A model generated the notes under the pieces. The model saw only the letters and a program-made list of their open reading frames with translations. It had not been told where the DNA came from and searched no databases. Shown in pieces: positions 1 through 64,000 of a stretch of 64,000 nucleotides of DNA (the stretch's first letter is position 1; each line of letters opens with the position of its first letter). The position numbers and the translations under genes were made by a program. Location: the NCBI GenBank assembly GCA_950097015.1, contig CATNEN010000011.1, positions 3,286,001-3,350,000 of the forward strand, written 5' to 3'. This stretch comes from Macrostomum hystrix. Taxonomy: Eukaryota > Animalia > Platyhelminthes.

Positions 1-3000
1 TGTCAGAATCCGCCAATAAATTTGAGAATACCAACTGCTTCTAATAACAGCATTGATGATAATCAAACGATAGCTAGCAATAGCTTATTATTGAATCCTT
101 TGTTAGTTTGCGAAGCTCGGGGTTTGAGACCATTCTGCTACGCTTCGAAGCATCGAATAGACAGCAGTCGAGTTATTGTACAATACGGCTGCCTAGCTAG
201 GGAGAGTAACGTGCTGCAGTGTATTGGCACGTCGGCTAGTTTGCATCACGTGCCGAAAGCCTTGGAGTGTTGCAACAGTAGTCAGTTGTGCAATCTGCTG
301 TTGAAACCGCAGCTGCCAATGTCAACCCAAACTTCGTCATCATCAGCTGATCTATCGTCTTCTCCTTCTTCGTCGGGAGATAATCAGCAGACTCCATCGT
401 CCACTCTGACTCTGATTGCTCTGGTATCAGTGAGTACAGTATTCGGTCTAGTGCTCATCATTGCCGCCGTGTACTTCATCGCTAAAAGATTATTAAATAA
501 AGGTGGTTTGCGCGGTAGGGGCGGGAAATCCCTGCCACCAAGAGACGCGCTTGAGTTGAGACCCCTTGGCTTTGATCAGCACACTGTCACCACTCCGCTG
601 ACCAATGTGGATAGTCAGCAGGAGCCGATGACGCAGAGTTTGTGCAGTCCGCAGTGCGTCGACTTCAGCAGCGGCAGCGGCAGCGGCGTGCCTAAAATTG
701 TACAGAGAACCATCGCCAAGGAGGTGGGGCTTATTCAGAATATTTTCAGTTTCATTTTGTCACAGAATTTCTGAAGGATTTTCTCACACAGTCACACACC
801 AAGCTCAGTTTATCTCACATTTCTCACCCACCAAGCTCAGTTTATCTCACACTTTCTCACCCACCAAGCTCAGTTTATCTCAAATTTTCTCACCCAACAA
901 GCTCAGTTTATCTCAAATTTTCTCACCCAACAAGCTCAGTTTATCTCACATTTTCTCACCCTCCAAGCTCAGTTTATCTCACATTTCTCACCCACCAAGC
1001 TCAGTTTATCTCACACTTTCTCACCCACCAAGCTCAGTTTATCTCAAATTTTCTCACCCAACAAGCTCAGTTTATCTCAAATTTTCTCACCCAACAAGCT
1101 CAGTTTATCTCAAATTTTCTCACCCAACAAGCTCAGTTTATCTCAAATTTTCTTACACAGCCACACACTAATTTCAGCTTTTCTCACATTTATTCTCACC
1201 CAATTCGTCTCCCAGGTGTCCCACCTACACGCTGTCGGTCGTGGCCGCTTCGGCGAGGTTTGGCGCGGCGAATGGCGTCACGAAGACGTAGCCGTGAAGG
1301 TGTTTTATTCCACAGAGGAGGCTAGCTGGGCCAGGGAGTCATCAATCTATGAGCAGTGCCTCATGCGGCATGAGAACATCCTGGCATTCTTGGCCTCAGA
1401 TATTAGCGGCACAGGCGGTTGGACTCAAATGGTGCTCATCACCGAATATCATCCCTTGGGATCTTTGCACGATTTTTTAAGCCAACAGCCGATGCTAACG
1501 CTCAACGACACTTTGCGCTTGATTTTCTCGGCCGCCAAAGGCGTGGCATTTTTGCACACCGAAATCTGTGGCAATCCCGGCAAGCCCGCCCTAGCACATC
1601 GCGACATAAAGAGTAGAAATATTCTGCTCAAGTCTGGCGGAGTCTGCTGCATCGCCGATCTGGGATTGGCTGTGCGATATTCCAGGTGAGTGACTGTCGA
1701 TTCTTCTGCTGCCAACTGCTTCGGTTTTTCCCGACTCTTTTATGGGAGTTTTGAGGATTTTGTTCCCAGCTCTGACAGAGAGGGAGTTCTGAGGATTTTA
1801 TTACCAACTCTCACAGAGAGGGAGTTTTGAGGATTTTGTTCCCAGCTCACTCAGAGAGGGAGTATTGAGGATTTTATTCCCAACTCTGACAGAGAGGGAG
1901 TTCTGAGGATTTTATTACCAACTCTGACAAAGAGGGAGTTTTGAGGATTTTATTCCCAACTCTGACAGAGAGGGAGTACTGAGGATTTTATTCCCAACTC
2001 TGACAGAGAGGGAGTACTGAGGATTTTATTCCCAACTCTGACAGAGAGGGAGTTTTGAGGATTTTATTACCAACTCTGACAGAGAGGGAGTTTTGAGGAT
2101 TTTATTACCAACTCTGACAGAGAGGGAGTTTTGAGGATTTTATTCCCAACTCTGACAGAGAGGGAGTTCTGAGGATTTTATTACCAACTCTCACAGAGAG
2201 GGAGTTCTGAGGATTTTGTTCGCAACTCTCTCAGAGAGGGAGTATTGAGGATTTTATTACCAACTCTGACAGAGAGGGAGTTTTGAGGATTTTATTACCA
2301 ACTCTGGCAGAGAGGGCGTTTTGAGGATTTTATTACCAACTCTGACAGAGAGGGAGTACTGAGGATTTTATTACCAACTCTGACAGAGAGGGAGTATTGA
2401 GGATTTTATTACCAACTCTGACAGAGAGGGAGTTTTGAGGATTTTATTACCAACTCTGGCAGAGAGGGAGTTTTAAGGATTTTATTACCAACTCTGACAG
2501 AGAGGGAGTTTTGAGGATTTTATTACCAACTCTGACAGAGAGGGAGTTTTGAGGATTTTATTACCAACTCTGACAGAGAGGGAGTTTTGAGGATTTTATT
2601 ACCAACTCTGGCAGAGAGGGAGTTTTAAGGATTTTATTCCCAACTCTGACAGAGAGGGAGTACTGAGGATTTTATTCCCAACTCTGACAGAGAGGGAGTA
2701 CTGAGGATTTTATTCCCAACTCTGACAGAGAGGGAGTATTGAGGATTTTATTCCCAACTCTGACAGAGAGGGAGTTTTGAGGATTTTATTCCCAACTCTG
2801 ACAGAGAGGGAGTATTGAGGATTTTTTTCCCAACTCTGACAGAGAGGGAGTTTTGAGGATTTTATTCCTAACTCTCACAGAGAGGGAGTTTTGAGGATTT
2901 TATTCCCAACTCTTTCAGAATGGGGAATATTCCTTCCCATTGTCTAAGAAGAGACATTTTTTATGGTTTTATTTAAAAAATAAATATGAGTTTTTAGGAT

Positions 3001-3637
3001 TTTTCTAAACTATTTCAGAGAGTGAGTCGAGTATTTTATTCCCAACTTTAGAAAGAGGGGTTTTAATGATTCTATTACGAAATTCTTTTAGAAATTAATA
3101 ATATTGTAATCCTAATGCAGTTAAGGAGCCGTATTTGGGATTTGTACAACAGGTTTCGCACTGAAATTCATCCCTACGCCATCCATCGCCAGCATCAGCG
3201 GTATGCTAGATCCTGCGCCGCCCCTAGTGCAGGGCACTAAGCGCTACTTCGCCCCGGAGATCCTGGACGCCACCCTGGACACTCGCTGCTTCGAAGCCCT
3301 GACCCAGGCTGACATGTACGCCTTCTCGCTAGTGATGTGGGAGACTCTGCTGCGCTGTTCGATACCCGGCCAGCTAGAGCCGATACCGTATCGATTGCCG
3401 TTTAGCGAACAGGCGCCAAATGATCCCTCTGTGGAGCTGATGCAATCGTTAATCTGCGAGCAGGGTCTCAGGCCGCCAGTGTCAGCTCAATGGCTAGCCA
3501 ATAATCTGGTATCGGTCATTGCTGAGACCATGGTCGAATGCTGGCAACATAGGGCCAGTGCTAGGCTGACTTCGTTGCGAGTTAAGAAAACTTTCCGCGA
3601 TCTTGACGAAACTGTACGATCGATTGCCGACTGTTGA
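1..3637 (+). CDS. tkv: TGF-beta family type I receptor Ser/Thr kinase, BMP type (thickveins/BMPR1-like); 5' partial; exons <1-723, 1216-1685, 3193-3637
   Basis: Cys-box [11 protein letters not shown] helix, GS box [19 protein letters not shown], kinase motifs [48 protein letters not shown]45 loop [10 protein letters not shown] resembles BMPR1/Tkv (DIKGTGSWTQ) more than ALK5 or ALK2. Introns 724-1215 (phase 0) and 1686-3192 (phase 2) are GT-AG and keep the frame. The frame is open from base 1. Confidence 0.88.
790..1150. repeat. 33-bp minisatellite in tkv intron
   Basis: Unit CAAGCTCAGTTTATCTCAAATTTTCTCACCCAA, about 11 copies. Confidence 0.95.
1745..2910. repeat. 38-bp minisatellite in tkv intron
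   Basis: Unit CTGACAGAGAGGGAGTTTTGAGGATTTTATTACCAACT, about 30 copies. Confidence 0.95.
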
Positions 3638-3659
3638 TGATGGGACGGGCAGATGGTGC

Positions 3660-6600
3660 GAATAAGGAAGGAGGAATCGTAGCAAGAATCGAAGGAGGGT
3701 AGCTAGAATTGAACGATGAATCGTAGCTAGAATCGAAAGAGGAACCGAAGGAGGAATCGTAGCTAGAATCAAATGAGGAATCGTAGCAAGAATCGAAGGG
3801 GGAATCGTAGCTAGAATCAAAGGAGGAATCGTAGCAAGAATCGAAGGGGGAATCGTAGCTAGAATCAAAGGAGGAATCGTAGCAAGAATCGAAGGGGGAA
3901 TCGTAGCTAGAATCAAAGGAGGAATCGTAGCTAGAATCAAAGGAGGAATCGTAGCTAGAATCAAAGGAGGAATCGTAGCTAGAATCAAAGGAGGAATCGT
4001 AGAAAGAATCAAAGGAGGAATCGTAGCTAGAATCAAAGGAGGAATCGTAGCTAGAATCAAAGGAGAAATCGTAGCTAGAATCAAAGGAGGAATCGTAGCA
4101 AGAATCAAAGGAGGAATCGTAGCTAGAATCAAAGGAGGAATCGTAGCTAGAATCGAATGAGGAATCGTAGCTAGAATCAAAGGAGGAATCGTAGCTAGAA
4201 TCGAATGAGGAATCGTAGCTAGAATCAAAGGAGGAATCGTAGCAAGAATCAAAGGAGGAATCGTAGCTAGAATCAAAGGAGGAATCGTAGCTAGAATCAA
4301 AGCAGGAATCGTAGCTAGAATCAAAGGAGGAATCGTAGCTAGAATCAAAGGAGGAATCGTAGCAAGAATAAAAAGAGGAATCGTAGCTAGAATCAAAGGA
4401 GGAATCGTAGCAAGAATCAAAGGAGGAATCGTACCTAGAATCAAAGGAGGAATCGTAGCAAGAATCAAAGGAGGAATCGTAGCTAGAATCAAAGGAGGAA
4501 TCGTAGCTAGAATCAAAGGAGGAATCGTAGCTAGAATCAAAAGAGGAATCGTAGCTAGAATCAAAGGAGGAATCGTAGCTAGAATCGAATGAGGAATCGT
4601 AGCTAGAATCAAAGGAGGAATCGTAGCAAGAATTAAAGGAGGAATCGTAGCAAGAATCAAAGGAGGAATCGTAGCAAGAATTAAAGGAGGAATCGTAGCA
4701 AGAATCAAAGGAGGAATCGTAGCTAGAATCAAAGGAGGAATCGTTGCTAAAGTCAAAGGAGGAATCGTAGCAAGAATAAAAAGAGGAATCGTAGCTAGAA
4801 TCAAAGGAGGAATCGTAGCAAGAATAAAAAGAGGAATCGTACCTAGAATCAAAGGAGGAATCGTAGCAAGAATCAAAGGAGGAATCGTAGCAAGAATCAA
4901 AGGAGGAATCGTAGCTAGAATCAAAGGAGGAATCGTAGCTAGAATCGAATGAGGAATCGTAGCTAGAATCAAAGGAGGAATCGTAGCTAGAATCAAAGGA
5001 GGAATCGTAGCAAGAATAAAAAGAGGAATCGTAGCTAGAGTCAAAGGAGGAATCGTAGCTAGAATCAAAGGAGGAATCGTAGCAAGAATAAAAAGAGGAA
5101 TCGTAGCTAGAGTCAAAGGAGGAATCGTAGCTAGAATCAAAGGAGGAATCGTAGCTAGAATCAAAAGAGGAATCGTAGCTAGAATCAAAGGAGGAATCGT
5201 AGCAAGAATCAAAGGAGGAATCGTAGCTAGAATCAAAGGAGGAATCGTAGCAAGAATCAAAGGAGGAATCGTAGCTAGAATCAAAGGAGGAATCGTTGCT
5301 AAAGTCAAAGGAGGAATCGTAGCAAGAATCAAAGGAGGAATCGTAGCTAGAATCAAAGGAGGAATCGTAGCTAGAATCGAATGAGGAATCGTAGCTAGAA
5401 TCAAAGGAGGAATCGTAGCTAGAATCAAAGGAGGAATCGTAGCAAGAATCAAAGGAGGAATCGTAGCTAGAGTCAAAGGAGGAATCGTAGCTAGAATCAA
5501 AGGAGGAATCGTAGCAAGAATCAAAAGAGGAATCGTAGCTAGAATCAAAGGAGGAATCGTAGCAAGAATAAAAAGAGGAATCGTAGCTAGAGTCAAAGGA
5601 GGAATCGTAGCTAGAATCAAAGGAGGAATCGTAGCAAGAATAAAAAGAGGAATCGTAGCTAGAGTCAAAGGAGGAATCGTAGCTAGAATCAAAGGAGGAA
5701 TCGTAGCTAGAATCAAAAGAGGAATCGTAGCTAGAATCAAAGGAGGAATCGTAGCAAGAATCAAAGGAGGAATCGTAGCTAGAATCAAAGGAGGAATCGT
5801 AGCAAGAATCAAAGGAGGAATCGTAGCTAGAATCAAAGGAGGAATCGTAGCTAGAATCAAAGGAGGAATCGTAGCAAGAATCAAAGGAGGAATCGTAGCT
5901 AGAATCAAAGGAGGAATCGTAGCTAGAATCGAATGAGGAATCGTAGCTAGAATCAAAGGAGGAATCGTAGCTAGAATCAAAGGAGGAATCGTAGCAAGAA
6001 TAAAAAGAGGAATCGTAGCTAGAGTCAAAGGAGGAATCGTAGCTAGAATCAAAGGAGGAATCGTAGCAAGAATCAAAAGAGGAATCGTAGCTAGAATCAA
6101 AGGAGGAATCGTAGCAAGAATCAAAGGAGGAATCGTAGCTAGAATCAAAGGAGGAATCGTAGCAAGAATCAAAGGAGGAATCGTAGCAAGAATCAAAGGA
6201 GGAATCGTAGCTAGAATCAAAGGAGGAATCGTAGCTAGAATCAAAAGAGGAATCGTAGCTAGAATCAAAGGAGGAATCGTAGCAAGAATCAAAGGAGGAA
6301 TCGTAGCTAGAATCAAAGGAGGAATCGTAGCAAGAATCAAAGGAGGAATCGTAGCTAGAATCAAAGGAGGAATCGTTGCTAAAGTCAAAGGAGGAATCGT
6401 AGCAAGAATCAAAGGAGGAATCGTAGCTAGAATCAAAGGAGGAATCGTAGCTAGAATCGAATGAGGAATCGTAGCTAGAATCAAAGGAGGAATCGTAGCA
6501 AGAATCAAAGGAGGAATCGTAGCAAGAATCAAAGGAGGAATCGTAGCTAGAATCAAAGGAGGAATCGTAGCTAGAATCGAATGAGGAATCGTAGCTAGAA

Positions 6601-7480
6601 TCAAAGGAGGAATCGTAGCTAGAATCAAAGGAGGAATCGTAGCAAGAATAAAAAGAGGAATCGTAGCTAGAGTCAAAGGAGGAATCGTAGCTAGAATCAA
6701 AGGAGGAATCGTAGCTAGAATCAAAAGAGGAATCGTAGCTAGAATCAAAGGAGGAATCGTAGCAAGAATCAAAGGAGGAATCGTAGCTAGAATCAAAGGA
6801 GGAATCGTAGCAAGAATCAAAGGAGGAATCGTAGCTAGAATCAAAGGAGGAATCGTAGCTAGAATCAAAGGAGGAATCGTAGCAAGAATCAAAGGAGGAA
6901 TCGTAGCTAGAATCAAAGGAGGAATCGTAGCTAGAATCGAATGAGGAATCGTAGCTAGAATCAAAGGAGGAATCGTAGCTAGAATCAAAGGAGGAATCGT
7001 AGCTAGAATCGAATGAGGAATCGTAGCTAGAATCAAAGGAGAAATCGTAGCTAGAATCAAAGGAGGAATCGTAGCTAGAATAAAAAGAGGAATCGTAGCT
7101 AGAGTCAAAGGAGGAATCGTAGCTAGAATCAAAGGAGGAATCGTAGCAAGAATCAAAAGAGGAATCGTAGCTAGAATCAAAGGAGGAATCGTAGCAAGAA
7201 TCAAAGGAGGAATCGTAGCTAGAATCAAAGGAGGAATCGTAGCAAGAATCAAAGGAGGAATCGTAGCAAGAATCAAAGGAGGAATCGTAGCTAGAATCAA
7301 AGGAGGAATCGTAGCTAGAATCAAAGGAGGAATCGTAGCTAGAATCGAAGTAATTATCGTTGAAGCATCGAATAAGGAATCGTAGCTAGAATCGAAAGAG
7401 GAATCGAAGCAAGAATCGAAGGAGGGTAGCTAGAATTGAACGAGCAATCGTAGCTAGAATCGAAGGAGGAATCGTAGCTG
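3660..7480. repeat. 24-bp satellite array directly after tkv stop codon
   Basis: Unit AGGAGGAATCGTAGCTAGAATCAA, roughly 155 copies with recurring variants; source of the spurious 1276-aa LILATIPP ORF. Confidence 0.97.
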
Positions 7481-7964
7481 AGGTCAAGGTAAGAAATAAT
7501 AGCAAACATGTAATTAGGAGTGAGATAATATGCACCTTCGACATAATCATGCCTTAATTTTGTAAGTTACTTGCCTTATTTTAGTTAAAAGGCGTGCCTA
7601 TTCAAATTTTTATGCTTTGCTCAAGTGAGTGTATTTAACTGCTAGCTATTTATCATTTGGCTTCTTACCAACGGTGACAATCAAATGCTTAGTGAGTAAT
7701 TATGCACTTGTAGTTGAACAACATTGTGTACATTTTTGTAGTTTAATGTTTCCTTTCAAAATTCTTTGCTGCTTGACTAAATATACCAAATGGCATGTAC
7801 TTTTATGATTAATTTTATGTAACCCATTGCTAGTCTAATTATGTTCCCCTGAATGGCTTCGATGGGAGTTTTTTGAACAGGTTATTTCAAATTTCTTTCT
7901 TTATTGTTGCTCTGTTCTTATTGTATCTCTTTTCTTTCTCCCTCGTTCAAATAAACCTTCATTT

Positions 7965-8590
7965 CCATTGTCACTCCTTCCCGATTTCACTCCTTACCTG
8001 TGTCACTTCTTACCTGTGTCACTCCTTACCTGTGTCACTCCTTACCTGTGTCACTCCTTACCTGTGTCACTCCTTACCTGTGTCACTCCTTACCTGTGTC
8101 ACTCCTTACCATTGTCACTCCTTACCTGTGTCACTCCTTACCTGTGTCACTCCTTCCCGATGTCACTCCTTACCATTGTCACTCCTTACAAGTGTCACCC
8201 CTTCCCGATTTCACTCCTTACAAGTGTCACCCCTTACCGATGTCACTCCTTACCAGTGTCACCCCTTACCAGTGTCACTCCTTACCGATGTCACTACTTC
8301 CCGATTTCACTCCTTACCGATGTCACTACTTCCCGATTTCACTCCTTCCCGATGTCACTCCTTCCCGTTGTCACTCCTTACCGATGTCACTCCTTACCGA
8401 TGTCACTCCTTACCAGTGTCACTCCTTACCGATGTCACTCCTTACCAGTGTCACTCCTTACCAGTGTCACTCCTTACCAGTGTCACTCCTTACCAGTGTC
8501 ACTCCTTACCGATGTCACTACTTCCCGATTTCACTCCTTCCCGATGTCACTCCTTACCGATGTCACTCCTTACCGATGGCACTCCTTACA
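7965..8590. repeat. 16-bp minisatellite
   Basis: Unit TGTCACTCCTTACCTG / TGTCACTCCTTACCGA. Confidence 0.95.
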
Positions 8591-9289
8591 GATCGATGTA
8601 AATCTATCTCATGGTCACACCTCGCCTATCTCTATTGTATTTAAAAGATGAATTTAAAAGAAATTTTAAGTGCCTTTTAGATGTTGCAATTTTGTAAATA
8701 TTATTAACATAATTGTACATCTATGGCATGTTTTTAATTTGCCAATCGTCATATACTACTTATTCACTGATTAGTAGTGTGTAAATAAACTGAATAGCGG
8801 CTTGATATAGATCTCATATATTAAATTGAATCGCTTTTATTTTATCCACAGCTCGGGTTCTTGCACTTTTATCGCGTATATTTGACACCCGATTTCAATT
8901 TTTTTCGTGTCTATTTCCTCTAGGGCGCTGTTTTAGAAGCTTACATAATATTTTATAGTGCTTTACAGTGTCTAAATTTATAAGGAAACCGATCGATGAA
9001 CAAAAAACTAGGTCCATCTAATGTTTCTCTCTCGCCTGGGCTATTTTTGTCAAACAAATAAACTTCCGTCGTGTTTATTTTACTATATTTTAAATTATTT
9101 ATTTATTACTGATTATTATAAGTTGCATTTTTTTCGCTGAAAAAATTATTGCGACTGATTTGGGAATCGAAAAATATATAGATAGGTAGGTAGGAAAGGG
9201 ACTATTTTGACTAGTCAAAAACGTGGACAAGTAAATAGGTACATAAAAAAGTAAAAACAGGTTGGTAAGAAAGTAGTGAGGTGAGTTAA

Positions 9290-9660
9290 ACATTTTAAAG
9301 GTAGATAATAAAAGTAGACAGGTAAATAGAAGAGTAGACAGGTAAATAGAAGAGTAGACAGGTAAATAGAAAAGTAGACAAACGAATTGAAAAGTAGACA
9401 GGTAGATAAGAAAGTAGACAGGTAGATAAGAAAGTAGACAGGTAGAGAAGAAAGTAGACAGGTAGATATGAAAGTAGACAGGTAGAGAAGAAAGTAGACA
9501 GGTAGAGAAGAAAGTAGACAGGTAGAGAAGAAAGTAGACAGGTAGAGAAGAAAGTAGACAGGTAGATAAGAAAGTAGACATGTAGATAAGAAAGTAGACA
9601 TGTAGATAAGAAAGTAGACAGGTAGATAAGAAAGTAGACAGGTAGATAAGAAAATGAGAC
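9290..9660. repeat. 20-bp minisatellite upstream of ATG5 first coding exon
   Basis: Unit AAAGTAGACAGGTAGAGAAG. Confidence 0.95.
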
Positions 9661-9737
9661 AGGTAGGAAGTAAGAAAGTTTAGTTCTATGCCAAATAAAT
9701 TCTCACCCTGCGGCTCGGTCGCGTCACCTGTCCGCAG

Positions 9738-11814
9738 ACTGCCCCGGACTCAATTCAGCGCCAGGTGTGGGACGGCAAGCTGCCGGTGTGTTTCGTTCTA
9801 CCCGAAGATCCTGACGTGCCGCCTCTGTACTCGCTGGTGCCGCGGGTAGGCTACTTCCCGGCCCTGCTGGATCGCCTCAGGGCCCACCTGGCTAGGCACG
9901 CAGGCATTGACGACGACTCGCCTAACGGCAATCAGCTGTGGCTGCGATCGGCTGGTAGGCCGCTACGCTGGCACCTGCCAGTTGGGCTGCTGTACGACCT
10001 GGAGGATAGGACCGCCGCGCCACCGCCCCTGCCCTGGGAGGTAAGGACTGAGTTCAGGACAGACTGCTACGAGAAAGTAGAGAAAGTAGGGGAGAAAGTA
10101 GGTAGAGTAGAGGTGAAGAAAGTAGGATAGAGTAGAGGGGGAGAAAGTAGGATAGAATAGAGGGGGAGAAAGTAGGGTAGAGTAGAGGTGAAGAAAGTAG
10201 GATAGAGTAGAGGGGGAGAAAGTAGGGTAGAGTAGAGGTGAAGAAAGTAGGATAGAATAGAGGGGGAGAAAGTAGGGTAGAGTAGAGGCGAAGAAAGTAG
10301 GGTAGAGTAGAGGCGAAGAAAGTAGGGTAGAGTAGAGGCGAAGAAAGTAGGATAGAGTAGAGGCGAAGAAAGTAGGGTAGAGTAGAGGGGTAGAAAGTAG
10401 GATAGAGTAGAGGCGAAGAAAGTAGGGTAGAGTAGAGGTGAAGAAAGTAGGATAGAGTAGAGGGGGAGAAAGTAGGATAGAGTAGAGGGGGAGAAATTAG
10501 GATAGAGTAGAGGGGGAGAAGAAGGGTAGAGTAGAGGTGAAGAAAGTAGGATAGAGTAGAGGGGGAGAAAGTAGGATAGAGTAGAGGGGGAGAAGAAGGG
10601 TAGAGTAGAGGTGAAGAAAGTAGGATAGAGTAGAGGGGGAGAAAGTAGGATAGAGTAGAGGGGGAGAAGAAGGGTAGAGTAGAGGTGAAGAAAGTAGGAT
10701 AGAGTAGAGGGGGAGAAAGTAGGATAGAGTAGAGGGGATAAAACTAGGCTAGAGTAGAGGGGAAGAAGTAGGAGGAAGTGAAGGGTAAGATGAGATTGAT
10801 ATATGCATATATGGAAAATATATGCATTTTTGTAATAATATGAATTGCTTCCTATTTGCGAAATCAAACCTCTCAGATTGAGATTCGAACCCGTGACTTC
10901 CCAGCTGACGAACTGGTCTCCTTCGGGCCGGACAACAGTCTGGAAGCCTTTTTTCTCTACTGCGTTAAGGAGGCCGACGCGTTGAAGCACCGGGCCCGCG
11001 TCGTCAACGAGATGAGCCAGAAGGAGCACAAGCAGTTGTGGCACGGTCTGCTCAACGATCAATTTGAGCAGTTTTCGGTTGTCAACCGGAAACTGATGGA
11101 CGGAGAGGCTAGGCATTTGCCGTTCAGAATTTATCAGCCACTGCCCGATGGTAATTCTCATTGCGGACAGGGTAGTCTAACGCGTTTGCCACTCGCACCA
11201 AGGTCCCTGAGCTCGATTCCGCGGCGAGGCCGCATTCATTTGGGGCGCAGCCGCGGAGAGACGGCTTGGAGGCTTGTCGTGCAATTTACGCCCTTGAGGG
11301 CCAACCTAAAAGGCACAGTGAGAGTGTACACTGCCTGACGATGAGAAAGTCAGAGCAGATGTACACACTTTTATGTCAACAAATGATGTGCCATTGCCCG
11401 CAGCCCTTCTGTAATTACAGGTGTATTATTATTATTATTAGTATTTTTATTAGGCTTATGATATTTTACGGATTAGGAATAGGAAATAAATTTCTGGCAC
11501 AAATCTCCCTCAACCTGTTTCATCATCCCAACTCAGGCAATCTCAGTGTTGTGCAATGCCTGGCCAAGCCGCTTCGAGAGGACTCCAGTCCAATGACCTT
11601 AGCTGACTTGTTGCATGCCTGCATGCCCGCCCAGTCGGATCGCCAGGCGTCGCCTGTTACCTTGGCAACCCACGGCATCAACCTGCCAATGGAGACCCCA
11701 TTAGCCTGGGCCTATGACAAGCTGGCCTATCCTGATAACTTTCTGCATCTGGTATTGCGCCCTGAAAAATCCATTGGCGAGGATTCCAGTGCGACAGGGA
11801 GCAGTGAACAATGA
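9738..11814 (+). CDS. ATG5: Autophagy protein 5; exons 9738-10040, 10877-11150, 11537-11814; no genomic ATG found
   Basis: VWDGKLPVCF, LRWHLPVGLLYDL, LPWE|IEIRTRDFP, KEADALKHR, HKQLWHGL, LPFRIY, ETPLAWAYDKLAYPDNFLHL all match ATG5. GT-AG introns 10041-10876 (phase 0) and 11151-11536 (phase 1) join in frame. Confidence 0.93.
10070..10790. repeat. about 25-bp purine-rich minisatellite in ATG5 intron 1
   Basis: Unit GAGAAAGTAGGATAGAGTAGAGGGG with variants. Confidence 0.93.
11165..11440 (+). mobile_element. tRNA-derived SINE, family A (ATG5 intron 2)
   Basis: tRNA-like head with B-box-like GAGCTCGATTCC, conserved body GGCACAGTGAGAGTGTACACTGCCTGACG, and (TTA)n tail. Homologous segments at 23005, 30500, 41955 and 43430. 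Confidence 0.75.
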
Positions 11815-11829
11815 CCTGAGGAGTGACAA

Positions 11830-12410
11830 ATAAGCTATGAGCAGCGAGAAGTGAGCTATGACTAGTTAGAAATGAGTTATGAGCAGTGAGAAAGGAGCAG
11901 TGAATAGTGAGAAATAAACTATGAGCAGTGATAAATAAACTATGAGCAGTGATAAATAAACTATGAGCAGTGATAAATAAACTATGAGCAGTGATAAATA
12001 AACTATGAGCAGTGAGAAATAATCGATGAGCAGTGAGAAATGAGCTATGAGCAGTGAGAAATGAGCTATGAGCAGTGAGAAATGAGCTATGAGCAGTGAG
12101 AAATGAGCTATGAGCAGTGAGAAATGAGCTATGAGCAGTGAGAAATGAGCTATGAGCAGTGAGAAATGAGCTATGAGCAGTGAGAAATGAGCAGTGTGAA
12201 ATGAGCTATGAGCAGTGAGAAATGAGCTATGAGCAGTGTGAAATAAACTATGAGCAGTGATAAATAAGCGATGAGCAGTGAGAAATGAGCTATGAGCAGT
12301 GAGAAATGAGCTATGAGCATTAAGAAATGTGCTATGAGCAGTGAGAAATGAGCTATGAGCAATTAGCAGCGAGAAATGAGTTGTGAGTGAGCTATGAGCA
12401 GTTAGCACAG
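11830..12410. repeat. 21-bp minisatellite immediately after ATG5 stop
   Basis: Unit GAGCAGTGAGAAATGAGCTAT; proximal variant GAGCAGTGATAAATAAACTAT contains AATAAA. Confidence 0.95.
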
Positions 12411-13024
12411 AAGCGGTCATCGGTCAGCATATTATAAAAAAACTAATAGTTTTATTTTCATGTAAAGTGTTTGTAATAAATTTTTATGAAGGATTGAATT
12501 GCTGTACATGTCTTTCCGTTAAATTATAGCTATGCGTGCATGCTGAGTACTACTATTAATACTATACTTGTATTGTAGAAAAGTAAGATGTGATTAAAAA
12601 ATGGAAAATATTAAATTTATTATTATGGTACAGGCAGTATATACAATTATTAATATTGTAATGTTTGGCCATGTCGAATTCTTTAAATACAATTCTCAAA
12701 GCTTAAATCAATAAAAATATTTTATAATAAAAGTTTTATTAGCGAAATCAAATTGTACACAAGCTTAAGAAAATTTCTGGCATTGAACAATGAATCTTAA
12801 ATCTTTATTTCCATTAAGAATCCATTCCATTATCCATTAAGATTTCATTAAGTTGCCGTTTATTTTATTTTATTTTTATCGACAAATTAGTCTAAAGCAT
12901 AGTAAAGTTTAATTTCAATTATGTACATAAAAAGCTTAATAATTAATTTGAAGTTACAATACCTTACCGCCATATTATGTCGCAGTACACATTGAGACGA
13001 AAAAACAGCACGCTTCAATTTAGG

Positions 13025-13535
13025 TGGCAGTGTGGGGTGACACAGGAGGCTGTGTGGGGTGACACAGGAGGCTGTGTGGGGTGACACAGGAGGCTGTGTG
13101 GGATGACACAGGAGGCTGTGTGGGATGACACAGGAGGCTGTGTGGGATGACACAGGAGGCAGTGTGGGATGACACAGGAGGCAGTGTGGGGTGACACAGG
13201 AGGCTGTGTGGGGTGACACAGGAGGCTGTGTGGGGTGACACAGGAGGCTGTGTGGGATGACACAGGAGGCAGTGTGGGGTGACACAGGAGGCTGTGTGGG
13301 GTGACACAGGAGGCTGTGTGGGGTGACACAGGAGGCTGTGTGGGATGACACAGGAGGCAGTGTGGGGTGACACAGGAGGCTGTGTGGGGTGACACAGGAG
13401 GCAGTGTGGGGTGACACAGGAGGCTGTGTGGGGTGACACAGGAGGCTGTGTGGGGTGACACAGGAGGCAGTGTGGGGTGACACAGGAGGCTGTGTGGGGT
13501 GACACAGGAGGCAGTGTGGGGTGACACAGGAGGCA
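13025..13535. repeat. 22-bp minisatellite downstream of CtBP stop
   Basis: Unit GTGTGGGGTGACACAGGAGGCT. Confidence 0.95.
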
Positions 13536-13737
13536 TTGAGGGATATTTAGGTAGAAGTTATTTTCATTTACAATGACAACATACACTTACGATAGATTAC
13601 GTATCTTGAAGTGTCAGATTATAAAGTAATTAAAAAACTTTAAATTAATATTAGTACATATAAACTTAACAGAGAAATTTTATATTATAGGTTTTTACGG
13701 ATGAATATCTTTAGTAGTTTAGTTCTAATACAGCTCA

Positions 13738-30158
<16,421 letters not shown>

Positions 30159-30494
30159 GATTCCTGTTTCTAAATTCTTAATAAATAATCAACTTCCTGA
30201 TTCGGATAAGCTACTAGGGTGGATCGGTGAGCTATAAATCAGTTTGTGTCATATTTTATCAGCGGAAGAATCTGATTATCTCTTTCCCTGCCTGAATTTG
30301 ATTGGTCCGCAGGATTAGGCAGATTTCTAGAACTTTCTCCGCGCTGCATTCGTAGCGTTTTCTGATTTGACAATACAGAGAGCTAAGGACTCTATGCCTA
30401 TGCCTATGCCTATGCCTATGGAATCTCAATGAGATTTCTGTAAGTTGAGGCCTCTACTTAAATCGCCATATTATAAAAGTTGTGTCTATAAGGC

Positions 30495-30600
30495 TAGGTG
30501 ACTTGTTGCGCAATTTACTCCATCGAGGGCCAAAATCGACGGCCAAAGGCACAGTGAGAGTTTACACTGCCTGACGATGAGAATGTGCCTGCTGAGGAGT
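30495..30600 (+). mobile_element. SINE family A central fragment
   Basis: GCAATTTAC...GAGGGCCAA...AGGCACAGTGAGAGTTTACACTGCCTGACGATGAGAA matches 11280-11347. Confidence 0.65.
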
Positions 30601-31237
30601 CAGCTCAATGTATACTCAAGTTATCTACTCGCAATCTACTCAACCTACTTCTGTATTTCATTGTTTATCTATAGTTAGCGTAAGATAGAATTTTACGAGC
30701 GTACTGCAAGCCCCATACCTCTCTCCCTAGTCGATGCAATGCCTTTACAAGCGAAATCGATTTTTTCTCATTGCTAGCCAAAGAAACAGTCCCGAATTTT
30801 TGGCCTCCCATACTGCGTACAAACCTAATTCATCTAGCGAGCGCGGAGATTAGGGCTGCTCAGTCTCAAACGACTCCAACGGCTCACCTTTAGATCCCAT
30901 CTTTAGGGATATGAGTTCGAAGGATTGACAGCGGGGAGGCGTGTCGCTTTAATCCCATTTTTCTCTTCCCCTTTCGTCCCATCGCACATAGTGAAATCTT
31001 CGTTACCTGCTGTTCTCGGGACTGCAGGAGAAGGAATTTTACAAATGGACGCCTTCGCTCCCAGTGCAGTTAGAATCCCATGCTCAGTTTTCGAAAAAAA
31101 GGGTATGGGGATACATTGCTGCTGCTGTTCATAAAATGGATTATTAATAATTAAGTAATTACACCTTCTTCATCAGAATCTGATCAGACTGTGTGTGACT
31201 GTTCATGACTTGTATGACTTGCAAATATATGTAAATG

Positions 31238-31752
31238 ATATGCAAGTCAGCACTGACAGAAGTGTCTGTGATATGCAAGTCAGCACTGACAGAAGTGTCT
31301 GTGATATGCAAGTCAGCACTGACAGAAGTGTCTGTGATATGCAAGTCAGCACTGACAGAAGTGTCTGTGATATGCAAGTCAGCACTGACAGAAGTGTCTG
31401 TGATATGCAAGTCAGCACTGACAGAAGTGTCTGTGATATGCAAGTCAGCACTGACAGAAGTGTCTGTGATATGCAAGTCAGCACTGACAGAAGTGTCTGT
31501 GATATGCAAGTCAGCACTGACAGAAGTGTCTGTGATATGCAAGTCAGCACTGACAGAAGTGTCTGTGATATGCAAGTCAGCACTGACAGAAGTGTCTGTG
31601 ATATGCAAGTCAGCACTGACAGAAGTGTCTGTGATATGCAAGTCAGCACTGACAGAAGTGTCTGTGATATGCAAGTCAGCACTGACAGAAGTGTCTGTGA
31701 TATGCAAGTCAGCACTGACAGAAGTGTCTGTGATATGCAAGTCAGCACTGAC
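31238..31752. repeat. Perfect 33-bp tandem array
   Basis: Unit GATATGCAAGTCAGCACTGACAGAAGTGTCTGT, about 15.5 apparently identical copies, no spacers. Confidence 0.97.
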
Positions 31753-32409
31753 GCATTTTTTGTCTATCGAAGTGACACTCCCTTGGTCTATTATCTTAAA
31801 TTATTACTCACAGTAGGCACGGCACTATGTGTTTTTTAAGTGACATAAGGCGAGGCACTTGTCGAAAAAATACAAGAGCCAGTTTTGTGACCCCAGGATC
31901 AAGCAGTGACTTGGCTGACTCGTTTCGGAATAGATTTTCGCGGCTACCACCGGGACAACGGCGATATAAATTTCCCTAAATCGGCACAAAAAACGGCCCT
32001 TTTAAGGCCATTTTACAATTTGTTTTTCCTTAACAGTTAAAGTATGCAATTTTTTTTCGAAAATCTTGTATAAGTCGTTAGGTATTTTTTATCAAAGAAA
32101 GAGACAGTAAAACACTATCATAAGGCAAATACGAACGATTGCTAGCCTGGTAAGAGAAAATGCTTCTAATGTTGATAGCAGCGTCGAAAGCACAGAATAT
32201 AGCGCAGAAAGCATGTATTTTTCAACCATTAAAAATCATGCATCACAAGTGGTTGAAATAATTATACAGTATAAGTACAAACAATAAGCAGGTGTAACTA
32301 AAAGAGAAAATAAATGATCAGATGAACAAGAAAAAACGATGAACAAAGATTAGCAGAATGAAATTTTTTTTCTGAATATTACCCATTTCGGGATACTGTA
32401 GGATGTAAG

Positions 32410-33680
32410 ACATGAGGATCAAGGAAATTGGGATAACCAGTATGAAGATCAAGGAAATTGGGATAACCAGTATGAAGATCTAGGACATTTGGGATAATCA
32501 GTATGAGGATCTAGGACATTTGGGATAATCAGTATGAAGATCTAGGACATTGGGATAACCAGTATGAAGATCTAGGACATTGGGATAACCAGTATGAAGA
32601 TCTAGGACATTGGGATAATCAGTATGAAGATCTAGGACATTGGGATAATCAGTATGAGGATCTAGGACATTTGGGATAATCAGTATGAGGATCTAGGACA
32701 TTGGGATAAACAGTATGAGGATCTAGGACATTGGGATAATCAGTACGAAGATCTAGGACATTTGTGATAATCAGTATGAGGATCTAGGACATTTGGGATA
32801 ATCAGTATGAGGATCTAGGACATTGGGATAATCAGTATGAGGATCTAGGACATTGGGATAAACAGTATGAGGATCTAGGACATTGGGATAAACAGTATGA
32901 GGATCTAAGACATTGGGATAAACAGTATGAGGATCTAGGACATTGGGATATACAGTATGAGGATCTAGGACATTGGGATAAACAGTATGAGGATCTAGGA
33001 CGTTGGGATAAACAGTATGAAGATCTAGGACATTTGGGATAATCAGTATGAGGATCTAGGACATTGGGATAAACAGTATGAGGATCTAGGACATTTGGGA
33101 TAATCAACATGAGGATCTAGGACATTGGGATAAACAGTATGAGGATCTAAGACATTGGGATAATCAGTATGAGGATCTAGGACATTGGGATAATCAGTAT
33201 GATGATCTAGGACATTGGGATAAACAGTATGAGGATCTAGGACATTGGGATAAACAGTATGAGGATCTAGGACATTGGGATAAACAGTATGAGGATCTAG
33301 GACATTGGGATAAACAGTATGAGGATCTAGGACGTTGGGATAATCAGTATGAGGATCTAGGACATTGGGATAAACAGTATGAGGATCTAAGACATTGGGA
33401 TAAACAGTATGAGGATCTAGGACGTTGGGATAAACAGTATGAGGATCTGGGACATTGGGATAAACAGTATGAGGATCTAGGACATTGGGATAAACAGTAT
33501 GAGGATCTAGGACATTGGGATAAACAGTATGAGGATCTAGGACGTTGGGATAAACAGTATGAAGATCTAGGACATTTGGGATAATCAGTATGAGGATCTA
33601 GGACATTGGGATAAACAGTATGAGGATCTAGGACATTTGGGATAATCAACATGAGGATCTAGGACATTGGGATGATCAAT
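32410..33680. repeat. 30/31-bp minisatellite downstream of SNUPN stop
   Basis: Unit GGATCTAGGACATTGGGATAAACAGTATGA. Confidence 0.95.
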
Positions 33681-33816
33681 ATGATAATCTAGGAGAATCT
33701 AAGTGATCGGGATAATCTGTTAGAGAATAGAAGATAATGAGATAACATTTGGAAAGATCTTGTAGGATGTACGATACATTGGAATAAATTAACCCGACAA
33801 AGGCAGCGGTCAAAGT

Positions 33817-36800
33817 TCACTCGACCATAGCGTTAGCAGTGGACTCAGATGCAGACTGGTCTCTCCTGCTGCTTGATCGCCGCTGGCTGGCGTCGTTAAA
33901 AGCCGAAGCCATCTGCCTGCGGGTGGCCTCGTATTGCTCAATGTCGGCCAGCCGGCCCGCATAATCTGCCGGAGTTCCAACCGAGTAGCCCGGATGACAT
34001 TCGAGTCCCAGCGCCTCTGGCAGCATGTAGTGCTTGAGCCAGCCAACTAGAGGCGTGGAGCCGAATGTATAGGCCGTACGCCGGTGATAGAACAGGACAC
34101 CGTCCAGCTGTTGGGGATGGAACAGTGGGATCAAATGGGATTTGACTGGGGTGGGTGTAGGATGGCCGGTTCCTGAGGAGTGGGGTGGGTGAAGGATGGC
34201 CAGTTTTTAAGGAGTGGGGTGGGTGTAGGATGGTCAGTTCTTTCGGAGTGGGGTGGGTGTAGGATGGCCAGTTTTTAAGGAGTGGGGTGGGTGTAGGATG
34301 GTCAGTTCTTTGGGAGTGGGATGGGTGTAGGATGGCCAGTTTTTAGGTGTGGGGTGGGTGTAGGATGGCCAGTTTTTAAGGAGTGGGTGGGTGTGTAGGA
34401 TCGTCAGTTCTTTGGGAGTGGGGTGGGTGTAGGATGGCCAGTTTTTAGGTGTGGGGTATGTGTAGGATGGTCAGTTTTTAAGGAGTGGGGTGGGTGTGTA
34501 GGATGGCCAGTTTTTGGGTGTGGGGTGGGTGTAGGATGGTCAGTTCTTCTGGAGTGGTGTTGGTGTAGGATGGCTAGTTCTTAGGGAGTGAGGTGGGTGT
34601 GAGATGACCAGTTCTTAAGGAGTGGGGTGGGTGTAGCATGGCCAGTTATTAGGGGGGTGTGGGATGGCAATTTTTCAACGCAGACTCACAGGAAATGGCG
34701 GCGGCAGCGCCAGAAACTCGGCCAGTTTGTCCCGCTGACAAGAATGAGCCGACACGGTGCAGAACGGATGCCGATTATTGGCGCTCCTGACACCAATGCG
34801 CGGCACAGACTCTGCCATGTTGGTCTCCAGCCAATGAAAGCGAAGCGCTGTCTGTAACCATATGATTGCAACACCGAGTTTTACAGTCTCTATGCGATTA
34901 TCCAATCACACAAAGCTACACAAATGATAAAATTACCTAATGACATCTGAATGAGATTTCCCATTCCCAACAACTGGGATCTCAATGAGATTTCCCTATA
35001 CCCAGCAACTGGGATCTCAATGAGATTTCCCCAAATCTCAACAACTGGAATCTCAATGAGATTTCCCCAAATCTCAACAACTGGAATCTGAATTAGATTT
35101 ACTCATTATTGTGAAATTCTTACCTCGGTATCGTAGAGCTGCAGGTCTCTCCAGTGCATTATGTCCAACACGTGAAAGCTGCTGGTGTCCCAGATGCAAT
35201 CAAGAATTGTCAGGCCAGACTTGCTTTGCCGACAACCGCCAGGCAAATCGGATGGGAAGTTCATAATGCAGCGACCTCTGCGATCGAATGTTCTCGTATT
35301 GCCCTGCCAATGTGTCAATCAATTTTAAGCTATTACGGTAAGGCTGTATAAAGCTGTTCAGTCCATAGACAATTTAAATCCCAACCAATTGGGATCTGTC
35401 ATCCGATATTCAAATTCCAACCAATTGGGATCTGTCATCCGATATTTAAATCCCAACCGATTGGGATCTGTCATCCGATATTTAAATCCCAACCAATTGG
35501 GATCTGTCATCCGATATTTAAATCCCAACCAATTGGGATCTGTCATCCAGTATTCAAATCCCAACCAATTGGGATCTGTCATCCAGTATTCAAATCCCAA
35601 CCAATTGGGATCTGTCATCCAGTATTCAAATCCCAACCAATTGGGATCTGTCATCCGATATTCAAATTCCAACCAATTGGGATCTGTCATCCGATATTTA
35701 AATCCCAACCGATTGGGATCTGTCATCCGATATTTAAATCCCAACCAATTGGGATCTGTCATCCGATATTTAAATCCCAACCAATTGGGATCTGTCATCC
35801 GATATTTAAATCCCAACCAATTGGGATCTGTCATCCGATATTTAAATCCCAACCAATTGGGAACTGTCATCCGATATTTAAATCCCAACCAATTGGGAAC
35901 TGTCATCCGATATTTAAATCCCAACCAATTGGGAACTGTCATCCGATATTTAAATCCCAACCAATTGGGAACTGTCATCCGATATTTAAATCCCAACCAA
36001 TTGGGAACTGTCATCCGATATTTAAATCCCAACCAATTGGGATCTGTCATCCGATATTTAAATCCCAACCAATTGGGATCTGTCATCCGATATTTAAATC
36101 CCAACCAATTGGGATCTGTCATCCGATATTTAAATCCCAACCAATTGGGATCTGTCATCCGATATTTAAATCCCAACCAATTGGGATCTGTCATCCGATA
36201 TTTAAATCCCAACCAATTGGGATCTGTCATCCGATATTTAAATCCCAACCAATTGGGATCTGTCATCCGATATTTAAATCCCAACCAATTGGGAACTGTC
36301 ATCCGATATTTAAATCCCAACCAATTGGGAACTGTCATCCGATATTTAAATCCCAACCAATTGGGAACTGTCATCCGATATTTAAATCCCAACCAATTGG
36401 GAACTGTCATCCGATATTTAAATCCCAACCAATTGGGATATCAATAATCTAATATTCAAAAACCAACCAATGGGACTGTGTACACCTGTTTAGTCCATGG
36501 ACAGGCGGAGGGGCGCCACGCCAACCCGAAATTCAATGTACCAAGCCTGTCTTTATGCTGATAATCGAACTCCCGACCTCTCAGTCAGCAGTCAGAAGCT
36601 CCATACCATTTTGAGTCATACTATAAATCTTCAAATCACTCACCCGAGCAGCCACGACTAGCACCCTCTTGCCCTGCGGACACAATTTGAGCAGGAACTC
36701 AGCTTCGAAATCTTCCGGCACCTCAATGAGCCATTCTGATAGCATCAGCTGATTGCGATAATTGCGTCCCGGCCTACGACGCTTCTGCAGCGATTCAATG

Positions 36801-37201
36801 GAATCGTCCATAGCAACTTCGTCCGCTGCTAGAGTCTCGTCCGTGTCAGCAACCGACGCTAAATCTTCGTTGTCTTCATCGCCATCGTCGCCGAGGCCTC
36901 TAGTCCAGTTGTCTTCAGCCAGACGACGCGCCAGTGCCATAGCATTGAAGCGTCGCTGTTTCTGCAACTCCAGCTCCTTGCGACGTCGTTCGGCCTGATC
37001 GACAACTAAACGACCGCGATTTTTGTACATCGCTTGACGCGACGAAACTAGACTAGCATTCGGAGAAGACGAAGACAGATTCTTAGTAGACGAGGCATTG
37101 GCAAAGCTTTGACATAGGCCAGCCAGTTCGTCATGATTGCTAGACACATCTTTGGCTGCCTGATCTTGAGCAACTGTCTGGTCATTGTTATCTGTGGACA
37201 T
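33817..37201 (-). CDS. SNUPN: Snurportin-1 (m3G-cap snRNP import adaptor); exons 37201-36644, 35303-35124, 34851-34690, 34107-33817; about 396 aa
   Basis: IBB-like YKNRGR...RRRKELELQKQRR, QLMLSEWLIEVP, CPQGKRVLVVAAR, LPGG, TILDCI, VLDIMHWR, RFHWL, DGVLFYH, GSTPLVGWLKHYM. All introns are phase 0 GT-AG. Confidence 0.93.
34145..34650. repeat. G-rich about 33-bp minisatellite, SNUPN intron 3
   Basis: Same unit family as 28935-29450. Confidence 0.9.
34950..35100. repeat. Short degenerate array in SNUPN intron 2
   Basis: About 4 copies of CAACTGGGATCTCAATGAGATTTCCC. Confidence 0.8.
35371..36440. repeat. 36-bp minisatellite, SNUPN intron 1
   Basis: Unit TTGGGATCTGTCATCCGATATTTAAATCCCAACCAA, about 30 copies, each with a TTGGGAT/ATCCCAA inverted pair. 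Confidence 0.96.
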
Positions 37202-37289
37202 TTCTTTTGAATTCTCTGTCTGAAATATCAGATTAAAATGTTATGAAATCACACCTTTAATCTGTACTGATGTTTCAATAACTCAAAAG

Positions 37290-37545
37290 CTCACCCTTGA
37301 TCAGGAGTGGTAGTCTCAAAATCTCACCCTTGATCAGGAGTGGTAGTCTCAAAATCTCACCCTTGATCAGGAGTGTAGTATCAAAATCTCACCCTTGATC
37401 AGGAATGCTATAGTCTTAGAATCTCACCCTTGATAGGGATTGCTATAGTCTTAAAATCTCACCCATGATCATGAATTCTATAGCCTCAAAATCTCACCCT
37501 TGGTCAGAAATGCTATAGTCTCAAAATCTCACCCTTGATCATCAG
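37290..37545. repeat. about 30-bp degenerate array between TSR3-METTL6 and SNUPN
   Basis: Repeated CAAAATCTCACCCTTGATCAGGA. Confidence 0.85.
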
Positions 37546-37773
37546 GAGATCTAAAAATCTAGTCTTAGGGCATCTAATGAAGAAGAAAGTTAATATTAAG
37601 CCTCAGCATAACAAATCAATTGTCATGTAGATCAAAATCAACAAATTTAATTTTGCACGAATTAAACGATCTATTATTATACAAATAACACCAAGTTTGC
37701 AAATACTTCAGTATTAATCTAAAAATGCTCAGAGCCAACACTAAATCAGATCCGATATAAAGTAGCTTTTATT

Positions 37774-39615
37774 CTAGTCGTCAGTTTTCTCAGCCACCGC
37801 CTGAACAAAGACTCGATCAGCGCGAATGCCTTCGCGTCTGTTTACAGTCTCCCTGAGCACGTAGCAGCATTGCAGCACCCGAAGTCCGGCGCCGCGGCAT
37901 AGTGACTCAATCTCTTCCAAGGTGAAAAAATACGAACAGGTGCCGTCTTGACGAACGTACCGAGATTCGGCTAGCTTAGCACCTCGACCAAATCTAAGCT
38001 GGCTATGATCGTGTAGGCCGTAGTCGCGAATTAACAGACGGCCGCCGCAGGTCAAAATAGACGCAGCGTTCCCTACGGCCGTTGCCATCTGTGCCGGTTG
38101 AATCGCTGACAAGACAAAGACCAGAGCTGCTAGGTGAACCCCGCCGCCCCAGTCTTCAAGATGAGAAATGGCCAAAGAGTTGAACTCTGGCGAAGTTAAA
38201 TCGGCGCAGAACGCTCGAAAACGTGTCGACCTGCTTTCTGACTCGCCATCATTTTCTGATCCCTGTTGCTGCCTGTGAGTCTGCCAACGATTCAAAGCCA
38301 TACGGACAGCTCGAGGCGAGAAGTCGCAAGCTAACAGACGCAGATTAGGCAGCTCGGCTAGCAGCGGCATGGCAAAGTTGCCAACTCCGCAGCCTAATTC
38401 GGCTAGAATCAGCGGCCGACTATCCGCCTGTCCTTCAACCTGCTCCCGGCCGGCTAATTCAACAAATTCTCGCTTAGTCCAATGACGATCGCGAAAGAAT
38501 CGATCCCCATTACGATTATAGAATTTGTCCCAATTCTTTTGCGCCTCTGCGTCAACTTGATTGGCGCGATAATTACTAGCCAATTGTTGACTAGACAGCA
38601 ACTGCTGCTCAGCCTCAGTTAGGGATCGAACTTCTCTGGTCTTATTTTGAAATCCGGTCGCAGCGTCGTCTTCACAATCGGCCTCTTTTTCGTCATCTTT
38701 CTGAGGTTCAGTTTCACAGGGATTAACGGATCGAGTAGCGTCCCCATCAACACTCGAGTCTCCGTCGTCAACATCGCCACCACTGCCGCCAAGTTGTTCC
38801 TCCAACTCTTTGGCCAGTTCGCCATAGGACAGGCGTCTCCTAGAGCCAGTCTCCGCAGCCAGAGCTGCCAGATGATCAGCCTGCACTCTGGAAATTTCGC
38901 CAGCATCTTGACAGCCGGCGTATGCGGTTAACAAGTCGGCGTTAAGGTGACGAAATGCCGAACCCCAACCGAATCTAGACAGCACAGCATCGGCGTCGGA
39001 TTGTAAGCCAACAATGCACAATCCGGCTGCGAATGCTTCAACACAAGACAAATTGATCGGCTTGCCATAATTAACTGGATTCGCAGCTACCAGGTATGGC
39101 AATAGGCGCTCATTGTGACACTTCATGCGCGACCAAGGCGTGGATTGTAGCTGGGCCCATGAACAGTCGACAACTGCCAAGCCGGCGCGGCGGACAAGCT
39201 CAGCATCGGCTGGCGATATTGGCGCACTGGCTACAGGAGTCAGCACGACTCCACCAAACCGGCTGCCTAGTCGCAGCTCCGACACCAGGCCTAGTCGAGT
39301 CAATCGACGTCCGGTGCACTTTTTCGGATCGCAATGACCCAGATCCCACATGGCTAGAGGAACAGTTGGCATTGATGAGCAGGCCTCATTGTCACTATCG
39401 CTGCTGTTGTCTGACTGTACTGCTCTGGCTGAATAATCTACGCCCTCATCACCACTACCACCGTCCTGATGTTTCTGGTCGCGTCGAAATCCTCGATGAT
39501 CGCGATTGGCCAGTCCAGAGCGTCTCTGATTTGGGTTGCCGCCGCCGCCGCCCACGCCTTTACGCTTTCCAGCTGAGGCGGCATTCTTTGATCTCTGACC
39601 GCGTTTGTTATCCAT
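37774..39615 (-). CDS. TSR3-METTL6: Intronless fusion ORF, 613 aa: N-terminal TSR3 (18S rRNA aminocarboxypropyltransferase) plus C-terminal METTL6-type tRNA m3C methyltransferase
   Basis: TSR3 motifs: LAMWDLGHCDPKKCTG, AVVDCSWA, RLLPYLVAANPVNYGKP, LSCVEAFAA. METTL6 motifs: EAQKNWDKFY, FFRDRHWTKREF, ELGCGVGN, ACDFSPRAV, FVLSAI, RDYGLHD, YVRQDGTCSYFF, RETVNRREG..RVFVQ. No stop codon lies between them. Confidence 0.9.
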   Translation of the reverse strand: MDNKRGQRSKNAASAGKRKGVGGGGGNPNQRRSGLANRDHRGFRRDQKHQDGGSGDEGVDYSARAVQSDNSSDSDNEACSSMPTVPLAMWDLGHCDPKKCTGRRLTRLGLVSELRLGSRFGGVVLTPVASAPISPADAELVRRAGLAVVDCSWAQLQSTPWSRMKCHNERLLPYLVAANPVNYGKPINLSCVEAFAAGLCIVGLQSDADAVLSRFGWGSAFRHLNADLLTAYAGCQDAGEISRVQADHLAALAAETGSRRRLSYGELAKELEEQLGGSGGDVDDGDSSVDGDATRSVNPCETEPQKDDEKEADCEDDAATGFQNKTREVRSLTEAEQQLLSSQQLASNYRANQVDAEAQKNWDKFYNRNGDRFFRDRHWTKREFVELAGREQVEGQADSRPLILAELGCGVGNFAMPLLAELPNLRLLACDFSPRAVRMALNRWQTHRQQQGSENDGESESRSTRFRAFCADLTSPEFNSLAISHLEDWGGGVHLAALVFVLSAIQPAQMATAVGNAASILTCGGRLLIRDYGLHDHSQLRFGRGAKLAESRYVRQDGTCSYFFTLEEIESLCRGAGLRVLQCCYVLRETVNRREGIRADRVFVQAVAEKTDD

Positions 39616-39689
39616 TTATTATTTTAAGATTGTGAAGCACAATAACCTGCAATAATTCATTGGTATGATAATTTACCACTTGAAACTAT

Positions 39690-40205
39690 AATAAACCTAC
39701 ACAAATCACAATAAACATACACAAACCACAACAAACCTACACAAACCACAATAAACTTACACAATCCACAATAAACCAACACAAACCACAACAAACCCAC
39801 ACAAACCACAACAAACCCACACAAACCACAACAAACCCACACAAACCACAACAAACCCACACAAACCACAACAAACCCACACAAACCACAATAAACCTAC
39901 AAAAATCACAATAAACTTAAACAAACCACAATAAACCTACACGAACCACAATAAACCTACACAAATCACAATAAACTTACACAATCCACAATAAACCTAC
40001 ACAAACCACAATAAACTTACACAATCCACAATAAACCAACACAAACCACAATAAACTTACACAATCCACAATAAACCTACACAAACCACAATAAACTTAC
40101 ACAATCCACAATAAACCTACACAAACCACAATAAACCTACACAAACCACAATAAACCCACACAAACCACAATAAACCCACACAAACCACAATAAACTTAA
40201 ACAAA
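39690..40205. repeat. 20-bp C/A-rich minisatellite upstream of TSR3-METTL6
   Basis: Unit ACAAACCACAATAAACCTAC. Confidence 0.93.
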
Positions 40206-40959
40206 CGACAAGTAATCCTCAAATACTCAATCCATAAAAGACTAAACAAAGCAATTTTTGTGAAATTAATAAAAAGGCAATGCAAAGCATATTTATTACT
40301 TACAACATGATTCACCTCGTAACAATGGCTTACTGATCAGTACGACAAGTATATGGCTATATATTATAAAAACAATTATGCGATAAACATGCTTACTATT
40401 TGTCCTATAGATAGTCGTAGATTATACGCATGCATTTATACAGAATATGTATGATAGAATCGAGAATAAATCTGTTTTACAAAGAATAAAAACAGTAAAA
40501 TATTAGCAAAAATAGGAAATGTTAACGGTAGATTTCTTTAGGAAACAGCAAATGGCAATACACTGCCTGAGATATCAATAATTAACGATGTTTCTCTTAG
40601 AGACTACTTACAAGTAGCACCAAACAAATAATAAGCCTAATCATGTTTAATAGTACATTAGAAAAAAGTCCATTTTTGTTTAAAACAGAAAACACAACTA
40701 CAAGATAAAAACCTATCAGCTGATTAGACAGTTAGTTACAAAAATTCTAGAATAGCTAGACATCCAAACAGAAAAAACTAAAAATTCATTATTGAATTCT
40801 TGATATTAAAAAACTTACGTGAATAAAACGAAATAGTAAAAAAAAAATTTATTGGTAGTTTATTAAAAACCTAACGAAAACACTCTATTGACTTATCTTA
40901 TTTTGCTTAGAAATTGAAAACTTTCACTACAACTTGGGACGTTCCCAGAATTCGCTACT

Positions 40960-41340
40960 TCTGATCTACTGGAACTCGTTACTTCTTATGTACTGGAACT
41001 TTTCAATTTTTAAGTCACTATAACTCGTTACTTATTACAAAAAGGTATTCGTTACTTTTCAGCAAGTACTACTCGATACTGCTTTGGTACTAGAACTGGT
41101 TTCTTCTAAGAACTATTTTTCGTTACTTTTTAGTAACTAATACTCGTTACTGCTTTGGTACTAGAACTCGTTTCTTCTAACAACTATTATTCGTTACTTT
41201 TCAGCAACTATAACGACGTAACTTTTTATACAGGAACTGAAGCGACTTACATTTTACCTACTGGAAATCGTTACTTATCATGTACTAACAGTTTACTTCT
41301 CAGCCGCAATAAACTGTAACATTTCAGCTAATAGAACTCA
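40960..41340. repeat. Degenerate tandem repeat downstream of PP2C stop
   Basis: Recurrent CTCGTTACTT / GTACTAGAACT motifs. Confidence 0.65.
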
Positions 41341-41373
41341 TTAATTACTATTTAGATACTAGGACCCTATCAA

Positions 41374-44187
41374 TCACAACCAGGCGACAATAACGGTGGT
41401 GTTGTCTGTGGACCCCGCAGCAACAGCCATGTCAATCAAAGCGCTGGCAGCCGAAGCCTCATCGCCATCAACTCCGCTGTCTGTTGACATGGCTAAAAGT
41501 GCAGCCGCAACTTCACCGGGCGTCACAGCGTCCCACAAACCGTCGCTAGCCAGTACAACGGCCACATCATTGCCCATAGGATTCAAATCCAACTGACGCT
41601 GAACGATTTGTGGTTCGGGTGTAACTCCGACAACATTGCGATCGCCCAGACTGCGGGTGACAGCTAGCACGCCGTTAAGCCTCGGCGGTGAGCTGTCCAT
41701 GACGAAGCCGCCAGCTGATTCAACGCGAGCTCGTTCGCTTGGCTCGCTTGGACGATGCGGCGGCGAGGTCAACTGGGTTGCCTGGCCATTGCGGTGAATT
41801 AAATAGGCTTCAGAGTCGCCAACCCAGGCCACGGTTAGGCGATCGCCGGAGACGATACAAGCCTGAGCCATATTTCAAAGAGATTTTTTAAGGCGATTAA
41901 GAACAACCAGAAAATAAATAAGAGAATTTGTTTAGTTCTTTTAATAAAAAAATATTAACGCGTTTGCCTCTCGAAACAATGTCCCTGAGCTCGATTCCGC
42001 GGCGAGGCCCCATTAATTTTTGGCGCAACCGCGAATAGAAGTCTTGGGGGCTTGTCGTGCAATTTACACCATTGAAAGGGCCAACGACTAAGGCACAGTG
42101 AGAGTGTACACTGCCTGACGGATGCAAACGTAACACACCTGCGTGATCGTGTGACTGCGTACAGTATCTGTGTGCGTATGTGCTCAGGAGTTAGCGAAAC
42201 GGGCAGAATTGCCTCCTCGCTGGCTGTGTATCTAGTGTCACAAAATGATGTGCCTCTAAACCTCGAATCTTATTCCCCAAACCTTGAATCACATTCCCTA
42301 AATCGCGAATCCCATTCCGCAAAACCTCGAATCCCATTCCCCAAACCTCGAATCCCATTCCCTAAATCTCGAATCCCATTCCCTTAACAAAGAATCCCAT
42401 TCCGCAAACCTCGAATCCCATTCCCCAAACATTGAATCCCATTCCGCAAACCTCGAATCCCATTCACTAAATCTCGAATCCCATTCCCTAAATCTCGAAT
42501 CCCATTCACTAAATCTCGAATCCCATTCCCTAAATCTCGAATCCCATTCCGCAAACCTCGAATCCCATATCGCAAACCTCGAATCCCATTCCCTAAATCT
42601 CGAATCCCATTCACTAAATCTCGAATCCCATTCCCTAAATCTCGAATCCCATTCCGCAAACCTCGAATCCCATATCGCAAACCTCGAATCCCATTCCCTA
42701 AATCTCGAATTCCATTCCCTAAATCTCGAATCCCATTCCGCAAACCTCGAATCCCATTCCCTTAACAAAGAATCCTATTCCCTTAACAAAGAATCCTATT
42801 CCCTTAACAAAGAATCCCATTCCCTTAACAAAGAATCCCTTTCCCTAAACCTCAAGACAACTTACAGTACAAGTGCATCCGCCGGCAGTGCCGCAAAGAC
42901 TCGCCGCCTTGGCCAGCTTGGCATCAGCAGCTAGAAACACATTCCTTAGCCTGTCAGCCGCACTCGTGGCTTTTTCATCGCCATTGGCCTTTGTCGCCGA
43001 GTTAACACTATCGCTATCGCAGTCGACTCTCGCAGCCGCGAGAAACAACGGCAGAAGATACGAGGCCGCCAGTTCAGCCCCGTCGCTGCCGCCGTGGCCG
43101 TCAAGAACGGCGAGAAAATTTGCTTCGCCATTTGCGCAGCTTCTCTCGCCGATATCCTTCAAATCGGCGCTGTTGAAGGCGGCCACTAGGAAGCGGTCCT
43201 CGTTGCGTCGGCCGCGATTTTTTGCGGTGGCCTGGCGGGATTTTAAGTATTTTTTATTTCTGTTCCTGATAGGTGAATATATCCTCCCACCTACTCCCTA
43301 TTTACTGGAATTTCATTCTCCGAATGGGGAAATAATCCAGCTTAAAACTTGAAAACAATTATTCTAAAATGGGACAATAAGTCTCAAATAATTGGGAAAT
43401 AAGCATGTCATAATCAGGAATAAAAATATTTGCAGAAGGGCTGCAGGCAATGGCACATCATTTGGTGACACTAGACGCACAGCCAGCGCACACAGATACC
43501 GTACGCAGACAAACGCTCACACAGGTGTGTACATCACAAGTGCACATCCTGCCCTAATCAGGAAATAATCACTTTCATACAGTCCTTCATAAATTTGGGA
43601 AACTATGCGCCCTTAATGGGGAATTTACATTCTAGGCTCTAGCATGACATCCCCTTATTCTCCAATAGGTAGATTGCCAATCAAGCAACAAGCAAGCTCA
43701 CGTGTGACACCAGACGAACACAACCGGCATCTCTCTGATAGCTGGGCGAATCGACACTGTCAACTCCGCTCCGTTCCGGACGCCCACCAAGATCTTCGCC
43801 TTCATTGTCGCCAAAATAGGCGCGCATTTTCAATTCGGAGCCTTTTTCGGCCAGTTCGCGAACAGCTTCGCATATTAGGCGTTGAACCGATCGATAATCT
43901 GGCTGAGGCGGCGGCGATGAAGCAGATTCTTCGTTGAATCTGGCAGTGAAATTGTCGCCAAGCAGATAGCGAGACAGCTTAGCCTGCGCCTGCCAAGCCT
44001 GCTTATCCCCTGTGGCCAATTTAAACAATTGCGGAGTTATTAAGTCCACAATCTGTTTGACAAAGTACCACTGAGCTGAGCTAGTATCTGAGAAACTTTG
44101 AAACGGCGGTCGAGAAACAGATGAAGGATCAGATAGGGATTCAACCGCTTCCTTGGCAGCCGAGGCTATCATGGCTGCTGAGTCCAT
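41374..44187 (-). CDS. PP2C/PPM family phosphatase, PPM1E/PPM1F (CaMKP/FEM-2)-like; exons 44187-43702, 43231-42866, 41862-41374; about 446 aa
   Basis: LVSH|ATAKNRGRRNEDR, FLAVLDGHGG, GCTCT|ACIV..LTVAWVGDS, RLNGVLAVTRSLGD, LASDGLWD, GSTDNTTV. Both introns are phase 0. Subfamily call rests on resemblance to PPM1F LVSIHAIRNTRRKMEDR. Confidence 0.9.
41955..42260 (+). mobile_element. SINE family A, 5'-truncated (PP2C intron 2)
   Basis: AACGCGTTTGCC...GTCCCTGAGCTCGATTCCGCGGCGAGG...GGCACAGTGAGAGTGTACACTGCCTGACG. Confidence 0.75.
42265..42850. repeat. 21-bp minisatellite, PP2C intron 2
   Basis: Unit AAATCTCGAATCCCATTCCCT. Confidence 0.95.
43425..43550 (-). mobile_element. SINE family A 3' fragment, reverse orientation (PP2C intron 1)
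   Basis: Reverse complement matches CAAATGATGTGCCATTGCC.GCAGCCCTTCTG (11376-11410) and GCTGGCTGTG..TCTAGTGTCAC (42218-42241). Confidence 0.65.
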
Positions 44188-44390
44188 TGCTGTTTGCTGT
44201 AAATCTTACTCGCACAGATTTTAACTTGGTGTCATAAAAACTCACACGAATGCCAGATTATATAATATATATATTTTTCCATACAAATTGTGGCTCTAGC
44301 CTATTTGTATATGGTTAAGTGACTGTTTTGCAGTGTCTTCATTTGTTACATGACAAAGGTCCCAAAAGACTATATAATAAGAAAGGGGTA

Positions 44391-46251
44391 TCTATATATA
44401 TAAAAGTGAAAACTCTGTCTGTGTGTGTGTCTGTCTGTGTGTGTGCAACCTTTTGTCTTTATAGACGCCGAAACCGCTCAATAAAATCGCACCAAACTTT
44501 GCACATACCTAAAACCACCTACGCTGAGTGCAATAGGCTACTCAAATTCCCGAAAAATCATTTCCTTCCTGCTCAAAAGTGCAAAAAACTGCTCAAAAAT
44601 CGTCAAAAAATCACTCAATTCGACATATCGTCGCCCCACTTTGTCAGATTTTCTCCAAATTTGATCCACTTACACTTTACATGTTTTCCAACAATGCTGT
44701 CAATTTTGAACATCTCTACTCAATCCAGAGCAAAGCTGCATCATCTCAAAGTGAGTCACTTTTTGTTTTCCGAGGACAGCCACCCCAACTCCCCTCCGCC
44801 ACTCTGCGGGCCAAATTTTATTACAGCCACCCCCTCCCTTCCCCGGGCGCCGAAGCCCCAGACTGTACATTGTATTTCTAGCCGTGAATGTACACAGCCC
44901 AAACCCCTAGACTGTCTACTGGCCCCCAAGCAGCACTGAGACTGAGTGCGGTGGCGTCCCAGTGCGCAGGGCTCTCCGGTCGATATTTCTCTCCAGCCAG
45001 CCTTGGATAGAAGAAAGAGAGAGGCCGCTCAAAGGCCACAGGACACTACTCTTACTGCTTTCTTCAAGTTGTGCGCTGAAGACCCCTTTGCCAGGACTTT
45101 GCTGTACCACCAGGTGCCTGCCTATTACACATGGAACGCCTCTTCGAAAGGATGGAAGCGGCGGGTTCAAGGCGCTGCAGTTCCGGGCCATCCTGAAATA
45201 CGACAGGCTGATGCATTAGCCAGAGTGTACACGGTGCACCCAAACCACCGTGAATGCTACTACCTGCGTATATTGCTAACACACCGTGATTGGTCCGACG
45301 TCATTTAGACACATTAGAACGGTGGAAGGCCATACCTGCCAAACTTTTCATGAAGCATGTCAGCGACTGGGACTGCTGGAAGATGATGCTCAATGGAGAG
45401 CGACATTGGAGGAAGCGGCAACGGTGCGCTCACCAAGTCACCTGCGAGATCTATTTGCCATCATGGTTGCCACCTGTGGTCTCTCTGATCCACTTCAGCT
45501 TTGGGAAACATTCAAAGAACCCATGGCCGAAGACATTCTCTTCCGGGCGCGATTCGTGGCTCAGGAGCCAGAGTTGCCATTCACAGAAGCAGTGTTTAAC
45601 GAGGCCCTGCTGCGCATTGAGGACAAGGTGCTGGAGTTGACCGATCGCTATCTAGATTCTTTTGGACTCCCAAAAGCAAACAGGACAGGACAACAGGACA
45701 ACCTGTGCAGGGAGATGCTGCGAGAAAGAGGCTATGACCAGGAGCAGCTGGGACAGTTCATAGAGGAGAATGAGCCCCGACTCATGCCTGAGCAGCTAGA
45801 GGCCTACCGCGAGCTATTGCGCAGAGCCAGTCGCAGCACTGGCGCCCCTTTTCGGCCGCTGGCGCCCCTTTTTCAGCCGCTGGCTCCCGTTTTTCAGCCG
45901 CTGGCGCCCTTTCTTGGCTCCTGGTGCCCTTTTTCGGCCGCTGGCACCCCCTCTGTGATTCTCATGGCGCTCCCCTGACAGACCGCCCCAAAACAAAATT
46001 CCTGGATCTGCCACTGACTGTATAGAGGAGTGGCTAAGAGACATGTTTCTAAAGAAGTAATCAAGAGGGGGCTGTTTGGACAAACTTTTCACTTATTTTT
46101 TACTTAAAACGCCCTTAAACAAACTCTTCACTTTCATTAATGCAGTAAATAAATAAATGGTGACCTTCACTATAAAGTTAATACAGAGACGTGAATTGCT
46201 TACTGCTTTGCTTTAAATTTCTGCCCCAAAAACAACGGGCAAAAAAGCTAG
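44391..46251 (+). mobile_element. Internally deleted (non-autonomous) Helitron with RepHel fragment
   Basis: 5' TC terminus (TCTATATATATAAAAG), 3' TGCCC/GGGCA hairpin plus CTAG, inserted between A44390 and T46252. RepHel-like peptide TTLTAFFKLC..DPFARTLLY..VPAYYTWN..WKRR..RVYTVHP..ECYYLRILL / GPTSF..RTVEG...TFHEACQRLGLLEDD.QW, with a +1 frameshift near 45285 and truncation before the Pif1 Walker A. Confidence 0.9.
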
Positions 46252-46279
46252 TATATATATATAGGAAAGGTATTGTGAC

Positions 46280-46551
46280 CATACATGCGCAACCTCCCAA
46301 ATCTTAGCTGGCCGTGCGACTTAGTTTTTGCTCTCATTTGCAACTTAGTTCATTTCATTGCTCTATTTACAACTTAGTTTGCTCTCATTTGCTCTCTTTT
46401 TCTCTCCCCTTTTTCCTTTTCTTCACGCCTTCCTTTTTTGTCCTTTGGTCTCCCCTTTGATTTTTTTGCACTTGGTTGATTGGTTTTTGCGACTTACCTT
46501 GCTTGGCCCTCATTTCACCCGGCTGGTTTGGCCGGGTGTTGCGCATGTATG
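46280..46551 (+). mobile_element. hAT-type MITE copy 1
   Basis: TIR CATACATGCGCAAC / GTTGCGCATGTATG; internal sequence shared with 47676-47931 and 51078-51376; TSD only partly retained (TGAC). Confidence 0.85.
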
Positions 46552-47111
46552 TGACAACTAGTTGATTTAACACAAAATTTAATCATATAAGCCACATTGC
46601 TAGCTAGGGTGCCAGGCATTTTGGGCAGTGAGTGCTATTTGCTAGGGAAAGATAGCTCTTGGGGTACGGAAGGATTACTTTTTGGTACCATATGGTCAAT
46701 ATGAAAAATTATCATTACTAAGCAATTGAAAACATGAATCATATATAAAGTTATTAAATATAAGTACTTTCTGATTTGATTTGTAAACAATTTTAAATTA
46801 GTTTTCATTTAAAATAAAATTTTACTATATTTTTGTAGGCCTAATCAATAGAAAACTGCTGTCTGACATAAATTAGTTTGTCCTTGACAAGAGCAAGAGC
46901 ATTGTCAGCTATGGCCACATTTAACATGTCAGAGTGGTTTAACAAAGAAGAGTTTTACTGCCAGCTTTTAATGACTGCCATTTTTATAACTGCTTGTTAT
47001 GACTATAGAAATACAACCTACAGAACTAGCTGCTCAGCTGCAAGCATGCACCAGATAGGTCAAGCTTTATTCAACTCTTGCTGCTGTGCATCACTGAATT
47101 GACATTGATTA

Positions 47112-47546
47112 GGGTAATGTATCATCAACCGAAAAGTGAATCTCAAAAACCGAAAAAAAAATTTGACTCCTTCCTTGGTCTTGTGCAAGACAGAAACAAG
47201 CTATTGTGTTTCACAGAACAACTAATTTGAAAGTTAAAGAAATTATCTACAAGCTGAGGCATGATGTGCAATGAAGCATTAAGAGGAAAGAAAGATATTG
47301 ATGTTTCAGTAGAAATTTTTATTGCAAAAGCATACTTTTTAACACAATTTTTTCAGTATGTACTTTAGACAAAGATTGTATGTGGTTGCTTGCCAATTAA
47401 ATGACCATAAATGTAGTTATTTATAGAGCATGAAAAATGCTTTCAAATGACATAATTCATGATAGTCCACTCCTTAAAATAAGATTAAACCACTCACTCA
47501 AAGTTAAAAAAATACACATTATTGTTCGGTTGATGATACATTACCC
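47112..47546. mobile_element. MITE with 22-bp TIRs flanked by TA
   Basis: GGGTAATGTATCATCAACCGAA (47112-47133) and its exact reverse complement (47525-47546); TA on both sides. Confidence 0.8.
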
Positions 47547-47675
47547 TATAACTTCAGAGGCCACAGTTCTAGGAGAACAAAGTTTTAAATTAAACTAAAT
47601 TTAAGACTTATCAAAATAGTAAAGAATTATTTTAAATTTCCAATGAAGTTTTAGAAAGTTTTTCTTGAGTATGAT

Positions 47676-47931
47676 CATACATGCGCAACACCCGGCCGAT
47701 CCAGTCGAACTGGCCAGGTGAAATGAGGGCCAAGCAAGGTAAGTCGCAAAAACCAATCGACCAAGTGAAAAAAATCAAAGGGGAGACCAAGGGACAAAAA
47801 AGGAAGACATGAAGAAAAGGAAAAGGGGGAGAGAAAAAGAGAGCCAATGAGAGCAAACTAAGTCGTAAATAGAGCAAAAACTAAGTCGCACAGCCGGCTA
47901 AGATTTGGGAGGTTGCACATGTAGGCCTATG
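47676..47931 (-). mobile_element. hAT-type MITE copy 2
   Basis: Same TIR family; 8-bp TSD AGTATGAT at 47668-47675 and 47932-47939. Confidence 0.88.
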
Positions 47932-49479
47932 AGTATGATTCCAGGACCAGAAGCAGAACAAGTTTCGCAGTTTCACAAAAAACAAGGAATAAAACTTATA
48001 TTCTTTCCCATAGTCCAGAAACAGCGAATGATTTTAAACAGTAACTTTTTGGTGATAAGTTTTTTTCTGATTAAAAACATATTATTTGTTTAGCCTAGTG
48101 AATGTTTTTTGACATTCAATAAACTTCATACGCATTAGGCCTACCAATTTTTTGTTTATGTTGCCAATTATTGTTCTAGAATCGGCAAAATGGAAACCTG
48201 CGAGAAATGCTCATAGCCCTCTCATCGCAGTTAGGTAGGTAGGTTCAGACAAGCAATAGTAGGCCTATATTATGTTTAGGCCTATTTGGATGAATTTGTA
48301 AGAGGTCAAAATAATAAATTAAGCCTATTAAAAGCAGTTCTAAATTGTAACAAAATCGAAAAAAGGAAAGTGATAAGGAGATATTAATTAGTACTATTTT
48401 TATATAATTTTTTTAATAAAGAAACTATAAATTTTTATATATAGGCCCCTAAGGCCTGCAAGAAGAAGTGTTTCGCTCCAAACGGACGCTTGGTCATAGC
48501 TCATATAGTCCTTAATTTAAATTTAAATACATATCGAAGTCTGCAGTCTCAATTAAAGAGCAAAGTTAAAAAAGAGGGAGCAAGGAAAGGCAATGAACAT
48601 TATTAGATATACTTGAAATTCATGTTTAGCAATTAAGCAATCGCGTTGGGCTCAGTTTAAAATTCAAAATTAAGGAGAATAAAAATTTAAAAGTTTTAGT
48701 GTTTATGGATATTAGTAAAACCAAAAGTTTAAAAGATATTTAAATCTATACGACTAAAATTAAAAAAAGTAGTTTTATTAAAATTAAATACGTTTTTACT
48801 TAAAAACATGCTTAAAATTAGAAATATAACTATGTGATAATTTGCTAAACGGTTTAATTTGATTTTCCAAGACACCACTATGCCTTCTTACTAACTACAA
48901 AACCAAAAATTAAAATTAGTCCTTTATAGTTCATTTGTGAAGCTAGCTTTGTTAACTAAAAATTTTTTTTGGTAATTTCTAAGCCTAACTCAGAAAATAA
49001 TTAAGGATATCTATAATTGATCATTCTAATATTACTACTGACGAATAGCCTAGATCCCATTTAACAATAAATTTGTGAAATTTAGCTATATAGAAAGTAC
49101 AATAACCTACAAAAATCTAAAAATACAATTTTGAAATTTATTTTAAAGCATAAATATTTTAATATTAAATTGAATAACGCATGACAATTGACAAGTTTAA
49201 ATGTGACAACTAGACTTTATTATCTTGGAATCTTGGGATCTATTATCTTCAGATTGACCTGTTTGTATCAAATGAAGTAAGTTGTACATTTGCAGACACT
49301 AAACTATCATTAGGCAACCTATCACTACTAGTTAGCATTATTGCTGCTGTGGATCCAATATCTTTAAGGCTTGGTACCTTTTTAGAAAAAATAGTTGCAT
49401 TTACATAGTTGCATTTAATAATAGGTCCCTATCTATATTTATACTACTTTCAAAGGCTTTTTTCTAGTAGAATATTTAA

Positions 49480-51030
49480 CTCTCAGTCAAATTGCAAGTC
49501 CTCTTGTAGTTACGCAACACACTGAGACTCCAATGCCCAGTTCTTTCCATAATCAGCTGTTCCTTAACATTGGCTTGATACAGCCAGAGCCAAGTGGCAC
49601 AGTTGGCACTCGCACAGAGCCTATGGTTAGTGAAAAGTCCTTCGGCAATCCTACACTTCCGTTCGGTAAATTATTTTGACACTGAATTTTGAACAGGCGT
49701 GTTAAATAACAATGTAACCAAACAAAACTGAAACAGTGGAACATGGTAGCAGTCTGTTAGAGCGCATAGTCACTTAGAGTGTGTCTGCAGGTCATTAAGG
49801 TGTCTACAATGGATAGTAATGTCCAATCCAGTACATGATAGCCCCAAATGGACATTGAGGATACAGACGACGCCAGAGAAATTCCTCAATGTGTGCGTCG
49901 AAGAGAGCGTCGCTCGTGCCATGCATGTTGCGGATCTTGCGCTTCGCGTGGGCCCATGTGCCCTCCACAGTGTTTCAAACCTCGTTTAACGGGATGATGA
50001 ACCCGGGTGCTGCAGGTCGCCCAGCCATGGCAATGAAGACAGAAAGATATGAGAAACTGTAGCTCAATAAAACAAGCAGCTCACAAGCAACAGCTCCCTT
50101 AAACTGACACCCCTTTAAACTCTGTTCGCTCAAACTTTTGGCCATACACACATTGCCAATTGACGTCATTTGACTTGGTGGTACGAATTCAAATGTGAAA
50201 ATAATTTACCGAACGGAAGTGTAGGATTGCCAGTCCTTCAATGCCAGCATTGTTGCACATCTCTACTATGAACTTTGACAACATGTTTTTACAAATGGGC
50301 GGTTACAAAACCACTACCTACCAGGGTTCGCATAGGCTTGCAAGTAGAAGCATTTTGGTCTAACTGGACACTTAGGTCATATAGTCCTCAAATAGCCTGA
50401 CATGGCATTTGCCAAGATCAATAGATTCAAAGTACACTACCTTTGGCTTCACTTGACCTGCAATGCAAGTCCTCAATTGTTGGTCTTAGAATGTACTTTC
50501 TTATACATGAGGCAATTCTTGCGACTTCGACTCTCAACTGACAACTGATCCATAGTAAGACAAGCATGTTCTTTGCCACCTCAAAGGGCAAAATGGAGCC
50601 TATTATATAGTATTAAAAAACTAGTTCTTAGCAACTTCTTTGGTGTGTCATCACTGAGCACGGTATCCCATAGCTTCTCCTCATCAGTTATACTTCTTTA
50701 AGGACTAGTCTTTAAGGAACTTCTTATCTGTGGACAATGCTAGTCTTTTCTCCTTGCCTAATTTTCATAAATTTGACACACAATTGGTATTGGTAAGTAG
50801 CTCTTGATAGCCTTTTTAAGAAAATGTACTAAGGCATACCTGTCAAAGAAAATGAATTGGCCAGCAAAGCCCTGTAAAAGCTAGACTAGGCCAAGGAAGG
50901 CAACAAGTGTCTGGATTTTAATTACATCAAGCCAGATAACCTAGCACCCTATTAGAATAAATGTCAAAAACCTGTGGATGTGCAACACAGGTGTAAAAGA
51001 TATGGCTTGAAACCTGCAACAAAACACCAA
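49480..51030 (-). pseudogene. Degenerate Crypton-type (DUF3504) tyrosine recombinase transposon remnant; boundaries approximate
   Basis: Minus-strand peptides EEKLW..VLSDDTPKKLL, ALRGGKEH-like, and, after removing the insertion, SKFIVEMCNNAGIEGLFTNHRLC...LYQANVKEQLIMERTGHWS, resembling the FTNHSLR...EQLIMERTGHRS signature; multiple stops and frameshifts. Confidence 0.75.
49644..50231. mobile_element. MITE with 34-bp perfect TIRs and 8-bp TSD (GG termini, Merlin-like) inserted in the Crypton remnant
   Basis: TIR GGCAATCCTACACTTCCGTTCGGTAAATTATTTT; TSD AGTCCTTC at 49636-49643 and 50232-50239; superfamily assignment is inference. Confidence 0.85.
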
Positions 51031-51077
51031 AAAGTCAGAAAATGTGAGACAGACGGACACAATCTATTAACTTATAC

Positions 51078-51376
51078 CATACATGCGCAACACCTGGCCG
51101 ACCCGGACGAACCGGCCAGGTGAAACGAGGTCCAAGCAAGGTAAGTCGCAAAAACCAATCAACCAAGCAAAAAAAATCAAAGGGGGGACCAAGGGACAAA
51201 AAAGGAAGGCGTGAAGAAAAGGAAAAAGGGGAGAGAAAAAGAGAGCAAATAAGAGCAAACTGTCGTAAATTAATCAATGAAATGAACTAAGTTGCAAATG
51301 AGAGCAAACTAAGTTGTAAATAGAGCAAAAACTAAGTCGCATGGCCGGCTAAGATTTGGGATGTTGCGCATGTATG
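51078..51376 (-). mobile_element. hAT-type MITE copy 3
   Basis: Same TIRs; 8-bp TSD ACTTATAC at 51070-51077 and 51377-51384. Confidence 0.9.
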
Positions 51377-52422
51377 ACTTATACCAATCTAGCAATCTAG
51401 TTTTAAATTCTTGCCATTAGTTCCAAGAAGTTGTTGTACTGGTCATCCTGCTAACAATGCTGGATCCGGCAGACTCCAATATAAAGTCCAAGAATACTAG
51501 GTAGTGTAGTAATAGCACTGCCACCAGGGCATCAGGACTTCTGCCTTCGGTGAGGTGAAGGATCCTTGGCCCAAAAGAGATAAAAGGCTTGGTACTCAAT
51601 CACGAAGTCTTTAAAAGCACACTGTGCAGAGTTCCAGTCACAGTTAAAGGCTGTCAGAGTCCTGCGTAGCTCTGGTGGTGGTAGGAGGCTAAGTTAGTTT
51701 CGGTACTTAGCCAGAACTAAGCTTGCGAGCAGTCACATGCAGAGACTGAAGCCGAAACTTGGACACTGATAGCACTGACAATGAAGAGGAACTAGAACAA
51801 GACTAAAATTACGCCTGGGAAAGGACGGGCCTTTTAGGGCCGGAGTAGCGAGGGCTTTCTTTTATAGGCAAGGGCCTCCCATAGGGTCAGTGCAGAAAAC
51901 ATGTGATGGAATCACATGGTTTCTAAAAATAGCACCTGACGTCAGTGGCACCAGAAACGTCATTCCTAAGTAAGCTCCTGTCCCATAATCAAAGCCCCAA
52001 GTGTAGTAAACATGTTTAGGTGCACTTTAATTGACAAAGAGAGAGCCAGTCACATGAGGAGAATCACGTGCTAACTGAGGGCAGACAAACATACACAAAG
52101 AAAAGGGACAGGGAACAACAAAGCCAGTGTGGGACAAAGAGGTGATGACTCATCCCTGGGGGGAGGAGGCAGCACCCAAAAATTACACGCGCGGCCATAT
52201 TATTATTCTCATCAGTTTTTGTTACCTATTAAGCACATGTACCTAATTAGAATATCTCTTGGTAGCTTTTCCAATATCAACAAATAAAGCTAATTTTCTG
52301 TTAATATATAGTTAAAAATATTCAATGTTGACATCTTCAATGCGAGTTTTGCCATCAGCCAGTTCACAACAAATGCAGACAAATTTATTTAAATTTGAAT
52401 AAAATTTCAATGACGGGATTAC

Positions 52423-55400
52423 ATGCCTCCAGCTTGCCCAGCTAGATCCACAGCACCATCGCACATGGCAGCAAGCTGTGTAGCTTCGCTACCTTCAACA
52501 CTAGCTGACAATTCGTCAGCCTCAGCCCATCATCTGTCAGCTGCTGCGGCGGCGGCGGCGGCGGCCCAGTTCTCACCGTTGGTGTTATTCGAGTGCACCC
52601 TATCGAATGCCAGCTTATTAGTGGAATCAATGCCAGATCGTGATCTTCTACACGCTCTGCGCATTGTTGCCGCTCTTCACAGTCGAGTTGTTGACGTCAT
52701 GGATCCGCGCTATGATCGCCTGGTTCGTTTAGGCGACGCGGCAACTGCAGCCGCCACTGCCGCCACTGCCGCCGCCGCTGCTGCCGCGGCCGCCTCCACC
52801 GCAACATCAGCTTCCGCTTCTAATAGTGCAACGGTAACTAACGAAGGCCGTATCTGTGCGGATGCTGGGACTCTGGACTCATCTTTAGTTGATCAGCACA
52901 AACGCGATGACAGAAGACTTCATTGGAAGCGTCGAAGGCGTCACAGTCGACAGTGCAGAGCCAGTGCGGTATCTTCAAAGATCATTGCGTCTGATAATGG
53001 TATTAGCGGCATCGGCAACTATAGCAGTAATAATAATAACATTAGTAATACTGATGAGAATGACAACAGCGATGCGCCAAGTTCGATTGATGTGAGAGAG
53101 GTAATTGTTGTTTAACTTAAGAATCTGATTTTATTTTTTTGGGGAATTCAAATTTACAGAAAGTTAATGAGATTTGGAGGATAGAGGTTGGGATTGAGAG
53201 ATTAGAGGCTGGGATTAAGATATGAGAGGCTGGGATTGAGAGATAAGAGGCTGGGATTGAGAGATAAGAGGCTGGGATTGAGAGATGAGAGCCAGGGATT
53301 GAGAGATGAGAGCCAGGGATTGAGAGATGAGAGCCAGGGATTGAGAGATGAGAGGCTGGGATTGAGAGATAAGAGGCTGGGATGACAGATAAGAGGCTGG
53401 GATGACAGATGAGAGGCTGGGATGACAGATGAGAGGCAGGGATGACAGATGAGAGGCTGTGATTGAGAGATAAGAGGCTGGGATGACAGATAAGAGGCTG
53501 GGATGACAGCTGAGAGGCTGGGATGACAGATGAGAGGCAGGGATGACAGATGAGAGGCTGTGATTGAGAGATAAGAGGCTGGGATGACAGATAAGAGGCT
53601 GGGATGACAGATGAGAGGCAGGGATGACAGATGAGAGGCAGGGATGACAGATGAGAGGGTGTGATTGAGAGATAAGAGGCTGCGATGAAAGATAAGAGGC
53701 TGGGATGACAGATAAGAGGCTGGGATTGAGTGATAAGAGGTTAAGATTGAGAGATAAGATGCTGGGATTGAGAGATAAGAGGCTGGCATTGGGAGATGAG
53801 AGGCAGGGATTGAGAGATGAGTGATTGAAACAAAAGAGGTTAATATTGAGAGATAAGAGAATGCGATTCAGAGGTCGACTGACCTCTGTAAGTAGTGTTG
53901 GTAGGCATTGAGTGGAAGATAGTTCAACACCAACTTAGTAGTGCATAATGGTGGTGAATCGACATAAATTAAAAAAATTAGTCGGATGACGAGGAAGCGA
54001 CTAGACGCGTTGTCCAGGCCAAATCTCAGGCAACGGTTCCGGAGAATCTGCGAACAGTTGCTGAATCGGATGACGTCAAACCGGACGTCGGCAGCTTGAT
54101 GGCCGATCGACGCTCGGACGCCCCTAGCGGCGCCAGTTCCGACTTGCTGTTCGGTAAAGAACGATTGAAACATCAACATCATTGGCGTTCTACTGCAGCC
54201 TCTGGTTCAGCGATTAGCAGCGGTGTCAATTGTAGCTCGCCTGCTTATCCGCTGGAGTGCAAAACGATTTTCCGACGAGCTTACAAAATCTTGAAAGGCG
54301 GCGGCCCGCATTTGTTCGACTTTTCTAAGCCGTGAGTTTTTTGGATAGCGACTTTCTTCCAAACCAGATTTTTTCTTCAATACAATTCTAAATCTTTATA
54401 TTACCGTTCCTTGAATTTTTGCTATTGTTCCTCAAATCCTCTTTTTCATTCTTTAAATCCTCATTATTATTATTCAAATCGTCATTAATATTATTCAAAT
54501 CCTCATTATTATTATTCAAATCGTCATTAATATTATTCAAATCCTCATTATTATTATTCAAATCCTCATTTTTATTATTAAAATCCTAATTAATGTTATT
54601 CAAATCCTCATTATTTTTATTCAAATCCTCATTATTTTTATTCAAATCCTCATTATTTTTATTCAAATCCTCATTATTATTTTTCAAATCCTCATTATTT
54701 TTCTTTAAATCCTCATTTTCTTATTTTAATCCTCATTATTATTTTTAAATCCTCATTATTATTATTCAAATCGTCATTAATATTATTCAAATCCTCATTA
54801 TTATTATTCAAATCCTCATTTTTATTATTAAAATCCTAATTAATGTTATTCAAATCCTCATTATTTTTATTCAAATCCTCATTATTTTTATTCAAATCCT
54901 CATTATTTTTATTCAAATCCTCATTATTTTTATTCAAATCCTCATTATTTTTATTCAAATCCTCATTATTTTTATTCAAATCCTCATTATTATTTTTCAA
55001 ATCCTCATTATTTTTCTTTAAATCCTCATTTTCTTATTTTAATCCTCATTATTATTTTTAAATCCTCATTATTATTATTCAAATCGTCATTAATATTATT
55101 CAAATCCTCATTATTATTATTCAAATCCTCATTTTTATTATTAAAATCCTAATTAGTATTATTCAATTCCTCATTATTATTCTTAAAATCCTCATTAATT
55201 ACTGTAGCCTATGCTTGGATTTGGAAAATTCCCATCTAATGTTATATCTAGTCTTGAGTTAGACATTTATTATATATTTGTTATATATTAATGGCAATAT
55301 CTGCATGTTACTTCAAAAGGTTCGTTTCGCCGTTCAACCAGAAGGTGGCCAATCAGGTGCTGAAGAAGGCCCAAGAAATGGCAGTTGGTAAAGATTGGCC

Positions 55401-57997
55401 AACGGATGTGTGGAAGAGTGAGTTCTACTTTTAATTCGGAAATTTAAATTAAATTAAATTAAAATAGGACTCAAGTTTCAACAAAAATGCTTCTTATATC
55501 AAAATGTCTCCCGTTTGTTTCAGAAATACCAAACCAGTACAAGATTAACGCAATGTTCTTTGACTTTCGCTGCAAAATTAAGCGAAAGAATCAATTAAGT
55601 GTAAGTACGAGCTTAGTACATTACCACAGAACACTAACCAACTCCAGAACATTACCACAGAGCACTAACCAACTCCAGAACATTACCACAGAGCACTAAC
55701 CAACTCCAGAACATTACCACAGAGCACTAACCAACTCCAGAACATTACCACAAAGCACTAACCAACTCCAGTACATTACCACAGAGCACTAACCAACTCC
55801 AGTACATTACCACAGAGCACTAACCAACTCCAGTACATTACCACAGAACACTAACCAACTCCAGTACATTACCACAAAGCACTAACCAACTCCAGAACAT
55901 TACCACAAAGCACTAACCAACTCCAGTACATTACCACAAAGCACTAACCAACTCCAGTACATTACCACAGAGCACTAACCAACTCCAGTACATTACCACA
56001 GAGCACTAACCAACTCCAGTACATTACCACAGAACACTAACCAACTCCAGTACATTACCACAGAGCACTAACCAACTCCAGTACATTACCACAGAACACT
56101 AACCAACTCCAGTACATTACCACAGAGCACTAACCAACTCCAGAACATTACCACAGAGCACTAACCAACTCCAGAACATTACCACAAAGCACTAACCAAC
56201 TCCAGTACATTACCACAGACAGAACACTAACCAACTCCAGTACATTACCACAGAACACTAACTCCAGTACATTACCACAGACAGAACACTAACCAACTCC
56301 AGAACATTACCACAGAGCACTAACCAACTCCAGAACATTACCACAGAGCACTAACCAACTCCAGAACATTACCACAGAGCACTAACCAACTCCAGAACAT
56401 TACCACAAAGCACTAACCAACTCCAGTACATTACCACAGAGCACTAACCAACTCCAGAACATTACCACAAAGCACTAACCAACTCCAGTACATTACCACA
56501 AAGCACTAACCAACTCCAGTACATTACCACAGAGCACTAACCAACTCCAGTACATTACCACAGAACACTAACCAACTCCAGTACATTACCACAGAGCACT
56601 AACCAACTCCAGAACATTACCACAGAGCACTAACCAACTCCAGAACATTACCACAAAGCACTAACCAACTCCAGTACATTACCACAGACAGAACACTAAC
56701 CAACTCCAGTACATTACCACAGACAGAACACTAACCAACTCCAGTACATTACCAAAAACAGAACACTAACCAACTCCAGTACATTACCACAGACAGAACA
56801 CTAACCAACTCCAGTACATTACCACAGACAGAACACTAACCAACTCCAGTACATTACCACAGAACACTAACCAACTCCAGTACATTACCACAGACAGAAC
56901 ACTAACCAACTCCAGTACATTACCACAGACAGAACACTAACCAACTCCAGTACATTACCACAGAACACTAACCAACTCCAGTACATTACCACAGACAGAA
57001 CACTAACCAACTCCAGTACATTACCACAGACAGAACACTAACCAACTCCAGTACATTACCACAGAACACTAACCAACTCCAGTACATTACCACAGAGCAC
57101 TAACCAACTCCAGTACATTACCACAGACAGAACACTAACCAACTCCAGTACATTACCACAGAACACTAACCAACTCCAGTACATTACCACAGACAGAACA
57201 CTAACCAACTCCAGTACATTACCACAGACAGAACACTAACCAACTCCAGTACATTACCACAGAACACTAACCAACTCCAGTACATTACCACAGACAGAAC
57301 ACTAACCAACTCCAGTACATTACCACAGACAGAACACTAACCAACTCCAGTACATTACCACAGACAGAACACTAACCAACTCCAGTACATTACCACAGAA
57401 CACTAACCAACTCCAGTACATTACCACAAAGCACTAACCAACTCCAGTACATTACCACAGAACACTAACCAACTCCAGTACATTACCACAAGACACTAAC
57501 TAACTCCAATACATTACCACAAGACACTAACTAACTCCAGTACATTACCACAAGACACTGACCGGATCCTGTACATTACCTAGACAGTTTATTCATCTTA
57601 TAATTGCTCTCCACTGCAGAAGCTTAGCCGTAGACAGAAGGGCCTAGAACTACTATCTGATCGGGTGCCACCGGAAGTTGTGAATCGCTTTCAAAGCATC
57701 CTCACTCGAGACTACATGTCTAGTGATGAGGAATGCGTCGTTGGTGGCGGCAGCGGCAGCGAAAGCAGCCAGATCCGAGTCAGACGCTTAGCTTGGGAGT
57801 CGGAAGAATTGCGCAATTTGAAACGCCAACTGGACTCTGAATATTATTCAACCCAGCAGCAATGTCTGAGTGCCGCTACTTCCAGTAATATTGGCGGTGT
57901 AAAACGACTAGCGGAAGTTGCTATGGCAACAGAGGACGCTAGCAGTGTTAGTCAGCGTTTGCCACCTGTTGATGCTCCTAGATGGGCTGTCAAGTAA
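52423..57997 (+). CDS. Uncharacterised protein, about 526 aa, with C14orf93-like C-terminal motifs; exons ~52423(or 52465)-53100, 53982-54331, 55320-55417, 55524-55600, 57620-57997
   Basis: Five exons join in frame through GT-AG introns of phase 0,2,1,0. Poly-Ala N-terminal region; FDFSKPFVSPFNQKV; DYMSSDEE...VRRLAWESEELRNLKRQLD. The family assignment is from motif memory only and the start is uncertain. Confidence 0.65.
53180..53860. repeat. about 21-bp minisatellite (intron 1 of the uncharacterised gene)
   Basis: Units GATAAGAGGCTGGGATTGAGA / GATGAGAGGCTGGGATGACA. Confidence 0.93.
54460..55200. repeat. AT-rich 21-bp minisatellite with about 300-bp higher-order duplication (intron 2)
   Basis: Unit ATTATTCAAATCCTCATTATT; the variant run ...AAATCGTCATTAAT...AAAATCCTAATTA recurs near 54520, 54770 and 55080. 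Confidence 0.9.
55620..57570. repeat. 31/35-bp minisatellite (intron 4)
   Basis: Unit CATTACCACAGAGCACTAACCAACTCCAGTA, with a 35-bp +ACAG variant dominating the 3' half. Confidence 0.96.
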
Positions 57998-59199
57998 TAG
58001 ACAGTGCGAATTCGTGAAAGCTTCTAATGGTTGTATCTTAAAGCTATAGAATTTCTCTACTTTATATTCTGATCTTCTGATTTTAATTGGGGCTTAGAAA
58101 GACTTTACTACATATCAAATATCTATTAATTTGTACACGATCACGGACCAAATTTTTTCAATGATCAGTGAAAGACTTATCTCTAACTAAAGTCTTGTTA
58201 CCTCATAAAATTGCGAACTATACATAACTTTTTTGTTTAAATATTAAAGACTTAAACAGCATATTTATTTTATGAGTAGATAGCCACATATCTCATATTT
58301 TGGTTGTTATTTGAACAGGTACTTCAGTGTTATTTAATACCTTCCAGTTCTTCCTAGCTTACTGCTGCCTGTTTTTTTATTATTGAATTGAGCTGGTTTT
58401 TTACGTTTAACTATCCTTCCTGTTATATTTTATATTACTAACAGTAGAAGAACGCTAACAAAGAGATAAGCTAGTCAATGAGCACTTTTGTGTAAGTCCA
58501 TAGTATTTTTTTGAGCTTTTGTTAAACAAAATACTAGATCTATTATTTGCCTCATTTAGATTACCTCTCCTTATTGCAGTTAAATGTTTTGCTTCCAATA
58601 CACAGTGTTTCCTGTAATAGTTATTTTAGAGAAACAAAAATAGTAGAGAATTTCAAACTAATCCATTATTAGGTGAGTATGTGAAAAAAATAGTTCAATT
58701 ATATTTTATCATCACAATTAAGAACACAGCTCCATTATTAGGCTATTAATCAGCTTACAATATGTCTGTCAGTCTATTAAATTTTATGTCTACCTCATTT
58801 TTAACCTAAAGCAAACAACTGATTGTTATTGTAACCGTTTATATTTATGATATTTTTCACGCAACAAATAGACCTCATCTACGTAATTTAGTTTTTCTGT
58901 GTTTCTTTGTTATTTTTACAGAAGCACAGCCTTAGCTTTAATTTGCTGACCATTTATTACAATTAGCTTCTTTTATGTGACTTTTTTGCTAACACAACCT
59001 AAACTGCCTCAGATAACTTTTCAACTTGCAATCTAAATTTCGGGTCAGGAATATCCCTTGTACTCTCGTATGTTAGTTAGAAGTTCAATTTTTCACAAGT
59101 CTATTTTTTGTATTTATAATAAACAATGCGACCCCTTTTGTGTGCTCCGTTTCGTTAGTTTGTCGAATTTTTTAAAATAGTGTCTATCTAATTATAATC

Positions 59200-59990
59200 G
59201 TAGCTAAAATCGTAGCTGGAATCGAAGCTGGAACCAAAGCAAGATCCATAGCTAGAATCAAAGCTAGATCCACAGCTAGAATCGAAGCTAGATCAACAGC
59301 TAGAATGGAAGCTAGATCCACAGCTAGAATCGATGCTAGATCCACAACTAGAATGGAAGCTAGATCCACAGCTAGAATCGATGCTAGATCCACAGCTAGA
59401 ATCGAAGCTAGATCCACAGCTAGAATCGAAGCTAGATCCACAGCTAAAATCGAAGCTAGAATCGAAGCTAGATCCACAGCTAGAATCGAAGCTAGATACA
59501 CAGCTAGAATCGAAGCTAGATACACAGCTAGAATCGAAGCTAGATCAACAGCTAGAATCAAAGCAAGATCAACAGCTAGAATCGAAGCTAGATCCACAGC
59601 TAGAATCGAAGCTAGATCCACAGCTAGAATCGAAGCTAGATCCACAGCTAAAATCGAAGCTAGAATCGAAGCTTGATCCACAGCTAGAATCGAAGCAAGA
59701 TACACAGCTAGAATCGAAGCTAGATCCACAGCTAGAATCGAAGCTAGATCAACAGCTAGAATCAAAGCAAGATCAACAGCTAGAATCGAAGCTAGATCAA
59801 CAGCTAGAATCAATGCTAGATCCACAGCTAGAATCGAAGCTAGATCAACAGCTAGAATCAAAGCAAGATCAACAGCTAGAATCGAAGCTAGATCAACAGC
59901 TAGAATCAAAGCTAGATCCACAGCTAGAATCGAAGCTAGATCAACAGCTAGAATCAATGCTAGATCCACAGCTAGAATCGTAGCCTGAAT
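59200..59990. repeat. 24-bp minisatellite, GCTAGAATCG core family
   Basis: Unit CAGCTAGAATCGAAGCTAGATCCA. Confidence 0.95.
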
Positions 59991-60994
59991 AGCAACTAGA
60001 ATTGTAGTTAAGTGTTGAACAACTGCCGTTATTTTGGTTTTATATGTATAAAAGTCTAAATTAAAAATTCATTACGTAGATCATATTTTAAGTCTTTCAC
60101 AGCAACCATTTTAGTTAGTTTTATATTTTATTATGCATGGACGAGTCTTTGTTTGCCTTAGCTTCACAAATAACAGTTCATAATCAAAAGAACACTCTTC
60201 ATTCTACTGCTAGTAGAAAAGGTTGTTTATAAATTTATTAAAGTATTGTGTTGCAGTCACGTCGGCATTAACTGCATTTTTGCCTCGATATTCTGTAATA
60301 CATCTTACCTTACTAGATTATTGGCAATGTGTTATAATAACCACAAAACAGTAACAGCACTATTTTCAGCCCACAGGTAAACAGTTTAACGTAGTTACAT
60401 GCCTCTTCCTCACCTGCTGATACTAACAGTCCTCATATTTTCATCTAGTTTTTGTGTCGTTTTTTCAAGTCATTTTTATCTAATCCTAGTCTTTGTCCAG
60501 TCGGTTTGTATTTTTCGTGGTTTTTTCTGTGTTGCTAATAAGAGAAATAATTATTAACAACTGAGTATGCTGGCGTATATACATATATATTCTATACACG
60601 TTTCAAAGTTTATCATTGTTTAAAAGGCAAATCAGTTTGTTAATCTTTCGTTGTCATAATTTCAGAATTTTGTCTCTCTAAGAAATGAATACGCGCGTAT
60701 GGGCGTAGCGAAAGTAAAAAAATCGGTCTAAAAATCATACGCACGAGAAGGACCATTAAAATATTAATCAATGTAAATCATAATATCATTAAGCTCTATG
60801 CTCTATCTAATATTTATTATGTCTCTCTCGCTACTGCTTTTGCTACGATTCTCGATACATCGCCCTTGCTACAATTCTCGCTACAGCTCCTGCATTAATT
60901 ATTGCTACCCAGCTCTAGATCGTAGCTGCGATTTTTCGTTTACAGCTTCTAAGAATTAAATAGAAATCTAAGAAATAAGCTGTGATTCTATCTG

Positions 60995-62110
60995 CAGCTG
61001 AAACAGATTCTGCTGCGATTCTGGCTACGGCTCCTGCTACGATTCTAGCTCCAGTTTCTGCTGCGATTCTAGCTCCAGTTTTTGCTGCGATTCTAGCTCC
61101 AGTTTTTGCTGCGATTCTAGCTACAACTCCTGCTGCGATTCTAGCTACAACTACTGCTGCGATTCTAGCTCCAGCTCCTGCTTTGATTTTAGCTCCAGCT
61201 CCTGCTGCGATTTTAACTACTACTCCTGCTACGATTCTAGCTACGGCTCCTGCTACGATTCTAGCTACAGTTTCTGCTGCGATTCTAGCTACAACTCCTG
61301 CTGCGATTCTAGCTCCAGCTCCTGCTGCGATTCTAGCTACGGCTCCTGCTGCGATTCTAGCTCCAGCTCCTGCTGCGATTCTAGCTACGGCTCCTGCTGC
61401 GATTCTAGCTCCAGCTCCTGCTGCGATTCTAGCTACGGCTCCTGCTGCGATTCTAGCTCCAGCTCCTGCTGCGATTCTAGCTACGGCTCCTGCTGCGATT
61501 CTAGCTCCAGCTCCTGCTGCGATTCTAGCTACGGCTCCTGCTGCGATTCTAGCTCCAGCTCCTGCTGCGATTCTAGCTACGGCTCCTGCTGCGATTCTAG
61601 CTCCAGCTCCTGCTGCGATTCTAGCTACGGCTCCTGCTGCGATTCTAGCTCCAGCTCCTGCTGCGATTCTAGCTACGGCTCCTGCTGCGATTCTAACTCC
61701 AGTTTCTGCTGCGATTCTAGCTCCAGTTTTTGCTGCGATTCTAGCTCTAGTTCTTGCTGCGATTATAGCTACAACTCCTGCTGCGATTCTAGCTCCAGTT
61801 TTTGCTGCGATTCTAGCTCCAGTTTTTGCTGCGATTTTAGCTACAACTTCTGCTGCGATTCTAGTATAGCTCCAGTCTTTGCTGCGATTCTAGCTCCAGT
61901 TTCTGCTGCGATTCTAGCTCCAGTTTTTGCTGCGATTCTAGCTCCAGTTTTTGCTGCGATTCTAGCTCCAGTTTCTGCTGCGATTCTAGCTACAACTCTT
62001 GCTGCGATTCTAGCTACAACTCTTGCTGCGATTCTAGCTACAATTTTTTCTGCGGTTCTTGCTGCCATTCTAGCTACGGCTCCTGCTGCGATTCTATCTA
62101 CAGCTTCTGC
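60995..62110. repeat. 24-bp minisatellite (48-bp dimer in the middle), GCTAGAATCG core family, opposite orientation
   Basis: Alternating CTAGCTACGGCTCCTGCTGCGATT / CTAGCTCCAGCTCCTGCTGCGATT. Confidence 0.95.
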
Positions 62111-62651
62111 TTTGCTTTTAGCTACATCTCATGGTGTATGCGATTCCATCTACAGCTGATACAGACTTCTACAGATATACAAACTACAGATAATACGATT
62201 TCAGCAAAGGCATGCACATTGTGATATACACTTGAATCCAAGGACGAACATACATGATCAGAATTTAAAGTCGTATTGAAACCATAGAATTTATGAAAGT
62301 ATCGACTCGAAAAAGAGTATTTTATTATTGTTAGTTTATTTTGTCGAATTTTTCTGATCGAATAATTTGTCAGATAGGTAAATTTTAGTTTCAGTAAATC
62401 AGTTAGTTAATATAACACACGTAATAAACACAGTGAATTAAATAAAATAAAAATGCTGATATAGGCGATAATTATTCAACAAAATGCTTTTTCATGTTAG
62501 TTTTGCACCAGAGATATAGCTAGTATTATATAAACATCGGTATAAAAATAAGTAAATTTTTGTCCACACAAAAATAGGAAAACTAAAAGCCAAATATAGC
62601 ATCGCACTTGTAGTTTGTAGCAGAAAAGCGAATAGATTAAGTATGAAATGT

Positions 62652-63839
62652 TCACTCATTTGGATTCAGCTTATAAGCCACCATTGAGTCCACCTTGTGA
62701 ATGGATGTTGTGAATGATTTTAGCTTAACCTCAACCGAGTTGGAGACAAACTGCGGTCCTGTGTCTGCCCACTCACTGTTGGGCAGTTCAATGTTCTTGT
62801 CGCAGTAGATCAACAGGTCGAAGCTGCCTGTAAATTGGTTAATAAATAAATCAATCAATTTTTAGTGGCGAAATTTGATTGCTTCAGTTACGAGCATAGC
62901 AAGTAGTAGCCTAGTGGTTAGAGCGTCTGACTCAGGGCTTAAAGGTCGATTCGCGATTGCACTGGAACAATTTTTGTCCTTTAGCAAGACACATCACTCT
63001 GCCTTTAGTTAACCCAACCCAACCCAACCTCAGAAGTCCATGGACTGAACTCCTGATAGCTGCGGCTGTGCTGTCTTCATTTTTTTTATTACACCTGCCC
63101 CAATTGGGTCAGATGTGCAGCCGACAGCACAGCCGCAGCTAATGCGCGGCGCATCTGAAGGCTGCGTACAGCTGTTCAGTCCATGGACTGGGGGGACGCC
63201 ACACCCACCCTCAATTATCCCAGCTGATGCTGGTACCCATTTAACAGCTGCTAGGCTAACACTATAACACTAGGCTACAACCTCTAGTTGTAGGCTACAA
63301 TAACAATTATTATTAGTACATATTCTCTTTGTTTCTCTTTGTTTCATACTCTTTGTTTCATATACACCGAAACGAGAGATATTTGCCCGCCAACAAACAT
63401 TGCCTATGGCCCAAGGCGGATACAAAAGCGCCTAGTAACCGGGCGTGAACGGTCATTTCTTCGCCCCGCTGCGATGTCAAACTTAGATTGGCTACAGTAT
63501 ACCAATTTCAACACAGAGACTCACATTGAAAGTCCAAAGCCGGAAGAAAGGTCACGCTGGCCACGATCTGTCTAATGACATCGGCAATGTCCTTCTTCAC
63601 CTGCTTCTCGTCCTTCTCGGCTGGCATTCTGCATTTTTTATTTGAATTAAAAAAATCAAAGCGATTATGTTCGTTCGAAATACGCTACTAACAGTAGAAA
63701 TGAAGCAAATCTTACGGCTCATCCGGTTTGGCACTCTTGTCGCACTTAATGTCGAATTGCCAGCGCTCGATCACTTCCTGTGTGGAGACGCGGCGAATCA
63801 CTAAGACCAGCTTCTCAATAACTAGCTCGGATAGCCATT
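62652..63839 (-). CDS. MAD2L1: Spindle checkpoint protein MAD2 (HORMA domain), 5' partial; exons 63839-63716, 63628-63525, 62827-62652
   Basis: EWLSELVIEKLVLVI...EVIERWQFDIKCD, DIADVIRQIVASVTFLP, CSFDLLIY, W..TGPQF..NSVEVKLKSFTTSIHKVDSMVAYK; intron phases 1,2,1 are consistent. Confidence 0.93.
62900..63250 (+). mobile_element. tRNA-derived SINE family B with nested inverted repeats (MAD2 intron)
   Basis: A-box TAGCCTAGTGG 62907-62917, GTCCTTTAGCAAGACAC core-like segment, 3' GCTGGTACCCATTTAACAGCTG; partial homologues at 35341-35370 and 36476-36530. Confidence 0.65.
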
Positions 63840-64000
63840 CTGCGAAATAGAGACAAGGGCAGGATATTGTCTTGATCAGTCCTGGTGAGCTTGGGATGTT
63901 AAGAAAATGTCTTGGAAATATGTCGCGAGGCTCTAGGATTTTAGATCTATCCTGGGGATGTTGAAGGATTCGGATCAGTCCTTAGGCTATGGAAGTATTG

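What the first reader, a model, noticed from the sequence alone, without database searches (positions are those of the whole stretch)
37774..39615. TSR3-METTL6 fusion: one ORF joining an rRNA and a tRNA SAM-dependent modifier
Seen: a 613-aa stop-free, intronless ORF with a complete TSR3 domain (about aa 85-270), an acidic low-complexity linker, and a complete METTL6-type methyltransferase (from about aa 325). Established: TSR3 transfers the aminocarboxypropyl group of SAM to the hypermodified 18S rRNA m1acp3-pseudouridine; METTL6/Trm140-family enzymes methylate C32 (m3C) of tRNA-Ser/Thr; they are separate genes in yeast and human. I know of no described fusion, but cannot search. Inference: either a bifunctional enzyme coupling small-subunit maturation and tRNA anticodon-loop modification, or two operon cistrons fused by stop-codon loss.
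Basis: partly seen in the sequence, partly recalled or inferred. Interest (0 to 1): 0.85.

Follow-up and report, generated by a model that had tools for sequence, protein, structure and literature searches.

The report
Flatworm-wide TSR3–METTL6 fusion gene
This Macrostomum flatworm gene really does encode, on one spliced-leader-capped mRNA, a single protein joining the 18S rRNA modifier TSR3 to the tRNA-serine methyltransferase METTL6; the same fusion occurs across free-living and parasitic flatworms, where databases label it only as TSR3 and no searchable paper describes it.

Summary
Window 37774-39615 (-) is an intronless 613-codon ORF. It has a full TSR3 module (aa 85-277), a 43-residue acidic low-confidence linker (278-320) and a full METTL6 module (about 321-610). 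In two runs of one study, single transcriptome contigs match the genome with no mismatch or gap from a 5' splice acceptor to about 150 nt past the stop. Each contig carries the Macrostomum spliced leader, so one mature mRNA spans the fusion.

The fusion is neither an artefact nor private to this genome. The same domain order occurs in M. lignano (intronless, same neighbours), a monogenean, two cestodes and six trematodes including Schistosoma. No protein outside a flatworm-like clade showed it among the 150 best of an exhaustive search of 1.84 billion representatives. All mapped catalytic, SAM-binding and SerRS-contact residues are kept. dN/dS is about 0.04 (TSR3) and 0.08 (METTL6), while the linker evolves freely. 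The linker resembles the acidic C-terminal tail of stand-alone TSR3.

Most likely this is an old flatworm-lineage fusion giving a bifunctional enzyme with two independent modules. Functional coupling, and internal trans-splicing or cleavage, are untested. No paper found describes the fusion. Interest is moderate.

The parts
37609..39646 (-). Mature mRNA body (single exon) of the TSR3-METTL6 gene
   Evidence: One contig each from runs X5 (2069 nt) and X6 (2046 nt) lies on 37609/37625-39647 with 0 other letters, 0 gaps and no joints.
39647..39648 (-). Spliced-leader trans-splice acceptor AG (context ...attattgcAG|gttattg)
   Evidence: Both contigs continue beyond 39647 with 23 non-genomic letters. 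Their reverse complement plus the shared G equals the last 24 nt of the published 35-nt Macrostomum lignano SL (PMC8629364).
39608..39646 (-). 5' UTR carrying a 13-codon uORF opened by the AUG at the end of the spliced leader (MVIVLHNLKIING, stop TAA 39610-39608), overlapping the main ATG out of frame
   Evidence: Read from the sequence joined to the SL 3' end ...GCATG. Its translation is inferred, not shown.
37774..39615 (-). Coding sequence, 613 codons plus stop (TAG 37774-37776)
   Evidence: The start is supported by a conserved M-(D/K/R)-x-K-R N-terminus in the orthologues.
39364..39615 (-). N-terminal basic then Ser/Asp-rich tail, aa 1-84, predicted disordered
   Evidence: pLDDT below 50 for aa 1-76; 49% identity to M. 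lignano, dN/dS 0.35.
38785..39363 (-). TSR3 module, aa 85-277 (Fer4_RLI-like N part, Ribo_biogen_C core, two C-terminal helices including the conserved RRLSYGELAKELEEQL segment)
   Evidence: Pfam; PDB Tsr3 E 1.4e-23; Foldseek TM 0.75-0.88 to Tsr3 structures 5ap8 and 5apg; pLDDT mostly above 90; dN/dS 0.04.
38656..38784 (-). Acidic low-complexity linker, aa 278-320
   Evidence: pLDDT below 50. Over aa 276-316 it is 27% identical to M. lignano; the whole pairwise alignment holds 48 extra M. lignano residues, most of them in-frame insertions here. Length varies among flatworms. It resembles the acidic C-terminal tails of stand-alone TSR3 proteins.
37786..38655 (-). METTL6 module, aa 321-610 (m3C-specific N-terminal helices, NWDKFY and FFRDRHW motifs, class I SAM-methyltransferase core)
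   Evidence: PDB METTL6 E 1.5e-57; Foldseek TM 0.79-0.88 to METTL6 structures; every named top hit that carries a family name is METTL6; dN/dS 0.08.
37609..37773 (-). 3' UTR (about 150-165 nt)
   Evidence: The contigs end at 37609 (X5) and 37625 (X6). The poly(A) site itself cannot be read from contigs.

Best explanation
This is a genuine single gene of a Macrostomum flatworm. It is transcribed, spliced-leader trans-spliced and translated as one 613-residue protein. That protein carries two complete SAM-dependent RNA-modifying enzymes. The N-terminal TSR3 module transfers the aminocarboxypropyl group of SAM to the m1-pseudouridine of 18S rRNA helix 31 during late cytoplasmic 40S maturation. 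The C-terminal METTL6 module makes m3C32 in cytosolic tRNA-Ser with seryl-tRNA synthetase as its recognition partner. The fusion arose once in the flatworm lineage, before Macrostomorpha and Neodermata split, by joining METTL6 (from about its residue 3) to the end of TSR3's own dispensable acidic C-terminal tail. That tail now serves as a flexible, fast-evolving tether. The two modules most likely act independently on their usual substrates, and the fusion mainly guarantees equal co-expression. Shown: the ORF, the single SL-capped mRNA, the conservation across flatworms, retention of functional residues, and purifying selection on both halves. Inferred: both enzymatic activities, independence of the modules, a single origin and the mode of origin.
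For: ORF and domains.

One mRNA: in each of two runs a single contig covers 37609/37625-39647 with no mismatch, gap or joint. Its 5' extension equals the 3' 24 nt of the Macrostomum spliced leader.

Conservation: the same N-TSR3/C-METTL6 order is found in M. lignano (three entries), Cichlidogyrus, Anoplocephala, Spirometra, Fasciolopsis, Paragonimus, Echinostoma, Clonorchis, Opisthorchis and Schistosoma rodhaini, plus three unnamed proteins. The protein tree follows flatworm classes. The M. lignano orthologue is intronless and has the same neighbours, PP2C and snurportin-1. In the cestode, aa 1-362 (TSR3, linker and METTL6 N-terminus) lie on one genomic block. A 2126-nt transcript-like contig carries the whole fused ORF of a schistosome relative.

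Restriction to flatworms: among the 150 best of an exhaustive HMMER search of 1.84 billion representatives, only six proteins are fused: three named flatworms, and three unnamed that cluster within flatworms.

Competence: TSR3 residues K99, T101, R104, L125, P127, D150, W153 and R170 correspond to VdTsr3 K17, T19, K22, L45, P47, D70, W73 and R91. METTL6 residues Y349, K360, D363, Y366, R368, FFRDRHW 373-379, GCGVGN 408-413, D531 and Y532 correspond to human F32, K43, D46, Y49, R51, FFKDRHW, motif I, D189 and Y190. These are conserved in fused proteins as in stand-alone ones (PMC4872110, PMC11479938).

Selection: dN/dS is 0.04 and 0.08 for the two modules.

Architecture: the AF2 model has two confident domains, a linker at 278-320 with pLDDT below 50, and pTM 0.59. 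Foldseek matches METTL6 and Tsr3 structures separately.

Tolerance of fusion: yeast Tsr3 aa 46-270 is fully active and a C-terminal tag is tolerated (PMC4872110). Stand-alone TSR3 proteins end in acidic tails like the linker.
Against: No protein-level evidence exists: no peptide spans the linker and no enzymatic activity has been measured.

The RNA evidence is assembled contigs from one study. Contigs drop minor isoforms, so an internal spliced-leader site or a METTL6-only mRNA cannot be excluded.

pTM is only an indirect sign of missing inter-domain contacts, because no PAE was available.

A single origin is inferred from shared domain order and from the absence of named stand-alone flatworm genes among the 120 listed hits of the two domain-only searches. 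Those lists are truncated, and Catenulida, polyclads and planarians could not be identified by name.

dS between the two Macrostomum species is saturated (about 2), so the dN/dS values are approximate.
Confidence: 0.8

Rival explanations
1. One locus, two proteins. The fused ORF is real, but the cell mostly makes separate TSR3 and METTL6. [quoted passage not shown]
For: The Macrostomum leader ends in AUG, and genes with several SL sites are reported in M. cliftonense and M. hystrix (0.2-1.4% of genes; PMC10468722). Seven in-frame AG| positions exist between aa 250 and 335, one in a CCTCAG context at codon 306. The linker is disordered and so accessible to proteases.
Against: No joint, loose end or contig break lies inside the ORF in either run. 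None of the in-frame AGs has the T-rich context of the real acceptor. The linker is poorly conserved and differs by large indels in M. lignano, which argues against a conserved internal processing signal. There is no Met between aa 164 and 416, nor any conserved Met at the METTL6 junction in other flatworms. The frame has stayed open across the linker in every lineage, which would not be required for two separate products.
Confidence: 0.08
2. Functionally coupled enzyme. The tether brings METTL6, possibly with SerRS and tRNA-Ser, to the late pre-40S particle where TSR3 docks near the P site, or gives the METTL6 module a new ribosomal substrate. The fusion would then be an adaptive link between small-subunit maturation and tRNA anticodon-loop modification.
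For: The fusion has been kept across a large part of a phylum and no named stand-alone copy was listed. Both enzymes are cytoplasmic and use SAM. A short segment after the TSR3 core (SY.D.YAELD..L) is conserved among the fused proteins and was not matched by a strict motif pattern in 34 stand-alone TSR3 proteins.
Against: The linker is variable in length and sequence and is predicted disordered. pTM 0.59 gives no sign of a fixed interface. The tRNA-Ser/SerRS-specific residues of METTL6 are retained, implying the usual substrate (PMC11479938). Long retention of a fusion is also expected without coupling once the separate genes are gone.
Confidence: 0.1
3. Artefact or decaying gene: an assembly chimera, a sequencing error hiding a stop or frameshift between two adjacent genes, or a fusion in which one half is an inactive relic.
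For: Only that gene-model merges of neighbouring genes are common in draft animal genomes. Some other 'TSR3 + kinase' hits look like such merges.
Against: RNA-derived contigs from two runs are identical to the genome across the whole ORF. The M. lignano orthologue is a continuous intronless ORF too. The fusion recurs in 13 other proteins. All functional residues are retained, and dN/dS is 0.04-0.08 in both halves.
Confidence: 0.02

Closest known systems
TSR3 / Tsr3 (18S rRNA aminocarboxypropyltransferase; Pfam PF04068 + PF04034; structures 5AP8, 5APG)
   Same: There is a full-length match to both Pfam models, 45-59% identity to animal TSR3 cores, the same fold (TM 0.75-0.88), and all mapped SAM- and RNA-binding residues are present. 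Like other eukaryotic TSR3 proteins, it has a disordered N-terminal tail and an acidic stretch after the core.
   Different: The protein does not end after the acidic tail. It continues into a second enzyme. Stand-alone TSR3 is about 260-390 aa, whereas this protein is 613 aa.
METTL6 (tRNA-Ser m3C32 methyltransferase; S. pombe Trm141-type; structures 7EZG, 7F1E, 8OWX, 8P7B)
   Same: It aligns from human residue ~4 to ~264. It keeps the NWDxFY and FFxDRHW motifs, motif I GCGVGN, D189/Y190 equivalents, and the SerRS-contact positions F32 (Y here, F in most fused proteins) and R51. The fold matches with TM 0.79-0.88.
   Different: It has no initiator Met of its own and is preceded by about 320 residues of TSR3 plus linker. 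It has a lineage-specific insertion (aa ~447-465). Human K50 is N here and in 8 of 13 fused proteins.
Unannotated TSR3-methyltransferase proteins of other flatworms (for example M. lignano PAA71245.1, Fasciolopsis buski KAA0198326.1, Cichlidogyrus casuarinus KAL3320348.1, Schistosoma rodhaini CAH8598058.1)
   Same: They are orthologues: same domain order, the same conserved post-core segment and an acidic linker. Identity is 74% (M. lignano) and 40-44% (the parasitic-flatworm and unnamed fused proteins). M. lignano has the same intronless structure and neighbours.
   Different: Linker length and sequence differ, and the parasite genes contain introns. Their source records name only the TSR3 half, name only the methyltransferase domain, or give no name.
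Other bifunctional RNA-modification fusions (for example bacterial RlmKL and MnmC, recalled from memory)
   Same: Two independent SAM-using RNA-modifying modules sit on one polypeptide.
   Different: Those pair enzymes that act on the same RNA or the same pathway. Here one module targets rRNA and the other tRNA, and one transfers acp rather than methyl.

Membership tests
TSR3 (18S rRNA acp transferase) | Matches Pfam Fer4_RLI (PF04068) and Ribo_biogen_C (PF04034) above the gathering scores | tested here: met
   54.4 bits (cut-off 23) and 161.8 bits (cut-off 29.9), profile 1-126 of 127.
TSR3 (18S rRNA acp transferase) | SAM-binding and methyl-shielding residues (VdTsr3 T19, L45, P47, D70, W73; yeast S62, E111, W114) and the basic RNA-binding residues (yeast R60, K65, R131) | tested here: met
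   T101, L125, P127, D150, W153, K99, R104 and R170, from the alignment to 5APG numbering. They are conserved in all or nearly all fused proteins. Residue roles are from PMC4872110.
TSR3 (18S rRNA acp transferase) | SPOUT-like two-domain fold with a deep trefoil knot | tested here: inconclusive
   The AF2 model superposes on 5AP8 and 5APG with TM 0.75-0.88 and rmsd 2.0-2.9 A. The knot itself was not checked.
TSR3 (18S rRNA acp transferase) | Transfers acp to m1-pseudouridine in 18S rRNA helix 31 | not testable with these tools
   Needs primer extension or mass spectrometry on 18S rRNA after knock-down or complementation.
METTL6-type m3C32 tRNA methyltransferase (IPR026113 family, tRNA-Ser branch) | Class I SAM-methyltransferase core with motif I and the acidic motif II | tested here: met
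   ELGCGVGN 406-413 and ACDFS 429-433, invariant G408, G410 and D431. Pfam Methyltransf_12 and Methyltransf_23 score above cut-off.
METTL6-type m3C32 tRNA methyltransferase (IPR026113 family, tRNA-Ser branch) | m3C-specific RNA-binding elements: the WDxFY(K) helix and the FFKDRHW substrate-binding loop; active-site D189/Y190 | tested here: met
   NWDKFY 361-366, FFRDRHW 373-379, D531 and Y532. Motif roles are from PMC11479938.
METTL6-type m3C32 tRNA methyltransferase (IPR026113 family, tRNA-Ser branch) | SerRS-interface residues said to be exclusive to tRNA-Ser-targeting enzymes (human F32, R51) | tested here: met
   Y349 (F in 9 and Y in 3 of 15 fused rows) and R368 (13 of 13 with a residue at that position) (PMC11479938).
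METTL6-type m3C32 tRNA methyltransferase (IPR026113 family, tRNA-Ser branch) | Orthology to METTL6 rather than METTL2 or METTL8 | tested here: inconclusive
   Every named hit among the 120 listed that carries a family name is METTL6 or a METTL6-type m3C enzyme; none is METTL2 or METTL8, and the only PDB hits are METTL6. No explicit tree with METTL2/8 was built.
METTL6-type m3C32 tRNA methyltransferase (IPR026113 family, tRNA-Ser branch) | Forms m3C32 on tRNA-Ser in a SerRS-dependent manner | not testable with these tools
   Needs an in vitro assay or m3C mapping.
Spliced-leader trans-spliced flatworm mRNA | A non-genomic 5' leader identical to the genus SL, joined at a genomic AG | tested here: met
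   23 loose letters plus a shared G equal the last 24 nt of the 35-nt M. lignano SL, in two runs, at AG 39648-39647.
Member of an SL-resolved operon (PP2C / TSR3-METTL6 / snurportin-1) | Same-strand neighbours at short distance, downstream genes trans-spliced, and a common primary transcript | tested here: inconclusive
   The same strand and the same order are conserved in M. lignano, and the fusion gene is trans-spliced. The stop-to-ATG gap to snurportin is 572 nt, of which 260 nt is a tandem repeat. No polycistronic precursor was seen, and SL use by snurportin was not tested.

The most novel reading that the evidence does not exclude
The tether is functional. By riding on TSR3, the METTL6 module (with SerRS and tRNA-Ser, or alone) would be delivered to the late pre-40S particle next to the P site. 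There it might couple tRNA-Ser anticodon-loop methylation to small-subunit quality control, or might have gained a ribosomal RNA target. This would be a flatworm-specific link between ribosome maturation and tRNA modification, present in major human parasites.
Probability: 0.08. Interest if true: 0.8.

Novelty: new variant of a known kind. Interest (0 to 1): 0.5.

Why it matters
Both enzymes are well characterised as separate proteins in yeast and human. A fusion kept across much of a phylum is a natural 'Rosetta stone' that raises the question of whether 40S maturation and tRNA-Ser m3C32 formation are linked. It also offers a simple experimental handle, because one gene knock-down in the tractable model Macrostomum lignano removes both activities.

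The case shows how a dispensable acidic tail of one enzyme can become an inter-domain linker. It corrects the annotation of a whole orthologue group now labelled only as TSR3, which hides the only METTL6 found here in these species.

The architecture occurs in schistosomes, liver, lung and intestinal flukes and tapeworms but not in their hosts, so it marks a lineage-specific form of two conserved translation-related enzymes. If the modules are simply independent, the finding is a tidy evolutionary curiosity and not a new mechanism.

Tried and rejected
1. Assembly or annotation artefact: rejected.

2. A non-flatworm occurrence of the fusion: I looked among the 150 best of the exhaustive search and Pfam-scanned ten of the longer hits. 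P0127 and P0129 turned out to be further flatworm-type fusions. The others were TSR3 alone, METTL6 alone, or TSR3 joined to other domains (SET, eIF2D winged helix).

3. P0123, the best METTL6-only hit: I tested whether it was a fragment of a fusion. It is a stand-alone gene on three marine-metagenome contigs with no TSR3 upstream, from an unknown organism.

4. Ancestral adjacency of TSR3 and METTL6 in outgroups: not seen within 10 kb in Tubulanus, Lingula or Physella, so the operon-fusion origin gains no support from them.

5. The methyltransferase next to the Anoplocephala fusion gene: I tested it as a possible m3C paralogue. It shares only the generic SAM-binding motif with METTL6 (tblastn E 0.018); from memory its N-terminal ORF resembles NDUFAF5.

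6. Conserved post-core motif SY.D.YAELD: a strict pattern was not found in 34 stand-alone TSR3 proteins. Monosiga has a loosely similar FSYDLSDLDL, so whether the motif is fusion-specific is unresolved.

7. The first global alignment with untrimmed single-domain proteins (A2) smeared the tails and was discarded in favour of the trimmed A3.

8. The Schistosoma rodhaini gene could not be fetched by exact look-up, so its apparently truncated 439-aa model was not examined.

9. Runs X1 and X3 gave only short identical fragments and added nothing.

10. The scan's own notes hold no other TSR3 or METTL6 entry for this genome. This is weak evidence only.

Full report
**1. Observation**

The ORF listing finds one ORF at 37774..39615 on the minus strand: 613 codons, ATG start.

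Domain evidence:
- Pfam places Fer4_RLI at aa 85-118 and Ribo_biogen_C at aa 123-248 (162 bits, whole profile). These are the two models that define TSR3. Class I methyltransferase models cover aa 400-582.
- Against PDB sequences, aa 317-606 align to human METTL6 from its residue ~3-4 to ~264-268 (E 1.5e-57).
- aa 90-244 align to the two archaeal Tsr3 structures (E about 1e-23).

**2. Organism and transcript**

I laid contigs on the repeat-free stretch 37545-39689 (2145 letters). Runs X5 and X6 are the same organism and the same 2020 study, each with about 45 Mb of contigs.

- Each run gives a single contig (2069 and 2046 nt).
- Each contig lies on 37609/37625-39647 with no differing letter, no gap and no joint.
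- Both contigs run on beyond 39647 with the same 23 letters that are not in the genome.
- The reverse complement of those letters, plus the shared G, is TGCGAAGACTCAATTTATTGCATG. This is the last 24 nt of the published 35-nt Macrostomum lignano spliced leader (PMC8629364).
- The join sits exactly at a genomic AG (39648-39647).

These contigs are therefore RNA-derived, and the window comes from a Macrostomum species. The protein is 74% identical to M. lignano, so the species is not M. lignano itself; the SL is reported as highly conserved in the genus (PMC10468722). One mature SL-capped mRNA spans the 5' UTR, the entire fused ORF and about 150-165 nt of 3' UTR.

Caveat: contigs cannot show minor isoforms, and both runs come from one study.

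**3. The fusion is conserved in flatworms**

A full-length search returned the same TSR3-plus-methyltransferase architecture in these proteins:
- M. lignano: 634 aa, 100% coverage, three near-identical entries
- Anoplocephala perfoliata
- Spirometra erinaceieuropaei
- Fasciolopsis buski
- Paragonimus heterotremus
- Clonorchis sinensis
- Opisthorchis viverrini
- Echinostoma caproni
- unnamed proteins

I then looked at the 150 best hits of an exhaustive HMMER search of 1.84 billion representatives. Only P0001, P0002, P0121, P0122 (the monogenean Cichlidogyrus casuarinus), P0127 and P0129 (Schistosoma rodhaini) carry both domains. Everything else listed is a single-domain protein, or TSR3 joined to something unrelated.

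In a maximum-likelihood tree the fused proteins group as follows:
- Macrostomum
- cestodes
- trematodes, with P0121 as sister to Schistosoma
- Cichlidogyrus on its own
- a separate clade of two unnamed proteins

Gene-structure evidence:
- The M. lignano gene is intronless and lies between the same neighbours, PP2C upstream and snurportin-1 downstream.
- In the cestode genome, residues 1-362 (TSR3, linker and the METTL6 N-terminus) map to one genomic block. That model does not depend on a long intron bridging two genes.
- A 2126-nt contig, L004, holds the whole fused ORF of P0121 with UTRs on both sides. It begins ...ACATTGCATG, which is like the 3' end of a flatworm SL. This is suggestive only.

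Domain-only searches listed no named stand-alone flatworm TSR3 or METTL6 among their 120 listed hits. Every named hit of the C-terminal half that carries a family name is METTL6 or a METTL6-type m3C enzyme; none is METTL2 or METTL8.

Macrostomorpha branch off before the other rhabditophoran flatworms (established phylogeny, from memory). The simplest reading is therefore one fusion event at or before the base of Rhabditophora.

**4. Both halves look active**

TSR3 residues were mapped using the numbering of the 5APG alignment and the roles given in PMC4872110.

| Window residue | VdTsr3 | Yeast Tsr3 |
|---|---|---|
| K99 | K17 | R60 |
| T101 | T19 | S62 |
| R104 | K22 | K65 |
| L125 | L45 | not mapped |
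| P127 | P47 | not mapped |
| D150 | D70 | E111 |
| W153 | W73 | W114 |
| R170 | R91 | R131 |

METTL6 residues were mapped using the alignment to full-length human METTL6 and the roles given in PMC11479938.

| Window residue or motif | Human METTL6 | Role |
|---|---|---|
| Y349 | F32 | SerRS contact |
| K360, D363 | K43, D46 | variable-arm contacts |
| NWDKFY 361-366 | WDLFYK motif | contacts with SerRS, SAH and the tRNA variable arm |
| R368 | R51 | SerRS contact |
| FFRDRHW 373-379 | FFKDRHW | substrate-binding loop |
| GCGVGN 408-413 | motif I | SAM binding |
| D531, Y532 | D189, Y190 | active site |

Across 15 fused and 64 stand-alone proteins, these positions are as conserved in the fused group as in the stand-alone groups.

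Codon comparison with the M. lignano orthologue:

| Region | dN/dS or identity |
|---|---|
| TSR3 core | dN/dS about 0.04 |
| METTL6 module | dN/dS about 0.08 |
| N-terminal tail | dN/dS 0.35 |
| Linker (aa 276-316) | 27% identity |

The pairwise alignment holds 48 extra M. lignano residues in all, most of them in-frame insertions in the linker. dS is saturated, so these ratios are approximate.

**5. Architecture**

- An AlphaFold2 model built on a 79-sequence alignment has mean pLDDT 79.9 and pTM 0.59.
- aa ~77-277 and ~321-613 are confident. aa 1-76 and 278-320 fall below pLDDT 50.
- Foldseek matches the C-terminal half to METTL6 structures (TM 0.79-0.88) and the N-terminal half to Tsr3 structures (TM 0.75-0.88).
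- Stand-alone TSR3 proteins from many phyla end, after the core, in acidic D/E/S-rich tails of roughly 30-130 residues.
- In yeast, C-terminal truncations of up to 76 residues and a C-terminal tag leave activity intact (PMC4872110).
- Stand-alone METTL6 proteins align from their residue ~2-28 onto fusion residues 313-330.

The linker is therefore best read as TSR3's own dispensable tail, to which a complete METTL6 lacking its initiator Met was joined. The window protein has no Met between residues 164 and 416, and there is no conserved Met at the junction in other flatworms. A stand-alone METTL6 cannot arise by ordinary internal initiation.

**6. How it most likely works**

- Shown: one SL-capped mRNA, one ORF, two intact modules under purifying selection, a flexible variable tether.
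- Inferred: the TSR3 module performs the cytoplasmic acp transfer to 18S rRNA.
- Inferred: the METTL6 module makes SerRS-dependent m3C32 on tRNA-Ser.
- Inferred: each module acts on its usual substrate, and the fusion enforces equal expression.

I put about 0.8 on this overall reading.

Rivals:
- (a) Separate products by internal SL trans-splicing or cleavage, about 0.08. The Macrostomum SL ends in AUG, and seven in-frame AG sites exist in the linker region, none with the T-rich context of the real acceptor.
- (b) True functional coupling on the pre-40S particle, about 0.1.
- (c) Artefact or decay, about 0.02.

**7. Origin**

It is not supported by outgroups. Within 10 kb of METTL6 there is no TSR3 in a nemertean, a brachiopod or a gastropod. 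The gene now sits in a same-strand cluster, PP2C then fusion then snurportin-1, that is conserved between two Macrostomum species. I showed only that the fusion gene is trans-spliced.

**8. Novelty**

Eight full-text searches, and a reading of the METTL-family evolution paper, found no description of a TSR3-METTL6 fusion. That paper left Platyhelminthes out of its trees and mentions neither TSR3 nor a fusion. The proteins are nonetheless public; their source records name only the TSR3 half, name only the methyltransferase domain, or give no name.

This is a new, apparently undescribed variant architecture of two well-known enzymes. It is conserved across much of a phylum and is not a peculiarity of this window. 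Interest is moderate at 0.5. The fusion is a clean natural experiment and an annotation correction. It becomes a new mechanism only if coupling is shown.

Noticed in passing
window 39608-39646 (-): The AUG at the 3' end of the spliced leader, joined to the exon at 39646, opens a 13-codon uORF (MVIVLHNLKIING, stop TAA 39610-39608). It overlaps the main ATG (39615) out of frame, so the main ORF would need leaky scanning or re-initiation.
   Followed up: partly
window 33817-44198 versus L009 3063-15497: The gene order PP2C, then intronless TSR3-METTL6, then snurportin-1, all on one strand, is the same in M. lignano. The gap between the fusion stop and the snurportin ATG is about 540-570 nt in both species.
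   Followed up: partly
window 39690-40211, 37282-37541, 35372-36439, 34147-34651: Tandem arrays flank the gene and fill the snurportin intron: 20 nt x26 just upstream of the SL acceptor, 35 nt x7.6 in the downstream intergenic region, 36 nt x29.7 at 98% identity, and 34 nt x15.
   Followed up: no
proteins P0164, P0182, P0096, P0066: Other TSR3 fusions exist outside flatworms. TSR3+SET domain forms a cluster of 10 from environmental eukaryotes. TSR3+eIF2D winged helix was also seen. Heterodera schachtii has TSR3 with RIO-type kinase Pfam hits, which is intriguing given the known Tsr3/Rio hierarchy (PMC8925970) but may be a gene-model merge. Adineta has TSR3+enoyl-CoA hydratase.
   Followed up: no
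L004 1-14: The transcript-like contig of the schistosome-related fused protein P0121 begins AGACACATTGCATG. This resembles the ...TTGCATG 3' end of flatworm spliced leaders.
   Followed up: no
proteins P0008 and P0127: Two unnamed fused proteins form their own strongly supported clade, apart from trematodes, cestodes and Cichlidogyrus. They could be planarian or another monogenean lineage, and identifying them would extend the taxonomic range.
   Followed up: partly
L005 3126-5701 (-): In Anoplocephala the fusion gene has a divergently transcribed 343-aa methyltransferase as neighbour. It shares only the generic SAM-binding motif with METTL6; from memory it resembles NDUFAF5.
   Followed up: yes
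L001-L003: The best METTL6-only match (P0123, 50% identity) is an intronless stand-alone gene on marine-metagenome contigs, two of them from Tara Oceans samples, from an unidentified eukaryote.
   Followed up: partly
window 37780-38333 and 39176-39637: Runs X1 and X3 (organisms A and B, a 2024 study) hold short contigs identical or nearly identical to the gene, with A>G at 38005 and 39253 in X1. This suggests the same or a very close species under other labels.
   Followed up: no
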